Positions 1 to 64,000 of a stretch of DNA of 64,000 bases are shown here, piece by piece; the first letter of the stretch is position 1; each line of letters starts with the position of its first letter. The DNA is from a virus. Its lineage: Duplodnaviria > Caudoviricetes. The stretch covers positions 1,484 through 65,483 of IMG/VR virus record IMGVR_UViG_3300007722_000012. One strand, given 5' to 3'. The notes under the pieces were generated by a model. The model was not told the origin of the DNA. It did not search any database and saw only the letters and a list, made by a program, of their open reading frames with translations. The translations under genes and the position numbers were made by a program.

Positions 1-39
1 GTGGCTCATCCTGGATAATGTAATCTATCCGCTGCTCTC

Positions 40-117
40 TGGTGGATGATCTGAGAGTCGAACTCAGAATCTGAATATTTTGAGTATTCAAGGTATACCA
101 ATTCCCTTCAATCATCC
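40..117 (-). tRNA. tRNA-Leu(CAA), short variable loop
   Basis: Cloverleaf GGATGAT...ATCATCC-ACCA; anticodon arm GAATA-CTCAAAA-TATTC; T-loop GTTCGAC. Confidence 0.88.
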
Positions 118-156
118 GCGTATAAAAATTCCCAAAGTTTAAGTCTCCGTAAAAGT

Positions 157-240
157 CGTAAGACGCATTAATTCATTATGCTTGCTACCAGCAATTCCTA
201 TATGGTCATTGCCCTGGACGTGAACCAGGTTATTCTTACA
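157..240 (-). ncRNA. Circularly permuted tRNA-like RNA candidate
   Basis: TGTAAGA/TCTTACG closing stem; T-arm CCTGG-TTCACGT-CCAGG precedes a GCAAT...ATTGC acceptor-like hairpin that contains ACCA. Confidence 0.35.
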
Positions 241-245
241 AAATT

Positions 246-366
246 TGGCGCCCCTAAGGGGAATTTAACTCCTCTGCCTCCGGCTTCAAATCCGGCTAAC
301 AATAAATGCAATACTAACTAAACCCGCTAACGCAGATCAGATTTCTATGCACTTCCAATCAAGGGC
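246..366 (-). ncRNA. tRNA-like RNA with greatly enlarged D-region
   Basis: Acceptor GCCCTTG/TAGGGGC-G-CCA, T-arm-like AGGAG-TTAAATT-CCCCT, hairpin CCGG-ATTTGAAG-CCGG; 121 nt. Confidence 0.5.
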
Positions 367-372
367 AAAACT

Positions 373-451
373 TGGCGGAGATGATGGGTAACGATCCCAC
401 CTGATAGCTTGCGTGACAGGCAAGTGACCACACCATGCAGTCCCCATCTCC
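373..451 (-). tRNA. tRNA-Asp(GTC)
   Basis: Anticodon arm CTTGC-CTGTCAC-GCAAG; acceptor GGAGATG/CATCTCC-GCCA. Confidence 0.88.
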
Positions 452-746
452 TTAAAAACTTTAGGTTACTACTATTTTTTACTACTCCGATCAAGGAGCG
501 TTTGATCAATAGGTTCACCAAGGTGTAGATAACATAGAGCTGATTAGTGCCTGCTTCTCTCGACCTAAAAATATACCATCTGCAGCATTGCTCCAAACAG
601 TTGTGTGAGTGGTCCGTATGCATGGGGGCTTTTACCCCGCATTTTCTTCTAGGCTTTCGACCCAGACACCGTTGATCACGGTAAGGAACACCTAGGGACC
701 ATGATGTTCGGCGCTTACTATTTTGGGTGATCAGCCCAATCAATTT

Positions 747-832
747 TGGTGGAGAGGATTGGATTTGAACCAATGTGCTTTTTACAGAACGGATTTACAG
801 TCCGTCGCCTTCAACCGCTCGGCCACCTCTCC
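747..832 (-). tRNA. tRNA-Tyr(GTA)
   Basis: ACGGA-CTGTAAA-TCCGT arm, long variable arm, encoded CCA. Confidence 0.92.
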
Positions 833-908
833 AATGTGCTATCAATTATCAAGATGTTTTGATTTTGGGCTAATCTCTTGAACCCTTTTAGCAGGGTAAC
901 GCTTAACT

Positions 909-1008
909 TGGCCCTCAGTATGGAATCGAACCATCGGCTTGATTTTACTCGGCAGCATTAGGTCCTTAACCATGAGCCGAATCAGTTCTACCACTGAACT
1001 ACTGGGGA
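909..1008 (-). ncRNA. tRNA-like RNA with extended anticodon arm (Asn-like body)
   Basis: TCCCCAG-TAGTTCAGTGGTAGAAC D-arm and GGTTCGATTCC T-arm flank a ~45-nt nested hairpin. Confidence 0.55.
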
Positions 1009-1013
1009 TAAAC

Positions 1014-1091
1014 TGGAACACTCGATCCGATTCGCACGGATGGTTTTTCTGCTTTGCAGGCAGGTGCGTTGGGCTTCTCCGCCACGAGTGC
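1014..1091 (-). tRNA. tRNA-Cys(GCA)
   Basis: CTGC-CTGCAAA-GCAG arm; acceptor GCACTCG/CGAGTGT-TCCA. Confidence 0.85.
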
Positions 1092-1098
1092 ATAAATT

Positions 1099-1150
1099 TG
1101 GTGGGTGCAGATGGATTCGAACTAAAACAGGAATCGAACCTGCACAACCT
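1099..1150 (-). pseudogene. Fused tRNA 3' fragments
   Basis: Two TTCGA T-loop remnants and ...GCACCCACCA, with no D or anticodon arm. Confidence 0.5.
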
Positions 1151-1426
1151 AACCCTATAAGTCAAGCCGTCTCCACTACGTCGGCTGCCGCCTTTGTGTT
1201 TTTAAATATAACCACGCAATACTGGCCAAGGAAATTTCCATGTATCACATTGTTATATTGAAGAACACTATAGGAACCTAGCGGTTGTTCACAACCGATC
1301 CCCGCCTACTACCGAATGTAGCTTCAGACGATAATGTACTTCAATATAACCCCTTGCACACAATGCTATCACAGCAGGTGGATCCGCAGCCCTCTGCTGC
1401 CCCCGAAATTTATTTATGCCATTGGA

Positions 1427-1504
1427 TGGTGCCCTCGGCTGGATTCGAACCTGCACGACCTTCGTTCTAAGCGAAGTACCTCATACCAATTGGGTTACGA
1501 GGGC
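1427..1504 (-). tRNA. tRNA-Leu(TAG), short variable loop
   Basis: CTTCG-CTTAGAA-CGAAG arm; GCCCTCG/CGAGGGC-ACCA. Confidence 0.88.
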
Positions 1505-1508
1505 GAAA

Positions 1509-1583
1509 TGGTACTGCGTATGGGTAACGATCCCATCTATCCAGGTTGAAAGCCTGGTGACCTCACCTGAAGTCGAACGCAGT
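1509..1583 (-). tRNA. tRNA-Glu(TTC)
   Basis: CCAGG-CTTTCAA-CCTGG arm; ACTGCGT/ACGCAGT-ACCA. Confidence 0.88.
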
Positions 1584-1593
1584 GAAAAAACTT

Positions 1594-1661
1594 TGGGGTA
1601 ACGTACGAGAGTTGAACTCGTACTAACAGAATCTGTGGTGCTGCCGCTACACTAACGTCAC
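1594..1661 (-). pseudogene. tRNA-His-like gene lacking the anticodon loop
   Basis: Acceptor GTGACGT/ACGTTAC with C discriminator and CCA; D and T arms intact; anticodon arm reduced to ACAGATTCTGT. Confidence 0.7.
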
Positions 1662-1683
1662 ACTAAAGTTCTCTAAAAATTGT

Positions 1684-1775
1684 TGGCTCCCCAGAGAGGC
1701 TTTGAACCTCCATAACGGCTAGGCCGCATACACTTGATTAACAGTCAAGCCTCTTACCAGTTAGAGTACCGGGGA
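1684..1775 (-). tRNA. tRNA-Asn(GTT) with long variable arm
   Basis: CTTGA-CTGTTAA-TCAAG arm; variable hairpin GCGGC-CTA-GCCGT. Confidence 0.85.
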
Positions 1776-1783
1776 ATAAAATA

Positions 1784-1861
1784 TGGTCTCCGATACTGGA
1801 TTCAAACCAGTGTTATTCTTCGTCCCAAACGAAGTGCCACATCAGACTAGGCGAATCGGAG
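1784..1861 (-). tRNA. tRNA-Pro(TGG)
   Basis: CTTCG-TTTGGGA-CGAAG arm; CTCCGAT/ATCGGAG-ACCA. Confidence 0.88.
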
Positions 1862-1866
1862 AAATT

Positions 1867-1942
1867 TGGTACCTGGTGTGAGATTCGAACCCACTATCTA
1901 TCGATTATCGGTCGATTGCATGGCCATATATGCTCCCCAGGC
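1867..1942 (-). tRNA. tRNA-Ile(GAT)
   Basis: ATCGA-CCGATAA-TCGAT arm; T-loop GTTCGAAT; CCA. Confidence 0.85.
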
Positions 1943-1953
1943 GTATCCATACC

Positions 1954-2103
1954 CTTCGGCTATTTGACGAGAGCGAATCATTGTCTTTTTACCCGAGAGT
2001 TTCGCTGTATTTCAACAGCTCATCAGTGGAATTGGTGAACCCGTTTCTCAGCCGGTTCGGAGTCACGCGGGTACTAGTGACGCTATTCTCGTTAATGCCG
2101 AAG
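1954..2103 (-). ncRNA. Structured RNA containing a hammerhead ribozyme core
   Basis: CTGATGA-GCTGT(TGAAAT)ACAGC-GAAAC enclosed by CTTCGGC/GCCGAAG and ACGAG/CTCGT stems. Confidence 0.55.
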
Positions 2104-2110
2104 CATGTTT

Positions 2111-2194
2111 TGGTGGTCCCGCGTGGTAACGCACCACTTGCTACTTCCAATCTTTAAGCAAAAGTTTTACAGACTTCCGACTGGGGACAGGACC
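2111..2194 (-). ncRNA. D-armless tRNA-like RNA, GTA anticodon
   Basis: Acceptor GGTCCTG/CGGGACC-ACCA; GAAGT-CTGTAAA-ACTTT arm; long variable region; T-arm GTGG/CCAC; no D stem. Confidence 0.65.
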
Positions 2195-2202
2195 TAAATT
2201 TT

Positions 2203-2335
2203 CTATTCTAAATAACTCTGTGGGACTCGAACCCAAGATAATGCCCTCCCTTCATCGGCCTGCCTGACAACGGACTAGTATTGGTGTCAGGCTATCGGTG
2301 TTCCGACTGTAGCATCTCAAAGTTATTTAGAATAG
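2203..2335 (-). ncRNA. Inverted-repeat-closed structured RNA with T-arm
   Basis: Perfect 15-bp IR (2203-2217/2321-2335); internal GCCTGACA/TGTCAGGC hairpin; TGGG-TTCGAGT-CCCA. Confidence 0.55.
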
Positions 2336-2336
2336 T

Positions 2337-2430
2337 CACTATTCTAGAACACACTATCTTCAACCTGCGTTTCTCACAATGCGCGATGCGGATCGTGTCC
2401 GCGCCGGCGACAATGTGTTCTAGAATAGTG
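2337..2430. repeat. 17-bp perfect inverted repeat enclosing a GC-rich 60-nt segment
   Basis: cactattctagaacaca (2337-2353) / tgtgttctagaatagtg (2414-2430). Confidence 0.8.
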
Positions 2431-2618
2431 TGATCTGATCTTTCACAGACCCACACTATGTTAGGGTTGTTACCCTAACCCGGATTTTTAGCTTCAGAAA
2501 AGAAGTTCCATCCTCGGAGCCGCCCATTTACGATGTTATAGTGTTCGTTCAGCTCGCGTTGCTGATTCACTTTGTTAGGTTTAGTTAAAATTCGTTCGTT
2601 TCATAAAATCCTTCGTTC

Positions 2619-2655
2619 AAAAAAAAATCCCAGTACCTTTGGGTTACCGGGATTT
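2619..2655 (-). terminator. Rho-independent terminator (attenuator) upstream of the tRNA cluster
   Basis: AAATCCCGGTAACC-CAAA-GGTACTGGGA followed by T9. Confidence 0.8.
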
Positions 2656-2676
2656 GAAAATGATCGTTAAATCTAT

Positions 2677-2823
2677 TCAAATACCCGGAACCCCGGTTGT
2701 ATATTCGTGTGCATTGAGCGTAATCTGCGGCGACACAGTAATCAGCTCAGAGCCGACCATATCAAAACTCGGACGGCATATAGCCAACCATAAGTTCTGT
2801 CTGTGTTTCGAGTTAGTTTTCAT
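2677..2823 (-). CDS. 48-aa putative attenuator leader peptide
   Basis: Translated by hand: MKTNSKHRQNLWLAICRPSFDMVGSELITVSPQITLNAHEYTTGVPGI*. Lies downstream of TATAAATA; its stop codon is in the antiterminator strand; SD is weak. Confidence 0.6.
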   Translation of the reverse strand: MKTNSKHRQNLWLAICRPSFDMVGSELITVSPQITLNAHEYTTGVPGI

Positions 2824-2855
2824 ACGTTTCTATCTAAAATTTCTTTGTTACTATC

Positions 2856-2863
2856 TATTTATA
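2856..2863 (-). promoter_or_regulatory. T4-type late promoter TATAAATA
   Basis: Exact gp55 consensus. Further minus-strand copies at 3301, 14080, 28043, 44496, 45563, 46946, 48063, 49747 and 52300; plus-strand copies at 25922, 39610 and 41979. Confidence 0.75.
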
Positions 2864-2890
2864 CATCTAAAAATCGGGTTTTCAAAAACC

Positions 2891-2991
2891 GTTTGAAGGA
2901 TACACTGGGGTTGCTGGTGCCGGGCGACTATTCCAGTGATTTTGAACTTACGGATACTTAAACCCGGGTTACAGACCTTTATCCTTCAAAC
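2891..2991. repeat. 12-bp inverted repeat enclosing a non-coding segment
   Basis: gtttgaaggata / tatccttcaaac. Confidence 0.7.
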
Positions 2992-3010
2992 AATTTTCAT
3001 TTCATAAGCT

Positions 3011-3040
3011 ATTATATCACGACTTTCAATAAAAGTAAAA
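3011..3040 (-). promoter_or_regulatory. Early (sigma70-like) promoter
   Basis: TTTTAC-N18-TATAAT with the shared TTTACTTTTATT motif. Confidence 0.7.
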
Positions 3041-3051
3041 TAAACTTTCAA

Positions 3052-3123
3052 TCATATGAAATACGATTTCCATTGGTTATCCTTGCGGATTGCCCAAGCG
3101 GCAGCGAGTCGTATTTCATATGA
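3052..3123. repeat. 15-bp inverted repeat hairpin
   Basis: tcatatgaaatacga / tcgtatttcatatga. Confidence 0.75.
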
Positions 3124-3152
3124 CGGCCGCCATGCGGCTCGTCGCGCCTACT

Positions 3153-3290
3153 TTACTTAAAGTAAGATGCGCCAAATTTAGCTAGTTCATCTTCGATCAG
3201 CTCATCCATATCCTCTTCGTCGATACCTTGGGCGTGAGCTGCCGCGATAATTTCAGCAACTTTTTCTTCAATCTGGTCGTCTGTCTACAT
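3153..3290 (-). pseudogene. Small acidic ORF with TAG at codon 2
   Basis: SD AAGGA, then ATG TAG ACA GAC GAC CAG..., open for 43 more codons to TAA. Confidence 0.55.
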
Positions 3291-3330
3291 TTAGTTTCCT
3301 TATTTATAACACTTTGGTTGGTAAGAATTT

Positions 3331-3360
3331 ATTATAACACAAACTATAATAAAAGTAAAC
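3331..3360 (-). promoter_or_regulatory. T4-like early promoter GTTTAC-N18-TATAAT
   Basis: GTTTACTTTTATTATAGTTTGTGTTATAAT; near-identical copies at 19389-19418 and 21588-21617. Confidence 0.8.
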
Positions 3361-3496
3361 TAGTACAACTTCTTCTCTAACTTCCACTTGAGTTGGGCAG
3401 CTGCCAACTCGACTTTTGTAAGTGAGTGCCAGCCGATGCAATTTCCCGTGGGACTGAGTTTGCACCAGCATGAACCGTTCTTGATTTTTGGTTTCA

Positions 3497-3862
3497 TCAG
3501 TGAAGAAATCTTGGTGGGTCTGTAGGATCCGATTCATCATCTTCTGCCAGATCTGAAAGCTTGAATGATTCGGCGTCGATTGTATCACCTGTGTTGGGAT
3601 CTATCACAAAGACGCTATCACTAACAGCTCCAAAAAGCGCCGCTAGAGAACGAGCTGCGTCCATGGCGACTTCAAAACGATCGGTTCCAGAGTATGGAAG
3701 ATTGATACTTACATTTAGTTCTTGATCGGTACCTGTACGATCTACTCCATCATCTAGAAAGAAACCTATATTACAGACGTATTCATCTTTGAGTTTCCAT
3801 AGAGAAATAACAGGGTACCCAGAAATACCAAACGAATTCCAGTTTGGAATTGTATCTACCAT
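3497..3862 (-). CDS. Hypothetical protein (acidic)
   Basis: 121-aa ORF packed in the operon. Confidence 0.7.
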   Translation of the reverse strand: MVDTIPNWNSFGISGYPVISLWKLKDEYVCNIGFFLDDGVDRTGTDQELNVSINLPYSGTDRFEVAMDAARSLAALFGAVSDSVFVIDPNTGDTIDAESFKLSDLAEDDESDPTDPPRFLH

Positions 3863-3863
3863 A

Positions 3864-5135
3864 TTAGATCTTTACGACCATCGGAATATCTAGAGCGTAA
3901 TCAAACCCGGCCGGTGTATAGTTGTAATCGGCGCATTCTGCTAGAATAAGACTCCGAACCTCACCATCAAACGACACGAAGACTAGTTTTGGGGGAATTT
4001 CCGCTTCAACAAAATGTTTAAAAATTTCATTTTTCATTTTAGTTCCTTTTGATATAAGATGCATTAGCCGACTTTGTTCCCAAAACATATCCAGAGAAAT
4101 ATCGGCGTGATTAATGATACCAGAAAGTTTATTATCAAGCATCAGTTCTAAAACAGCGACACCCGAGCCAGCTGTCGTTGATTGAATCGCGGATAAACCG
4201 GCGGTGCCCACATAGTGAGCCGAGAAAGATTTTCTAACATATCTGCCGGTACCGTCGACACCCTTGGCTTCGGCATAAACGACTATCACGTCATCGGTAT
4301 TGAATGGGAACACCCTTAGAAATTCTGCCTTAATATCTTTAAATATACCGCTATTTCTCGAAACAGCATTGAGAATATAGTTATAGTGAGTTGGATAACG
4401 AAGAGTTTTATAGGCAACGTTTGCAACATGTTTTAGTTCTTTAACTAGAGAACCAATACCACCCGAGGTGTATGCTGCTTCATATTGTATACCATCAGCA
4501 TAAACTGTTTCCAATCCCGTAAGTGGAGCATACGTTTTTTCAATACCATGGGCGCGAACTCGGCAAGGACGAATGAACTCATTGACTAGACCATCAACGG
4601 ACCATGATAGATTATATAGTTTAGCGCCTGCACCGTTTACGTTGCGGGGAAGTGCTCCAACGCTAATCATTAGATTGGAACACACGCCTGGCATTAGATC
4701 GGTACCGATAATATCCTTAACGAGCTTGTGACCCAAATAGTTAATGAAACCTGGCGCGAGACCGCATTTCACTGCGCAAGTTAAACCGCTATCCTTATAG
4801 ATAGTCTGAACAGTATCGGCGACAACATCATCTTCTGTGAAATCGATATAGTGACAATTAGCGGCGACTGCGGCGCATGCAATAGTTTCATTATAGTTAA
4901 ATGGGAGTGCGACAATAACATGAGTCGCGCCAACACTGACCAGCTTTTCAGTGATCTGAGCTGTGGTCATAGTATCAAAATCTATTGCGTGTTCAGGAAT
5001 CAGAGATAGTTTATCCCAAGTCTGAAATCTAGTTATAGCAGCAGCACCATCTTTTTCAAAAAAGAGGTCGTAGATAAATTTTCTGCAAGCAGAACCGATT
5101 TGACCAGAACCAAAAATAATAATTTTAGTATTCAT
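3864..5135 (-). CDS. Saccharopine dehydrogenase/lysine 6-dehydrogenase-like NAD(P) oxidoreductase; the last 57 aa (3864-4037) are probably a separate gene
   Basis: GSGQIG Rossmann motif; CGLAPG, VGALP and SWSVDGLVNE motifs; internal SD+ATG at 4037. Confidence 0.8.
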   Translation of the reverse strand: MNTKIIIFGSGQIGSACRKFIYDLFFEKDGAAAITRFQTWDKLSLIPEHAIDFDTMTTAQITEKLVSVGATHVIVALPFNYNETIACAAVAANCHYIDFTEDDVVADTVQTIYKDSGLTCAVKCGLAPGFINYLGHKLVKDIIGTDLMPGVCSNLMISVGALPRNVNGAGAKLYNLSWSVDGLVNEFIRPCRVRAHGIEKTYAPLTGLETVYADGIQYEAAYTSGGIGSLVKELKHVANVAYKTLRYPTHYNYILNAVSRNSGIFKDIKAEFLRVFPFNTDDVIVVYAEAKGVDGTGRYVRKSFSAHYVGTAGLSAIQSTTAGSGVAVLELMLDNKLSGIINHADISLDMFWEQSRLMHLISKGTKMKNEIFKHFVEAEIPPKLVFVSFDGEVRSLILAECADYNYTPAGFDYALDIPMVVKI

Positions 5136-5159
5136 ATTAGTTTCCAAAATATTATTTAT

Positions 5160-6536
5160 TTATGACATTTTAAAACCATTGAACTTGGATGTAGCAACTG
5201 AAGCAAGTCGTTGTGGCATTACAGCTGATACTGCAGGTTTAGATAGAGTTTGAGCAGATGCTTCAAGCGGATAAAACGTCATTTTAGTCTTATCTAAACC
5301 GCAGACAAACTTATCAAGCCCACCATATCGATTTTTCAACATCTTAATAATTACTTGGTTCATCGCGTTCAACTCTTCTGTGGCTATAATAGCGAATGCC
5401 ATATCGAGACTCATGATCAATCCAATAGAATCCGCAGTATCCGTTAGCGATACATCCGAATTATCGAAGCCGCCTCGGTTCAATTGATGACCCGTAAGCA
5501 CGGGAATATCATTCTCGATAGCCAATGAACGAAGTTCTTCGGCGATAGTTTTAATGAAGGTGTTGGTGTTGGTACTTCCACCCATCTTTATTCTAGCCGA
5601 TGAGCAGATTCCGAGATAATCGATGATAAGCAAGTCTGGAATAAAATTCTGTTTAGTTTTTAACTCATCAAGCAAACCCCGAAAGTGGCTAGAATGAGCA
5701 GCACCAGTAGGATATTCCTTAACATACAACTTACCGTGAGTTTTAGCCGAGATATTTTCGATCTTTGACATATAACTCTCTTTTTTCATACCCTTGATAG
5801 AATCAAGTTGTATGTTCATTAGATTTGCGTCCACACGTTCGGAAATACGGATTTCTGACATCTCCATAGTGATATACAGAACGTTCTTACCTATCTTTAA
5901 CGCATGCGCCGCAGTATTCGTCATAAAGATTGACTTACCACCACCCGACTGGGCGCCGACAGAGGTAAGAGTTTTCTTACCCATACCGCCCTTTGTAATA
6001 CCATCGAGTTCTAGAATACCGAACGAGATTTTATCTTCCTTCATGGTGTATTGATTGAAACGAGAATCTGCATCGCCAAGATAGTTATGCCCAACGCTAG
6101 AGTCGAAGTTAACGGAAATCGCCTCCTGAAGTAGTTTTGGGATAGCATCTTCAGTAAGAATAGATTTCCCGTCGAGAATCATGATGGATTCCATGATCCC
6201 TAGATATACAGAGCGTTTTTTGCAGAACTCCTCGGCGGCTGGTAACAACCAATCTATATCAGTCTGGGTGCTCGAAAATGCCGAAACCTTCTCATATGCG
6301 GTATCAATCTCGGTGTCGGATAATTCTTTATTAGATTTTAGTTCCAGGTTTAAAATTTCTTTTGTGATAGCCCGATTGTGCTTATTAAAGAAGTCCGAGA
6401 CTATCGTGAGAATAGTTGCTTCAGCTTTGTCTTGAAAATATTCTGGCTTTAGAAAAGGAATTACGATCCTACTAAATGTTTCATTTATTAGCAGATTTGC
6501 TAAAATTGTCCCCTCGATCTTCACTGTCATATTCAC
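5160..6536 (-). CDS. 41: Replicative DNA helicase (T4 gp41)
   Basis: Walker A AQSGGGKS; YITMEMSE, KEYPTG, IIDYLGI, QLNR, KNRYG. Confidence 0.95.
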   Translation of the reverse strand: MNMTVKIEGTILANLLINETFSRIVIPFLKPEYFQDKAEATILTIVSDFFNKHNRAITKEILNLELKSNKELSDTEIDTAYEKVSAFSSTQTDIDWLLPAAEEFCKKRSVYLGIMESIMILDGKSILTEDAIPKLLQEAISVNFDSSVGHNYLGDADSRFNQYTMKEDKISFGILELDGITKGGMGKKTLTSVGAQSGGGKSIFMTNTAAHALKIGKNVLYITMEMSEIRISERVDANLMNIQLDSIKGMKKESYMSKIENISAKTHGKLYVKEYPTGAAHSSHFRGLLDELKTKQNFIPDLLIIDYLGICSSARIKMGGSTNTNTFIKTIAEELRSLAIENDIPVLTGHQLNRGGFDNSDVSLTDTADSIGLIMSLDMAFAIIATEELNAMNQVIIKMLKNRYGGLDKFVCGLDKTKMTFYPLEASAQTLSKPAVSAVMPQRLASVATSKFNGFKMS

Positions 6537-6580
6537 CCTGTTTATCCATTATACACCGCACTTAATAAAGATGAAATAAT

Positions 6581-7111
6581 TTATCGAAGAATATCCTTTG
6601 GCATCGCCGCCGTACCCTCAGCGGCAAGCCTATCTAGAAAACTCAGCGCATCTTCGGTCGGTCTACCCTTCATCTCGCCCGCGGGTCGCCCTAAATTAGC
6701 TATGAGATCCTGAGCAGCGTTGCGTGGATTAGCTTCTTCAAAGGCGCGTGTTTCAGATGCAAGTTTAGAAGCACGAGAGCCTTTAGCTTCGGCGATAAGT
6801 TCATTTACTTCTTCGAGCCCAACATCAGTGCCGCCATGATACTGAAGTTCGCCGGAGCCGATTTGCTCGAGTATCATCTCGTGCAATAGATGAGCGATGC
6901 TATCCTGGAACTCAAGCAAGTCGTTGGGCTGATCGATAGAAACTATCTGGTAGCCAAAGCTCATGCAAGGTTCATTTGTATTTGGATCTGTATCGACAGA
7001 CACCTTTCCGTATTTAAATGAAATACCATCAAAGTTGCCCGAGTTAATGGTGATGATACCGTCATTATCTTCATTATAAATTACGGAGACGTCTTGTGTT
7101 GTTAGTTTCAT
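6581..7111 (-). CDS. T4 gp40-like protein with C-terminal extension
   Basis: G.F.G..FKYGKV motif; position between uvsX and 41. Confidence 0.5.
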   Translation of the reverse strand: MKLTTQDVSVIYNEDNDGIITINSGNFDGISFKYGKVSVDTDPNTNEPCMSFGYQIVSIDQPNDLLEFQDSIAHLLHEMILEQIGSGELQYHGGTDVGLEEVNELIAEAKGSRASKLASETRAFEEANPRNAAQDLIANLGRPAGEMKGRPTEDALSFLDRLAAEGTAAMPKDILR

Positions 7112-7341
7112 GTTATTCTCTCTGTAAATTTGTGATTTAAGCTTGCCGGGTATGCGCTACCCAATTGTCCTGGTATATTGCTAGCGGTGCAAGCATTATC
7201 ATGATCGTTTGCGTGTGGGCACCGTTTATTGCCACATAACGGACAGAGAATCATCAGAGTCATTGCATACGGTATGTAACCGACCATTACACCCTCATTA
7301 CACTTATGGCACCAGCATGACGGGGTAGGTGTTAATTTCAT
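7108..7341 (-). CDS. Small Cys-rich (Zn-binding) protein
   Basis: CWCHKC and CPLCGNKRCPHA...C. Confidence 0.65.
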   Translation of the reverse strand: MKLTPTPSCWCHKCNEGVMVGYIPYAMTLMILCPLCGNKRCPHANDHDNACTASNIPGQLGSAYPASLNHKFTERIT

Positions 7342-7357
7342 TATACGATCCCATTCA

Positions 7358-7561
7358 TTAGGCTACTCTGTATCCGTGATACGCACACGATGGGCAACCA
7401 ATATTCCTTGGTGGGTTTGAGGTCAGCACCATGCCGTCTAGGTCGTTCAACTCTTCTCTACATACTGAGCAAGCTATCCCATTTTTCTGTGGGTAAGTGT
7501 TTAGCCGCGAGTACATATCTTCGCGCTGATGATTGTGTTGTTCTAATGTTTTTAGGTTCAT
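7358..7561 (-). CDS. Small zinc-ribbon protein
   Basis: CSVC...CPSC. Confidence 0.6.
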   Translation of the reverse strand: MNLKTLEQHNHQREDMYSRLNTYPQKNGIACSVCREELNDLDGMVLTSNPPRNIGCPSCAYHGYRVA

Positions 7562-8646
7562 TAGTCGGCCGCCAGTTCAGCGTCAATGCTTTCATCAGTT
7601 AACATTGTGCCGCTCGAAACTTTATACTTGTCGCCTACCCATTCTTTGAAGGATGATGATGCCAAGATTGGATTCCAAAATATCGCGTTGTTGGTATCTA
7701 CTTCTTTGTATTTTGTAATTTCGATTTCGCCAGTATCCATGTTAACTCTAGAATATCGAGCATTCTGTGGCTTGATGACGTGACCCGATTCCAGAGCCAT
7801 ATCAAGTAGACCAGACCATTTATTGATGCCGCCCTCGTGAGTAACCTGAATAAAGATTTTAGTTTTTTCGCGACTATATCTAGACTTTTCTACATTAAGT
7901 ACAAAGTTAAAGCCGATGAGCTCGGTACCATCTTTTTGCTGTTGACGACCCACGATAAAGATTGTATCAGAGCTAAGATAGATACCTGTACCACCCGAGA
8001 CGATTGGCTTCGAAAACATTTCCTGAGTCATATATACATGCGCAACCGCTATCATTGGAACATCAAGTTTGTGCAGGTAGGGTGTGATCATACGAAAGAT
8101 AGACTTCATCTGCTTTGCGCGAGACATATCTTGTACCGATTTACCTTCAATCGCGTCTTCCATTTCCTTTTTGGACGACATATTTCCAGTTGAATCGACT
8201 ACGAAGATAACATGCTCACCTCGTGTAAGACCCTCTAGCTGTTTCATCACATCGAATTTGAAATCTTCCATATTCATTATTGGGGTATGGAGCACGCGGG
8301 TCATATCAATGCCCAACGAGTTGAAGTAAGAAGCTGGGGTGCCGAATTCGCAGTCGTAAAAAATTAAAACAGCATCGGGATACTTGTCAAGATAGGATTT
8401 TGCTAACACTAATGAAAATAATGATTTGAAGTGCTTGGATGGACCCGCGAAAAGTGTCAGACCTGGGCAGAAACCGCCCTCCCAGTCACCCGAAAGAGCG
8501 ATGTTCAGCGCGGGAACAGGCGTCGTAATCATATCTTTCTTTGTAAAATATTTTGACGACGACAGAATTTCTGTATCAGAAATTGTAGAAGTCCGACGAA
8601 GACGATCCATTAGCGAATTTGTAGCAGTGAGTGTTTTAGTAGCCAT
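7561..8646 (-). CDS. uvsX: RecA-like recombinase UvsX
   Basis: AGPSKHFKS, FYDCEFG, DMSRAK, SGGTG, VEKSR. Confidence 0.96.
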   Translation of the reverse strand: MATKTLTATNSLMDRLRRTSTISDTEILSSSKYFTKKDMITTPVPALNIALSGDWEGGFCPGLTLFAGPSKHFKSLFSLVLAKSYLDKYPDAVLIFYDCEFGTPASYFNSLGIDMTRVLHTPIMNMEDFKFDVMKQLEGLTRGEHVIFVVDSTGNMSSKKEMEDAIEGKSVQDMSRAKQMKSIFRMITPYLHKLDVPMIAVAHVYMTQEMFSKPIVSGGTGIYLSSDTIFIVGRQQQKDGTELIGFNFVLNVEKSRYSREKTKIFIQVTHEGGINKWSGLLDMALESGHVIKPQNARYSRVNMDTGEIEITKYKEVDTNNAIFWNPILASSSFKEWVGDKYKVSSGTMLTDESIDAELAAD

Positions 8647-8664
8647 AGTTTCCTTTGTTATTTA

Positions 8665-8698
8665 ATTATATACCGATTTCCGAGAACTAGTAATAAAC
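8665..8698 (-). promoter_or_regulatory. GTTTAT-N22-TATAAT promoter (putative middle class)
   Basis: Same motif and spacing at 13396, 16627, 17514 and 22045 (-) and at 25470 and 61233 (+); variants at 6548, 25430 and 41952. Confidence 0.7.
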
Positions 8699-9633
8699 TA
8701 GAAAAATTCAGAAAGATCGTTCTTAAATTCTGTTTTCCACCCCATTGGCGAAATCATTAGCTCAACTGCTGCAAGGAACACCTTTTCGAATTGAAGATCG
8801 AAATCGATATACTTGTGCAATCCAAACTCAGTTGGTAATTTTCCGTCAACAGACCAACCAATGATATTCTCGTGCAGAATGTTGGGTTCTTTAAGATAGA
8901 TGAAACGAATTTTGTTGCCCTCTTTCAGCATCTCGTATTTTTTGGTGAGTTTTAGTTTCTTAAGCAGGTGGTTATGAAGTAGGGCGGCACGAACGTGGAT
9001 TGGTGTACGTAATCCGTATATCGTGGATTCATTACTATATTCTTTAAGGTTAGATACGCCACGCGGAAATGCAATCTCTTCTACACTATGAATCATGAAA
9101 TCTGCTTTGATGCCCGCAATATACTTTTGCATTTCTACTTCTGTGCTATCGAAGATAATATCTATACACTCTTTCAAAGCTTTCTGCACAACTTTTGGCG
9201 TCGACGACTTAACAATTTCCATCCCCATTATTTTCAATTTTGGTGTGGCGTATGATACTCCCTCCGACGAATAAACACGGAGAAAATATTTCTTCATGGC
9301 TAGCTGTACCATGTGCGATGCAGCGACTTCAAGCTTCATGTTGAAGGTATTTTCAATAACGTTTAAACTAGTCGATACACTATTAGTGATATCTTTGATC
9401 ACAGGCGACATTTTATCGATTGCAAGCTTTTCAATCATCCTGATGTTTTGTTCAACGGTTTGCGTGGGTGCATATCTTTTGATAACCGGGTCAAGGCAAA
9501 AATATCCGGAATTGTGAACTGCTATATTATTAGCGAAGAAATTGTGATTGTTTTCTACTTCGATATCATAAACATCTACTTCCTGGATACCAAGATCTTC
9601 TATAACGAAATCTGATTCAAATGTTAAGTTCAT
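8698..9633 (-). CDS. 43: DNA polymerase B (gp43) C-terminal fragment with N-terminal split-intein IntC (9511-9633)
   Basis: VYDIEVENNHNFFANNIAVHN|S intein end; KKYFL, KIMGMEIVKSSTP, TPIHVRAAL. Confidence 0.93.
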   Translation of the reverse strand: MNLTFESDFVIEDLGIQEVDVYDIEVENNHNFFANNIAVHNSGYFCLDPVIKRYAPTQTVEQNIRMIEKLAIDKMSPVIKDITNSVSTSLNVIENTFNMKLEVAASHMVQLAMKKYFLRVYSSEGVSYATPKLKIMGMEIVKSSTPKVVQKALKECIDIIFDSTEVEMQKYIAGIKADFMIHSVEEIAFPRGVSNLKEYSNESTIYGLRTPIHVRAALLHNHLLKKLKLTKKYEMLKEGNKIRFIYLKEPNILHENIIGWSVDGKLPTEFGLHKYIDFDLQFEKVFLAAVELMISPMGWKTEFKNDLSEFF

Positions 9634-10690
9634 ATTTTATTTTCTGTATTATGTTTTTTGGGTCTTCTAAGAAATCTGATTCCCAAACGATTAAAGTCCT
9701 AATTCCGCGCTCTTCTTTTAACGCTGTAATTTTTCTTTTGTCAGCTTCCCACAATTCTAGTGCAGTTTGTGGTCCACCAGACCACGGCTTACGTTTAGTT
9801 GGAATATCATTCGGTGCATAAATCTTTGGGTTGGCGTGGTAGTGGTCACCATTATATTCTATACATATATTATACTCAGTATTCACATAGTCAAAAAAAT
9901 ATGGTCTATGATTCAATTTAGACCAAACAACATATTCTCCCGCCTTTGTTGCGTAATATGATTTATCCTTTAGCTGCGGCAATTCTATCTCCAATAACAT
10001 TATCATATTCTGGCTTGCTTTAGAATAGAATGTATTTGTTCTTGAGATAGTATCTAGGAATTTGAGTGGGCCGATCTCGGGCCCATACTTTCTAACAAAA
10101 TTATCCATAGTATGGCCCTTCTCAGAGCACACTCTCTTATACTCAGATAGACCACGCGTCTCTCCAAACTTTTCAACAAAATAAGCTAAAGAGACCCCAA
10201 CTGACTGCTGTTTTACGCAATACGCATCAAATTTAGTAGAACCATCAATGCGCCCATGCTTAGAAATTTGGTTTTCTAGTGTAACTGCGCGAGATCGATT
10301 ATAAGAACCAAAATCATCTAGAGTCATGTTGTATTTCTCTTGCTTATATTCGAAGGTGTTAGTCAGTGACTGTTTTTTTCGATATATATCCCAACGTTTA
10401 ATACCATCAATTGAACCATAGAAATGCTTCATTTTCGCTAGAGTCACGGCATTCCCAAATGATAAATGTGTGGTATACCATGCCACTAAATCAACAGGTA
10501 AATGGTTGGATGAAATAAGAAATTCCAAATTCTTAATGATATTCTGTGATTTGAATCGACCTTCGTTTGATGCAGAAAATAGACAAACTAGATTATCAAA
10601 TCTATCTGGTAGACATATTAAGTTTAGACGTGATATTTGTTTTTTCAAAAAAGAACTTGGGTCATTTAACAGCAATTTAGTTGATTTCAT
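9617..10690 (-). CDS. Free-standing Vsr-like (PD-(D/E)xK) homing endonuclease between the intein halves
   Basis: FD...IEYNGDHYHANP...IVWESD; repeated KYG..G DNA-binding motifs. Confidence 0.8.
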   Translation of the reverse strand: MKSTKLLLNDPSSFLKKQISRLNLICLPDRFDNLVCLFSASNEGRFKSQNIIKNLEFLISSNHLPVDLVAWYTTHLSFGNAVTLAKMKHFYGSIDGIKRWDIYRKKQSLTNTFEYKQEKYNMTLDDFGSYNRSRAVTLENQISKHGRIDGSTKFDAYCVKQQSVGVSLAYFVEKFGETRGLSEYKRVCSEKGHTMDNFVRKYGPEIGPLKFLDTISRTNTFYSKASQNMIMLLEIELPQLKDKSYYATKAGEYVVWSKLNHRPYFFDYVNTEYNICIEYNGDHYHANPKIYAPNDIPTKRKPWSGGPQTALELWEADKRKITALKEERGIRTLIVWESDFLEDPKNIIQKIKYELNI

Positions 10691-10708
10691 TATGGGGACA
10701 CCGATTGA

Positions 10709-12769
10709 TTAGTATATTATATTTATACATTTATCAAATCGGGTAATCTCAGCTGGTTTGATTGACAGAATCCTATTATTACGCAAAATCATAACACTAT
10801 GATCTTCTGTGACTGTGACAGAAACCCCACCAACGGTAATTTTAAACATCCGTTTCTTTACTCGATGCTTCATGACGTGGAGTACATTATTATGTTCTAT
10901 AGCCTTAGTGCTTAGATTGATAGACGGTGTAATATCAGTTGTTACCGGCTTTACATAACTCTGATTAAAACTATCTTCATACACATAAAAATTCCTATTC
11001 TTTGCGTAATATTCAGCTATAGTGATATCTTTACCATTGATTTTTACCATAGTATCACCAGTCACGGAATCTGTGTCGGCATAAAAGAGGGTGCCCGTGC
11101 AATCCATCTTCATAACTTCTGTGAAGCGATTATCAAACTTTGCTTCTAATGAACGAAGCAAGAGTTGGCCCGTGAGCGTGATACTCTCGGCGACGTGACT
11201 GTTGAAATATCTAAACCCAGCATTTGCCAAGGCGCCGTACAATGAGTTCAATGAAATTTTATAGGCTTGTTCTGTATTCGATAATGCTGCACGAGTTTGG
11301 TTCAGTTTGTGGAGTTCGTCTTTATCACCAGATGTTCGCTTGAGATCTTCCATTTTTCTCTGGATATCCAGCATGGCGTTTTTAGCGTCACGGCGTTTCT
11401 TCATGTATGTTTTTATAACGATGGGAATAATGCCCGGGATATCTTTTCTGTATAACGAACCGTTGGCGCCCATACAGACATTTTTATCTTTGTTTTCGAT
11501 ATTGCCACTCAAACATTTTTCTACAGTACTATCACACTGGCCGATGTAGGTTTCTGGCGATAGGTTTAGCGCCATCATGACGCTGGGATACAAGCTGGTG
11601 AAATCGAAGCTCACTACATTCTTGTACATGCCTGGTATGGGTGTTTTTACATAGGCGCCCTGGATACCGAAGGCTTCACCAGTATGCTTACGCTGGGGTG
11701 ACACAATATTCCGCGCCAGCAATTCGTTATGGAGAATAGCGTCCCAAGTTTTAACCGGAGAAAAGACGTCGGTGTAGTTAATCTTGGCCTCATAAGCAAT
11801 CGTTAACGCGAGTTCGATCAAACGTAACTTATCATTAAGTTGGCCAACTAATTCTGCGTCTCGAACGTTATATTCTACATAGGTATGAAACTCATCGCTG
11901 AAGAAGGCGTCAAACGATTCGGTTGGGTTTTCGAGTTTGCTCACACCGAGTTCTTCTTGTGCGATAGATCCAAGCGCCCACGATTCGCGAGCCTTAGTGG
12001 TGAACTTCTTCATTAGTGCCATCATATCAAGAACAGATATACCCGTGATACTATACTCAAGTTCGTCGCGGCCTTTGTAGTTGCGAAGTTGAAAGTCAAC
12101 CAATCCCCATGGAGAAAGCTTCTTGGCAAACTCATGACCTAAGACGATTGTGATGCGATTAAGAAGATAAGGCACATCGAAGCCGTCTACGCTCCAACCA
12201 GTGACGATATCTGGATAAGCTTGGGACCAAAAAGCCAAGAATAACTTCAGCAGTGCTTTTTCGTCTCTGCATTCCGTATAGGCCGTCACTACATTGTGTT
12301 TGCCTGTGGGTACATAGCCTTTGATGCCCCAAGTATAACACCGCTTGGTGTGGATATCTTGGACTGTGATCAGCTGGATAGTTCCCAATGCGTATTTTGG
12401 GTCAGGGAAACTTCCATCTGGAGCTGAGCCGACCTCGATATCTACCGAATAAACTTTGATGCGAGAGAAGTCCCACCCGTGAAAGTCATATTGATTTGCA
12501 TATTGAAGAACTTCATTCTGTTGCCCAAACACTTCTATGCCCGATACCCCGGCATAAGTCTTACACCAATCCCGGGCATCATGCATATTGCCCGGTTGTA
12601 CTTCCTTAACTTTATCACCATACAGTGAGGCCAGACCAGAAGTAGAGTTTTCGTCTCTAAGATAATAAGTAGGTTGCCATGCATCTTTGCGAAGTGATGA
12701 GATCCCATCAACTACTTCACGAACTAGGATAGAGTTGCCGGCGCGGGCTATATTTGTGTAGAATTTCAT
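10709..12769 (-). CDS. 43: DNA polymerase B (gp43) N-terminal fragment ending in split-intein IntN (10712-11068)
   Basis: Exonuclease DIE; SFDFTSLYPS; KISLNSLYG; YADTD|SVTGDT...VTEDHS. Confidence 0.95.
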   Translation of the reverse strand: MKFYTNIARAGNSILVREVVDGISSLRKDAWQPTYYLRDENSTSGLASLYGDKVKEVQPGNMHDARDWCKTYAGVSGIEVFGQQNEVLQYANQYDFHGWDFSRIKVYSVDIEVGSAPDGSFPDPKYALGTIQLITVQDIHTKRCYTWGIKGYVPTGKHNVVTAYTECRDEKALLKLFLAFWSQAYPDIVTGWSVDGFDVPYLLNRITIVLGHEFAKKLSPWGLVDFQLRNYKGRDELEYSITGISVLDMMALMKKFTTKARESWALGSIAQEELGVSKLENPTESFDAFFSDEFHTYVEYNVRDAELVGQLNDKLRLIELALTIAYEAKINYTDVFSPVKTWDAILHNELLARNIVSPQRKHTGEAFGIQGAYVKTPIPGMYKNVVSFDFTSLYPSVMMALNLSPETYIGQCDSTVEKCLSGNIENKDKNVCMGANGSLYRKDIPGIIPIVIKTYMKKRRDAKNAMLDIQRKMEDLKRTSGDKDELHKLNQTRAALSNTEQAYKISLNSLYGALANAGFRYFNSHVAESITLTGQLLLRSLEAKFDNRFTEVMKMDCTGTLFYADTDSVTGDTMVKINGKDITIAEYYAKNRNFYVYEDSFNQSYVKPVTTDITPSINLSTKAIEHNNVLHVMKHRVKKRMFKITVGGVSVTVTEDHSVMILRNNRILSIKPAEITRFDKCINIIY

Positions 12770-12781
12770 AACTGTAAATTT

Positions 12782-13366
12782 TTATTCTGTTCCAGCTAGA
12801 ATCATGCACAGATCCTTGGCCGCATCTGCGCATGGGCTATGAAGAACTACATTGGACATATTAAAGTCTGGACACTTGGATAAATCAACCTTAGCAGAAC
12901 CTCGGCCGCCAGATGAATAAAAGCAATCGAGGAATGTGCGCACGTCACGAAAGTTGTAGTACGGCATAAACTGTTCTACATTAGCACTCTTGCACAATGA
13001 ATCGAGCCATACTTTATCGATGCCGCCGCGGGTGAATACTATACTCTTTTTTGCATCCGGTTTGGAGAAGTAAAAAGTCGACAACGCGGATAGCCCATCT
13101 ATCATTGATAGATCAGTAGCGCTGGGCATAATGCCGCGACGTGCTTCCTTGGACTGTTTTTGCCACCAGGTCAGCGTATCTTTGTCGATGAGCCGGCCAG
13201 CGGCTTTCTGCTCGGCCACATTGAACTTGACGTATATAGAATCCGCCAAAAGCCCGGCATAGGTTAACGGCCGCGTATCATCGTAATATACAAGGCCTGC
13301 GGAAACGATGATCGACGAACCGTCTGTGCCAAAAGTTTCAAAATCGAGTCCGAACATTCCGCTCAT
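12782..13366 (-). CDS. dexA: DexA-like DEDDh 3'-5' exonuclease
   Basis: LDFETF, RDVRT, H...D...D. Confidence 0.75.
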   Translation of the reverse strand: MSGMFGLDFETFGTDGSSIIVSAGLVYYDDTRPLTYAGLLADSIYVKFNVAEQKAAGRLIDKDTLTWWQKQSKEARRGIMPSATDLSMIDGLSALSTFYFSKPDAKKSIVFTRGGIDKVWLDSLCKSANVEQFMPYYNFRDVRTFLDCFYSSGGRGSAKVDLSKCPDFNMSNVVLHSPCADAAKDLCMILAGTE

Positions 13367-13429
13367 AAAATCTCACAATTTTCATAATATAATCTATTAT
13401 AACCTACTTTTCTTAGGCAGGAAATAAAC

Positions 13430-13639
13430 TTAATCCATAATGCTTTTGATCCATGCCGCTGCGATAGCTTCTTTATCAAAAAATCTAACTAAAAATTGAC
13501 ATGGAACACTTTGCTGCGCGGCGAAAATGAGGATATTGTTTTGATTTGTCGTCGAAATACAGAACCTCCAATCACCGGCAATAAGCATCGGGAATTTATC
13601 GATGGTTGTTTCGAAATCACTCTTTTGGCTAGACTTCAC
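13430..13639 (-). CDS. Hypothetical protein
   Basis: 69-aa ORF coupled to regA. Confidence 0.6.
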   Translation of the reverse strand: MKSSQKSDFETTIDKFPMLIAGDWRFCISTTNQNNILIFAAQQSVPCQFLVRFFDKEAIAAAWIKSIMD

Positions 13640-14052
13640 ACCCGTTTTCCTACAGTGTATTTGGCGACCAGAATCCAGTCCTTCTTTTGAGCGAATGGAA
13701 TAATTTTGATCGTAGATATTGGTACAACTAAATCAGACTTCTCGATGATTTTACATAAACCCCACTGTTCAAGTAAATCTGCAATCGTGGTTCGACGGGC
13801 GATATCGTTATAGTCAAGTTGTGTCGGCCGTCCATCTAGAGCAAACAATTCTTTAAAGTTCATAATATAGTAATGCCCGCGGCGATGGAGAATGTGGCAG
13901 GTCTGAAACAGGGTTTTTCCGTGTAACGAAGCCACACCTATACGTGTTAGAGTTTCTTTGATTTTTAGAAAGGCGTCTGGGTCTGGTAAAATAACCTCAT
14001 ACATACAACTTTCGGTCCAGTGGTATGGGGCAGATAAATCTTGAGCATTCAT
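13636..14052 (-). CDS. regA: Translational repressor RegA
   Basis: FLKIKETLTRIG, LFQTCHILH, FKELFALDG. Confidence 0.95.
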   Translation of the reverse strand: MNAQDLSAPYHWTESCMYEVILPDPDAFLKIKETLTRIGVASLHGKTLFQTCHILHRRGHYYIMNFKELFALDGRPTQLDYNDIARRTTIADLLEQWGLCKIIEKSDLVVPISTIKIIPFAQKKDWILVAKYTVGKRV

Positions 14053-14092
14053 AGTAAAGTCTTATTGTTATTGACCTCCTATTTATACTATG

Positions 14093-14494
14093 TTATCGCC
14101 CACCTTTGTACATTCTTGCGGTTAGTTCCTCAATATCACTGGCGGTGAGAACCAAAGAATACTGCTCAGCGACTGCTTTACTACAGTTATATGCATCTGA
14201 TATAGTCTGAATATTTGTGTCTTTGATGGGTTTTGCCCAAGAAGCAAATCGCTTTTTCTTTGGTAGAATGGCGTGGTGGTAGAAGTCATGCTGCCATTTG
14301 CGGGGTGTTTTTGAGACAGCCATTGTGTTCATTTCAACGGATAACATGATAGTATCATAGAAGTTACTAAAACCCCGATTCGTTAAAAATGGGGTATACA
14401 ATTGCTCGGTTTCAGCATCATAACTATAGTCCCGTTCAGAACTCAATTGTTGAATGATATCGAAAGCCGTTTTGGTCTTATTCATCAACTTCAC
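14093..14494 (-). CDS. 62: Clamp loader small subunit gp62
   Basis: YTPFLTNRGFS, KKRFASWAK, KGG terminus; synteny. Confidence 0.88.
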   Translation of the reverse strand: MKLMNKTKTAFDIIQQLSSERDYSYDAETEQLYTPFLTNRGFSNFYDTIMLSVEMNTMAVSKTPRKWQHDFYHHAILPKKKRFASWAKPIKDTNIQTISDAYNCSKAVAEQYSLVLTASDIEELTARMYKGGR

Positions 14495-14753
14495 TTATTA
14501 TGATAGTGCGTCCTGGGAATTTGTCTGAAGCCATATCAACAAGTTCATCATAATTTTTACTCTGGGCAAGATGCTGCCCAATGATCATGATACGGGCATA
14601 ATATGTATCAGCGACCTTGTAGATTTCAATATTAACAGGGAATGCATCGAGTATTTCTGTGAGTTGGGCTTGGAGATTAGATATTCGACCACGACCGTGA
14701 CCATACCAGTAACCAAACAGTAAAGCTGATACTATGTAGACAATATATTCCAT
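14478..14753 (-). CDS. Hypothetical membrane-anchored protein
   Basis: N-terminal hydrophobic helix. Confidence 0.6.
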   Translation of the reverse strand: MEYIVYIVSALLFGYWYGHGRGRISNLQAQLTEILDAFPVNIEIYKVADTYYARIMIIGQHLAQSKNYDELVDMASDKFPGRTIIISEVDE

Positions 14754-15692
14754 TTAATCTTTCACGGGATCAAGCAAGGCCATTTCAATAAGAGCGGCCG
14801 ATAAAGTAATCTGCTGGTCCACAGCGAATGTAGATTTATATCCATAATCGGACATTAAAAGTATCATTTGCGGAATAGTTTCTGGCTTAAAATATTCAAA
14901 ACAATTTTCGTAAAAGTCTCGAAATAAAATCATCATCTCGATGTCAGCGTTTTCACCGACCCATCGTCTCATGGCTTTAAAATCTTTATCCTTGACCGCC
15001 GCGAGAAGTTCTTTATACGATGCAGAAGAGTCCCCGAGCAGAATACCAGAGTCTATCTTGCCGGTGACCGAATAGCGTTGCAGTTCATTTAAAGTTTTGC
15101 GGAAGTCAGGAAAAAATTTGTTGACGATTTGAGCAACAACATGCGCTTCAAATTTGATATCATTTATCTTCAAAATCGCCAAAACGCGCTTGAACATCTT
15201 TCCTGCCAGTTTTGGCTTCTCAGACGCCATGGCTGTGAACTCGATAATCAGTGCCCGAGACTGAATTGCGGGAATGATTTTAGCGAGCGAATTGGTGGTA
15301 AAGAAGTAGCGAGTTGAGGAAAATGATTCAATCATCCCTTTGAGTGCATTCATCGCATTCGCAGAAAGAGAATCTGCTTCGTCAAATAGTACGATCTTTG
15401 TTGCACCAGTCAATGAGACTGAACTACTAAATGATATTACTGATGAACGAATGTTATCAATAGAACTATCTAACCCGCAATTGATTGCCAGTATATCAGA
15501 CTCTAAATCATGAGCTATTGCGTAACATAAACTGGTTTTTCCAGTCCCAGGCGGGCCCGTCAAGATGAGGTGCTGAATACTATTGGAGGCAATAGCAGCC
15601 TGAACCATCTTGATGGTTTCTTCGGGCAAGATGCAGTCTGCTACCGTCTTTGGTCTGTGAGCCTCAGCCCAAACTTTTTCATTGGGGTTCAT
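14754..15692 (-). CDS. 44: Clamp loader ATPase gp44
   Basis: W...RP, GPPGTGKT, DEAD, FPDFRK. Confidence 0.95.
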   Translation of the reverse strand: MNPNEKVWAEAHRPKTVADCILPEETIKMVQAAIASNSIQHLILTGPPGTGKTSLCYAIAHDLESDILAINCGLDSSIDNIRSSVISFSSSVSLTGATKIVLFDEADSLSANAMNALKGMIESFSSTRYFFTTNSLAKIIPAIQSRALIIEFTAMASEKPKLAGKMFKRVLAILKINDIKFEAHVVAQIVNKFFPDFRKTLNELQRYSVTGKIDSGILLGDSSASYKELLAAVKDKDFKAMRRWVGENADIEMMILFRDFYENCFEYFKPETIPQMILLMSDYGYKSTFAVDQQITLSAALIEMALLDPVKD

Positions 15693-15713
15693 AATAAATT
15701 CCGAAATATAAAT

Positions 15714-16376
15714 TTAACTATTAAATTCAGAAGTACTCTCAAGTGCAACAAAAAATACCGCGTTACCCCCAATGAGCTTAAATCGTGCGATTTTCTTGGA
15801 ACTGATGCTCACAGCATAGTCGCCAGCAATTAGTTTCAAGTTTTCCGTCTTGAAATTGGCTTTGAAGGTGAGATCGGTATCACCAAGCGGTACTGTGAAC
15901 GAATTAGAAGTAGCAGATTTCAAATCAGATACGTCAAAGGATAGCAGACCGCCCTCACCGACGAGCGAAATATCCGAACTCCGTAATACACCGGCCGTGC
16001 GAAGGATTAACGACAAAGTTTCTTGCGATAGTTTGAAGTCCAAATCAGATGTTGGAAATTTTAGAGGCTTGGTGGGCACGATCAAGATGGATGTATCGGC
16101 TGCGTAGTATTTGATTGCGTTGCCGCCTTCCGAGATCATCGCAAGCTTGGGCTTGAAGACTACATCTGGGTCATTGAATAGCGATAGGGCGCCTAGAAAT
16201 TCGGATAGATCGTAGATGCCAAACTCAGTTTCGAAGACCTCGACGACGGCGATATCTGCTAGAACATTTTTCTGCGGGCTGATGGTTGAAACCACACTGC
16301 CGGGTTTTAGAATTATGTTCTGATTTATCGTAGATAAATGTTTCAGAATTGTGATTGTCTCTTTTGAAAATTTCAT
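15714..16376 (-). CDS. 45: Sliding clamp gp45
   Basis: MKFSKETITILK..STINQ, FGIYDLSEFL. Confidence 0.95.
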   Translation of the reverse strand: MKFSKETITILKHLSTINQNIILKPGSVVSTISPQKNVLADIAVVEVFETEFGIYDLSEFLGALSLFNDPDVVFKPKLAMISEGGNAIKYYAADTSILIVPTKPLKFPTSDLDFKLSQETLSLILRTAGVLRSSDISLVGEGGLLSFDVSDLKSATSNSFTVPLGDTDLTFKANFKTENLKLIAGDYAVSISSKKIARFKLIGGNAVFFVALESTSEFNS

Positions 16377-16417
16377 TTCATTTCTTTCATATTAAAGTAG
16401 TAGCAATATTGCCATTT

Positions 16418-16594
16418 TTAGTTTAAAACACTGATTCCCACGGAGCGTTCATAAAGGCGTTTGGCAAGAACCTTATCAGATTCAACCATAGGGTGACCAA
16501 TTACATCTGACATAATTTGAATTTCTTCAATCCAATATTGTTGTTCTATATTGGATAAATTTTCAAATTGAATAGGTTTAATATTTGTGTGCAT
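16418..16594 (-). CDS. Hypothetical 58-aa protein
   Basis: Hand-translated ORF MHTNIKPIQFENLS...VLN* downstream of the promoter at 16627. Confidence 0.5.
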   Translation of the reverse strand: MHTNIKPIQFENLSNIEQQYWIEEIQIMSDVIGHPMVESDKVLAKRLYERSVGISVLN

Positions 16595-16659
16595 TATATT
16601 AGATATTAATTAGTTGCTGATAATCAATTATAACTTATTTTTTAGAATTATATAATAAA

Positions 16660-16866
16660 CTAATATCGGTCCTCGGCAGTAAGAACCGAATTAGCTGACC
16701 ATTTACCGTCGGAATATATCCACATGTAAGTATATCCGTAAACGGATCGAGCGCTGTCCATTGCAATCGCTATTTTCTCGCCGGGTGGTGGGAATTTCAG
16801 ATCCGCTCTAGAATCGACTTGGGCCATGTAATAAGTCGGTGCTGCATCAAGCATATCATCCGTCAC
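16660..16866 (-). CDS. Hypothetical protein (start uncertain)
   Basis: 3' part of ORF 16660..16950; fills the gap in the operon. Confidence 0.45.
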   Translation of the reverse strand: MTDDMLDAAPTYYMAQVDSRADLKFPPPGEKIAIAMDSARSVYGYTYMWIYSDGKWSANSVLTAEDRY

Positions 16867-17231
16867 ACAAGATTCTGGCTCTGGTGATTTTGAACGGTAG
16901 GAAATTTGTGGCCTGATTCGGCTGAATCTAACAAAAACATGAGGCAACAACCAGCGTGAGCGAGATGATTTTCGCCAGTTTCTGGATCAGTTTGTTCGCC
17001 CGACATGTGGGCGAAGACGTGGCGCAACATCGCGTCCATATAACGTGTCTCGGCGCCAGCTACGTGAAGCCAGTTATGATCTTCGTATTTACGACTGCCT
17101 ATTGTTAGAACTCGGGCGATAGCCAAAACGGCGTGCGGCGGCAGTAAGCCAAGACGCGGCTTGCCAGAATCGAACTTTCGTCCAATTGGCGCAGCCGCGG
17201 TTGAACTCGGGTCCGGAAGAACTCGAGTCAT
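16863..17231 (-). CDS. dATP/dGTP diphosphohydrolase-like (DUF5664) protein
   Basis: KFDSGKPRLGLLP, GSRKY..HNW, D.ETG..HLAHA.CC. Confidence 0.85.
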   Translation of the reverse strand: MTRVLPDPSSTAAAPIGRKFDSGKPRLGLLPPHAVLAIARVLTIGSRKYEDHNWLHVAGAETRYMDAMLRHVFAHMSGEQTDPETGENHLAHAGCCLMFLLDSAESGHKFPTVQNHQSQNLV

Positions 17232-17236
17232 ATGCT

Positions 17237-17449
17237 TTACTTAACGTTCATGCGCCATGCGCTGAATTTAACGCCAGCTTTGGTCGTACGCGTGTTTGCA
17301 TAGATTGTGGCACCGGCTGCACGCAATTGGCTAATTGCGGCAGATGGATTTGACAGACCGAATTTGGTCAACTGAGCAGATGTCAGTTCTTTGCCGGATT
17401 GAAGGGTCGCTAGCACACGTGCTTGCATCGATTGTTTAGCTTTAGCCAT
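17237..17449 (-). CDS. Small HTH DNA-binding protein
   Basis: L.SGKELT..Q...FGLSNP.A.IS.LR..G. Confidence 0.65.
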   Translation of the reverse strand: MAKAKQSMQARVLATLQSGKELTSAQLTKFGLSNPSAAISQLRAAGATIYANTRTTKAGVKFSAWRMNVK

Positions 17450-17580
17450 TCTATAGTTTCCTATGGTACCGAGAATAAAAAATTTTGCCAACTATCGGAG
17501 TCGCTGATTATTAATTATACCACGGTTTTTGTGGTACGAAAATAAACTCTAGTCTGTACGTTTGTACAGCCTTTTAATAG

Positions 17581-17811
17581 TTATGGGAGTTGGACTGTCG
17601 GCACGTCGCGCCATTCAACTTCGTGTGTGAAAAATTCGAGCCAGGCCTGTTGAAGTTTCTTTTCTTTCGTCGTCATAACAAAATCTTCGTCGACGTGGCG
17701 GGTGGCTATAAACTCAAACCATCGAAGCTCGCCAGAACATTTCCAGACTGGGGTATATGTGAGTCGCGAAGCACCCGAGGGTATAGGTATAACGGAGGTA
17801 TTTGAGATCAT
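17581..17811 (-). CDS. Hypothetical protein
   Basis: LQQAW...EWRDVP motif seen in small phage proteins. Confidence 0.55.
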   Translation of the reverse strand: MISNTSVIPIPSGASRLTYTPVWKCSGELRWFEFIATRHVDEDFVMTTKEKKLQQAWLEFFTHEVEWRDVPTVQLP

Positions 17812-18146
17812 TTCTTTTTCCTAATATCTAACTTTGCGAGTTCTGCCTGATAACGGATTTCCATCTCGGTATCTGGTTCCGCTTGCTCATCTACAATTTC
17901 CTCAACTGTACTGAATGGGAACTTGTAAACACCTCGAGAAATTGCGTTATTACTTATTAGCCAGAGAGGTTTGGAAACTTTAAACTGCTTTCCTTCTACC
18001 CGGCGTGCTGTAAAATTGGCGTGAATATCCTGGAGATCCTTGTAGGATAGAACACCTTTTGTTACATCAAGGATATTTGGGAAATGTTTTTCAACGAGGT
18101 TAACCCAGCGCTGTTTGGCTTTGGAAAGATCTGAATAGCTTAGCAT
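17808..18146 (-). CDS. Hypothetical protein
   Basis: 112-aa ORF translationally coupled to the ATPase. Confidence 0.7.
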   Translation of the reverse strand: MLSYSDLSKAKQRWVNLVEKHFPNILDVTKGVLSYKDLQDIHANFTARRVEGKQFKVSKPLWLISNNAISRGVYKFPFSTVEEIVDEQAEPDTEMEIRYQAELAKLDIRKKK

Positions 18147-19363
18147 TATACTGGACTCACTGGCACAGGCGCAAACGGGGTGCAGTCATAATTATCAGAT
18201 ACTGTGTCTGATTTAAGCACATATATCTTATCAAACAGGTCACGAAATGCAGCTGCCGTAAATGAATCGAATCGGTTTGTGCAGAGTTCGATTGCGAGTT
18301 TGATATCGCCGTAGATCGAATATGCAACCACGATGTGATTCAACCTACGAGTTGAAACCACGTCCTCGATACCGCCGTCGGTATAGGTTCTACGAACCGT
18401 ATCAGTCCACTTTACTAGGGCTGCAGCAAGATCTTTATCCACGCAGTTATTAGCACCCATCCAGTTAAGAACCATCTTTTGTTCCTCGGTTGGTGATGGA
18501 AATTTCTGTTCGAATGTGCAACCGAACCGCTCCAGAAAAGCTGTATTCTGGAGATTAGTGCCGAGATATTTGCCGTCATCGGTACCCATACCCTTGGTGT
18601 TGCCGATACCCACGATATTAAAACCTGGGGCGGGCGTGATGTACTCACCCGTAAGAGGGAAGAAGTATGGGCGACCTTCTGCGATACACTGAAGCACTAG
18701 CGCAAGACGAGTATCAAGAGCATCAACTTCTTCTAAGACGATCAGGGCGCCTGTGCGCATGGCTACAAGTAGAGGGCCTTCAACAACTTTGATATTTCCA
18801 TCTTCCAGAGTTTTCGAGCCGATTAACTTTTCTTCGTCCGACTGAACTGAGCAGTTGATACGAAGCATGGGAATTTTGTTCTTGGCGCAGATGTTGATCA
18901 CCATGGATGATTTGCCATTGCCCGTGGGCCCCGTGATGTAGACTGGGAAGAACTTGCGTGATGCAATAATTTTTTCCGCATTTTTATAGGTGCCGAACGG
19001 GACGTAGCCGGGTTCAAGTTTTGGCACTACTGCCACGACTTCTGTTGCTTTTGCAACCGGTTTTTCGGCCAAGGAAATCGTAGTGAAAGTTGCGGTTTGT
19101 TCTACAGGGGCTTGAATGGGAAACTTGGCCAGTTTTTTGCCGATGCGAGGGGTTGCAATCGGGGCGCCGTGCCCGGTAAATTTGTAGATGCCGTGGCGAA
19201 CCTTAACCGACATTGCGATTAGTTCGTTCTGCATTTTTGGGTCGGGAATACCAAGGCGAGCGCATGCATTGCGCACATCCTGGCGATCATAAACGCCCTC
19301 GGTTTTAAAGCCCATGGCATTTTCTTGCATAAGCGCGATGACGTTTTCAATGGGAAGATTCAT
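18146..19363 (-). CDS. MoxR/CobS-like AAA+ ATPase
   Basis: GPTGNGKS, NTKGMG, AFLERF, STRRL. Confidence 0.9.
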   Translation of the reverse strand: MNLPIENVIALMQENAMGFKTEGVYDRQDVRNACARLGIPDPKMQNELIAMSVKVRHGIYKFTGHGAPIATPRIGKKLAKFPIQAPVEQTATFTTISLAEKPVAKATEVVAVVPKLEPGYVPFGTYKNAEKIIASRKFFPVYITGPTGNGKSSMVINICAKNKIPMLRINCSVQSDEEKLIGSKTLEDGNIKVVEGPLLVAMRTGALIVLEEVDALDTRLALVLQCIAEGRPYFFPLTGEYITPAPGFNIVGIGNTKGMGTDDGKYLGTNLQNTAFLERFGCTFEQKFPSPTEEQKMVLNWMGANNCVDKDLAAALVKWTDTVRRTYTDGGIEDVVSTRRLNHIVVAYSIYGDIKLAIELCTNRFDSFTAAAFRDLFDKIYVLKSDTVSDNYDCTPFAPVPVSPV

Positions 19364-19421
19364 TATGAGCCTCAGTTAGTATGAATTTATTATAACACAA
19401 CTTGCAATAAAAGTAAAAACT

Positions 19422-21581
19422 CTATGCAATCTCTGTAATAAAAGTATTAGCCACGAATCTAGAAGCCTTCGTCTTTAGAGAATTACCTGATGCAGCTTTT
19501 GCCATCTGGGCTGCAGTCATTGTGCGGGATACCCGGTCGAATACCTCGGAATAGCCAGGGCCTTCTTGGGGAAGGATGAAGAACTGATGATAACCAGGTA
19601 GATTGTAACTTGCGTAGCCCTGTTTTTTCAATTGAGATTTAACGACTTTGACTTCCGACTTAAACCTGTCCCAATACTGTTCTTTTTGTTTGTAATATCG
19701 CAAAGCCGCAGTAAGAGAGCGGAGCGACTCTGGAGCGATAAAGAAACCGATAATTTTAACATCTGGATGATCATTGCGGATCACTGTGATAAGTTTTTTC
19801 TGAAGTTCGTTGCGATTATCTTGATGATTCGAGCCTAGAGATATGGGATAGAACCGATTGGTGATTGTGCTGTTCAAAAAGATTTTAAAAGCATATAGAT
19901 TTATATCTTCATTATAGTTAGCAACAACCTCCGTATCAGTAGCCCCGCCGTCCGTGAGAATAATCAATGTCGTTTTTTGAACATTGTATTTTGCTTTAAA
20001 CTCTGTAAGATATGCATTGACGAATAACAGTGCCTCGATGAGTGGCGTTGTGCCCATCTTATATTTCTGCTTGATTTTATCATTTGTCTGCGACTTCAGG
20101 ATAGCAAGATTATCATATAGAACTACTGAGATGAGATCCATATCGATCCGCTTCATTCCGCTTTTGTAAAACTGGAGCATAGAAATTTTGTCGGAGTTGT
20201 ACATGAATAATTCATTATCTTTGCGCTTGGCAAAAATGTTCCTGGATACCTCGGTTGCGGCAATACCGTCCGCCATAGTGTATAATTGGGGTCTATCCGA
20301 AAAGGCTAGAACTTCAAATTTTATATCAACCGCTGTACAGAACGAGACCAGAGTAATAATCTGTGCCATGACATTCTTGAAATCATAAAGCATCGAACCA
20401 GAATAGTCCAATAGCATAATGAAGCCGTGAGAAGTCTCGTTGACTTCTATCTTGTACTGTTTGAATATTTCTGTGGCGATCTTATATTTGTGGATTTTCG
20501 ACATGTTCAACACGCCGGATTCTCCAACTGCAGTTCTCCGCAATTTTATAGCAGCCTTCTTCATCTCGAAGGTTTGAACCATGTGCGATACAAGTTTAGA
20601 ATTTATCTCACGGAATTTGCGATAGCCTTCGGACTGCCGTTTTTCCAGTTTACGAAAGTCATCTAGAATTTCAGACACCGGAATTAACTTCACGGATTGC
20701 GCCAATTTTGTCTTGATGTTGTAGATTTTGGAGCCAAGCGTGGCTGCCGTATGTCCAAGACTCTCATCGAAATTATCTTGGGTTTCGGAGTCGAGATAGT
20801 CGGCAGATTTATCGGCCTGAACTTCATCCTCTTCAGATTCATCTTCCTCTTCAGATTCTTCATCTGATGGCTCGGAAGATTCATTTTCTTCCTCTCCCTC
20901 TTCAGATTCATCGTCCTCACCCTCATCCTCTTCCTCTTCTTCTGGGATTTGTTCGTCGTCTTCGTCTTTTGGTGGCGGTAGTGGCTTATCTTTGCGCTTT
21001 TCCTCAGGTTTTGGCTTAGGCGCATTAGCTTTAGCGTAATCGTAGATTGCTTGAGCGATCTCAACTGCATCATCTTCAGTTACAACTTCAGTCAAGACGT
21101 TTAAGAAGCCTTCTTCGACTGCGTTAAATTTCAAGTTGATCTGACGACCGAGTTTGAAGTGCATGTTGATGCGGTCGATAAGATTCAGTTTCGAAGTATC
21201 GCGGCCCGAGAGTTTGAAGAAGTCAGCTGCGTGAAACTCTGTGTAACCAAGATGGAAGTCACGCCGGAGACCGGGAAACTTTTCCTTCATCAGACGCTCA
21301 ATACGAGCATCCTCGCAAACATTCAGATAATGACGGAATTTTGGGCGAGTTTTATCGAACGCGTTATTGACATATTTTTCAGTCGTAAAGAGAGCATGCC
21401 CCGTCTCATGACCAATCAACAAAGTTTCTTGAACATGAGAAATGTTTTCCCATAGTGGGAGTATCAAAGTTCTATCTTTGATACCGAATGAGGGGGTTGC
21501 ACACCGTTGGCGAACAATTTGGATGTTCTCTGCGGCAAGCAATCTGCCGAGCAGATCAAGAGCAGTGTTTTCTGTATTCAT
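19422..21581 (-). CDS. CobT-like metallopeptidase/vWA protein
   Basis: HETGH, EDARIE, acidic linker, MIDAS DYSGSM, LTDG. Confidence 0.88.
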   Translation of the reverse strand: MNTENTALDLLGRLLAAENIQIVRQRCATPSFGIKDRTLILPLWENISHVQETLLIGHETGHALFTTEKYVNNAFDKTRPKFRHYLNVCEDARIERLMKEKFPGLRRDFHLGYTEFHAADFFKLSGRDTSKLNLIDRINMHFKLGRQINLKFNAVEEGFLNVLTEVVTEDDAVEIAQAIYDYAKANAPKPKPEEKRKDKPLPPPKDEDDEQIPEEEEEDEGEDDESEEGEEENESSEPSDEESEEEDESEEDEVQADKSADYLDSETQDNFDESLGHTAATLGSKIYNIKTKLAQSVKLIPVSEILDDFRKLEKRQSEGYRKFREINSKLVSHMVQTFEMKKAAIKLRRTAVGESGVLNMSKIHKYKIATEIFKQYKIEVNETSHGFIMLLDYSGSMLYDFKNVMAQIITLVSFCTAVDIKFEVLAFSDRPQLYTMADGIAATEVSRNIFAKRKDNELFMYNSDKISMLQFYKSGMKRIDMDLISVVLYDNLAILKSQTNDKIKQKYKMGTTPLIEALLFVNAYLTEFKAKYNVQKTTLIILTDGGATDTEVVANYNEDINLYAFKIFLNSTITNRFYPISLGSNHQDNRNELQKKLITVIRNDHPDVKIIGFFIAPESLRSLTAALRYYKQKEQYWDRFKSEVKVVKSQLKKQGYASYNLPGYHQFFILPQEGPGYSEVFDRVSRTMTAAQMAKAASGNSLKTKASRFVANTFITEIA

Positions 21582-21616
21582 GAGTTTATTATAACACACT
21601 CATGAATAAAAGTAAA

Positions 21617-21883
21617 CTAGGTTACATCAGTTACATTGATAGCTGTTGCTCCGTCAGAATCTTTTTCAAACTCGACTACGCAGTTGTTAACGGTTTCATC
21701 GAATGCTGGTGATTCATCGAAATCTCCTATTAGTTCATAGGCGGCTTCTCGAAATCGATCATCACTACCAAGAATGACGTGCTGTACGAGAGCATGAATG
21801 AGTTCCAGCTTTGAACTCGAAAGCCCATCGAATGTGTAGGTACCCTTAGCACTGAGATATTTGATTTTAGCCATGATTATCAA
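21617..21883 (-). CDS. Hypothetical protein
   Basis: 88-aa ORF. Confidence 0.6.
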   Translation of the reverse strand: MIIMAKIKYLSAKGTYTFDGLSSSKLELIHALVQHVILGSDDRFREAAYELIGDFDESPAFDETVNNCVVEFEKDSDGATAINVTDVT

Positions 21884-22025
21884 CTTCGTCCGGGATGGAA
21901 TCTTCCACCAAAGCAGCTTTCATCATCGCCATAGCTTTTTGGAGTGAGGTAGTAATAACATCACTCGATGGCAGGTGAACCAAATAGCCACCCTCGTGTT
22001 TTTCAATCGAAACATAAACTGTCAT
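21867..22025 (-). CDS. Hypothetical 52-aa protein
   Basis: SD AAGGAG, then MTVYVSIEKHEGGYLVHL... Confidence 0.6.
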   Translation of the reverse strand: MTVYVSIEKHEGGYLVHLPSSDVITTSLQKAMAMMKAALVEDSIPDEVDNHG

Positions 22026-22079
22026 AAACTCTCCTTAAAAATCAATTATAATACATGAACCTGAATACAGAAATAAACT

Positions 22080-23774
22080 TTACTGAATTTCCATTACTGA
22101 GAAGTCGTTCTTTTTGATAACGTGGATCACTTGATCGTACATGTCGGTGGCTGGCGAATTATGGCTAATAACAAAGATATTTCCTCCATCCAATTGGGAT
22201 AGAATATTTACGAAAGATTCCTTGGCATTTAGATCTAAATGTTGGTCGCCGACCTCGTCTAGAAATAATAAATTAACTGAGGCACTGTTCTTCAGTTCCG
22301 TAATCTGACGGAACGCGAACAAGATACTCAAGTCGATTTTTGTTTTCTCGCCCTCTGAGAAGGAGTTGTAACTGAAATCATCGCGCCCGCGGGATAGGAT
22401 ACTCTCATTAAAACCCTCATCCAAAGTAAAATTTATGAAGAAGCCGAATTCGGCTAGGTACTTGTTAATCAGCCGATTGAGAATAGGGGTATACTCGCGG
22501 ATAATCGCCGACTTGATACCAGTATCCTTCAGGAGCCCAGCAACTACTTCTTGAATGGATTTTTCGGTTAATAGTTCTTTTTTGCGGGCGATGAACCCCA
22601 AAGCGACTTCAGCTGCATTCTTGAGCTTGATTTTTTCGTCCTCTAAACCGGATGTATCTTGCTCCAAAACATTTATACTTTCTGTGATAGTAATCGACTC
22701 GAGCTTGGATTTTTTTATCTCAAGCTTCGTGTGGTCGTTTTCCATCGTGTGGGATTTGATATCGTCATCGAGAGCAGCGTTGTGAGATGTAACAGATGAA
22801 TACACATCCTGCTTGAGGCGCAACTTTAGAAGTTTTTCTAAGCCGTTAGCAATTTTCTCAGCCGTCAGTTTCTTTGTAATTTTCTTGTGATCGTCTGTTA
22901 CGCACTGAAGGCAGGTTGGGCATGATTCGAGGTTGCCTATCGCAATTAAACTTTTTGCTAAACGATCATTTGAATCTTCAAGCAAAAAGATTTCACGAGA
23001 ATAATCTGGGACGGCTTCGCGCTTTCTATCATTTAGTTCAACTATTTTATCTTTATAATCACTAATTACCCACTCTAGTTTCGCAGTGGTAGCATTGATC
23101 GTATCTCGTTGCGATTCTAGCGAAGTTACTTTATCCTGATGGTGCTCTTCCATCAGCTTGATAATTTTGATCTGATTTTGGGTATCGACTTTTGCGGCGT
23201 CAAGTTTTGTAGTTACATCAAGCAGCGTGGCTCGGCATTCGAGAATTCGCGCTTTCAGCAGAACATTCATCTCCGAGAAGATGGCGATATCTAGAACGTC
23301 TTCGATTACGTCTCGACGCTGGCCAGCGGGTAACTGCATGAACGGGGTAAAGCCCGCGGTGCCTATAAGAACAACCTGGCAAAACGTTTTGTAGTTAATT
23401 TTCAGAATAACATTTTCAAGATAAGCTTGGTAATCTCTTGTGGCAGCTTCTTGATCAAGCAATTTACCATCTTGATAGATTTCAAAAATACCTGGTTTCA
23501 TCCCCCGAATAACTTTGTATTCTATCGACCCAATATTAAACTCGATAGTCGTTAGCATTCCCTTTTGGTTAATAGAGTTAACCAATTGTGGAAGCTTAAT
23601 GTTTCTATAGGGTTTGCCAAATAGTGCATAACAGACGGAATCAACCCATACGCTTTTGCCACTTCCCGATGAACTTGCTATAAGCGTGTTTTTATACTCG
23701 TTAAGTTTGAGGGGGGTTGGCGCGTTGCCGTAGCTCAGAAAATTGCGGATCGAAATCGAAGTGAGATTTATCAT
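22080..23774 (-). CDS. 46: Recombination endonuclease ATPase subunit gp46 (SbcC-like)
   Basis: NFLSYGN, GSGKS, CPTC hook, FSEGEK, LDE, ISH. Confidence 0.95.
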   Translation of the reverse strand: MINLTSISIRNFLSYGNAPTPLKLNEYKNTLIASSSGSGKSVWVDSVCYALFGKPYRNIKLPQLVNSINQKGMLTTIEFNIGSIEYKVIRGMKPGIFEIYQDGKLLDQEAATRDYQAYLENVILKINYKTFCQVVLIGTAGFTPFMQLPAGQRRDVIEDVLDIAIFSEMNVLLKARILECRATLLDVTTKLDAAKVDTQNQIKIIKLMEEHHQDKVTSLESQRDTINATTAKLEWVISDYKDKIVELNDRKREAVPDYSREIFLLEDSNDRLAKSLIAIGNLESCPTCLQCVTDDHKKITKKLTAEKIANGLEKLLKLRLKQDVYSSVTSHNAALDDDIKSHTMENDHTKLEIKKSKLESITITESINVLEQDTSGLEDEKIKLKNAAEVALGFIARKKELLTEKSIQEVVAGLLKDTGIKSAIIREYTPILNRLINKYLAEFGFFINFTLDEGFNESILSRGRDDFSYNSFSEGEKTKIDLSILFAFRQITELKNSASVNLLFLDEVGDQHLDLNAKESFVNILSQLDGGNIFVISHNSPATDMYDQVIHVIKKNDFSVMEIQ

Positions 23775-24826
23775 TGGGTGTTAATTGCTTCCAAATAGAG
23801 CGAAGTAACATATGCTTTGACTGCAGTTTTATCCACTGAGATATTCATCCCATCTATATATTGAGAAATGATTGTGCTCGTATCTTGTAACTCGATTGAC
23901 GAATCTATTTCACCCCCACTCAAATCTTCTTGCGGTTCTATAATTTGTAGATCGTACGGATCGGCAAGCTTGAGGGAGTTGAGAAAGTTGTCGAAGTCGA
24001 GAAGATTCTTTTTTGATTCAACGATTAGCTTAACATATTTACCTGTAACCGACTTTGGGTTTGTATAGCACCCATCTTTATACCTGAGCTTTATGAACAT
24101 GAAGTCCGGATTTGGAATGTATGTATACTGCAGTGTCTCGGTATCGAGAACCGTGAAGCCCCTCTGATCGCCTGAATCACCCCAATTCAGTTCATACGGG
24201 GTACCGACGTAGTTAATGCGATTGCCATCTAGAAACGAACGGGTGTGGTAATGGCCCGACAATACAGACGAATATCGGTCGAACTTTGACACATCGATGC
24301 CGCCGTGACCTGGAATGCCTCGTTGCATCATAGCTCCCGCGATCTCCAGATGACCTATGAGAACATCACCAATATTCTTACGATTCAGGAATTCATCTAC
24401 TTCAGCTTGATTCTCTGTACATATCCACGGGAGCATATCTATTGTAGTGCTGCCGAACTTAACGGGTGTTGGGTGATCGTAGGCGATAACTGTGCCGTCT
24501 TGAATATACTCTTGGAGAAGTAGAGAAATGGTATTATAGCGAAGCGATTCACGGAGTGTGATATCATGGTTGCCAACGAGTGTGTGCATAACAAAGTTAC
24601 GTTGGCGCATCACATCGAAAATACCGGGCTTGATAAGATGATGCGACTTCAGATGGAGCTGTGTTCTGTGATCGAAAAGATCACCAGTCTGAATAATCGT
24701 ACTTATACCATGCTCTTCCATATACGGAAATAGAAGCTCGTTAAAGAACTTGATTTGGAACTTAGCGAACATTGAACTACCGGAGCGTATCCCAAAGTGG
24801 GTATCCCCCACGATCACTACCCGCAT
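23771..24826 (-). CDS. 47: Recombination endonuclease nuclease subunit gp47 (SbcD-like)
   Basis: GDTHFG, GDLFD, GNHD, SGHYH. Confidence 0.95.
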   Translation of the reverse strand: MRVVIVGDTHFGIRSGSSMFAKFQIKFFNELLFPYMEEHGISTIIQTGDLFDHRTQLHLKSHHLIKPGIFDVMRQRNFVMHTLVGNHDITLRESLRYNTISLLLQEYIQDGTVIAYDHPTPVKFGSTTIDMLPWICTENQAEVDEFLNRKNIGDVLIGHLEIAGAMMQRGIPGHGGIDVSKFDRYSSVLSGHYHTRSFLDGNRINYVGTPYELNWGDSGDQRGFTVLDTETLQYTYIPNPDFMFIKLRYKDGCYTNPKSVTGKYVKLIVESKKNLLDFDNFLNSLKLADPYDLQIIEPQEDLSGGEIDSSIELQDTSTIISQYIDGMNISVDKTAVKAYVTSLYLEAINTQ

Positions 24827-25404
24827 CAGGTAAATGCCTCTAGCGCACCTGGTTTCTCGGGTTTCTCGGGCTTTTTGGGCATCATTGCTTCCACCTCAGC
24901 GGTACCAAGGCCATATATAAATTCATTAAGATTAATAAGGAACTCACCGGAATCTTCATCCTGTGTGGCGAACGACTCTAAGTCGGCGGAATATACAAGA
25001 GCGCGTTTGATTCTAGTTTGCTTGGCCTCAATCTTGATGCGATTGATAAATGCAAAATGGATGGCCTGAGAAAAGTAACTTAGGGGAGAAGTAGAAAGGC
25101 CTGTTTCAGCGTTGCGACGATCTGGATCATACGACCGAACGTACTTTAGGCATACCATCACCCCATCACCAATCATTTCGTTAATAAAGCTGTATCCGCG
25201 GAAGTTATGCTTCATTGCTATACCCTGGGCGATGCGGAAAAAGCAGGCGCCTAGATAATCATTAACTCCAGGGGTTTCTAGCCCTGCGGCAAGTGCGAGA
25301 TCGCACTGTTCTTTATAGGCAATTAATGCGGAATGCATTTCGTTTTTCGATAGATAGTGCTTTGGGTTGGAGGAATCAACCGGCGGTTTGAGAGTTTGTT
25401 GCAT
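24826..25404 (-). CDS. 55: Late sigma factor gp55
   Basis: YLG.CF..IA, NF.GY...EMIGDG, SYFSQ...AF..RI..E. Confidence 0.93.
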   Translation of the reverse strand: MQQTLKPPVDSSNPKHYLSKNEMHSALIAYKEQCDLALAAGLETPGVNDYLGACFFRIAQGIAMKHNFRGYSFINEMIGDGVMVCLKYVRSYDPDRRNAETGLSTSPLSYFSQAIHFAFINRIKIEAKQTRIKRALVYSADLESFATQDEDSGEFLINLNEFIYGLGTAEVEAMMPKKPEKPEKPGALEAFT

Positions 25405-25469
25405 AATATTATTTTAGTGATTATAATTCATTATAACACACAACCCAACATGCGAAAATAAATACCAAA

Positions 25470-25602
25470 GTTTATTTTAGCTTCTAAGAAAGGATGGTAT
25501 AATATATTATGTTCCCGGTTGGTAGTTGCTGTTGGTAGGTTGATGCCTGCTTACTACCTTACTGGATATTCTCGCAGCGAGGCCGCTAGGCCTATGATAG
25601 CT
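25470..25602 (+). repeat. Duplicated promoter + non-coding element, copy 1
   Basis: Near-identical to 61233-61373; begins with GTTTAT-N22-TATAAT. Confidence 0.9.
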
Positions 25603-25617
25603 TAAAGCTAGCTGAGA

Positions 25618-25896
25618 TTATGTTCTCAGTGAAGCCATATCTATAGTTCCACTACAGGTGGTGGTATCCGATGGCCACGATGCTGTTTCTAACCACGCCA
25701 GCGGCCGATACTGGCTATCGCGAATCCCAACCCCAGATGGATAGAGAATTGAAGTTGGGCCAACAATCATATTCAGAGAATTTAAAAGATTTCTTGCTTC
25801 TTCTATGCTGATTGTAAACTCACGCCCCTGAATCTTTATAGTTATTTTGGATGTAACTTCTATGGGATGGGGTTCTAGATATTCAGATGATTTCAT
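25618..25896 (-). CDS. Hypothetical protein
   Basis: SD AAAGGA; 92 aa. Confidence 0.6.
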   Translation of the reverse strand: MKSSEYLEPHPIEVTSKITIKIQGREFTISIEEARNLLNSLNMIVGPTSILYPSGVGIRDSQYRPLAWLETASWPSDTTTCSGTIDMASLRT

Positions 25897-25994
25897 AATG
25901 TAAGTTCCTTTGTATTAGTTATATAAATATACTTGTGTCACCCACAGGACTACGAATCCTCGGCGACTCTAGTCAAACCTTATTAGGAGTCTTT

Positions 25995-26585
25995 ATGACC
26001 AGCAAACTTATTTATTACGTTTACGCCTATCTTCGTTCAAAAGATAGCAAAACCGCCAAAGCTGGTACACCTTATTATATCGGCAAAGGTATGGGTAGAC
26101 GAGCTTATAATAAGCATGGTCATATACCTTCACCAAAGGAAAAATCTAATATTGTATTTCTAGAAGTTGGGTTGACTGAGTCAGATTCTTTCATCCTTGA
26201 GATTGCTTTTATAGTTTTATACGGTAGAAAGGATCTTAAGACTGGCATTTTACTTAATGCAACTGATGGTGGTGAAGGCGCCAGAGGCGCCATTAGATCT
26301 ATTGCTACTAGATCAAAAATATCTTATATTCATCTTGGGAAACAAAAAGGCCATCAATCAACAGAACACCGGGCTGCAATATCTGCTGTAAAACTAGGTG
26401 TATCAAGAAAACCTTTCTCTGATGTACATCGAGCAGCATTGGGGCGAAATGATCAAGGCCGGCCATGCACAATTGACCAAATTGTCGTATATAAGTCTCG
26501 AAAAGATTTGATTAATGCCCTTGGGAGCGGCAGATTCGGCTTAAAACATCCTTCTTTTAGATATCTAACGATTCAGGGAAATTGA
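25995..26585 (+). mobile_element. Free-standing GIY-YIG-type (Seg-like) homing endonuclease
   Basis: YYVYAY...PYYIGKG, LLNATDGGEG, NUMOD3-like tail; own late promoter and SD AGGAG. Confidence 0.85.
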
Positions 26586-27093
26586 TTGCTTTGAATTTTT
26601 TGCGACGATTTAAAGTGCCAAGCTTTTTCTCGAATGTAGCAACACCAGCGCCCGTAGCATTGGCGGGCGCATCTTCATCGATTGGGTTGAAGCGACATTC
26701 CTCTTCATCTATCCGATAAAGTTCATCCAATATTCCATTAAATTCAGGGCAGTCGGCTTCGCAGAGTTCATTGAATCGTGTAATGCACTGTTCGTTTAGT
26801 TCAGCTTCAGACCAGTTATTTTCTACAGCTTCACGCATCAAGAGATATGCCGCAACGGCAGAACCGATTTTTGTGGAGCCGCCTGGTATAAGCGAAATCA
26901 TTCTCTTCAAGTTCCAAACGAGACGATGCAACATGGATGTTGAATTTTTCTCATCCGATGTTACAGCCTTGCGAACAGTCTTACCCGAGCTATCCAGTAA
27001 ACCAAGTTTGAATGCAGACGTGCTCTCAATTGGAGTGATAAGCAAATATACCACGCGCAACGCGGCTATCGTATCTAATATCGTGGCTGCCAT
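26557..27093 (-). CDS. Conserved T4-like hypothetical protein
   Basis: AFKLGLLD..G, HRLV.NLKR, EDAPAN. Confidence 0.75.
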   Translation of the reverse strand: MAATILDTIAALRVVYLLITPIESTSAFKLGLLDSSGKTVRKAVTSDEKNSTSMLHRLVWNLKRMISLIPGGSTKIGSAVAAYLLMREAVENNWSEAELNEQCITRFNELCEADCPEFNGILDELYRIDEEECRFNPIDEDAPANATGAGVATFEKKLGTLNRRKKFKAINFPESLDI

Positions 27094-27447
27094 TTATATT
27101 TTTCCCAACTGTATAATAGTATTTTCATCAAGTTCGATGTCATATCTATTGATAATTTCAATCGGAAGTCGGTTCAAGTATAACAAAAACGGAAATAACA
27201 CTGGATAAAGTTCCACTGGCAGTTTAAAGATGATAAGCTCGGTTGCGTTTTTACCAAACACATTGAAGAGCACTATCAGATTATTCAAAACCAACCTGTA
27301 AGAAGGTGTTTCCGGAAGCTTATCAATAAGCTTCTTTATCCCCATTATACGACCAAGATCAGAGTTGAATTCCTCTAGCGAAACACACTGCACATTGCTA
27401 TATGAGTGTAACGCTAGATGAAGGAACTCAGATTCCGAAGTTAGCAT
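27094..27447 (-). CDS. Conserved T4-like hypothetical protein
   Basis: Y.N.QC...EEF..DL, RLVLN.LIVL.NVFG. Confidence 0.75.
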   Translation of the reverse strand: MLTSESEFLHLALHSYSNVQCVSLEEFNSDLGRIMGIKKLIDKLPETPSYRLVLNNLIVLFNVFGKNATELIIFKLPVELYPVLFPFLLYLNRLPIEIINRYDIELDENTIIQLGKI

Positions 27448-27450
27448 CTA

Positions 27451-28023
27451 TTATGCGGCAACTGTTACAGTCAGTGATGCACCACGTGATGTAACCTGAG
27501 CGGTCCCGCCATTACCGCAAACAACGCGATAGCGGTTGGATGTTAGGCCAGTCGAATCAGAGATGCTCAGAGTAGCTAACAGGGCACCTAGATATACACC
27601 GGCATTTGCGATATTAACATATGCGCCTGTGCCACCGGTTTGTAACTGCCACTGATAGGTTGTGATACCTGTACCAACCACCGTGAAGGATGTAGCTGTG
27701 GCTGTAGCAACTGTAGTGTTAACTGGCTGTGTACCGATAACAATTTCAACATCACCAACAACCAAATCGTCACCCTTAACGTCGCCAGATACTGCATCAG
27801 TAACTGTAAATGCTGCGAGGCATTCAACTTTGTATGTGAGCGAACCGTCGCTGTTCATCTTTTCAACGACGCGATGCCAACCCGGGGATGTAATACCCTT
27901 GATTCGATTAGCAGTTAATTTTGATTCTTCGAGCGACACGAATACGATTTCCGCATCTGGTACCGTTGGCTGAAGCCACTTTGGCATACCGGCTGTGGTA
28001 TCTTTATTTGTAAATGTAGGCAT
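27451..28023 (-). CDS. Virion structural protein with Ig-like domain
   Basis: I.TQP...TYQWQ...YRV...S..ASLTV. Confidence 0.75.
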   Translation of the reverse strand: MPTFTNKDTTAGMPKWLQPTVPDAEIVFVSLEESKLTANRIKGITSPGWHRVVEKMNSDGSLTYKVECLAAFTVTDAVSGDVKGDDLVVGDVEIVIGTQPVNTTVATATATSFTVVGTGITTYQWQLQTGGTGAYVNIANAGVYLGALLATLSISDSTGLTSNRYRVVCGNGGTAQVTSRGASLTVTVAA

Positions 28024-28041
28024 AATTTGTTTCCTTTGTTG

Positions 28042-29316
28042 TTATTTATATAATTCAGCTTGCCGTTTTTTGAGGGCGGTATGCATCACATCTTTGAAAT
28101 GGGCGCGATCTGCGAAGCCCGCAGCCTTAGTACCTCGAACTTTTGCGGATAAAGCGTCTTTATACTCTTTGGTATCTCGTTTAGTTCGATCTATTTTATA
28201 AATGCCATCATAGGTACCAGACGGCCGACCAACTGACTTGGGGTCTGCTTTACCGCCTGTGTATGGGTTGCGTGGTGTTTCACGAGCCTTGTATATGGTA
28301 CCACCCTCAGCTGATTTCGTTGTGGTTGGTGCGTCACCTTTCCAGTCGATCTCAGACGGTTTCTTTTGCCAGTCAAATGTGGATTCACCCATTTCAGCTT
28401 CTGTAAGCTGATCATGTCTTGCATGAGCAGCACCGAGATTATATTTAGTTTGACGAGCGGTCAGACCTATAGGCTGAATATGATATCCATCCGGACGAAC
28501 ACCGATAACTTTATGGGGGTGGCCTTTATGAGGACCAACCGTTGGAATAACTGTGTCACCGAGTTTGTGATGGATTTCGACCAGTTCTGATGAACTTGGG
28601 TGTTCTTTTTTCCAACCTTCTTCAAGTTGAGCGGTTAAAGTTGCAAGTTGTAAATCAATAGCAGCTTCTGTTGTTTCGTAAAGTTCTTTATAGTCTTTGA
28701 ATGTTAACATTTTATTGGCCTCGTTGCGTGATTTTTTAGAGGTTTTAACCCACTTACCCATTACACGTTTTGGATGGTATACATCGAGGGCTTCATCCAT
28801 ATCTGCGACACGCCCCTTATTCAAGGTATCAAGATCTTTAATATATTTAGCTCCCCTGGCTTTTTCTTCACCGCCACCATATTTGTCCTTGGCGAGATGA
28901 ACGAGATCTTCATTAATTCCATGTTTCAACCGATGAGCAGCAATTTTATCTTTATGATAATTTTTCATTGTATATGAAGTAGCACTATTCATTGCACGAG
29001 TGTGATGATGAATAGCATTTTTTGCCATTTCTACTTTATCACGACCACTATTTGCAAGTTGTACATCTGTATCAGTGATAGACGCGGCACGCGCGTGGGC
29101 ATTATAACCCTCATCTATACTATCTACCGAATCATTCAGTTCAATGCTATTGATCACATCTTCATTCCTATTATTCGCAAATACTTGACTTACTGGTATC
29201 TTTTTCGGTACCATTTTGCCTTTGTTATTTACGACCATGATGGTTTTACGAATAGCTGAGTCCGATGAGACTGATTTAATCTCTTCGCCATCGATATATT
29301 CTTTTAGAGATATCAT
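28042..29316 (-). CDS. Putative internal head protein
   Basis: MISLKEYI N-terminus, internal MLTFKDY, many (L/I/M)xE sites. Confidence 0.6.
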   Translation of the reverse strand: MISLKEYIDGEEIKSVSSDSAIRKTIMVVNNKGKMVPKKIPVSQVFANNRNEDVINSIELNDSVDSIDEGYNAHARAASITDTDVQLANSGRDKVEMAKNAIHHHTRAMNSATSYTMKNYHKDKIAAHRLKHGINEDLVHLAKDKYGGGEEKARGAKYIKDLDTLNKGRVADMDEALDVYHPKRVMGKWVKTSKKSRNEANKMLTFKDYKELYETTEAAIDLQLATLTAQLEEGWKKEHPSSSELVEIHHKLGDTVIPTVGPHKGHPHKVIGVRPDGYHIQPIGLTARQTKYNLGAAHARHDQLTEAEMGESTFDWQKKPSEIDWKGDAPTTTKSAEGGTIYKARETPRNPYTGGKADPKSVGRPSGTYDGIYKIDRTKRDTKEYKDALSAKVRGTKAAGFADRAHFKDVMHTALKKRQAELYK

Positions 29317-30044
29317 CGTGTTGTCCTATGGGTTAATCTGTTCTTTTCAATAGTACGAATTCGACTTGTAAGCTTCAGAGCCAATCTACCGATTACTTTT
29401 GATCTCGCGACGATAATTCGTTCGATTCTAGATTTCTCTGCAAACCCCATTGATGCAATAGATTTACCACGAGACAATCTTTTCTTCATAAGTTTGATAG
29501 CCATCCTTCTAGCTTTACTATTTATCTTGGCATTTGAACTATGCCTACGAAGAGCAATCTTCACAGCACGTAATCGTTTACCCGATGTACGAGCAAATCG
29601 CATTCTTGACTTGATACGTTCAGCTCTAGATAGAATTTCGTTGAGTTCTGACTCGTTCATGTCTTCATCTAGACCATCTAACTCTTCACCGGTTTCGTCA
29701 TCAATCATAACCAATTCGCCTGGTTCATATTCATCAATGACGTCTTCCCAGTCATTAATATCTTTGATCATGTCGTCAAGTTCTTCATCCGACACTTCAC
29801 CATCTTCTTCTTGAGCAATTGCTTCTATTTTTTCAATGATCGCGGGTAGAACTATATTAGATGTATCAATGCCAACAGACTCAGCCAACTTCAACATTTC
29901 TTTGATGATTTCTATTTGTTGGCCAGTCATTGGCCCACACGATTCTACTGAGTTATCAATGATTCTCTGGGCTGATTCATTTATTAGCGGCGTATAATGT
30001 AACGACTTGGCTATAATTATAGCCGCCTGTATTGCAATAGTCAT
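29313..30044 (-). CDS. Hypothetical protein (acidic then very basic domain)
   Basis: ELNE site precedes an Arg/Lys-rich C-terminus. Confidence 0.7.
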   Translation of the reverse strand: MTIAIQAAIIIAKSLHYTPLINESAQRIIDNSVESCGPMTGQQIEIIKEMLKLAESVGIDTSNIVLPAIIEKIEAIAQEEDGEVSDEELDDMIKDINDWEDVIDEYEPGELVMIDDETGEELDGLDEDMNESELNEILSRAERIKSRMRFARTSGKRLRAVKIALRRHSSNAKINSKARRMAIKLMKKRLSRGKSIASMGFAEKSRIERIIVARSKVIGRLALKLTSRIRTIEKNRLTHRTTR

Positions 30045-30075
30045 TTTAATCCGTTCTACTTATTATAGATATTTA

Positions 30076-30498
30076 TCATTTTAAAAAGGCCATGGCCTCG
30101 ATGCGTCTTCGCGTCACAAGCCCATTTAACTTCTTACCGCCACCAAAGACCCACTTATTAAGTTCTGTGATAACTCCTGCATTGTCGGCGGCGTTGATTC
30201 GTTTTCGTAGCGTAGAAGCGCGAAGCCGACCAAGACCAAGATTGTAAGAAAAGTCAGCAATAGCGCAGAGTTGATCACCTTGCAACGATGGACATAAAGC
30301 TAACGCACCTCGCGCAAAGAATAAAGCATCTTCTTCCATCCGACGATCAGCGTACTCTCGTGTCCAAGGTTTACCAGGAAATACATCGGGGCCAGTTGAT
30401 CCCCATCCGCACGTCCAAACACCCGCGGGGCAGAGATAAGGCATTAGATGTAAGCCTTCGAACCTCTTAATCAGCGTGTGTAATAGACCGAGTTCCAT
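30076..30498 (-). CDS. Endolysin, GH24 lysozyme
   Basis: FEG...PYLCPAGVWTCGWG, DFSYNLG, GLVTRR. Confidence 0.93.
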   Translation of the reverse strand: MELGLLHTLIKRFEGLHLMPYLCPAGVWTCGWGSTGPDVFPGKPWTREYADRRMEEDALFFARGALALCPSLQGDQLCAIADFSYNLGLGRLRASTLRKRINAADNAGVITELNKWVFGGGKKLNGLVTRRRIEAMAFLK

Positions 30499-30965
30499 TA
30501 CTTGCCCAGTTTCTGCATGAAGCGGTTACCGAAGAAGAAGCCTGTGATCGTACCGAATAATGTCATATCAAAGTCGTCCATTATGAAGCCCTGGGACGAT
30601 AATTTGAAAACCCACAGGCATAATCCCACGGTTGCATATGACGGACGAACGACAGAGTTCCAAGCATCGACCCACTGAATACCAGTCGGTTTATTAGCAA
30701 ATCGCATTGCCGCAGTGAAGGCCTCTGACTCAGCGACAGCCACGGCGGCATCACTTTGAACCTCGAGTGTCTTAACACCAAGTTCAGCTTGTAATCGGAT
30801 AATGGCGTGTGTCCGCTCAGAGGATCTATCATCCATCCGCGATTGCAGTTCCATCATCGCAACTTCTTGCGCGTGATCTTGCCGTTTGTTGATGAACGAG
30901 GAAATTTCCCCGAATAGCATGCGGAATACTGAGCCGCCTAGAAATGAAAAGAGTGCAGTAAACAT
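30498..30965 (-). CDS. Holin-like membrane protein
   Basis: VRP motif, TM segments and FFFGNR end, adjacent to the lysozyme. Confidence 0.65.
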   Translation of the reverse strand: MFTALFSFLGGSVFRMLFGEISSFINKRQDHAQEVAMMELQSRMDDRSSERTHAIIRLQAELGVKTLEVQSDAAVAVAESEAFTAAMRFANKPTGIQWVDAWNSVVRPSYATVGLCLWVFKLSSQGFIMDDFDMTLFGTITGFFFGNRFMQKLGK

Positions 30966-30973
30966 ATTATTCC

Positions 30974-31267
30974 TTACTTTTTATTTATGATTTTTGTTTC
31001 TTCTAACTGGCGCTTAAATCTTTCAATCAATGCTAAATCTTGTTGTGATTTATTCGGCTTTGTTTCCAGTTCGAACAGCTTATCTTCTAGGAGTTGTCCT
31101 CTCAAACTATTTAATTGTAACCGTAATTCTTGAGCCTGATTTTGCTGATATTTATTAAAGTCTGCTGCATGAGCATATCGCGTATCAACAATTAATACGG
31201 CGCCAATTAGTGTACCAATTGCTGCAACAGCACTCGCGGCTTTTGTTAATGTGCTGAGCTCTTTCAT
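30974..31267 (-). CDS. Membrane-anchored coiled-coil protein
   Basis: N-terminal TM + coiled coil in the lysis cluster. Confidence 0.6.
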   Translation of the reverse strand: MKELSTLTKAASAVAAIGTLIGAVLIVDTRYAHAADFNKYQQNQAQELRLQLNSLRGQLLEDKLFELETKPNKSQQDLALIERFKRQLEETKIINKK

Positions 31268-31500
31268 GGTTTATCCATCTTCTCTTTCAAAGACTGTTTT
31301 ATCTCAGATAATACTTCCATAATTGGGGACAGAGCATCTTGTAATCTGTCATATCGTACATAATCAGATGACATACGAATCTCGAGAGTTGCCAAATCTT
31401 TTCGTAAACTCTGGGTCGCGCCATACAGCTCTCTAGCAAACCAACCAAGAATGGCGCAAATTATACTTAGTGCTGCTATAGCTAATTGAGAATATTCCAT
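31264..31500 (-). CDS. Membrane-anchored coiled-coil protein
   Basis: TM ending in LGWF + coiled coil. Confidence 0.6.
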   Translation of the reverse strand: MEYSQLAIAALSIICAILGWFARELYGATQSLRKDLATLEIRMSSDYVRYDRLQDALSPIMEVLSEIKQSLKEKMDKP

Positions 31501-31533
31501 TTTATCTTTCTTATTTAATTATATATTTGAAAA

Positions 31534-31887
31534 TCAAAAGGTTTGAATGTGTAATTGACCGAACATAATCTTGACAATCTTTGTGGGACTAATATTGTCT
31601 ACTGCAATAATTTCATAGACATATCTCGGATATACTAAAAGTTTTGTATCAGAACTCAACATACTCATATTAAATGTACCAGGTTCTTCTGTAACCACGC
31701 AGATAGGTGAAACAGGCTCAAGGCCCACACCAGTATATCTTTTGATCGCGCCCACAAGTGTGACTCCAGTTAGATCAATTGGCTGAGGATAGTCTGGTGT
31801 AGCATCAAGAAGAGTAAAATTCTTCGTATAGGACGTACCCTGATTGAAATATAAATCTAACTGAAGTGCTTGAAACTGTTCTAACAT
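31534..31887 (-). CDS. Putative structural beta-sandwich (BppU-like) protein
   Basis: QG....F, PIDLTG, RYVYEI, G.L. Confidence 0.55.
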   Translation of the reverse strand: MLEQFQALQLDLYFNQGTSYTKNFTLLDATPDYPQPIDLTGVTLVGAIKRYTGVGLEPVSPICVVTEEPGTFNMSMLSSDTKLLVYPRYVYEIIAVDNISPTKIVKIMFGQLHIQTF

Positions 31888-31905
31888 GGCGTTTTATTCT
31901 TTAGC

Positions 31906-32175
31906 TTATGGGAGGACGTGAAATTCGCCCTTGTGGCCATTAGATTTATAATGTGCCGATGCAGCCTTTTGAGCATCACCGAACGTACCAGTGTTGTGGA
32001 AAACCCGGTCGTTATCAATATTAAAATTTAACGGGTGCTTTGAACTAAACATCCAGGTACCATGACCGGTTGGTGCCCGACCGTTGTTGAAATGATAATG
32101 TTCTTTGGAAGAGTAAGATGCTTTCGATTCGTCCAACACAGATTCGATAAGCCCTTTGATTTTTGTATAATTCAT
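31906..32175 (-). CDS. Hypothetical small protein
   Basis: SD AAAGGA; G.W.F...GTF..A..AA motif. Confidence 0.6.
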   Translation of the reverse strand: MNYTKIKGLIESVLDESKASYSSKEHYHFNNGRAPTGHGTWMFSSKHPLNFNIDNDRVFHNTGTFGDAQKAASAHYKSNGHKGEFHVLP

Positions 32176-32192
32176 ATTTTTCCTTTTATTTC

Positions 32193-33980
32193 CTATGCAA
32201 ACATGCGAACGAATTTCATCCACTCTTCCTTGGATCCGCCCTGCTGTTCTATTCCTGCGCGAGTGTTTAGCCCCCTGACAAGCTGTCGCAAATTTACTGT
32301 TTTATCAGCAACTTTTCTGGTTTTTAGAAGTTCTACAACCTCAATTCTGTCTTTATCCGACAGTTCATAATCAACATCAAGTTTAATTTTATTGGCGATC
32401 TTCAACATGAACGAATACATTTCTTCGTTCGTAGGGTCAATATTAATAACGTAGGCGCGTGTACGAAGCGCTCCATCTGGGTCGAGCTTGTTAAGCGACA
32501 AATTACTAATGAAGATAATCTTACCCGTGAAATCAAAGAACCTAGGTAACGCTTCCCCTTCACCTTCTTCATCATAATCCTCGGGATCAACATAGCCCCG
32601 ACCACCCTTCATCCATGAGATTTTCCGGCGCTTCGAAGTATCAGCGGCAGCCTTGATCAGATTTCGTCCTTCAACATCTTGTAGAGCAGAATCGGCATCA
32701 TCAAATAGAAGAATTTCCGTCTTGTGATCAAATAATACGCGATACAACCCGGCGGGCGACGCAGAGCCAGCCACTTTGAAGTAGCCCTCACCATCAGTTT
32801 TACCTGCAGCAGCAAGAACATCTTCTACGTTGACGGTTTTTCCGACACCACCTCTACCAGCTAAGAACAAACCATTCGTCGCATTCGCCATAAGCAATTT
32901 TACACCAGATTGAAGAGCATCCAAACTTTCCTCATAGGTCATCCGTTCGATATCCGACTCGGTCGCCCCATCTACATCTACTGTTTCTTTACCGCCCGCT
33001 GTTACTGTATAGGCTGTTGCATCTTCACCACCTGAGATATAAGCAAGCACTGCCGCGGCATCAATCTTCTTTACATGTTCTTTAGCGATAACATGCTTCA
33101 GACCTTCTTTGGTAAACAAGTTGCCGTGATTCCGCTTGATAGCTTCGATAGCCTTGTTCCACCGTGGGCCGTACTTCTTGACACCACCAGCTTTATTTTG
33201 GTCAGAAATAGAAATACCTTGTGTCAGTGCAGCCAGAATATTCGATACAGTTTTATGAAGTTCACCTGAAGTATAAGTTGCTTCATAGATTTCAGAGACT
33301 CTGGCGAAATCTGTGATTAATGGTCTTTCATAAATAGACACTTCTTCATTCACAAAGATACCCTCGCCATCTCGGTCGAGTTTGCCATTGACAAAATCAA
33401 CTATGAATGGTAATACCTTGGTCAACGATTGGGCTTCATCGAACTTGACGTGATGACTTGGATATGGTTGCGGGCTCTTGTGGCCATCCCAATAGTCCAT
33501 AGAAATAAGACCGTTTGCTTTGCCGACATTATTACCGACCCAATTTAGACGAATCGCTTGATTGCCATGAACAAAGAACTTGATACCGACGCCTTTGCCG
33601 CCTGATGCGGGGTGGAAGACTTCGGGCACAGGATACGCATAGACCTTACCAATTTTATTTTGGAGATATCGTCTGATTAAAACCACAGCCTTGGGAAAGT
33701 CTGCAGACCGAATAGCCTCAGTGATAACTTTGTTGCAAGTACATTCTGTGTTGCCGCACTGATCACATGTGGTACAAACTATATCTTCGCCGATAGTATC
33801 TTTACGATTCATCTGAGCCAGCTCTTTAGCCCTAGCCTGCGGTGATTGGATGGTACCGTCAGAATTCTTTTTGAGCTTGGTTTTTTTCCAATCGCCTTCA
33901 AATTTCCATGACGTAATCTTATCAGCTTTTTTGTTAATTTCTACCTTAAATTCAGATAGAATTTGTTTTACAGTTTTCAT
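32193..33980 (-). CDS. P-loop AAA+ ATPase with capsid-targeting-like N-terminus
   Basis: GRGGVGKT, LLFDDAD, IIFISN, ALRTR; starts MKTVKQILSE. Confidence 0.8.
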   Translation of the reverse strand: MKTVKQILSEFKVEINKKADKITSWKFEGDWKKTKLKKNSDGTIQSPQARAKELAQMNRKDTIGEDIVCTTCDQCGNTECTCNKVITEAIRSADFPKAVVLIRRYLQNKIGKVYAYPVPEVFHPASGGKGVGIKFFVHGNQAIRLNWVGNNVGKANGLISMDYWDGHKSPQPYPSHHVKFDEAQSLTKVLPFIVDFVNGKLDRDGEGIFVNEEVSIYERPLITDFARVSEIYEATYTSGELHKTVSNILAALTQGISISDQNKAGGVKKYGPRWNKAIEAIKRNHGNLFTKEGLKHVIAKEHVKKIDAAAVLAYISGGEDATAYTVTAGGKETVDVDGATESDIERMTYEESLDALQSGVKLLMANATNGLFLAGRGGVGKTVNVEDVLAAAGKTDGEGYFKVAGSASPAGLYRVLFDHKTEILLFDDADSALQDVEGRNLIKAAADTSKRRKISWMKGGRGYVDPEDYDEEGEGEALPRFFDFTGKIIFISNLSLNKLDPDGALRTRAYVINIDPTNEEMYSFMLKIANKIKLDVDYELSDKDRIEVVELLKTRKVADKTVNLRQLVRGLNTRAGIEQQGGSKEEWMKFVRMFA

Positions 33981-34045
33981 TAGTGATCCATTAATTTGTT
34001 AACAAGTTGACGGCGATGCGTATCGCTCGTTGCCCCAAGACTGTG

Positions 34046-35299
34046 TCAGGGCTCTGATGTGTTCACGTGTGTTGTATGACCATCTGCGTGTAAAGCTGTA
34101 TCACCAGCGGATAGTGCAATTGCGGCTTTTAGTTTTTTCTCTGTGGCTTCCGCATTATTAACTGGCGCATCACCGACATCTTTTTGCTTTACGATGTCGG
34201 CAAAGGTTTTTATTGTATCGGCTTCTGTAATCGGATCAAGTTCATTGAGCAGTGCGCACTTGTGGCTGTGGTGGAATCCCACCTTACCATTTTTGTAACT
34301 GATTTCGTAAACAGACCCGTGTTTACCCTTTACTTTACCGTATAGCCTCTTGCCCGACTCGTGGGTCACGCACACGTTATCGTTCTCTTTTAGATCATTG
34401 GCAAACTGCTTTTTAGTCGCCTGCATGATACCAGAAAATTTCTTGTTTGCTTTCTTAGCCCAAGTTGTAGCCAAGTTAGGTTCATTATCAGTATGATAGA
34501 AGTCTGCATTTTTATCCGCCATGGTCGCCTGTTCACCAGCCTTTTTCTTATAACGACCAAGTAGGTCTGACGAGAGTTCATCTAGATTTTCAACTTCTTC
34601 AGACACCTCGTCGGGTACCTTGATGATATTCTCGTCGTACTTGATGCCGACGGATTTCGCCAATTCCAACATACGCAGGATAATTTTCAGACTCTCGCCG
34701 CGAATCATCATGGAGTTCTTACGCGCGTTTCTCAGAGCTAGATTAACCATCGTTTCTGGGCTAGAACCGTGGGAATCAACGCCCAAAGTATCGGCAATGA
34801 CGGCGGCTACCTTGAGTTTATCAGTTTGAGTTTGTTTTAGGTTATCTGGCATGGCTTCTTTCAGGTAGATATGGTTATCTAGTTCGTCAATTCGGGTTAA
34901 ACTATTTATCAAAGTAGAAGTGTCGTTCTCTGAGTATGCCTTAAGTGCTTTTAGAATAGCTATTGAGTCAATAATTTGTCCGGAATTATACTTGGTGATG
35001 GTTGATTCAAAGCAAACCGAAGCAATTGGATCGGCAATGCTTGTGATAAGACCTTTGAAGTAGTTTACTGTGTCCTTCGGTGCGTGCTCAGGTAGTGATG
35101 ATACCTCGGTAATAAACTTCTTCACCAGATTTCCCGTGGCATCGGAACACGTTAGATAATTAGTACCCCGATCAAGAATTTGATATTTGCCGTCGTCATC
35201 TTCCACCATCGCCCCAAGACGGAAGATATCTCCGCGGATAAACTTCTCGCGGATGGGGAGAGCTTTTTGTGATGTGAAATCTTTGAAGGTTATTGTCAT
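34046..35299 (-). CDS. Putative internal head protein
   Basis: MTITFKDF; IREKF..G.IF..G...RGTNY domain; LDELS site. Confidence 0.65.
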   Translation of the reverse strand: MTITFKDFTSQKALPIREKFIRGDIFRLGAMVEDDDGKYQILDRGTNYLTCSDATGNLVKKFITEVSSLPEHAPKDTVNYFKGLITSIADPIASVCFESTITKYNSGQIIDSIAILKALKAYSENDTSTLINSLTRIDELDNHIYLKEAMPDNLKQTQTDKLKVAAVIADTLGVDSHGSSPETMVNLALRNARKNSMMIRGESLKIILRMLELAKSVGIKYDENIIKVPDEVSEEVENLDELSSDLLGRYKKKAGEQATMADKNADFYHTDNEPNLATTWAKKANKKFSGIMQATKKQFANDLKENDNVCVTHESGKRLYGKVKGKHGSVYEISYKNGKVGFHHSHKCALLNELDPITEADTIKTFADIVKQKDVGDAPVNNAEATEKKLKAAIALSAGDTALHADGHTTHVNTSEP

Positions 35300-35302
35300 A
35301 AT

Positions 35303-36109
35303 CTAAGGTCTATAATCTATTCTAAATGCTAATCCTGTGATACCACTTCTTGATTTTCCACGGATATCAAGCTTAACTTTATTCAACACACTATGGACGA
35401 ATCCTATATCAATTTCATGAAACCCACTTGGGCTAATGATACTATCAGCGACAGCACCTTTATATGTTTTTAGGGTTTCTTCTCCTGTCATTGCCTCAAA
35501 TATTAGAGCGGCAAAAAAATCTAAATCATCGTCTATATACTTTAACAAAGCCCCCATTAGAAATTCTTTATTATTAACCAACCACACTTCATATGATCTG
35601 TCTGTTATAATTTTCCCACCATTCAAGAATTCATTAATAATTTTTGGCGATGCTTCTTTCATGATTCTCGTTTTATTAGTCTCAGAAAGCAGTCGAGTTG
35701 GCATAGTTTTCAACTCCTTGATGATAGATTCAAGAACTCTACCTTTTGCCCGCCCCAAATGTATCGCCGCAGCAGAAAATAACTCGGCAGTAGAACTACC
35801 CTGGCCAGAGGCTAATTGGACTGCACCATCCATCTTAACAGATGCATAATATATAGTAGTTCCGATTTTAATAACGATATCTGTCTTCGGCTCTGGTTTA
35901 GCGCTGATCGGCCGCCCTACCGGATTTTTCGGGTCATCAGAGTGCCAAACTTCAATCATCTTATTACCTGCAAAAGTGTGAAGATGTTTGGCACATCTCT
36001 CACCCTGAACTACAATATTTTGACTATATTTTCTTTTCATTGATTCGGACGTTGGAGATAATAAATCAACTATCTTCCATTCCAGATCAACTCCTTCGGA
36101 TGCGGCCAT
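35303..36109 (-). CDS. PD-(D/E)xK nuclease-like protein
   Basis: PKTDI...SVK...QLASG pattern. Confidence 0.55.
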   Translation of the reverse strand: MAASEGVDLEWKIVDLLSPTSESMKRKYSQNIVVQGERCAKHLHTFAGNKMIEVWHSDDPKNPVGRPISAKPEPKTDIVIKIGTTIYYASVKMDGAVQLASGQGSSTAELFSAAAIHLGRAKGRVLESIIKELKTMPTRLLSETNKTRIMKEASPKIINEFLNGGKIITDRSYEVWLVNNKEFLMGALLKYIDDDLDFFAALIFEAMTGEETLKTYKGAVADSIISPSGFHEIDIGFVHSVLNKVKLDIRGKSRSGITGLAFRIDYRP

Positions 36110-36110
36110 A

Positions 36111-37859
36111 TTACTTGACCCTCGCTTTGATCAGATTCATTATCTGCTTCACATCGCCATCACTCAACTTCACCGACATCGCGCCCCTCATATTCTCAAA
36201 GTCGCCTTCTTTGGCCCATCGTCTTATGTCCGAAGCGTGAACGCCATCTGCATCTCCGCTTCGGGTATTCGTTATATCGTGCCGACTAATAACTTTGATT
36301 GATGTAAAGTGATATTCTTTTTCATTATACTTATTGAGTAGTGTGGCAACTTCCATAACTCGATCGTCGCCGATAACGACTAGCAGTTCTGTGTAACCCT
36401 CTTGCGCAAGCAATTTAGCAACACCAATCATGTGAGCCGCTCGTGGCGGCGGTCGTTGAAACAGACCGGCGTGATTCGGATACATCTTGTTTAGATATTT
36501 AAGTTTCTCATCTACTGTGAGGGGGTTCTTCTTGTTATCAACGGTTGTCGATACGAAAATGATCGGGCGCCCTCGAGCAACGGCCGCAGCCTTCAGGGTG
36601 GCATCGATGAGATGCATGTGTTCTTTGTGGGGCGGTTGGAATCTGCCAAGAGGAACGATGACGGCTAGATTAGGCTTTGCTGATGTGGCTTCGGTTACGG
36701 AAACTTTACGATTGGCTGATGCGGCAAAGTTCTGTGCGGAGAATTCAGAGCGCTTTACGAATTTTGTAGTGCCGTGCACGTTATAAGATACGTAGCCTTC
36801 TACGTTGGCCTGCTTCAGATCACCAAATTCATTTTTAAAGAATCTCCGAATAGGTTGCAGAGCATTCAGCTCATCAATTACTCGATCCTTTAGTTTTTCA
36901 ATAGCAGTGTGAACCTCAATCACGTTCTCAAGGGCTTTGCTATTTTTAGTTAAAATATCTAAAATGTGATCAAGAACTTTCTGCTTGGCGTCCTTGCTTT
37001 TTGGCGTCTTGACTTTATCAATTTCTTTACCGAACTTAGCCTTAACAGAAGCTACGAAGCCATCGAAAGATGTAGTTGTGTTATTCTTGACGGTGAAATT
37101 CTTGTAGATCATGAACAGCGGTTCGATTTCTGCACTTGACATAACCGCCAAACCGGGACGTGACACAGTATTGAGGTCCTGGCGCAGTGCGTTGATATCA
37201 GCTTGGATGTGACCATAGCTAGAAAGCACCGGCGCCGTCACGGGCATCGCGAAAACGTTTTTCGAGTGTTTAGTATCAGAAGATGAAATCTGGACACGTT
37301 TACCTTCTTGCGTGTACTTGGTGTGGACCGCGAAGCCGACTCTTGAGGTACCAATCTGGCGCCCCAAGTCTGAGTCGACGGGGATGGCATTGGCTACGGT
37401 GTTCGGCTGAAAGATGTAATGGGGAATATCGTCGATATCGCGGGTCTCGACATCAGACCGAGCAAACATCATATCCCCCTGAAGGATCGCAGTCGAATTG
37501 TAGATACTCGGGAAATACTTTAGAGCGAGTTTAAGTTTGGAAACTAGACCCGGCGCATGGCCGTGATTATGCTCGATATCAGCATTCGTGAAGTTGTACT
37601 TTGGATTTACGTTGAAAATAGATTTGGTCGCAACAAAGAACTTACCGTCAATTTTGCCGAAGAAGACGCTTGGGCTACCATCGATCTTAGTATCTGATGC
37701 GGTCGTCGGTATACCCTTGACTAGCTCGATGAGGGATACTAGAATCTTTGGGATACCCTTGGCGCCGTGGGTAATCAATAAGTCTTCGAGATGAACGTAA
37801 TGGGACTTATCACCCTCGGATGAGACCATCTCGTCAAGAAATTGTTTGAAACCGATCAT
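36111..37859 (-). CDS. Two-domain protein: ligase-like N domain (KIDGSPS) + cytidylyltransferase-like C domain
   Basis: HLED, KIDGSPS, EGYV; GRFQPPHKEH, G.DRV. Confidence 0.75.
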   Translation of the reverse strand: MIGFKQFLDEMVSSEGDKSHYVHLEDLLITHGAKGIPKILVSLIELVKGIPTTASDTKIDGSPSVFFGKIDGKFFVATKSIFNVNPKYNFTNADIEHNHGHAPGLVSKLKLALKYFPSIYNSTAILQGDMMFARSDVETRDIDDIPHYIFQPNTVANAIPVDSDLGRQIGTSRVGFAVHTKYTQEGKRVQISSSDTKHSKNVFAMPVTAPVLSSYGHIQADINALRQDLNTVSRPGLAVMSSAEIEPLFMIYKNFTVKNNTTTSFDGFVASVKAKFGKEIDKVKTPKSKDAKQKVLDHILDILTKNSKALENVIEVHTAIEKLKDRVIDELNALQPIRRFFKNEFGDLKQANVEGYVSYNVHGTTKFVKRSEFSAQNFAASANRKVSVTEATSAKPNLAVIVPLGRFQPPHKEHMHLIDATLKAAAVARGRPIIFVSTTVDNKKNPLTVDEKLKYLNKMYPNHAGLFQRPPPRAAHMIGVAKLLAQEGYTELLVVIGDDRVMEVATLLNKYNEKEYHFTSIKVISRHDITNTRSGDADGVHASDIRRWAKEGDFENMRGAMSVKLSDGDVKQIMNLIKARVK

Positions 37860-38839
37860 TATATTACCGAAGTTTTAACTGGTGAAGATACCCCAGAATC
37901 AAATTTAGCCCGTTCAGATGCTACTCGTGTAATGACCCCGGTTTTCGGATGATGATGATCCCACCGAATCCCGCCGTTACCGGCTTTCTTCATGTGAATA
38001 TTTGCGTGATCTTTTAGAATATGATCAAAGTGGGTAGATGGTGAATGGACTTGAGTTTTGTGATCTGCATTCTGACCGGATGCATGAGCCCTAATATGGG
38101 GGATTTGATTGGGTGTAGCGTGTAGAAGATGCCGTAAGTGATGAGCTCTATCTTTGCTGGTCATTTTCTGATAAGCACCGTGCCAGTCATCTCTGATATT
38201 TTTCAAGGCCGTTCGGCCGTGTTCTGATGCAACTACATTGGCCGTCTCATCTGTCTTCAGATGCGCCTTAGCTTGTGTATCATTCATACCAGCCATTTCA
38301 GTACGTTGATTAACTATTTTCTGTCTGGCGCCTTTTATGTGATGAGTAGTATCGACGCCCAGACGTTTGTCAACGGCCTTATGACCCTCATTATGAACGC
38401 CAGGTTGCGCCCCATGTTTTTGAGTACTTTTTAATGAAATGCCATGATGTGTTCCATCGTGGTGTTGTACCATAACATCAGATGCATCTTCATGTTGACT
38501 AAGATTATGTTTACCGTCAGTAAATTTCTTAATATCTCCAGCCTTTGAAACAATACCAACCTTCTTAAAGCTTGAAACTCCGAGATGTTTCTTAATATGT
38601 TCAGTCGCGTGCTGTGCCTTTTTGTGTTCATCTTTGTATTTTTCACTAGTTGAACCACCGACTTGGTACATTAATTTATCGTGATGATCTTTATGATAAT
38701 CATCAATAAACTTACCCCCATTTAGATGTTTAGCAACCAAAACTTCATGAATTTTCCCATTTAAGTCTGATGTACTTAGATTTTTTGCTGTAGTTTTGGC
38801 TTCTTCGAGCCACTCAAGCCAATTTTTGAAACCAATCAT
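37859..38839 (-). CDS. PD-(D/E)xK nuclease-like His/Lys-rich protein
   Basis: G..HE, SDVMV...GISLK; starts MIGFKNWLE. Confidence 0.55.
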   Translation of the reverse strand: MIGFKNWLEWLEEAKTTAKNLSTSDLNGKIHEVLVAKHLNGGKFIDDYHKDHHDKLMYQVGGSTSEKYKDEHKKAQHATEHIKKHLGVSSFKKVGIVSKAGDIKKFTDGKHNLSQHEDASDVMVQHHDGTHHGISLKSTQKHGAQPGVHNEGHKAVDKRLGVDTTHHIKGARQKIVNQRTEMAGMNDTQAKAHLKTDETANVVASEHGRTALKNIRDDWHGAYQKMTSKDRAHHLRHLLHATPNQIPHIRAHASGQNADHKTQVHSPSTHFDHILKDHANIHMKKAGNGGIRWDHHHPKTGVITRVASERAKFDSGVSSPVKTSVI

Positions 38840-38881
38840 TTTATATCCCCATCAATATGTTTAGATTATTTATCACTTAAT

Positions 38882-39585
38882 CTAATACTTTAACTCCAAC
38901 TGCTTGATTGTATACTTAAAATCTTCTTTTATGTAAATGGCCAGCCGCTCTTCCATGTGGCGTAGTGTTACGTTCTTTTTCGCCTTGGCGCTACTTCGAA
39001 AATCATCTGCAATGTCAAAAATCTTGGCCCGGTTTTGCCTTCCTTCAACCGCAATGTGCGTCCAATGCCCTGGCGCACCCGGATAGCACTCTTTGTAGGG
39101 CAAGCAAAGATCAAATTCTCAAGGCTTGGAATGTTAATCCCTGTGCTCATCAGCGACTCCGTGGCAACTATAATCGCATTCTCATCGGTCTCCAGAATTA
39201 AGCGAATCCGATCTCGTTCCTCGATCTTGACACCGCCATGGATAAAGTATATCGGCCGACCATCCGCTGCCTTCTCAGAAATCATCTCATACAGAATCTT
39301 GCCGTGCTGTTCAACATAACGATATAAAATTAGAGTATTACCCTTAGTCGCCAGCGCTAGGTTGGTAATGAACTTATTGCGTGCAGTATTGGCGATGATC
39401 TGCTGAAGTTCTTCCCGATAATCCATACCCTTTAGCGCCTTACAGAATACATCGGGATGCTTTAATAGTAACACGCGGATATCTATTGGGACCGCTTGAC
39501 CAGCTTCTATGAGTTCGGCCGCAGAGATAATCTGATGAACCGGGCCAAGCAAACCTATCAACAGCAACCTATTTACTGTACTCAT
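38882..39585 (-). CDS. uvsW: UvsW helicase C-terminal part (frameshift near 39030)
   Basis: RNKFI, STGINIP, QGIGRTLR; the terminal IFDIADD...HMEER is in a shifted frame. Confidence 0.85.
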
Positions 39586-39647
39586 AATATATTCTCGATT
39601 TCTAAATTGTATAAATAATAGTGACGACCACGATTATGTCTTTCTAA

Positions 39648-40463
39648 CTAAGATGACATAGTTCCAGTTGTACCTATTCTGTGCCCAGTGTTAACAAACC
39701 CCTCAATGGCAGCACATACAACAGCCGCAGAAAATAAATGGGCTTCATCACAAATTAATACATCGGTTCCAGTTATTAGTTTCTGATAGTTCTCTTTGTC
39801 GGACTTCAACATTGATGCTATTGTCTGCCAGGTCGATACGGTTACAGCCTTGCCAAAGACTCGTTCCTTACCAGCATACAGTGAGTGAATGTTTGCGTCG
39901 ACATCCCATCCATTGGCGCTAGAATAATCTTTAAAATCGTTAGCCATCTGATTTACTAAATTTACAGTAGGAACTATGAGCACAAGCCGTTGATCATTTT
40001 CGAGACAATACCGGATGATAGAATAGATAATAAGCGACTTGCCCGACGAGGTGGCAGATTCTAAGATGAGTCGTTTGTTCGATAGCGCTTTGTGAACGGC
40101 ATCGATTTGGTAGTCGCGAATCTCGATAGGCACACCTCGACCATATAGATTCAAACCAAGCATGAACTCGTGAACATCGCCGCGAGTAATTTTTATAACT
40201 GGGCTGAGTTCAGGCGCGATGTTGATCTCGTAGTTACGAGTTTGGGCAAACTTTAGGATAAGTTCGATGAGACCTTTATACACGAGCTTGGTACGAAGAT
40301 TGTAGAGACGAATTTTTCCGTCCCATTGGCCATTTTTAAATTTAGGTGCGAATTTAGCACCAGGCACATCGAAACAAAAAAATTCCGCCAATTCTTGTTC
40401 AGCCGAAGCTTCTTGACATATTACTCTAATATGAGTTTCATTGTGAGGGATAAGATGAATCAT
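39648..40463 (-). CDS. uvsW: UvsW helicase N-terminal part
   Basis: WDGKIRL, RDYQ, ATSSGKS, DEAH, GTTGT then TAG. Confidence 0.9.
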   Translation of the reverse strand: MIHLIPHNETHIRVICQEASAEQELAEFFCFDVPGAKFAPKFKNGQWDGKIRLYNLRTKLVYKGLIELILKFAQTRNYEINIAPELSPVIKITRGDVHEFMLGLNLYGRGVPIEIRDYQIDAVHKALSNKRLILESATSSGKSLIIYSIIRYCLENDQRLVLIVPTVNLVNQMANDFKDYSSANGWDVDANIHSLYAGKERVFGKAVTVSTWQTIASMLKSDKENYQKLITGTDVLICDEAHLFSAAVVCAAIEGFVNTGHRIGTTGTMSS

Positions 40464-40555
40464 AGTAAAGTTCAAAATTATAGATGTATAAATAAGTGGT
40501 AATCGCGGTGCGGAAACACCCATTACCTCTAGTCGAATCTGTTTAAGGAGTCTTT

Positions 40556-41512
40556 ATGACCAGTCATCTTATTTATTATACATATGCTTATCTCAGAGCC
40601 AAAGATAGCAAAACAGCTAGAGCCGGCACGCCATATTATATTGGTAAAGGTAAGGGAGATCGCGCATTCTCTATGCACGGTAAAAAATCTCCGCCAAATA
40701 AATCCAGAATTGTATTCCTAGAAACACATTTAAGTGATATCGGTGCATGTGCGCTCGAGCGCCGATATATAAAATGGTATGGGCGTATAGATATTGGCAC
40801 TGGAATTCTTCGAAATCTCACAGATGGTGGCGATGGTATTGGTGGATTTAAAGCAACAACAGAACAAAATAAAGCTAGGTCACTTAGGCTAAATGGTATT
40901 CCGCAATCAAAAACATACTTAGAAAAGGCTGCTGCTACACGAAAAAGAAATAAAGCAGAAGGCAAATTGCACAAACGCCACTCAAAAGAATCAATAATAC
41001 GACGGTTGGCTACAACTATAGCAAATAAAGAAGCCGGATATATTCGTAAACCCAGATCAGAAGAATCATGTATAGAACAGGGAATCAGACAAACCGGTTT
41101 ACTCTGGACAGATGAAATAAAGATGAAGGCTAAAAACACTAGAGACGAAACAAAAGCTGCTGGTGTTATTCATGCATCAACCGGAGTTTCTCAAAGCTCA
41201 GAACATATAGCCTCACGGCTAGCAACGAAATCAAAAAATAAAGCTGATGGTATACTTTACAAAAGGCACTCCGCTGAGTCCAATAAAGCTAATGGTGATC
41301 GCCAGAGAGGAGTTCCTCAAACTGATGATCGCATTTCCCGAGCTAAAGCTACGAGGGCGGCTAATGAAGCAGCTGGTATATCTAGAAAATCCCCTTCAGT
41401 AGAAATGAATAAAGCGAATTCGGATAGACAACTCGGGACAAAAAGAACAGAGGAATCTAAAGCTAAGGGTAGAATTACTAGGGCTAAAAATAAAGCAGAT
41501 AAAACAGCATAA
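40556..41512 (+). mobile_element. Free-standing GIY-YIG-type homing endonuclease with NUMOD-like repeats
   Basis: YYTYAY...[17 protein letters not shown], repeated S.E motifs. Confidence 0.85.
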
Positions 41513-41950
41513 TTATGACCCAGAGCGCCAGCGGATAAAATCCACAGCATTCTTGATGTTGAAGGATCTTGCCCGAATTTCTTGCAAAACTGAATCCAAA
41601 AAATACAAGATTATTTTTAGGTATTCCTGACGACCCAGCAAAATCTGCATATCGGGCGACGCGATTATCATATCCGATACATCTGCGCGGAGCGTCTTAT
41701 AAGCCCACTGATCCCAGTCTTTATCTTTGAGTTCGGCGCTCGTCATTTCGCCTCGGAAGTATCGACCGCGCAATACTTGCAATTGCGCAATTTCCATCTG
41801 CAACTTCACGAGTTGCATCTTTATAGTAAGCGCTTCATTCACATAGTTACTGTGGAGGTTGGATGTGCGCAACGCGGCGCCAGAGAGGTCATTTTCCGAA
41901 ATCACAGCATCAATCGCCCATTTTTCCTGAAGTTCTTTAAGCGTAGCCAT
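41513..41950 (-). CDS. uvsY: Recombination mediator UvsY
   Basis: W..D..I, LH..Y, R.F.IKNA.DF.RW..G. Confidence 0.92.
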   Translation of the reverse strand: MATLKELQEKWAIDAVISENDLSGAALRTSNLHSNYVNEALTIKMQLVKLQMEIAQLQVLRGRYFRGEMTSAELKDKDWDQWAYKTLRADVSDMIIASPDMQILLGRQEYLKIILYFLDSVLQEIRARSFNIKNAVDFIRWRSGS

Positions 41951-42055
41951 AATTATATAATTCCCGAAATTAAAGTTGTATAAATAGAATAGGTGGCACC
42001 CAGGAATTACAAGTTCCGTGGATGCCGGTCACCCATAAACTTACTTAAGGCTTAT

Positions 42056-42835
42056 ATGAGCAACGAAATTATTTATCCCCAATTCATGCCCTATGTTTAT
42101 CTGGGTATCAAACCAGATACGGATGAGTTCTACTGGGGCTCTAGATGGGCTAATGCAACAAAACACAAAAGAACACCGGAATGTAATTTTATTCACTTCT
42201 ACCGAACCTCAGCACCTGAGATAACAGCAATATTTGATAGCTTTGATTGGTTCATCTTCGAAGAATTTGTTGAACCAGATGATGCTTATGACTTTGAACA
42301 ACTTTGCATATTCGAAGACTGGGACAATCCATTAATTTTGAATAAAGTGTGTCACTATGGGGCAAAAGCTAGATTTCGACCGGATACAAAAAGTCAAAAA
42401 CTAGCTGAGACTACAATGGCCAAAATTAACCCAGAAACAGGCACATCTATTAAACAAGATGCGCATAAAAAATCCGTTAACACAAAGTCTATAATCAACC
42501 CAGAAACGGGTACATCTATTTATTGCGTCACCGGCAAAAAATTTGGTCATACCATGGCAGTAATAAACCCAGAAACTGGTACTTCTATTGCACAGGATTC
42601 TGCTAAAAAAGCCGCTACCACAACTTCAGCTATCAACCCAAAAACAGGCAATACATTTGCCAAGGATAGTAATAAACTGGGTGTCGCCACAATGAGATTA
42701 GTCAACCCTGAAACTGGTTTTACCTATAAAGAAGAACAGAATATGCGTACAGTTTTAGCTAACAGAAAAGTTGATCCAGTTACTGGTCTGAATAGATTGG
42801 AACAGAGAAAACTTTCTAGAGTTCTGTTAGTGTAG
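42056..42835 (+). mobile_element. GIY-YIG-like homing endonuclease with tandem INPETG repeats
   Basis: YVY...FYWGSR...YRTS; six (I/V)(N/D)PxTG units. Confidence 0.75.
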
Positions 42836-42854
42836 CCATAATATAGTTATCGCG

Positions 42855-43394
42855 TTAAGCGACAGTTAATGTAAAATAAGAGTATGCAAAAGTTACGTTG
42901 GCGATAATGGGTTCAGAGTCTGAATTATTTGAACTGAACTGCAGTCCCGATAGTCTCGTAGGAAAACAGTCAACAAAGTGCGCCTGTATAATAGGCAGCT
43001 GATCGTTGCCCAAAACATGCAAAATTCCATCTGTGTACCCCTTGGCTAACTCAGATAAACTTGCAGAATTTTTACTATTACGCATCAGTGCGCTGTATTG
43101 TTCGTGATTTCTGGGGAAGCCCATTCCAAACATCCAGTCGTATATTGCGCTATAGTTTGACATTTTCTCGTCGACGACAAATGTGCAGGTCAGATCATCA
43201 TAAGTTAGAGTTTCGCCGGGCACAGGAAAGTCGTGTACAGATGTAGACATCGGCGCAATACCTAGACTGATACCCGGCAATTCAACCGATTGTACCATGA
43301 AGGATATTTCTTTAAACTTCGTGAGCGCAAATAGATAATTACCAGTACCGAATAACGGGTTGATATTGATCGGTGATGGGCAGGTTAGAGGCAT
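42855..43394 (-). CDS. 3: Tail tube terminator/tail completion gp3-like
   Basis: LPGISLG, F.VDE...NY...DW, FPT.LSGL.F. Confidence 0.85.
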   Translation of the reverse strand: MPLTCPSPININPLFGTGNYLFALTKFKEISFMVQSVELPGISLGIAPMSTSVHDFPVPGETLTYDDLTCTFVVDEKMSNYSAIYDWMFGMGFPRNHEQYSALMRNSKNSASLSELAKGYTDGILHVLGNDQLPIIQAHFVDCFPTRLSGLQFSSNNSDSEPIIANVTFAYSYFTLTVA

Positions 43395-43412
43395 AATTAT
43401 TCCTTCAGTTTA

Positions 43413-43499
43413 TCAGCCCACGACGTATCGATAGCCTGAACCGTGTTTTTCAAGACGGCCGCCAATTTGGGCTGCAGCTGCCGTTGTTAGTGTAATCAT
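43413..43499 (-). pseudogene. IscA/HesB-like remnant
   Basis: MITLTTAAAAQIGGRLEKHGSGYRYVVG* resembles the IscA N-terminus with an internal deletion. Confidence 0.45.
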
Positions 43500-43637
43500 T
43501 TTTTGTGAGCGATCAGTGTTACTTTTTTAATTTTATTAATTTCTTTATCGGACTCATGATCATGATCTCTATCGAATGTCTTTGGATTCCATCGCCCGTC
43601 GATATGAGTATCATGATCGGTTTCAGCATCTAATCAT

Positions 43638-44135
43638 CTAATTTATTCCCAAGATTAATTGGCTTCTTGATTTATGGTCCCATCCGTGAACATGGATACC
43701 AGGTTCTTTACTCAACTTGTGCCAGAGATTTTTACCACCAGCCGACTGTAGGTCGGACGATTGAAGAATCTTGCCATGCTTCTTTATAAGATGAGCGTAA
43801 ACCTTATGAAGTGGCAATGTGTTTGATTTATGAGCTTCTACCGTATCCGTTTGTTCAGTCGCGCCAACGTGTGCTGTTTTAATGCTTGCTACAACTTTGC
43901 CGTTTTTGACCACATGATATTCTGCAGATTTTGGATTTTTCGCAGCTAGTCGACCGTCAGCGGTCCATTGAGTATGATGGAGTGAGTGTTCGGTATCGAT
44001 ATGTGATAAATGTATCGAGTGAGGGGCTACAGTCTTAAGTGACTTGCCAAGATGTTGAATTAATGGGTAGCGGCCGCCCTTTTTGTCAACATCACCAAGC
44101 TCCACTTCGGCTAAATATTCTTTGAATGAGATCAT
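43638..44135 (-). CDS. Putative internal protein, GNAT-like motif; 3' end appears frameshifted
   Basis: MISFKEYLAE; SSDLQSAGGKNLWHKL. Confidence 0.55.
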   Translation of the reverse strand: MISFKEYLAEVELGDVDKKGGRYPLIQHLGKSLKTVAPHSIHLSHIDTEHSLHHTQWTADGRLAAKNPKSAEYHVVKNGKVVASIKTAHVGATEQTDTVEAHKSNTLPLHKVYAHLIKKHGKILQSSDLQSAGGKNLWHKLSKEPGIHVHGWDHKSRSQLILGIN

Positions 44136-44491
44136 ACTGACACCTTTGGTGCAAACTTGAGTTTCGCCGAGAAAAATGCCCTCGCGGCAACTGCTTTTAT
44201 ACGAGTCGCCAAGGGGTGGCTTTTATCTTTAGATATTCTACTTAACCGGCCAACGAAGTGGTGATCTGCCTTTGCTCGGTGTGCCAGTGCATGGGTTTTG
44301 TCGGGCATTTCGCGACTTTTTTCGTAGGCCACGTCGTGATGGAACGCGGCCTTATCTAGTTTGTCGATTGGTGTGCCACCTTTATTACCAGGCCCCATGT
44401 AGTTACCATGAATTTGGGTAAACTTCTTCGTAGGCGACAGTGGGTTCTCGAGTAGTTCGATTTCGGCGAGGTATTGTTTGAAGGTGATCAT
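44132..44491 (-). CDS. Parvovirus-type phospholipase A2 with capsid-targeting N-terminus
   Basis: YMGPGN Ca-loop, PIDKLDKAAFHHDVAY catalytic HD, downstream AD..F; starts MITFKQYLAE. Confidence 0.82.
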   Translation of the reverse strand: MITFKQYLAEIELLENPLSPTKKFTQIHGNYMGPGNKGGTPIDKLDKAAFHHDVAYEKSREMPDKTHALAHRAKADHHFVGRLSRISKDKSHPLATRIKAVAARAFFSAKLKFAPKVSV

Positions 44492-44591
44492 TATCTATTT
44501 ATACGAACGAATATTTCAGTAGGAAGACCTTGTGACCACAGTCCCAGAACTTCCTATAACGTGCGGCAAAATAGATCTCAAAATGCAGACG

Positions 44592-44613
44592 AAAAAAGAG
44601 ACCCGAAGGTCTC
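44592..44613 (-). terminator. UUCG terminator (duplicate of the gp23 terminator)
   Basis: GAGACC-TTCG-GGTCTC-TTTTTT. Confidence 0.85.
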
Positions 44614-45502
44614 ATCTATTACGCGGTAGCATACCTCGAATCCAACCTTCAGGCTGGGTACCAGGTCTAAACCTAGACGCTGCTATCCCATTATTCCAAG
44701 TTTGTGAACCCTTAAGTTTGGCAGAACATCCGGCTGACTGGGCAGACCTATCCCAATCTATACAACCGAGTATCCACGGTGTTCCGGGGTCTGTTTTGAA
44801 CTTTTTGTTCTTTACTCCATCATTATAGAATAGAGTATCAGTATTGAATGCTACTGCGGACTTTAGGTTTGTTTTGGCAGACACACTTTGGAGTTCAGTT
44901 TTTGGTGATGTGATGAGACCGAGCTTTTGAATATCTGGGTAATCTTTATATAAACGACCATAGTATGTACCATCCGGGCGAGAATAAAAGCTACGACCAG
45001 TCAATTTTTCTGAGAGAGATTCGTAACGGTCGATTTTATTTTCCTCACGATGTTCTTCCGATAGCCCGATAGTCCAGCCAGCATCAAGATATAGTTGGAG
45101 TTCGCTTACAAGAACACATTTGGTTTCTTTGAATCTCCGGAGTTCTATAACTCGATATATGTCTTTTGATCTTCGCATATTTTCACGAGCATCTTCGGTC
45201 ATAATAAGCCCACTAACACCCTCACCACCATCTGTGAGATTATGAAGCACTCCGGTACTATTATTTACACGACCGTAGTGCTTTATCGTACTCTGCTCAA
45301 GTATAAAGGCTGCTGCTTCAGTTAAATTAGTTTCGATGAAGATGATTTTAGATATATCTTTTGGCACAGATATTCTGCCGTGCCTGATATAAGCCCGATT
45401 ATTACACCCTTTGCCGATGTAATACGGTTCACCAAGTTTGCCTGTCGCACTTTCGTTCGCGCGAATATAGGCATAAACATAATAAATAGTTTTGTTGGTC
45501 AT
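44612..45502 (-). mobile_element. Free-standing GIY-YIG-type homing endonuclease
   Basis: YYVYAY...PYYIGKG, LHNLTDGGEG, NNG...P.GW..G repeats. Confidence 0.85.
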
Positions 45503-45588
45503 AAAGACTCCTAAGAACGGTTGACTAAAGGTAATGGAACTTGACGGTTCGCGATTACCACTTATTTATAACTACTAAATTCAAATCT

Positions 45589-45610
45589 AAAAAAGAGACC
45601 CGAAGGTCTC
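45589..45610 (-). terminator. gp23 terminator
   Basis: GAGACC-TTCG-GGTCTC-TTTTTT. Confidence 0.88.
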
Positions 45611-45655
45611 TTTTGTGTTTTCTACTATCATCTTTTGGTAGATGATAAGCAAATA

Positions 45656-46918
45656 CTACATCAAATTCAAAACGCGAATTTTTCTAAAGTAAATGTTGGT
45701 TCCAGATGCCAGTGAGGTAAATGGGTTAGCAACGAAGCCATAACGTGTGCGGAAAGCCAGTTTTGGTTGGAACGTGTTAGGATCAGTAGCACGGTACAGT
45801 GTCAGCGGAATGTACGGGCAGTAAAAAGCGCCAGCATCGAAGCGGCTAGAACCTTTGTAACCAACCATCAAGAACTGCTCGGCTGTTTGATTTGCAGCAA
45901 ACGGATCAACATACACTTTGTAGCGACCATTCAGGACACCAGCGAATGTAGAAGAAGCCTCGTCAACTTTCAGATCAGCACTGATCGCTGGAGCGTAGTC
46001 CAGAACACCAGCCATTGCCAAAGCAGAAGCTACGTCGGAAGAGCAAACAATAAAGTTGCCTTTGCCGCGACGTGTTTGTTGATAGATCGCATTGGCTTCA
46101 CGTTCGATTTGGAACATCAGACCTTTAAACTTCTCAACTGACCACCGACCGTTTGAGTCAATATCCAGATCGAATGCACCTGCAACAGCTGTACCGACTT
46201 GGGCACCAACTTGTGCCGATACGTACACTGTACGGATAACTTCACGGTTGATTTCGTTGATAATTTCTTGTGACAGAATGTTTGACAGTTCAGCTTCTGC
46301 GTCCAGACCATGAACAGATTTCAAGTCTTGAGCAAGCTCAACACTGTATTCTGCTTTCAGAGCACGGGAAACCGCAACTACTGAAGTCTTTTCGATGCTG
46401 AATGCCATCTGATTGAATGTACCACCTGGAGTACCAGTAAGTGAACCCAATGTTTCTGCTTCTGCTGTAGACATACCTGTACCGGTTGTTGAACCAGCAA
46501 CTTCAGGACCACCTGCGTGAGTACCTTTACCAGCGAAGTCTGTATCAGCTTCGTTGAACAGAGCCTCAGTACCACCTTGTGTCGAATACTTAGATTTCAT
46601 CGCGAAGATCAAACCTGTAGGCAGAGTCATTGGCTGAACACCGCACATGTCGTAAGCGATCATGGCAGGCATAGCACGGCGAACCAAGCTAATCAGTACT
46701 GGGTCGAAACGAGCAACACCACCGGTGTTAGGCAAGTCGCCAGCAGAGTTACCTGGAGCATCTTCAAACAGGGCAGCACGTTCTTCACGGGCTGAGCGTT
46801 CTTGGTTTTCGAGTAGGACAGCTGTGTCCATTTTACGTTGATGATCAACGATTTTTGGCATCGAAACTGAGTCCAGAATTGGAGCCCACTTTTTCAGCAA
46901 GTCTTGATTTGTAGCCAT
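45656..46918 (-). CDS. 23: Major capsid protein gp23
   Basis: DPVLISLVRR, GVQPM..PTGLIFA, ELAQDLK, YCPY.PL, TRYG. Confidence 0.97.
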   Translation of the reverse strand: MATNQDLLKKWAPILDSVSMPKIVDHQRKMDTAVLLENQERSAREERAALFEDAPGNSAGDLPNTGGVARFDPVLISLVRRAMPAMIAYDMCGVQPMTLPTGLIFAMKSKYSTQGGTEALFNEADTDFAGKGTHAGGPEVAGSTTGTGMSTAEAETLGSLTGTPGGTFNQMAFSIEKTSVVAVSRALKAEYSVELAQDLKSVHGLDAEAELSNILSQEIINEINREVIRTVYVSAQVGAQVGTAVAGAFDLDIDSNGRWSVEKFKGLMFQIEREANAIYQQTRRGKGNFIVCSSDVASALAMAGVLDYAPAISADLKVDEASSTFAGVLNGRYKVYVDPFAANQTAEQFLMVGYKGSSRFDAGAFYCPYIPLTLYRATDPNTFQPKLAFRTRYGFVANPFTSLASGTNIYFRKIRVLNLM

Positions 46919-46969
46919 TTTATTTTCCTTTTGTAATGGATATATTATTTATATAATCTAAAAATTAGA

Positions 46970-48040
46970 TTATTGTGTGGATCGTTCGATTGCAGTTAGG
47001 TATCTTGCCATGTCTGGAGATATCTTAGTGCTCTCTTCAAGAGTTTCAACAGGTCCGTCAGTCATGAACTCTTCGACAAGGGTTGTAACTTCAGGCTTAG
47101 CGGATGCAGAGAAATAACTCTCTTTGATCACGGCAAGCTTTTTGTCAAAACCTTCTTCTACGTAGCTCAGTTCCTCTGCCAGGGCGCGAAACTTTTCAGC
47201 ATCAGTTTCTACGAGGCCTTCAACAGCTTCATCGATCATAATCTGACGATTAATTTCTTTGAGTGTCGAAACCAGTTCAACTGTTTTTGCAACCTCTTCA
47301 TCGAGACGGGCTTCAAGTTCTGCTACTTCGGCTTGGGCAGCTTCTACTAAGTCATATTTTTCATCTGGTACATCAATATAGTGACTTTCGAATACTGTCT
47401 TCATGCCGGAAACAAAAGACTCAAGAATTTCTGTCTTAATTCCGCGGTTAATTGCTAGTTCATTTTTTTCCATCCACTGCTCGACCATAAAGTCAAGATA
47501 TCCATCAACTTTGTCAACTAGACTTTCTTTCAATGCAACCGACTCTTCTAGAGCGGCTGCTTTAAAACCTTCTTGGAGTTCTTCATTTGTGGCCAATAGT
47601 GCCGCAACTTTAACTTCCAATTCTTGTTCTACACGCATAGATACAGCTGCTTCAAAGAGCTCTGCCGCGGTAGTCTTAAATTCTTCTGATAGGTCTTGAC
47701 CTTCAAATAGTTTACCTAGATCCACTTTTAGTTCCTCAGATTCTTTAACATCTTTTGCTTTTTTGTCTTTGATAGCTTTCTTGAAGTCTTCTTCCTTGTC
47801 GCCATCTTTGTCGTGATCTACGAAATCTGGTTTATCTTCTTTGCCGTCGCCGTCTGAATCTTCATCATCATCGGTCTCGATTTCAGACTTGCCATCAGAC
47901 TTATCATCTTCATCTTCGTCTTCGTCTTCGTGTTTTTCTACTACTACTTCGGCGACTTCTTCAAGCGCCAAAGTTTCTTGTGTTTTTAGATCTTCGGCAA
48001 GTTGGGCCAGTTCGATCAATTTGTCTTCTACGGTTTTCAT
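46970..48040 (-). CDS. 22: Prohead core scaffold gp22
   Basis: LSEEFK...FEAAV, YLD..VE.W, M..Y..AI. Confidence 0.93.
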   Translation of the reverse strand: MKTVEDKLIELAQLAEDLKTQETLALEEVAEVVVEKHEDEDEDEDDKSDGKSEIETDDDEDSDGDGKEDKPDFVDHDKDGDKEEDFKKAIKDKKAKDVKESEELKVDLGKLFEGQDLSEEFKTTAAELFEAAVSMRVEQELEVKVAALLATNEELQEGFKAAALEESVALKESLVDKVDGYLDFMVEQWMEKNELAINRGIKTEILESFVSGMKTVFESHYIDVPDEKYDLVEAAQAEVAELEARLDEEVAKTVELVSTLKEINRQIMIDEAVEGLVETDAEKFRALAEELSYVEEGFDKKLAVIKESYFSASAKPEVTTLVEEFMTDGPVETLEESTKISPDMARYLTAIERSTQ

Positions 48041-48100
48041 ACGTGTTCCTTATTGGATATGTTATTTATACAACTTAAATTTCGGGTTCCATCAATATAG

Positions 48101-48748
48101 TTACTTTTTCGCCGAAATTGCTTTCAGGAAGTCGGTAAACAACGTGAGTTTTTGAGTTTCAGTTAGTTTTGGTTTGAGTAGCTTTTTAGTCTGTTCTACA
48201 GCTTGACCCGAGTCTGTAATGAGCCATTCTTGTGATTCATTGATAGCGTCTACAAAGCAATTGATGCCGGACGGATCTACTACTGCATCCACAGCAAAAA
48301 GAGCAAAGTCATCTTTTACATAGGTAGTTCCATTAGATTCATAAACCGAGCCGAGCGCGCGAGTAGAAACACCCATTTTGACGCCGCCGGATAACAAACC
48401 TTCAAGAATCTGGCCCTGAGGTGTTTTTAGAACACGTGCACGGCCCATCGCCTTGGAACCAACCATCTTCAACTCTGTCACCAAATGACTCGCGAATTCT
48501 GGTTTCGGCATCGGCCGATTTTCTGGATGTGATAATTCTGAGATTGCTCGGCCCTTTGATACGTAATCTTCACAATATTTCTTAATGGCGGATTCCATAA
48601 CCGCCTGTGGATAGATACGATTATTTCTGTTTTTTAATTCAGCTTCTGCGAATATCCCAGTTAGATATGTGTGTTTAATCCCATCGGCACCTGCTTCATT
48701 CAGATATTCAATATTTGCTGGTTCCGACCACTCTTTTAACAGTATCAT
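48101..48748 (-). CDS. 21: Prohead protease gp21
   Basis: NRN.RIYP, EL.HP, GVSTR.LGS, D.V.DPS. Confidence 0.95.
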   Translation of the reverse strand: MILLKEWSEPANIEYLNEAGADGIKHTYLTGIFAEAELKNRNNRIYPQAVMESAIKKYCEDYVSKGRAISELSHPENRPMPKPEFASHLVTELKMVGSKAMGRARVLKTPQGQILEGLLSGGVKMGVSTRALGSVYESNGTTYVKDDFALFAVDAVVDPSGINCFVDAINESQEWLITDSGQAVEQTKKLLKPKLTETQKLTLFTDFLKAISAKK

Positions 48749-49687
48749 TTAAACTTCCTTTATCAGTGAAACACAGAATTTTCGTTGAACTTGTTCCGAA
48801 CAAGTTTTTAGGTAATTTACAAAATAGTCAAGTGTTGATCTATTATCTGTGATATATTTATACATTGGCTTCTTTATTTTACAATTATCTGGATTCAAAA
48901 GATATTCAATAATTAGTTTTCTATTTGAGCCACCAAGCTGTGTATTCCTTACAGCAAGGGTCAATGTTCTTGCTTGATCTAGTGTTTCACATATTCCAGA
49001 TATACCAGATAAATTGTTGTCTAAAACATATTGTCTAAATTCGCCCGTACTTCTAAATTCTAATGGATACAGGGATACACCTCTTAATGGGTGTAATATT
49101 AACAAACTATTAACTAATTTAGACGTTGGGTCTTTCCATCTAGAGGATTGTTTTACACTCTTATTTGCTGCTATTTCTGGTCTATTTTGTACTATTTTCT
49201 GAATATCAGATCTTAATTTCTTAGATTCTGGCGTATTACTAACTTCTTTCATTTTTATGCAATGTTGCTCTTTCCATTCTTTACTACGCCTTACACCAAA
49301 CATCTGATTTTTCTCGCCGGGCATTGGAATACCAAAGCACCCTGCACTATTTGCATATGAATAATTAAAGAATTCATTAGAACTAACCACATTTAATTCA
49401 ACTTGAATATCATTTTCAATTTCCAACAAAGCGCCTTTTTCGATATCTATACAATTAAATAACACCCTTTTACTAAACCTGTCCGGGTGTTGTTTTACTT
49501 CATTCTTCCAAAAATCTTTCCATCTTTTACTGCTAACTGTACCATAATATTTAGTTAGATCTTTAATAGTACTACCGATATACTTCCACGGCAGGCCTTT
49601 ATCATTACCGACCCAAGGCAAATATATTATCTCATAAACTATTAAGTTTTTCGGATGACTTTTATCATAAATAATTTCGTTGCTCAT
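48749..49687 (-). mobile_element. GIY-YIG-like homing endonuclease
   Basis: IVY...KYIGS...YYG, GEKN.MFG; conserved late leader. Confidence 0.75.
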
Positions 49688-49760
49688 ATAATCTCCTAAG
49701 GTTGAGTAAAGTCACTTGGAACTAGTAATTCCGTGGGTGACACTTCTATTTATACTATAT

Positions 49761-50174
49761 TTATGCTGTAGTAGATGTTATATCGTCATAACTACCAAAA
49801 GTTTCTGGGTTAAGTTTAGATTTGTACCCAGATACTTTACGCAGGGTCAGATAAACTTCACCTGTACCTGTAGTGGTTACAACTATATCTTTGTCGTTTT
49901 TAATATTATCGGCATAGCCACCATTTCCACCCATATCTAATTCGCCTGCATTCTGTTGCAGATTCAGGATACTTACTCCATCACGAACGACCGTAATTTT
50001 ATCACTCGCACCTGGAGAAATATTCCATTGGGCGAACGTGATGTTAACGGTTGGAGTACCTTGTACTATCATCGTTGACGACAATAAGTCAGTAGCTAGA
50101 TTAATAGTCCCACCTGCACCGTAAACCTTGACAACAGCCAAAGTTTCGGTTTGTTTTAATACTGCGATTGGCAT
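49761..50174 (-). CDS. Hypothetical head-module protein
   Basis: 137-aa beta-rich ORF upstream of gp21. Confidence 0.7.
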   Translation of the reverse strand: MPIAVLKQTETLAVVKVYGAGGTINLATDLLSSTMIVQGTPTVNITFAQWNISPGASDKITVVRDGVSILNLQQNAGELDMGGNGGYADNIKNDKDIVVTTTGTGEVYLTLRKVSGYKSKLNPETFGSYDDITSTTA

Positions 50175-50176
50175 TT

Positions 50177-52195
50177 TTATCCCTTAACTTCTAATTTACC
50201 AGATTCGGCGTTTGGCGCTGGTTTTGATTTTGCTTTGAGCTTAGCTAATAGTTTAGCCACTCGAGTCGCCGAGCTCTTTTGCATGAGTTGGCCAATGCCT
50301 TCAGTAACAGTCTCAGATTCGTTCTTGTGCGCATCATTCTTGACACGATCCAGATCACGTGTACCATGAACCTCAACCGAATCATTTTCATCAGCCCATT
50401 TAGCTAAGTGATCGTGGTTCTTGAAGGATTTTCTCCACGGAGTAGCTTTCATACCACGGATGCCCTGAGCTTCAATAGTATGATTTGATGGGATACTATG
50501 CATTTCGACGAGCGCGCCTTTATCGCGCCGGGCGAAAAAAGCGCTAAGACCCTTTAGCCGTTTTTTCAATATTGCCCTTGCTGCTTGGTCTTCAGACTCA
50601 GCTACGTGTACCGCGTGTTTCGCGATGTGTTTCTTGTGAACGGCAATCAGAGTTTTGTTTCCCGCTGCTGCGCCGTGGAACATATTTGGGTTAGCGGCCA
50701 GTGCAGTCTCAGCTTGCTTGATAATTTTGGTTGATGTAGCGACATTCACGAATGTGTGAGGACCGCCTTCGTCAATCTCTTCGGATTCTTTGACCGACCT
50801 AGCCTTCTTAGCTGCAATCGCAGCGTGTTCAGCAGCTATCCTTGCTTTCGCAGCAGCCAATAACTTGTCGCCTCTTCTTCTCGCATGAATCAACGAATTT
50901 TTCCGTAACACCTTATCGGGGGCATGATCGGACGCGCCCATTATTTCGTCAAGTTCTTCGGATTCATTCTTATCCCACCGGCCTGATCTCACGTGCTTCC
51001 TAAGAGCTTCTGCTTCATCCTCAGCTTTCTTTTCTCGGGCATTCTCACGAGCTTGTGCTTGCTTATTACGAATAGCATCACCTTTTGCCATGTGGTTGTC
51101 AAATTTATTATCACGTTGTGTAGCGTCTAGTGCTTCTTTAACGAGCCGTTTGACGGCAGACCCAATACCCATGATTCGTTTGCCCGTAGTTTCCATGGAT
51201 TTAGCCATAGACATATGGTCCGCGCCGACTGCTCTCTTTATTACTTCTTGATTGCTGTACTTATCTTTCATGTGCCGATTGGTAAAGCGATCGACCTCGT
51301 CAGCTTCCGCTCTTTTTGTTGCGGTCGCACCATGGGATAGAGCAGCAGAGTTTGCAGCCTTGTTAACATACGAACCCAGAGTAGATTTAGATAGTTCATC
51401 AAGTTCTTCGGATTCTTTTACTGCCCACTGATCTTTAATTTTTGTTGCGGCTCGAGCAACAATTTGTTTTCTCAGAATTCTTCGCGCAACTGGGCCATCA
51501 GCAGTATTAGTGGTTACGCCTGTTTTTGGGTCGTATGTTCGTTTAATAGATTCAAGACCCTTGGTTTCATCAAGCTCTTCTGATTCATTCTTTTTGGCTT
51601 GGGATGGCAAAGGTTTGCCCAAATATTGAGCCTTAGCATCCGCCAGTGTTCCAGCGTCATCGCAATCGGCGGCTTTTTTGAGAGCTCGCATCTTATCTAC
51701 ATACTTTTGATCGCCCGCTTTATCTAATTTACCAGGGTGTGGTTGGTATTGCGATTCTTCCATTTCTTCGGACTCGTTCTTTGTTTTACGAGCGCCGCGG
51801 GCGGCATTACGAGCACGAACTCCAACATTGTGAGCATCGATTGCAGTCCGATGTTCTTTTTCAAGTTCATCCGCTAAATCGGTTAGATGATAATGCGGCT
51901 TTTTGCCAACATCCTTAGACTTGTTAATAAAGCCTTCTACGTCGATACGATCTTTTTTGATATCGGCCAGCGAACGAGCTTCAAGAAGCATTGTACAAGA
52001 TTCAATTTTACGGATGTTTTCAGTTTCAGCGATTGAACCACGAATCAGCCTGTGCTGACCCATGCGCGCGGTACGAATCATTTCTTTGAGCTTAGCGTCA
52101 GAAAACTCTGTATAACCAGAGGCAGCATCGACGCCGGCTACTCGTTGAGTTTCCAAAAACGCACCGATTTCATTAAGTGATTGACGGTAGTCCAT
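50177..52195 (-). CDS. Putative internal head polyprotein with repeated (N/K)ESEELDE sites
   Basis: At least 6 copies of the acidic motif separate basic segments; gp68 position. Confidence 0.7.
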   Translation of the reverse strand: MDYRQSLNEIGAFLETQRVAGVDAASGYTEFSDAKLKEMIRTARMGQHRLIRGSIAETENIRKIESCTMLLEARSLADIKKDRIDVEGFINKSKDVGKKPHYHLTDLADELEKEHRTAIDAHNVGVRARNAARGARKTKNESEEMEESQYQPHPGKLDKAGDQKYVDKMRALKKAADCDDAGTLADAKAQYLGKPLPSQAKKNESEELDETKGLESIKRTYDPKTGVTTNTADGPVARRILRKQIVARAATKIKDQWAVKESEELDELSKSTLGSYVNKAANSAALSHGATATKRAEADEVDRFTNRHMKDKYSNQEVIKRAVGADHMSMAKSMETTGKRIMGIGSAVKRLVKEALDATQRDNKFDNHMAKGDAIRNKQAQARENAREKKAEDEAEALRKHVRSGRWDKNESEELDEIMGASDHAPDKVLRKNSLIHARRRGDKLLAAAKARIAAEHAAIAAKKARSVKESEEIDEGGPHTFVNVATSTKIIKQAETALAANPNMFHGAAAGNKTLIAVHKKHIAKHAVHVAESEDQAARAILKKRLKGLSAFFARRDKGALVEMHSIPSNHTIEAQGIRGMKATPWRKSFKNHDHLAKWADENDSVEVHGTRDLDRVKNDAHKNESETVTEGIGQLMQKSSATRVAKLLAKLKAKSKPAPNAESGKLEVKG

Positions 52196-52310
52196 ATTAT
52201 TCCTTTGTTCTTTTGGGGAGAGCTGCAGTTAGTATTGTTATTATAGTAGTATTGTTATTCTGTTGCAAAACTCTCGCCAAAAGAGTATTTCTCTTTTGTT
52301 ATTTATATAG

Positions 52311-52688
52311 TTATTTTACTAACTTGTTAACGGCCTTACTAACACCCATACGACGTTTGTCAGCCATTTTTTCTTGTTCCGCGCCAGCACCCGTACCGTC
52401 GCCATATTTTTTAGCTTTAGCAGTCTCAGAGCCTTCAGTGTAACCAGCATCAAAGCCTTTACTCTGAACATCATGTGTTGCCTTCTTTACATATGAACCT
52501 AATGTAGACTTGGACAATTCGTCAAGTTCTTCGGACTCGTCCACAGTATCGAACATACTCTGCGAAATTTCCATTCTACGAACTTCGATAGCGTCCTCTA
52601 TTTTGGACTGCATAATATTTTCGAAAGTCGCTTCCATGTCGCGCGTTTTTCCGGACTGGATAAGATTGATAAGGTTAAGTGTACTCAT
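52311..52688 (-). CDS. Prohead core protein (gp67-like) with ELDELS module
   Basis: Directly after the portal; LI..I..G......F...M..KI..A. Confidence 0.65.
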   Translation of the reverse strand: MSTLNLINLIQSGKTRDMEATFENIMQSKIEDAIEVRRMEISQSMFDTVDESEELDELSKSTLGSYVKKATHDVQSKGFDAGYTEGSETAKAKKYGDGTGAGAEQEKMADKRRMGVSKAVNKLVK

Positions 52689-55621
52689 TTTGATTTTCCT
52701 TTAGATTGTTTTAATTTTTGAGCATGTAGCTCGGCGTTCTGGTCCATTTTTTGCGCATGGAGGTCCTGATTCTGTTGCGGTTCTGCCTGGCCATCATCTG
52801 GAGCCTGATCTGGTTCTGGTTCGGGTGTCATTTCCTGCTGAATCTTCATCATAGTAATTTGATTAGATATCTCCGTAGGAATTGCGACTTCGCCTTCCTT
52901 CTTGATTTCTTTATCCATTACAACGATCTCGTCATCAGCAAGCATTAGAACATTTTTCATTATCCACGCTTTAGAATAGTACTTACCAAGATACGGATCG
53001 ATCGTCTGCAGCACAGTTATGCGGTTAGACAACAGCTCAGTTTCCTTGAGTTCTGTGAAGTGGTTGTCGCGAATAAAGTCGTAACGAATCTTTGTCCTAA
53101 TTGTTTCCCATTCGTCAGCACGAATAAGACTCTTAGCGATTAATTGAATACGAAGTAAATCGTGAAATAAACTTGAAAAACGAAGTCTTAAACGAGCAAC
53201 GAACTTACCAAACTTCAACTCTTCCCGTGTAACTTCTGATGAACGACCAAGACTAAACCCCGTCTCAGGTTTCATACGACCTATTGGCACGTTCAATGAT
53301 TGATATAGTTTGTTTTGGAAATATGCAACGAAATCGGCCGTGATCAATGATGAAGCACCTTGGAGCGTAGTTATTTCGGTCCCTTTGGAGTTCATCACGA
53401 ACACACCAGATGTCAATGCAAAGTTATGGTAATCGTGGTGTAGATTATTTCCATCCACAGTCAATGTACCAACATCCATCTTTTCCGAACGATATATAAC
53501 CGAAACTACTTTATGGTTAGTAGCGGCCGGATTGGCCACCTTCATGGTCCGTGTCGTTGACATTCCATCGAAGTTACGAACCATGAACTCGGATATATTG
53601 GTGTATCCATTGCGACGGATCAGCGAGTCGAACTTATTTTTGAGATCCGGATATACAGTGGCAGCTGCAATACGAATTTCGCCGTCCGTTATTTTAGGAT
53701 ATACAATTTTGGATAGATGAACCTTGATTGCATTCAGGTCGTATGAAGCATATTTGGCATTCGCATTCCTATATGTACCGCTCCACTTTTCCTTATATTC
53801 CGCCGAAGTCAGTGATAACTTATCGGCATCGCGCAATTCAGCTATCTTGGCATTTCCTTGTTGAGATATGTCTGATGTGAAGCCAGGAGACCATTTCAGC
53901 AGATAATCCGCGTGTGACAATGACAATTTATCAGCCTCACGCATTTCCTTAATGGTTTCTCTACCTTTAGTGAATGCTCCAATGATACGTTCATCTACAA
54001 GGTTATTCGCCGCTATTTCAAGTTTTCTGGCTTGACCAGCTTCTGTCTCAAAAAACGCCTTACCTGATGCTGATAGACGTGCACGGTGTTGAGTTTGATC
54101 ACCCGACCAGTTCATTCTACCAACACTCGAATGCAGAGCGAAGTGATCCAACTTGGTCATTATCCTCAGATTTGATGGGTCATTGTTATACCGATCGAAG
54201 TCGACATGATGCACAACTTCACCGTTGATAACTGGGCGATCCATGTATGACGACACCATCCGATGCGCGAATGTCCATTCATTCGTATCATTCTGCTGCA
54301 CCGCGGTGTATGTGTTACCATAGTCCTTATGTTGCAGCTGCGTCTTTTTGGTATTGAACGGCATCAATGACGAGCCTGGAATCAGGTGCTCTGCGCGGAT
54401 CTTGGTACCATCACGAAGGATGAACTTGTGGTCTGGTGTAGCCGTAATGACTTCACCGTTATCAAGCGTGATATCGAGTACTGTAGCGTTCTTGTGGGTA
54501 ATGCCAGCCCATGTTATCAATCCAGGGACGACAGTGCCTTCTGGTGATACGGAATAAGTCCAGTTTTCTTTGCCAGATTCAAACTCTGCAATTAGAGTTT
54601 CGAGTGTAGCTTCACGGCCATCCAATAAAGTTATTGAAGTATCCCTCACGGCAAGACAGCCATCTCTTCTGGGCATCCAGAAGTCTTCGATCATGCTGAC
54701 GTGCTTTTTAGCATCGGCTATCTCACCAGTCGATGCATTATAAACAAGTTTGTTCTTAAACTTGTTCATCACATCAGTAACATACTGTTCAGCTTTTATC
54801 TTAGGTAAATTACCAACGTCGATATAAAATACACGACGATCAGGTGCTCGTGTAATCGTGTAAATCACGATAGCATCTTCAAGCATCTTCAATTGATTAG
54901 CCGGTTTGATAGCCTTATTCAAAAAGCCAACAACCAAGCCTGAACTATCTACTACACCTGAGTGAGCCATAACAACTGAATCTGATGTTAGCTTGATACC
55001 AGATAACGCGGTCTCTGAAATGCCTTTATCATTGTAGATGTAATATTCATCAATTGAATCAACGACCTCAACACCCTTGCCATTATTTTTCTTTTTGATA
55101 TTACGAACCTTCTTGATCTTCATTGGATCAACCATTCGTAACTCAGCGATACCCTGTCTCACATCAGAATTTTTGAATAAGATATGAAAGTATATTTTTC
55201 CATCAACATACCATTTACGGAAGATATCATGACCTTCAAGATTAAACTCGAGCTTATCAAGAATCTCAATGAATGCTGCTTGAAATTTGTCTTTTAGAGG
55301 ATCGGAGATTTTGAGATTGTCAAGCTCGAGTTTGACGGGATAATCATCTTGGTCAGATACGATACACTCATTAACGATATCGATAATTGCAGAATCAACT
55401 TCAGGATATATTGAGGTTTCTCTATAACGTCTAATCTGTTCATTCTCAGTCTTAGCTACATTATCGATGTCATATGCATAGCCCTGCCACCCACCCGATA
55501 CAACAGATGTATCGATAACAAGCGATCCGTCATTTTTATTTGGTGGGACAACCGACGGTATTTGCTCACCGCCAGTTTTATCTTTAACCCTAAATCCAAA
55601 AATATCTTGCCAACTTGCCAT
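52685..55621 (-). CDS. 20: Portal protein gp20 containing a 423-aa intein
   Basis: WYVDG, RAPDRRVFYIDVGNLPK, EDFWMPRRDG|...|SKGTEITTL. Confidence 0.95.
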   Translation of the reverse strand: MASWQDIFGFRVKDKTGGEQIPSVVPPNKNDGSLVIDTSVVSGGWQGYAYDIDNVAKTENEQIRRYRETSIYPEVDSAIIDIVNECIVSDQDDYPVKLELDNLKISDPLKDKFQAAFIEILDKLEFNLEGHDIFRKWYVDGKIYFHILFKNSDVRQGIAELRMVDPMKIKKVRNIKKKNNGKGVEVVDSIDEYYIYNDKGISETALSGIKLTSDSVVMAHSGVVDSSGLVVGFLNKAIKPANQLKMLEDAIVIYTITRAPDRRVFYIDVGNLPKIKAEQYVTDVMNKFKNKLVYNASTGEIADAKKHVSMIEDFWMPRRDGCLAVRDTSITLLDGREATLETLIAEFESGKENWTYSVSPEGTVVPGLITWAGITHKNATVLDITLDNGEVITATPDHKFILRDGTKIRAEHLIPGSSLMPFNTKKTQLQHKDYGNTYTAVQQNDTNEWTFAHRMVSSYMDRPVINGEVVHHVDFDRYNNDPSNLRIMTKLDHFALHSSVGRMNWSGDQTQHRARLSASGKAFFETEAGQARKLEIAANNLVDERIIGAFTKGRETIKEMREADKLSLSHADYLLKWSPGFTSDISQQGNAKIAELRDADKLSLTSAEYKEKWSGTYRNANAKYASYDLNAIKVHLSKIVYPKITDGEIRIAAATVYPDLKNKFDSLIRRNGYTNISEFMVRNFDGMSTTRTMKVANPAATNHKVVSVIYRSEKMDVGTLTVDGNNLHHDYHNFALTSGVFVMNSKGTEITTLQGASSLITADFVAYFQNKLYQSLNVPIGRMKPETGFSLGRSSEVTREELKFGKFVARLRLRFSSLFHDLLRIQLIAKSLIRADEWETIRTKIRYDFIRDNHFTELKETELLSNRITVLQTIDPYLGKYYSKAWIMKNVLMLADDEIVVMDKEIKKEGEVAIPTEISNQITMMKIQQEMTPEPEPDQAPDDGQAEPQQNQDLHAQKMDQNAELHAQKLKQSKGKSK
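53390..54658 (-). mobile_element. Intein with HNH endonuclease
   Basis: C1 (CLAVRDT), block B TPDHKF, HHVDFDRYNNDPSNL, end HNFAL.SGVFVMN|S. Confidence 0.9.
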
Positions 55622-55669
55622 TATATATTACCTATTCAATGTTCTTAAATTCTAGCACTAAAGCTAGAA

Positions 55670-56197
55670 TCATTTCCCTAGATTAAGCCAGTAATTGTAA
55701 GCAAACGTCACATTGAATTCTTGAATTTGGTTATTTGCTTCCCATGCCAATTGGATCTCTGATACATTGATTGGATATGCGTCATGAAATCTATATCGTT
55801 GCATTGTTTGATCAGAACGATCCAATTGATGAACTTCTAATTGTGCTTGATAAATCGATGGTTGCATTATACCATTTGTTGAATCGGCCTTCGAAATAGC
55901 ATTTACCCAATTTTCAAATGCCGAACGAACAGTAAATTCGTTGTCATTATAGATTGAGATAGTCCAAGGCTGGAACGTACGCTCGCCCGCGAAGTGAACT
56001 TCACGCCCACGATACATCACGGGAATGTCGGCGATATCGGCCGACGGTATTGTTCCGCCCTTCGCCATAAATTGAATTTTTGTCGCCGCGACTTGACCGC
56101 CATTAGCAATACCTGGTATTGCGCAAAAAATTCTGAATTGATTTGAACGAGCACCACCGGTGTTCATTTGTGCTTTAAATTGGGAGATGTCTGCTAT
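55670..56197 (-). CDS. 19: Tail tube protein gp19 (apparent ATA start)
   Basis: GGARSNQF, GR....AGERTF..W, YP..VS.I.L; SD AGAGGA precedes ATA-GCA-GAC-ATC. Confidence 0.92.
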   Translation of the reverse strand: MADISQFKAQMNTGGARSNQFRIFCAIPGIANGGQVAATKIQFMAKGGTIPSADIADIPVMYRGREVHFAGERTFQPWTISIYNDNEFTVRSAFENWVNAISKADSTNGIMQPSIYQAQLEVHQLDRSDQTMQRYRFHDAYPINVSEIQLAWEANNQIQEFNVTFAYNYWLNLGK

Positions 56198-56228
56198 TTT
56201 GGGTTCCTCTTTCTTGTGAAACTGTTAA

Positions 56229-56801
56229 CTATTTATGGTGAAATACGTAATGGCTTTTTAATCTAACGACAGATATAACGCATTTACATATAATACACAT
56301 ACATTTATATTTTGACTCATTGCTGTGTGGCCCTTTTTTGACCCCTAGTAGGGATAATCCATATAATCTTGATGCTTCCATCCTACCCGGTCGTTCTTTT
56401 TCTGTCCATGGAAGCGAGTTAGCCTTAGATATTTTCTCTAAAGAACCAGGTTTCCATTTTCGTTTTGCGCCTCTTTGATTTGATGCCCCTAATTTAGCCG
56501 CTTTTATACAAATACTGATATTATCGGTTTTATTTAAGAACTTATCAGATTTTACTGCACCAATACGCCTCAATATTTTATGTTCATATTCTCTACACGC
56601 GTTTATATCTTCGCCAAATGTTTTTCGTATATCTATTATATCAGGTGTATCATGGTCTTTTATAAATTTAAGAACATGTTTACTTGATGTAAAATATGAT
56701 ACAAGTAATTCTTTTGGTTCACATCCATTCGCATATCTAATACCAATATAGTATTTATTTAATTTTTTCCAACCTATTACATATAGGTAACAATTTCTCA
56801 T
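56229..56801 (-). mobile_element. GIY-YIG-like homing endonuclease
   Basis: YLY.IGW...YYIG.RYA...YFTSS, FLNK. Confidence 0.78.
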
Positions 56802-56893
56802 TTTTGTTCTCCAACAAAAAAACCCCACTGAAGTTTTGGAAGAACTGGAGTGAGTTCTTATCGGGCGGCCTCCCTATCCAACACTTAATTTAG

Positions 56894-58840
56894 TTAGACA
56901 GCGCCAGCAATCTCTTCAAACGATACACCAGTTCGCGTTGCGATAAAGTTAAGTTCAATGAAGTTAATGCTTCGTGCGGGTTGAATAAAAATCGATGCAA
57001 CAAACCTATTAGTATCAATTACCTGTGGCGTGTTGTTACTTGTGTCGCATACTACTTTGAACTCAAACAAACCACGGCGCCCTTTGACATCGCGTAGGAA
57101 TGGTTCGACCATCGCAACAAATTGCGAACGAGTCTGTATATCATTGATTTCAAATAACTGGAATTTTGCTGCAGTAGCAATAGCCTTTTCAAGCACGATA
57201 AACAAACGACGGACATTAATACGATCGAACGCCGATGGCTTTGTTAGACCAGTCTTATCGCCATATAGCACAACACCCTGACCTGGGAATGATACAACTG
57301 GATTAATACCATTTTTGTATAGATTATCACGGTCGGTTTTTGTTGGGCTAAAAGCTAATTTAACTACGTTCTTAATAGAACCACGAGTCAGACCTGCGGG
57401 TGAGAACCATGGATCATTTGTTTCGTCTGTACGAGCGCACAACCCGGCGATATCACCATTAAGTGGAACCCAACGATATTTATCTGCATAACGATCATAC
57501 TGATACTTGTAACCAGAATCCACAACGAAGTATGAACTTGATGGAAGTTCATCACGGAAGGCAATGAGTTTTGTAGCAATATCGGATGTATTACCAACTA
57601 AGACGGAACCAGAACTTACATCTTCTGGGCTAACGAATGCCAAGCAATCTTTCCGCACTTCCGCGACATTTTGAATTACCCAATTTGCAATGGTTGCATT
57701 TGCTTTACCAGTAATTATTAAGGATAGATCAATTGCTTCGTCGTTTGTAAATAAAGCAAAGCCAGCAATTCGTTGTCCTGTGGTTGCTATAAAGTAATCA
57801 ACACCACCAGCCAGAGCACGAGTTATTGCCGTAGAACCGATTGAAGCAAATACAAACGCATCTGCATCTGTGCCCCAGTTAGTACCTGCAGTAGGATGAT
57901 CCATATTCCAAACAAAGTTACTCTGTTCTTTTAAAACAGTACGATAATAAGCAGAAGATCCATCTTCTTTTTTACCATCAGAGGCCTTAGATACATATTC
58001 AAATTTCTCCAGGACCGTGCCCGCTGCTCCTGACCATTTAGCATCTTTGTCAACAACGACAATATGTAGTTCATCACCTACACCACCACGTGAAGATGTA
58101 TAGGAAGAAGTGCCTGGAGCGCTTGAAAATTGATCTTTATACGCCCAGGTTGCAAACGAAGCTGTATCAGCCATAGAAACAAGAAGTGAATTACCGATAG
58201 AACCTGGATACTTAGCAGCAAACTCACCTACATAAGCTTCGCCATTTTCAAACGAAGCTGAATATTGATCCGAACCATTAATTTTAATACCACCGGTAAC
58301 TAGAACTGCATCACCAAAAGTTGCCGCAACAATTGTCTGACCAGTAACTGCTACATCGGTTATGGTTATTACTGGATTTATTGTATAGCCAGAGCCAAGG
58401 TTTGTAATTACAAGTTCAGTGATAGAACCGCCGACAATTACTACATCAGCCGTAGCTTGAATACCCGACGTATCTGGACTAGCAATAACAACTGTAGCCG
58501 AAGCATAGTTAGTACCACCCGTAGAAACAGGAATTGATAAAATGGTAGAAACTAGAATTGTAACTGCATTACGCTGACTAGTAGTATCAGAGCGAACCAC
58601 AAGCAGATTATTTGAATATGCAAGAAAGTTTGCTGCGGCGAACCAGTTTGATGCATTTAGATCATTTGGTTTACCGAATCGAGTAACAAGAGAATTTTCC
58701 GAGTTAATCATCATAACTTCTAGGACGGGGCCCCAGCCAGCTTCGATGACGGCTGCACCAATTGAAGTTGCTACTGCGGGAACTACGTTTGTTAGATCGG
58801 TTTCTTTAACCAATACTGAGGGAGATAATTGAATCGCCAT
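56894..58840 (-). CDS. 18: Tail sheath protein gp18
   Basis: SP.V...E.DLT, PWFSPAG..RG, FDRINVRRLF. Confidence 0.97.
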   Translation of the reverse strand: MAIQLSPSVLVKETDLTNVVPAVATSIGAAVIEAGWGPVLEVMMINSENSLVTRFGKPNDLNASNWFAAANFLAYSNNLLVVRSDTTSQRNAVTILVSTILSIPVSTGGTNYASATVVIASPDTSGIQATADVVIVGGSITELVITNLGSGYTINPVITITDVAVTGQTIVAATFGDAVLVTGGIKINGSDQYSASFENGEAYVGEFAAKYPGSIGNSLLVSMADTASFATWAYKDQFSSAPGTSSYTSSRGGVGDELHIVVVDKDAKWSGAAGTVLEKFEYVSKASDGKKEDGSSAYYRTVLKEQSNFVWNMDHPTAGTNWGTDADAFVFASIGSTAITRALAGGVDYFIATTGQRIAGFALFTNDEAIDLSLIITGKANATIANWVIQNVAEVRKDCLAFVSPEDVSSGSVLVGNTSDIATKLIAFRDELPSSSYFVVDSGYKYQYDRYADKYRWVPLNGDIAGLCARTDETNDPWFSPAGLTRGSIKNVVKLAFSPTKTDRDNLYKNGINPVVSFPGQGVVLYGDKTGLTKPSAFDRINVRRLFIVLEKAIATAAKFQLFEINDIQTRSQFVAMVEPFLRDVKGRRGLFEFKVVCDTSNNTPQVIDTNRFVASIFIQPARSINFIELNFIATRTGVSFEEIAGAV

Positions 58841-58908
58841 GCTATTTTTCCTTTGTTAACTGGGTAAATTGGATATTTACCTTTTATTTATCAAAACTAA
58901 ATTTCGGG

Positions 58909-60516
58909 TTAATTAAACACGAACCCATCTATGATTTCTTCAGACCCATCGTTATGAAACCCGATTGGGAGAGCGTCCTGTTCTTCCTGTAATCTACGTT
59001 CCACGATAATTCGCTCTTTGACCGAGACATCCGTGAGTTCCTCGAACTTAACGCTGGATGTTAAGTAAGCGAACATAACTAATGCCATCACAAGATCGTC
59101 GTTACCTGTATCGGCTTCGAATGACTTACCTTTGGCCACAAAGTTGCTCAGTTCGATCAAGATTTCTGCGTCGTTCAAGACTAGTTTATCCATTTCGACC
59201 AGCTGTTTGAGCAAGTTACACCCCAACCGCTTAGTCTTAGTCGTGGTTCGTACACCAGCAACTGAGTTTTGCCCACCCCAAATGACAATCGTACTAGAGT
59301 TACTTCCACCCTTGACGTTATCGCCTCTTGTCGAAAAGACAGTTTCCTCATACTCAAGGTCGTAGTACAGTGCATTAGCCACCGATTCCCCGATATCGTT
59401 GTTCTCGATATAGCAAAGTGCACTGTTGTACTCCAGCGCCATCTTATGGATGACCATCGGATATAACATACTTGAAATGGTATTATTCCGATATTTGAAA
59501 ACAACTTTATAAGGCAAGTCTGTGACATCAATAATCAAGAAGGCTGAATAATCTCCACCAGTCCCTCGAGCAGTATCTGCGCACAAAGTATATTTATGGT
59601 TTTCAATCGGTCGTTCATAAACACAGGTAGTACTATTCGTCAGCAGTGGGGTAACAAACGGGATCGATTTTAGTTTAGCGGCTGAGATTAACGTGTTAGA
59701 AGCGCCTATAAAGTCGCCTTCCATTTCTTGCGCGAATTTTATTGGGCCCAGGTCGATCTTCATATTATCGGCCCAGGCTTGATCACGAGTTGGAATTGAA
59801 CGCCAATCTGCAAACACAGCTGTGAATTCGTTAATTTTGTTCTCAGCTTCTTTCCACATCTTGTAGAAATGGTTCATTCCTGCGGGCGTGCTAATGATAG
59901 CAAGTTTAGAAGTTTTACCAGATGAAATCGTTGGATAAACAGAGGCAAAAAACTCATCTGCTATATTGTTTGAAATGTGGGCGAACTCATCTAGAAATAG
60001 TAAGTTGATAGATTCTCCCCGAATAGCCGAGGCAGATGTTGCGGAGGCGAGAATACGACTCCCATTTTCTAGTTCAATAGAAGATTTATTCCAACTACGC
60101 ACACCATGTTGCAACCATTTTGGTAGATGCTCATAAGCCAATTTTGTTCGAGCTAAGATTTCCCGGGCTAGTTTAGCCTTATTAGCAAGAATGGCACAAG
60201 TTTTAGATTCATTGAAGATAATATAATGAACGAAATATGCAGCCATAACTGTAGTTTTACCGAGCTGACGACTGCAGTTTGCTATAACCCGATTGGTATT
60301 ATGGACGGCAAGAATAATTTCTTTTTGAAACCCATAAAGTTTCATGGGCTGTAACCCAAAGTCGATCGTTACTATTTTGATATACTTCTCGATGAAGTAA
60401 ATAGGATCATCACGACAGGTTTTCCACTCTTTGATTTGATCAAGCGTCCAATCTACTTGAACACCTAAACTTTTTATGAGTTGATTGCCTAGATAACCTC
60501 TATCAAATATAGCCAT
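58909..60516 (-). CDS. 17: Terminase large subunit gp17
   Basis: RQLGKTT, LDEFAH, STP.G.NHF, DDLVM. Confidence 0.97.
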   Translation of the reverse strand: MAIFDRGYLGNQLIKSLGVQVDWTLDQIKEWKTCRDDPIYFIEKYIKIVTIDFGLQPMKLYGFQKEIILAVHNTNRVIANCSRQLGKTTVMAAYFVHYIIFNESKTCAILANKAKLAREILARTKLAYEHLPKWLQHGVRSWNKSSIELENGSRILASATSASAIRGESINLLFLDEFAHISNNIADEFFASVYPTISSGKTSKLAIISTPAGMNHFYKMWKEAENKINEFTAVFADWRSIPTRDQAWADNMKIDLGPIKFAQEMEGDFIGASNTLISAAKLKSIPFVTPLLTNSTTCVYERPIENHKYTLCADTARGTGGDYSAFLIIDVTDLPYKVVFKYRNNTISSMLYPMVIHKMALEYNSALCYIENNDIGESVANALYYDLEYEETVFSTRGDNVKGGSNSSTIVIWGGQNSVAGVRTTTKTKRLGCNLLKQLVEMDKLVLNDAEILIELSNFVAKGKSFEADTGNDDLVMALVMFAYLTSSVKFEELTDVSVKERIIVERRLQEEQDALPIGFHNDGSEEIIDGFVFN

Positions 60517-60518
60517 AT

Positions 60519-61223
60519 TTAACTTGGATCCCAGATACTGCTTATAACTTCTCCAGTATCTAAGTCGCCTATTGCAGTATAATACGCGTGAGGATCTTTA
60601 GTATTAATGTCAGCATCAACACGAGTAATACGTGATGCAGGACCTGGGTTACCGTATAGATTAAGTTTCAATGTGAAGTCAAATTGATGTGTTGATAATT
60701 GAACATTACGGAAGTCACCTTCATAATCTTGATTTGCCGTAACCGAATTGAGTATGATAGGAATATTCTGGGTAATCTTCATATCTTCTACCGTGTTGAT
60801 CGACATGATAAATTCGGGCATAAACTTAGGTAGAATTTGTTCAACAACCGACAGAGCATCTTGCGTACCCTTCGTTAGAAGATATAAACTAATATTCAGG
60901 TTGTATGGAACGGGTGCGAAGATACCAGCACCATCACAAATTATTTTCGAGTTACGATTCGCTACGCGGGTGGGGTCGTAGGAGTAGCTGGTGATCTCGA
61001 ACGCCAATCGAGGTAGTGTAACTCTGATTTGAGCATCAAGATCTGGATCCTGACGAAGCCTAACGAGGATATTTTCCTTTGGTGCGTAGGTTATAGGTAC
61101 ATTAAGAATCTGCGCAATTACACTGTTCTCGTCCCGACGAATCACCTTTAGCTTTGAGAAGAGTGCGCCGAAGCCCACAACGGTATTTGCTATAGTCTGA
61201 TGGTAGAATTCTTGCTCAAACAT
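60519..61223 (-). CDS. 15: Tail sheath stabilizer gp15
   Basis: FG.LF, VP..YAPK, LPR..FE, EQILP.F.P. Confidence 0.92.
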   Translation of the reverse strand: MFEQEFYHQTIANTVVGFGALFSKLKVIRRDENSVIAQILNVPITYAPKENILVRLRQDPDLDAQIRVTLPRLAFEITSYSYDPTRVANRNSKIICDGAGIFAPVPYNLNISLYLLTKGTQDALSVVEQILPKFMPEFIMSINTVEDMKITQNIPIILNSVTANQDYEGDFRNVQLSTHQFDFTLKLNLYGNPGPASRITRVDADINTKDPHAYYTAIGDLDTGEVISSIWDPS

Positions 61224-61232
61224 ATTTGTAAA

Positions 61233-61373
61233 GTTTATTTTGGTTTATAAGAAAGGATGGTATAATATATTACGTACCCGGTCGGTAGTTGCTGTTGGTT
61301 GGTTGATGCCTGCTTACTACCTTACTGGATATTCTCGCAGCGAGGCCGCTAGGCCGCTAGGCCTGTGATAGCT
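61233..61373 (+). repeat. Duplicated promoter + non-coding element, copy 2
   Basis: Near-identical to 25470-25602, with one extra 8-bp gctaggcc unit. Confidence 0.9.
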
Positions 61374-62034
61374 AGAATGAGCCAAACGGATTTTGTGGGT
61401 TGTTAGCTATAAACTCTTCGGCTCTAGTTGTGAACTTATTATTATCAGCATTACCGTGACCAAGCGATTCATCTGGATCAAGGCGCTGATCTGTATCCTG
61501 TGTAAATTTCTGTTCAAAGATATCCACTTCTGGAATACCAGTAGATATTTTCTCAGAGCTGTAACGGAACAATTCTACTGAGAGCTTGTATGTGTAAAAC
61601 TGGCCGAGTTGATAAAATGGTGATTGATGATCAACGAATTTAATTTCAAAAAGACCTTTATTAAAATTAGCATAGATAAGATCACCTTCTGAAGGTCGGT
61701 TAGGTAGTACTGATGTGCCATGTTGGCCAACCGATTTACCCCATGATGACTTACTTATCTGAAAGATCGCGGTCGATTCAATCTGTAATCCAAATTTAGA
61801 TGCAAAGCTATTCTGCCCCCCAAAACTATCCATGGTTTCAACATAGATATTGATTGGGTATGCATGCTTGAATTCTGATAAGCGATCCTCGCCAAGAATA
61901 GTATCTTCTGCAACTAATGCTCGAGGAATATACAGCATCGGCATCGAGTGTATATCTATCGCTTCTGCATGCAATTTTTCCAAGATGAGATTAGAATTTC
62001 CATATTTAGATGGAATGAGACGCAATGTTGACAT
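61372..62034 (-). CDS. 14: Neck protein gp14
   Basis: YIPR, SKFGL, RPSEGDLIY, PFYQLG, NPFG. Confidence 0.93.
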   Translation of the reverse strand: MSTLRLIPSKYGNSNLILEKLHAEAIDIHSMPMLYIPRALVAEDTILGEDRLSEFKHAYPINIYVETMDSFGGQNSFASKFGLQIESTAIFQISKSSWGKSVGQHGTSVLPNRPSEGDLIYANFNKGLFEIKFVDHQSPFYQLGQFYTYKLSVELFRYSSEKISTGIPEVDIFEQKFTQDTDQRLDPDESLGHGNADNNKFTTRAEEFIANNPQNPFGSF

Positions 62035-62037
62035 AGG

Positions 62038-62781
62038 TTACATCATGAAGAAGCCCAACGGAGCTTGGTTGTTTATGATCTCATCCTCGATATCCTTAAT
62101 CTCTGCATTAGCATCTGCTAGCATGGATTTTCCATCCATCGTAATACCGCCGGGCATCGTAATGTTATCAAATTTGTAATACGCCATCGCCCACTTTTTC
62201 TTGAATCGTGCTGTTGTATATTCCTTGAATAGACGGTTATTCCAGAACTTGGTGTTCTCTTCAGGATTCAGAATTGCATAACAATCCAACATCAGCCAAG
62301 TACCCACGACAGCCCTAAGATTCCAATTCATATCAATATAGAGCTTGTCAGAGTTACGGTTAAATCTAAACTGTCTCTGAATATTGAGTTGGTTTTCAAT
62401 CAGTGAGAGATGCTGCATAACCTGACTATAATACACCATGTCGGTCGAAGCTAGATTTCGCATCATGTCAGAAGCTCGGAACTGGTATTCAAAGTCAAAA
62501 ATATTGGCTTGAGTTGCGCCTGCATTTGATACAGGAAAGATTCGATTTATACCCCAGATTTTGGCGGGAATAGGAATCCAACCGTTTTCGATATCCTCAG
62601 CGGTAATTTGATGTTTGTAGAAGAAACGATCAGTGCCGTCGTAATAATATTCTTGGAAGAATTCGAGTGACTCGTATATAGCATCTTCTTGGGATTCTGG
62701 GGTAATATCGATCTCAACTAGAGGTGAACCTAATGCTCTAAAACAATAGTCTTTTAGATCCTGGCGGCTGGTTAATGTCAT
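62038..62781 (-). CDS. 13: Neck protein gp13
   Basis: L..YC.R.LG.P, KF....MPGG.T.DG. Confidence 0.93.
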   Translation of the reverse strand: MTLTSRQDLKDYCFRALGSPLVEIDITPESQEDAIYESLEFFQEYYYDGTDRFFYKHQITAEDIENGWIPIPAKIWGINRIFPVSNAGATQANIFDFEYQFRASDMMRNLASTDMVYYSQVMQHLSLIENQLNIQRQFRFNRNSDKLYIDMNWNLRAVVGTWLMLDCYAILNPEENTKFWNNRLFKEYTTARFKKKWAMAYYKFDNITMPGGITMDGKSMLADANAEIKDIEDEIINNQAPLGFFMM

Positions 62782-62990
62782 AGTGTTTATCCGGTGTATT
62801 AGTTATTTATCAACTCTAATGCGGACAAATTTAAAGATACTACTGTATATCCCTATCGATTATAAATGGCGCGTATTAGATAATAGCGGATATAGAGGCG
62901 TGTCGTCCGCACCCAAATTTTCTGGCTATCTCTTCTGATACGGGTATGGCCCTTTTGTTACTCGCCTACCGTATGGTCAGTCGTTGGGTA

Positions 62991-63640
62991 TCAGGCCAGC
63001 CCCATGGCTTTTCTAATTGAAGTGGCTGAAATCTTAGTCACACCCTCGTCGAATGTCTCTTGCTCAATCTTGTATCCCACATCACGGCCATAGGTGATGT
63101 TGGTCACGTTGGGGACTACTTGAATCAGGTACTGACCTTGGTACAGTGGATCCAGGTCGTGAGCGATGAAAGACTTCACTGCGTCGTCGGCGAACGGGTT
63201 ACTCTTATTCCATCCATTACAATCACGTATCTGAATGACAACTTGACCTGTCTTTGCAATAGCACGCTCAAATAACGCACGATGTCCTGCATGCCATGGT
63301 TGCCAACGACCTAGCATTTGAACAGTTTCTTTCTTCCAGTCGAACACCGGTCTGCGTTGCTCATCAATGATGTGACGACCAATGAACTCAGCCCATTTGG
63401 AGCATCAAATTCGGATACACGGAAATCATAGACCTGCGGAGGTACGAAGGCTTTGTTGGTGTCTTCAAACCGACCTTGATCAATGGTGTCCATCCAGACA
63501 ACCCAATCAGCCCAATCAGCCTTGAAGTTGTTCCGCATCTCAGGAAGAGGAGCTACGAAGTCACAGATCACATAGTCACCTGTAGAACGTAGCGCAAACT
63601 CAGCCATACGCAGCGATTGCCTGATGCGGGCGGTTAGGTC
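62991..63640 (-). pseudogene. Adenylylsulfate-kinase/nucleotidyltransferase fusion, 5'-truncated and frameshifted
   Basis: R.RQS.RM, ICDFVAP, GRFEDTN..F..P; then GRWQPWHAGH...ISATSIR. Confidence 0.7.
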
Positions 63641-63678
63641 GTCCTTGACATGGGTGACTATAAAATGCGCGATGAACA

Positions 63679-63897
63679 TTACAACTTACTCGCCTGCACA
63701 AACAGATCATCAAGCTGCTCATCCGACAAAACCAAAGCGGTAGCAAGTGCCAACACCAGGGCTTTGTTGCGCTGCACCGACTGCGAGTACTCCCACTCTA
63801 TTTTCGCTGCGCTGCGTTGTGGCTCGGGCATGGCTTCCAGCGCTGTTGCTACGTCGCCCAGCATACCCGCTGCGAGCAGTGCCAATCCAAGGGGCAA
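63679..63897 (-). CDS. Fragment of a tail-fibre-associated small protein
   Basis: IEWEY...V.R....V..L...L.LSDEQLDDLF.QA. Confidence 0.45.
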   Translation of the reverse strand: MPLGLALLAAGMLGDVATALEAMPEPQRSAAKIEWEYSQSVQRNKALVLALATALVLSDEQLDDLFVQASKL

Positions 63898-64000
63898 CGG
63901 TGCTTATGATTTTTGACCATTCCATATCAAACTCCTTGATAAAACCGACGCTCTTGAATTGTCGGCTGGTTGAAGTATTTTCGCGGATTACCACACATCC

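What the first reader, a model, noticed from the sequence alone, without database searches (positions are those of the whole stretch)
2619..2863. Candidate 'codon-sampling' attenuator that switches on the phage tRNA operon when translation stalls
Seen on the minus strand, in order: late promoter TATAAATA (2856-2863); a 48-codon ORF (2823-2677); segment GGGTTCCGGGTATTTGAA (2693-2676), which contains the TGA stop; segment TTCAAATCCCGGTAACCC (2658-2641); GGTACTGGGA-T9; then the tRNA/ncRNA cluster. The middle segment can pair either upstream (17 bp with two single bulges, an antiterminator) or downstream (an intrinsic terminator), and the two are mutually exclusive. The leader contains all 20 amino acids and, by hand count, 37 distinct codons in 48. 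Its 4 Leu use 4 different codons, its 3 Gly and 3 Val are all different, and all four Thr codons occur. Established knowledge: trp/his-type attenuators use runs of one amino acid, and phage tRNAs can offset host tRNA cleavage or depletion (PrrC, PARIS, retron effectors). Inference: a ribosome reaching the stop covers the antiterminator and shuts the operon off. Loss of almost any tRNA would stall the ribosome early and allow read-through, making this a general tRNA-pool sensor. Caveat: the SD upstream of the leader is weak.
Basis: partly seen in the sequence, partly recalled or inferred. Interest (0 to 1): 0.92.

Follow-up and report, generated by a model that had tools for sequence, protein, structure and literature searches.

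The report
Conserved switchable terminator before phage tRNAs
A short RNA module at the head of a phage's tRNA gene array can fold into either a stop signal for transcription or a hairpin that cancels it; three related phages share it, so it is probably regulatory, but the proposed codon-sampling design is not supported.

Summary
Every sequence fact in the finding holds. The T9 is the only T run of 8 or more in 64 kb.

New here: the module (late promoter, ORF, hairpins) has homologues at 68-69% identity in three IMG/VR phage records. In each it points into a tRNA/ncRNA array.

In 4 of 4 copies:
- the ORF is open with the same ATG and TGA;
- all 20 amino acids occur;
- a long hairpin and an overlapping terminator both exist.

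The peptide is not conserved. dN/dS is 0.56-1.4, and identity is flat across codon positions (0.61-0.71), against 0.76/0.83/0.40 in real genes. Helices with compensatory changes span the ORF.

Codon diversity is ordinary for this base composition (P 0.11 here, 0.44-0.61 in relatives). No copy has a Shine-Dalgarno site. In relatives an early promoter follows the terminator directly. This phage lacks that promoter, so here the site gates the whole array.

Best reading: a translation-coupled attenuator, about 0.38. An untranslated structured late RNA is nearly as likely. No expression data exist.

The parts
3011..3039 (-). Early-type sigma-70 promoter TTTACTTTTATT-N8-TGN-TATAAT. It is the last promoter of this type upstream of the tRNA array in this phage.
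   Evidence: 4 exact copies in the window, 0.36 expected; no copy with up to 4 mismatches, and no TGNTANAAT on the minus strand, in genome 1-4493 other than this one; more than 117 stretches in IMG/VR carry the motif.
2884..2998 (-). Structured non-coding cassette closed by a 19-bp A/U-rich stem. It lies between the early promoter and the late promoter.
   Evidence: -37.6 kcal/mol, z -3.0. L132 has a cassette with a T-arm-like motif at the same relative position.
2856..2863 (-). T4-type late promoter core TATAAATA (context TGTATAAATA).
   Evidence: The core is invariant in all four aligned copies.
2824..2848 (-). A-rich 5' leader with the block TTTAGATAG..AAA..GTATGAAA. No Shine-Dalgarno match.
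   Evidence: block invariant in 4 of 4. (SD pairing +0.2 kcal/mol). The transcript start is inferred, not mapped.
2677..2823 (-). 48-codon ORF, ATG to TGA. It is open in all four homologues, but the peptide is not conserved.
   Evidence: The codon-usage score lies at the 3.6th percentile of real-gene windows.
2678..2707 (-). Local hairpin H1 ('1:2'). Its core is CCGG (2696-2693) pairing with CCGG (2688-2685). The stem is invariant and the loop varies among the four copies.
   Evidence: -9.3 kcal/mol; barrier of 4.4 kcal/mol to the long hairpin. (it forms first in the nascent RNA of all relatives).
2635..2697 (-). Long hairpin ('2:3', antiterminator): arms 2693-2676 and 2658-2641, closing pairs 2697-2695 with 2637-2635, and an inner 4-bp hairpin at 2673-2662. 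The TGA stop lies in its 5' arm.
   Evidence: -25.2 to -27.5 kcal/mol. It is the RNAalifold consensus in 4 of 4, with compensatory changes at two pairs.
2629..2651 (-). Terminator hairpin ('3:4'). It shares 2651-2641 with the long hairpin.
   Evidence: -10.8 kcal/mol. Relatives have a stronger one at the same place (-18.0 to -19.3).
2619..2627 (-). T9 tract of the intrinsic terminator.
   Evidence: the only run of 8 or more T on either strand of the window.
2581..2613 (-). AAGGA Shine-Dalgarno site plus a 7-codon mini-ORF (MKRTNFN) directly after the T9. This is the start of the conserved array leader.
   Evidence: SD -5.5 kcal/mol. Homologous SD plus 6-codon mini-ORFs sit directly behind an early promoter in L079 and L112.
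1..1942 (-). tRNA/ncRNA array, running on beyond the window start. Between T9 and the first tRNA lie structured cassettes (2620-1943).
   Evidence: 15 ARAGORN tRNAs in genome 440-3344, plus an Rfam tRNA at window 1870-1942. (1940-2620, z -6.2).

Best explanation
The element is a transcription attenuator of the leader-ORF type. It sits at the head of the phage's tRNA/ncRNA array and is shared by a small clade of freshwater T4-like phages.

Proposed mechanism:
1. Transcripts from the late promoter carry a 48-codon ORF. In this phage, transcripts from the early promoter at 3039 carry it too.
2. The ORF's stop codon lies in the 5' arm of a long hairpin.
3. On naked nascent RNA the long hairpin forms as soon as its 3' arm emerges. 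It ties up the 5' half of the terminator stem, so the polymerase runs through the U tract into the array.
4. A ribosome that has kept pace and sits on the last ~10 codons or the stop covers the 5' arm. The terminator then forms and transcription ends.

Read-through into the tRNA genes would therefore rise whenever translation of the leader lags or fails.

Shown: the sequence elements, their mutual exclusion, their conservation, the open frame, and the unconstrained peptide.
Inferred: that the ORF is translated, that the terminator works, and that the ribosome is the trigger.

The leader is not a designed 'codon sampler'. Its many codons are a by-product of a sequence shaped by RNA structure. 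In this phage the early promoter that follows the terminator in relatives is missing, so this site gates the whole array, and its long hairpin is correspondingly stronger.
For: Structure
- The long hairpin (-25.2 to -27.5 kcal/mol) and the terminator (-10.8) share 2651-2641.
- The T9 is unique in 64 kb.
- Ribosome-footprint constraints switch the best fold to the terminator for every sampled P site from codon 40 to the stop. In the relatives the same happens when the RNA is blocked through the stop codon.

Conservation
- Three homologues at 68-69% identity, each upstream of and pointing into a tRNA array.
- In 4 of 4: late promoter, ATG, TGA in the hairpin arm, H1 stem CCGG/CCGG with a variable loop, long hairpin, and terminator.
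- In all 3 relatives the long hairpin is the best fold of the nascent RNA from length 68 to 82-84. The terminator wins only once it is complete, with an estimated refolding barrier of 10.3-13.5 kcal/mol. That is the layout of a kinetic switch.

Open frame
- Frame 0 is open in 4 of 4, while frames 1 and 2 carry 2-5 stops each. The only indel inside the ORF is 3 nt.
- Random changes at the 50 differing columns keep the frame open in 13-16% of trials. With the 1-in-3 chance that an indel is in frame, this is about 0.05 (my arithmetic).
- The peptide is free to change: dN/dS 0.56-1.4, with 26-30 non-synonymous against 2-4 synonymous codon differences. That fits a leader whose translation matters rather than its product.

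Context in this phage
- There is no promoter motif between T9 and the array, or inside the array, whereas relatives have early promoters there.
- Two mismatches of the relatives' hairpin are pairs in this phage.
Against: - No copy has a Shine-Dalgarno site. Of the 12 late-promoter sites in this window that are followed by such a frame, 7 show an AAGGA- or TAGGAG-like motif upstream of the ATG, by eye on the contexts.
- The consensus fold pairs the AUG region with columns 96-110.
- Identity is flat over codon positions (0.61-0.71 / 0.61-0.63 / 0.61-0.67), against 0.70-0.80 / 0.80-0.86 / 0.39-0.54 in five real genes of the same phage pairs.
- Six pairs with changes on both sides, against 1.7 +/- 1.1 in shuffles, span the ORF. 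That pattern also fits an untranslated RNA.
- The open-frame statistic is modest and rests on only two independent lineages.
- There is no run of regulatory codons.
- In relatives the terminator is thermodynamically dominant and is followed at once by an early promoter, so there it could be a plain terminator/insulator.
- Evidence that the lower stem of the long hairpin is itself selected is thin: one compensatory pair, whose 3' column also co-varies within the terminator.
- In the whole late transcript of this phage, a fold containing the terminator lies only 1.6 kcal/mol above the optimum.
Confidence: 0.38

Rival explanations
1. An untranslated, structured late RNA. The ~230-nt transcript from the late promoter to the terminator is either a non-coding RNA gene, one more member of the ncRNA/tRNA cluster, or a factor- or ligand-sensing leader. 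The ORF is incidental. Any switching between the long hairpin and the terminator is set by RNA folding or by a bound factor, not by a ribosome.
For: - Flat conservation over codon positions, with third positions at 0.61-0.67 against 0.39-0.54 in real genes.
- dN/dS near 1, with dS of only 0.5-0.8.
- Eight consensus helices with 94.5% of cells paired and 6 double-sided changes; 0 of 500 shuffles reach this, and slid controls give 0-2.
- No SD in any copy, and the AUG lies inside helix 1.
- The codon-usage score resembles that of spurious ORFs.
- Neighbouring units are non-coding cassettes, each with its own promoter.
Against: - The frame is open in 4 of 4 copies with an in-frame indel. Given that the window's frame is open, this is about 0.05 by chance. 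It is lower still if the chance of an ORF of 48 or more codons in the first place is also counted.
- A discrete sRNA gains nothing from a hairpin that forms first and competes with its own terminator, yet that hairpin is the nascent-RNA optimum in all copies.
- No Rfam family matches.
Confidence: 0.27
2. A relic terminator that has been neutralised, with no regulation. In the ancestor the module ended in a strong terminator that insulated the next early promoter, as in the relatives. This phage lost that promoter, and selection then strengthened the competing hairpin and weakened the terminator stem, so that upstream transcription always runs into the array.
For: - Relatives have a terminator of -18.0 to -19.3 kcal/mol whose U tract overlaps the -35 element of an early promoter.
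- This phage has a -10.8 kcal/mol terminator, a long hairpin of -25 to -27.5 kcal/mol that is the best fold at every nascent length sampled from 72 nt on (the complete hairpin), no promoter after the T9, and two extra pairs in the hairpin.
Against: - The U tract here is longer and purer (T9) than in the relatives (TTTTACTTTT), which is not what decay predicts.
- The competing hairpin already exists in the relatives and is their nascent-RNA optimum.
- This rests on a single lineage, so the link between promoter loss and a stronger hairpin is an anecdote.
Confidence: 0.15
3. An ordinary small late gene. The ORF encodes a 48-49-aa protein with its own late promoter and terminator (a moron-like unit), and the overlap of hairpins has no function.
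For: - Promoter, ATG-AAA start, open frame and terminator are present in 4 of 4 copies.
- JGI gene calling lists the relatives' ORFs as hypothetical proteins.
Against: - There is no purifying selection on the peptide (dN/dS 0.56-1.4), and third positions are as conserved as the others.
- Codon usage lies at the 3.6th percentile of real-gene windows.
- No SD.
- No homologue beyond the three relatives in 5.8 billion proteins.
Confidence: 0.08
4. The first reader's specific version, which is a special case of the best explanation. The leader has been selected to contain as many different codons and amino acids as possible. Loss of almost any tRNA would then stall the ribosome early and turn the tRNA array on, for example after attack by an anticodon nuclease.
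For: - All 20 amino acids occur in all four ORFs although only 38-46% of residues are shared. The single Trp codon sits at a different place in the window than in the relatives.
- A stall with the P site at 12 of the 13 sampled codons from 1 to 37 leaves the long hairpin as the best fold.
- Phage tRNAs are reported to counter tRNA-targeting defences (PMC10264068, PMC11555353, PMC12409363; search listing and first lines of the abstracts only).
Against: - Distinct-codon counts are ordinary for the composition (P 0.11, 0.61, 0.46, 0.44).
- All 20 amino acids arise in 3.8-5.7% of shuffles, and are kept through neutral divergence in 15-30% of open trials.
- There is no enrichment of codons read by the phage's tRNAs.
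- The nucleotide constraint is structural.
- All the caveats about translation listed for the best explanation apply here too.
Confidence: 0.12

Closest known systems
Leader-peptide (ribosome-mediated) transcription attenuators of amino-acid operons (trp, his, leu, thr, pheA type; recalled textbook knowledge)
   Same: - A short ORF lies ahead of an intrinsic terminator.
- Three overlapping pairings are present: 1:2 (H1), 2:3 (long hairpin) and 3:4 (terminator).
- The stop codon is placed so that a terminating ribosome masks segment 2.
- The peptide sequence itself is unimportant.
   Different: - No run of codons for one amino acid.
- No Shine-Dalgarno site.
- The leader is 48-49 codons, longer than the 14-32 typical of this family.
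- The 1:2 hairpin is weak, so an untranslated transcript is predicted to read through rather than terminate.
- It lies in a phage and ahead of tRNA/ncRNA genes, not biosynthetic genes.
pyrBI attenuator of E. coli (44-codon leader; coupling of ribosome and polymerase; recalled)
   Same: A long leader ORF without amino-acid-specific codons. The output depends on how closely the ribosome follows the polymerase.
   Different: In pyrBI the leader runs through the terminator and a close ribosome prevents termination. Here the ORF stops before the 3' arm, so a close ribosome would favour termination.
Small stable RNAs in the phage T4 tRNA gene cluster (species 1 and 2, rnaC/rnaD; recalled)
   Same: Non-tRNA structured RNAs of unknown function encoded next to a T4-type phage's tRNA genes.
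   Different: No sequence or Rfam relation was found. This unit has its own late promoter, an open frame and a terminator that competes with a hairpin.
T-box leaders (tRNA-sensing antiterminators; Rfam RF00230)
   Same: A structured leader with competing antiterminator and terminator hairpins, and a link to the tRNA pool.
   Different: No match to any Rfam family other than tRNA at a meaningful score in 1-6000. No specifier loop or T-box sequence was seen.

Membership tests
Leader-peptide transcription attenuator | Short ORF upstream of, and ending close to, an intrinsic terminator | tested here: met
   ORF 2823-2677. The stop lies 49 nt before the first T of the T9 tract (2627). The frame is open in 4 of 4 homologues.
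Leader-peptide transcription attenuator | Mutually exclusive antiterminator and terminator hairpins | tested here: met
   In relatives the long hairpin is the nascent-RNA optimum before the terminator is complete.
Leader-peptide transcription attenuator | Upstream 1:2 hairpin that competes with the antiterminator | tested here: inconclusive
   The H1 CCGG/CCGG stem is invariant with a variable loop in 4 of 4. It is weak (-9.3 kcal/mol) with a 4.4 kcal/mol barrier to the long hairpin.
Leader-peptide transcription attenuator | Tandem regulatory codons for the sensed amino acid | tested here: not met
   No amino acid occurs in a run, and there are 37 distinct codons in 48.
Leader-peptide transcription attenuator | Efficient translation start of the leader | tested here: not met
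   SD pairing is +0.2 kcal/mol, weaker than 83% of this window's gene starts. No SD in any homologue. The A-rich unstructured leader leaves SD-independent initiation possible.
Leader-peptide transcription attenuator | Termination responds to translation of the leader | not testable with these tools
   This needs reporter or coupled in-vitro assays. Only in-silico footprint constraints were run.
Intrinsic (Rho-independent) terminator | G+C-rich hairpin directly followed by a U tract | tested here: met
   Hairpin 2651-2629 (-10.8 kcal/mol), one A, then T9. Relatives: -18.0 to -19.3 kcal/mol, then TTTTACTTTT.
T4-type late promoter | TATAAATA about 20-65 nt upstream of gene starts, over-represented in the genome | tested here: met
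   16 sites against 4.9 expected. Twelve of the 16 have an ATG opening a frame of 48 or more codons within 4-65 nt; this one is 32 nt from the ATG. The core is invariant in 4 of 4 copies. Use by a gp55-type factor is inferred.
Stand-alone structured small RNA gene | Own promoter and terminator, conserved secondary structure with covariation, no coding signature | tested here: inconclusive
   Promoter, terminator, covariation and the flat codon-position pattern are met. The frame kept open in 4 of 4 speaks against 'no coding signature'.
T-box riboswitch | Match to the T-box covariance model | tested here: not met
   No such hit at E up to 1 in window 1-6000.
pyrBI-type coupling attenuator | Leader ORF extends through the terminator hairpin | tested here: not met
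   The ORF ends at 2677, 26 nt before the terminator stem begins.

The most novel reading that the evidence does not exclude
The module is a general sensor of translation capacity. It is wired to a phage's own tRNA supply and conserved in a clade of uncultured freshwater T4-like phages. When ribosomes fall behind the polymerase on the leader for any reason (tRNA cleavage or depletion by a host defence, starvation, ribosome shortage), the long hairpin forms and late transcription reads through into an array of at least 16 tRNA genes. This would be a feedback loop that answers tRNA-targeting immunity.
Probability: 0.15. Interest if true: 0.85.

Novelty: new variant of a known kind. Interest (0 to 1): 0.6.

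Why it matters
Phage tRNA arrays are now seen as counter-measures to tRNA-targeting defences (PMC10264068, PMC11555353; search listings and first lines of the abstracts only). How phages regulate these arrays is largely unknown.

Five full-text searches listed no paper on an attenuator ahead of a phage tRNA array. That covers only the open-access library that was searched.

A conserved terminator/antiterminator switch, with an ORF kept open but free to change, at the head of such arrays would be the first candidate cis-regulator of phage tRNA supply. It is small enough (about 250 nt) to test directly in a reporter.

Even if the ORF is untranslated, the element is a new conserved structured RNA tied to tRNA arrays.

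Tried and rejected
Searches for relatives that found nothing
- megablast and blastn of 1800-3900 and 2560-3060 against 50,697 phage records: no match.
- An 18-mer of the hairpin and the 48-aa peptide in IMG/VR.
- The peptide in 5.8 billion proteins.
- The profile of the four peptides: only the relatives' own ORFs.
- The 121-aa upstream neighbour: only itself.
- The 427-aa neighbour: three loci at 50-54% identity, none with tRNAs, and nothing in the metagenome contigs.
- A 22-mer of the upstream cassette in the metagenome contigs.
- Two motif scans for more homologues: only the same three, plus one chance hit inside a coding region, L136.
- Covariance model R1 of the 3' domain over 68 sources (645 kb): only the four copies above E 0.01.

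Sequencing runs
- Sequencing runs: no RNA holder listed.
- Of the four runs laid, only X3 covers 2619-2863, and it shows no difference there. The three estuary runs (X4-X6) cover none of 2619-2863; what they cover is mostly in the array (1-1474). There is therefore no microdiversity data on the module.

Ideas considered and dropped
- Stop-codon recoding: the standard code fits, and all three stops are used.
- A degenerate tRNA: the T-loop-like TTCAAAT has no matching stem.
- Antisense coding: the plus-strand ORF 2639-2896 is not kept in L037.
- T-box or another known RNA family.
- Matching of leader codons to the phage's tRNAs.
- L079 as a relative 'lacking' the module: its first ~66 nt are identical to the end of L132, from the same metagenome. 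It is probably the continuation of that genome, so it is not counted as an independent case (inference).

Supplementary files of papers were not consulted. No paper was read beyond search listings.
Full report
**What the window is.** The window is bases 1484-65483 of a 65.5-kb IMG/VR virus record, estimated 36% complete. It is a T4-like phage. Its gp41-type helicase is at most 46% identical to those of cyanomyophages and Methylophilales phages. TATAAATA is over-represented, with 16 sites against 4.9 expected. Twelve of the 16 have an ATG that opens a frame of 48 or more codons within 4-65 nt downstream. Near-identical DNA is held by three freshwater metagenome runs, each from a different study.

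**The observation.** Every coordinate and count in the finding is right.
- The 48-codon ORF (2823-2677, minus strand) uses 37 distinct codons and all 20 amino acids.
- The minimum-energy fold of 2610-2700 is the 17-bp hairpin with two single bulges plus three closing pairs, -27.5 kcal/mol.
- The terminator hairpin (2651-2629, -10.8 kcal/mol) shares 11 bases with the long hairpin's 3' arm and is followed by one A and T9.
- That T9 is the only run of 8 or more T on either strand of the 64 kb. The terminator is therefore not a chance feature.
- When the bases under a ribosome are blocked (P site -15 to +14), the long hairpin stays the best fold for 12 of the 13 P-site positions tried between codons 1 and 37. 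The terminator becomes the best fold at every position tried from codon 40 to the stop.
- The exception is a P site at codon 7. It reflects a fold of the whole late transcript that contains the terminator and lies only 1.6 kcal/mol above the optimum. Equilibrium pair probabilities are 0.98 for the long hairpin and 0.013 for the terminator.
- A third element is a local hairpin H1 (2707-2678, -9.3 kcal/mol) whose core is CCGG pairing with CCGG. It forms first on the nascent RNA and gives way to the long hairpin over an estimated barrier of 4.4 kcal/mol.

**Codon diversity.**

| Comparison set | >=37 distinct codons | All 20 aa | Both |
|---|---|---|---|
| 1200 real-gene 48-codon windows | 0.25% | 1.1% | 0 |
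| 197 short ORFs | 2.0% | 1.5% | 0.5% |
| Random sequence of genome composition | 4.5% | 3.1% | 0.5% |
| Shuffles of the ORF's own base composition | 9.8-10.9% | 5.7-6.3% | 1.5% |

The ORF has nearly equal base composition (A 27, C 23, G 24, T 26%), which explains the last row. Its codon-usage score lies at the 3.6th percentile of real-gene windows, and 21-31% of spurious short ORFs score at least as high. The many codons therefore mostly say that this stretch does not follow the genome's codon bias.

**Finding relatives.** Direct searches failed. The early promoter next to the module was the way in. TTTACTTTTATT-N8-TGN-TATAAT occurs four times in the window and in more than 117 stretches of IMG/VR. 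A blastn of window 3010-2600 against the loci fetched so far found three homologues of 2888-2623 at 68-69% identity: L037:4744-4471(-), L132:10243-10526(+) and L112:659-411(-). The three are about 90% identical to each other, so there are effectively two lineages. Further motif scans, a protein-profile search and a covariance model found no more.

**What is conserved** (alignments A1 and A2). In 4 of 4 copies:
- the late promoter core TATAAATA (the full context TGTATAAATA in 3 of 4; L132 reads TATATAAATA);
- the leader block TTTAGATAG..AAA..GTATGAAA;
- the ATG, and a frame open to the same TGA (48, 49, 49, 49 codons);
- the only indel inside the ORF is 3 nt, while frames 1 and 2 carry 2-5 stops each;
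- all four peptides contain all 20 amino acids. The single Trp codon is at codon 12 here and codon 32 in the relatives;
- the H1 stem is invariant with four different loops, and the long hairpin is the RNAalifold consensus with compensatory changes at two pairs;
- each copy has a terminator at the same place: -13.8 kcal/mol here in that fold, and -18.0 to -19.3 in the relatives.

In every relative's record the module lies upstream of, and points into, a tRNA/ncRNA array.

**How the ORF evolves.** The peptide is not conserved. Amino-acid identity is 38-46%. There are 26-30 non-synonymous against 2-4 synonymous codon differences between the window and the relatives, and 8-11 against 1-2 among the relatives. 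Nei-Gojobori dN/dS is 0.56-1.03 and 0.61-1.4 respectively.

Identity is flat over codon positions: 0.61-0.71, 0.61-0.63 and 0.61-0.67. Five real genes compared between this phage and three phages of the same promoter clade (three of the five against L132's record) give 0.70-0.80, 0.80-0.86 and 0.39-0.54, with 65-79% amino-acid identity. Third positions of the ORF are thus far more conserved than neutral sites, and first and second positions less than in proteins. The constraint acts on the nucleotide sequence.

The consensus fold has eight helices through the ORF and the hairpin region. Of its cells, 94.5% are paired, and 6 pairs changed on both sides, against 1.7 +/- 1.1 in shuffles (0 of 500 reach 6) and 0-2 in slid controls. 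The structure was derived from these same four sequences, so that comparison flatters it.

**Is the open frame chance?** Random changes at the 50 columns that differ keep the frame open in 13-16% of trials. With the 1-in-3 chance of an in-frame indel this gives about 0.05, which is suggestive but not decisive. Given an open frame, all 20 amino acids persist in 15-30% of trials, so that feature adds little. The relatives' codon counts (34-35 of 49) are average for their composition, P 0.44-0.61. Codons read by the phage's own 15 tRNA species are not enriched in the leader: 23 of 48, against 45% in genes.

**Kinetics in the relatives.** In the complete RNA of the relatives the best fold is H1, the upper hairpin and the terminator. 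On the growing chain, however, the long hairpin is the best fold from length 68 to 82-84. The terminator wins only when its last bases are out, with an estimated barrier of 10.3-13.5 kcal/mol between the two folds. This order, with the competitor forming first and the terminator favoured later, is that of a kinetic switch. The barriers are heuristic path estimates, not rates.

**Context.** In the relatives the terminator's U tract (GTTTTACTTTTATT) is itself the -35 region of an early promoter. From there the array leader starts: an AAGGAA Shine-Dalgarno site, a 6-codon mini-ORF, and then cassettes homologous to window 2571-2418. Their arrays also hold further early promoters.

This phage has T9 and then the Shine-Dalgarno site and mini-ORF, with no promoter. 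No copy of the early motif with up to 4 mismatches, no TGNTANAAT and no TATAAATA lies on the minus strand of the array. Here, then, all transcription into at least 16 tRNA genes must pass the T9. It is in this phage that the long hairpin is strongest, with two mismatches of the relatives turned into pairs, and the terminator stem weakest. That fits a functional link, but it is one lineage.

**Weighing.**
- Against: no Shine-Dalgarno site in any copy, although by eye 7 of the 12 late-promoter sites followed by such a frame show one; the AUG paired in the consensus fold; RNA-type conservation throughout; no regulatory codon run; and promoters after the terminator in relatives.

My odds:

| Reading | Probability |
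|---|---|
| Translation-coupled attenuator | about 0.38 |
| Untranslated structured late RNA (sRNA or factor-sensing leader) | about 0.27 |
| Relic terminator neutralised after loss of the downstream promoter | about 0.15 |
| Small protein gene | about 0.08 |

No expression data could be obtained.

**Comparison with known systems.** The element works like a trp/his-type leader-peptide attenuator in its topology. It fails two defining tests of that family, a codon run and a strong translation start, and its predicted default without translation is read-through. It is unlike pyrBI in that the ORF stops before the terminator. No Rfam family other than tRNA matches. Five full-text searches listed no attenuator ahead of a phage tRNA array. 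I saw only listings and the first lines of abstracts.

I rate it a new variant of a known kind, with interest 0.6. The element is real, conserved and cheap to test, but the trigger is unproven and the evidence rests on two lineages.

Noticed in passing
window 2581-2613 (-); L079:140-175; L112 about 330-370 (-): Directly after the T9 lies an AAGGA Shine-Dalgarno site (-5.5 kcal/mol) and a 7-codon mini-ORF (MKRTNFN). Homologous SD plus 6-codon mini-ORFs (MKSSNN, MNSSNN) sit right behind an early promoter at the start of the array leader in two relatives. A translated mini-ORF at the 5' end of a tRNA/ncRNA transcript is unexplained.
   Followed up: partly
window 3155-3308 (-): A second TATAAATA (3308-3301) is followed by AAGGAAA and an ATG that is immediately followed by TAG. 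The same frame then runs 44 codons, encoding an acidic, helix-like sequence with no start codon of its own. The standard code fits the genome as a whole, so this is either a start-stop element or a gene with an unusual start.
   Followed up: partly
window 3011-3039, 3331-3359, 19389-19417, 21588-21616 (-); more than 117 IMG/VR stretches: A very uniform early promoter, TTTACTTTTATT-N8-TGN-TATAAT, marks a large clade of uncultured phages. In relatives it precedes each small ncRNA cassette, with up to 8 copies in 6.6 kb. Its T-rich -35 region doubles as the U tract of the preceding terminator.
   Followed up: partly
window 1-2619 (-), against L037, L031 and L079: This phage's tRNA array has no internal promoter motif, whereas the relatives' arrays are peppered with early promoters. 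The array here would be one long transcription unit.
   Followed up: partly
window 1940-2620 (-) and 2884-2998 (-): The region is strongly structured non-coding RNA (z -6.2 and -3.0). It is organised as cassettes closed by 19-22-bp stems, some with T-arm-like motifs, and parts are homologous in L079, L112 and L037.
   Followed up: partly
window 1994-2050 (-): Rfam Hammerhead_3 hit below threshold (30.7 bits, gathering score 48.5, E 0.0014) inside the cassette region.
   Followed up: no
window 1870-1942 (-) and 911-1008 (-): Rfam finds a tRNA (41 bits) that ARAGORN misses; by eye its anticodon is GAT (Ile). There is also a weak tRNA hit (26.4 bits), which ARAGORN in intron mode calls Ser(gct) with a 19-nt insert.
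   Followed up: partly
window 25922, 40487, 41979 (+); 45570, 49754 (-): Several late promoters are followed at once by similar 5' stem-loops (GTGGTAATCGCG... or GTCACCCAC...) and then TAGGAG/AAGGAG. This may be a shared 5' element of late mRNAs.
   Followed up: no
L031:3910-3984 (+); L035:8683-9027 (+): A relative's array holds a tRNA with anticodon CTA (ARAGORN labels it 'Pyl'), a possible amber suppressor. Another locus of the promoter clade holds a tmRNA-like gene.
   Followed up: no
window 1-1474, runs X4-X6: Estuary metagenome contigs hold parts of the array at 95-100% identity, with a rearrangement joint (1456 to 40) and unlike flanks beyond 1382. This suggests the arrays are modular and get reshuffled.
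   Followed up: no
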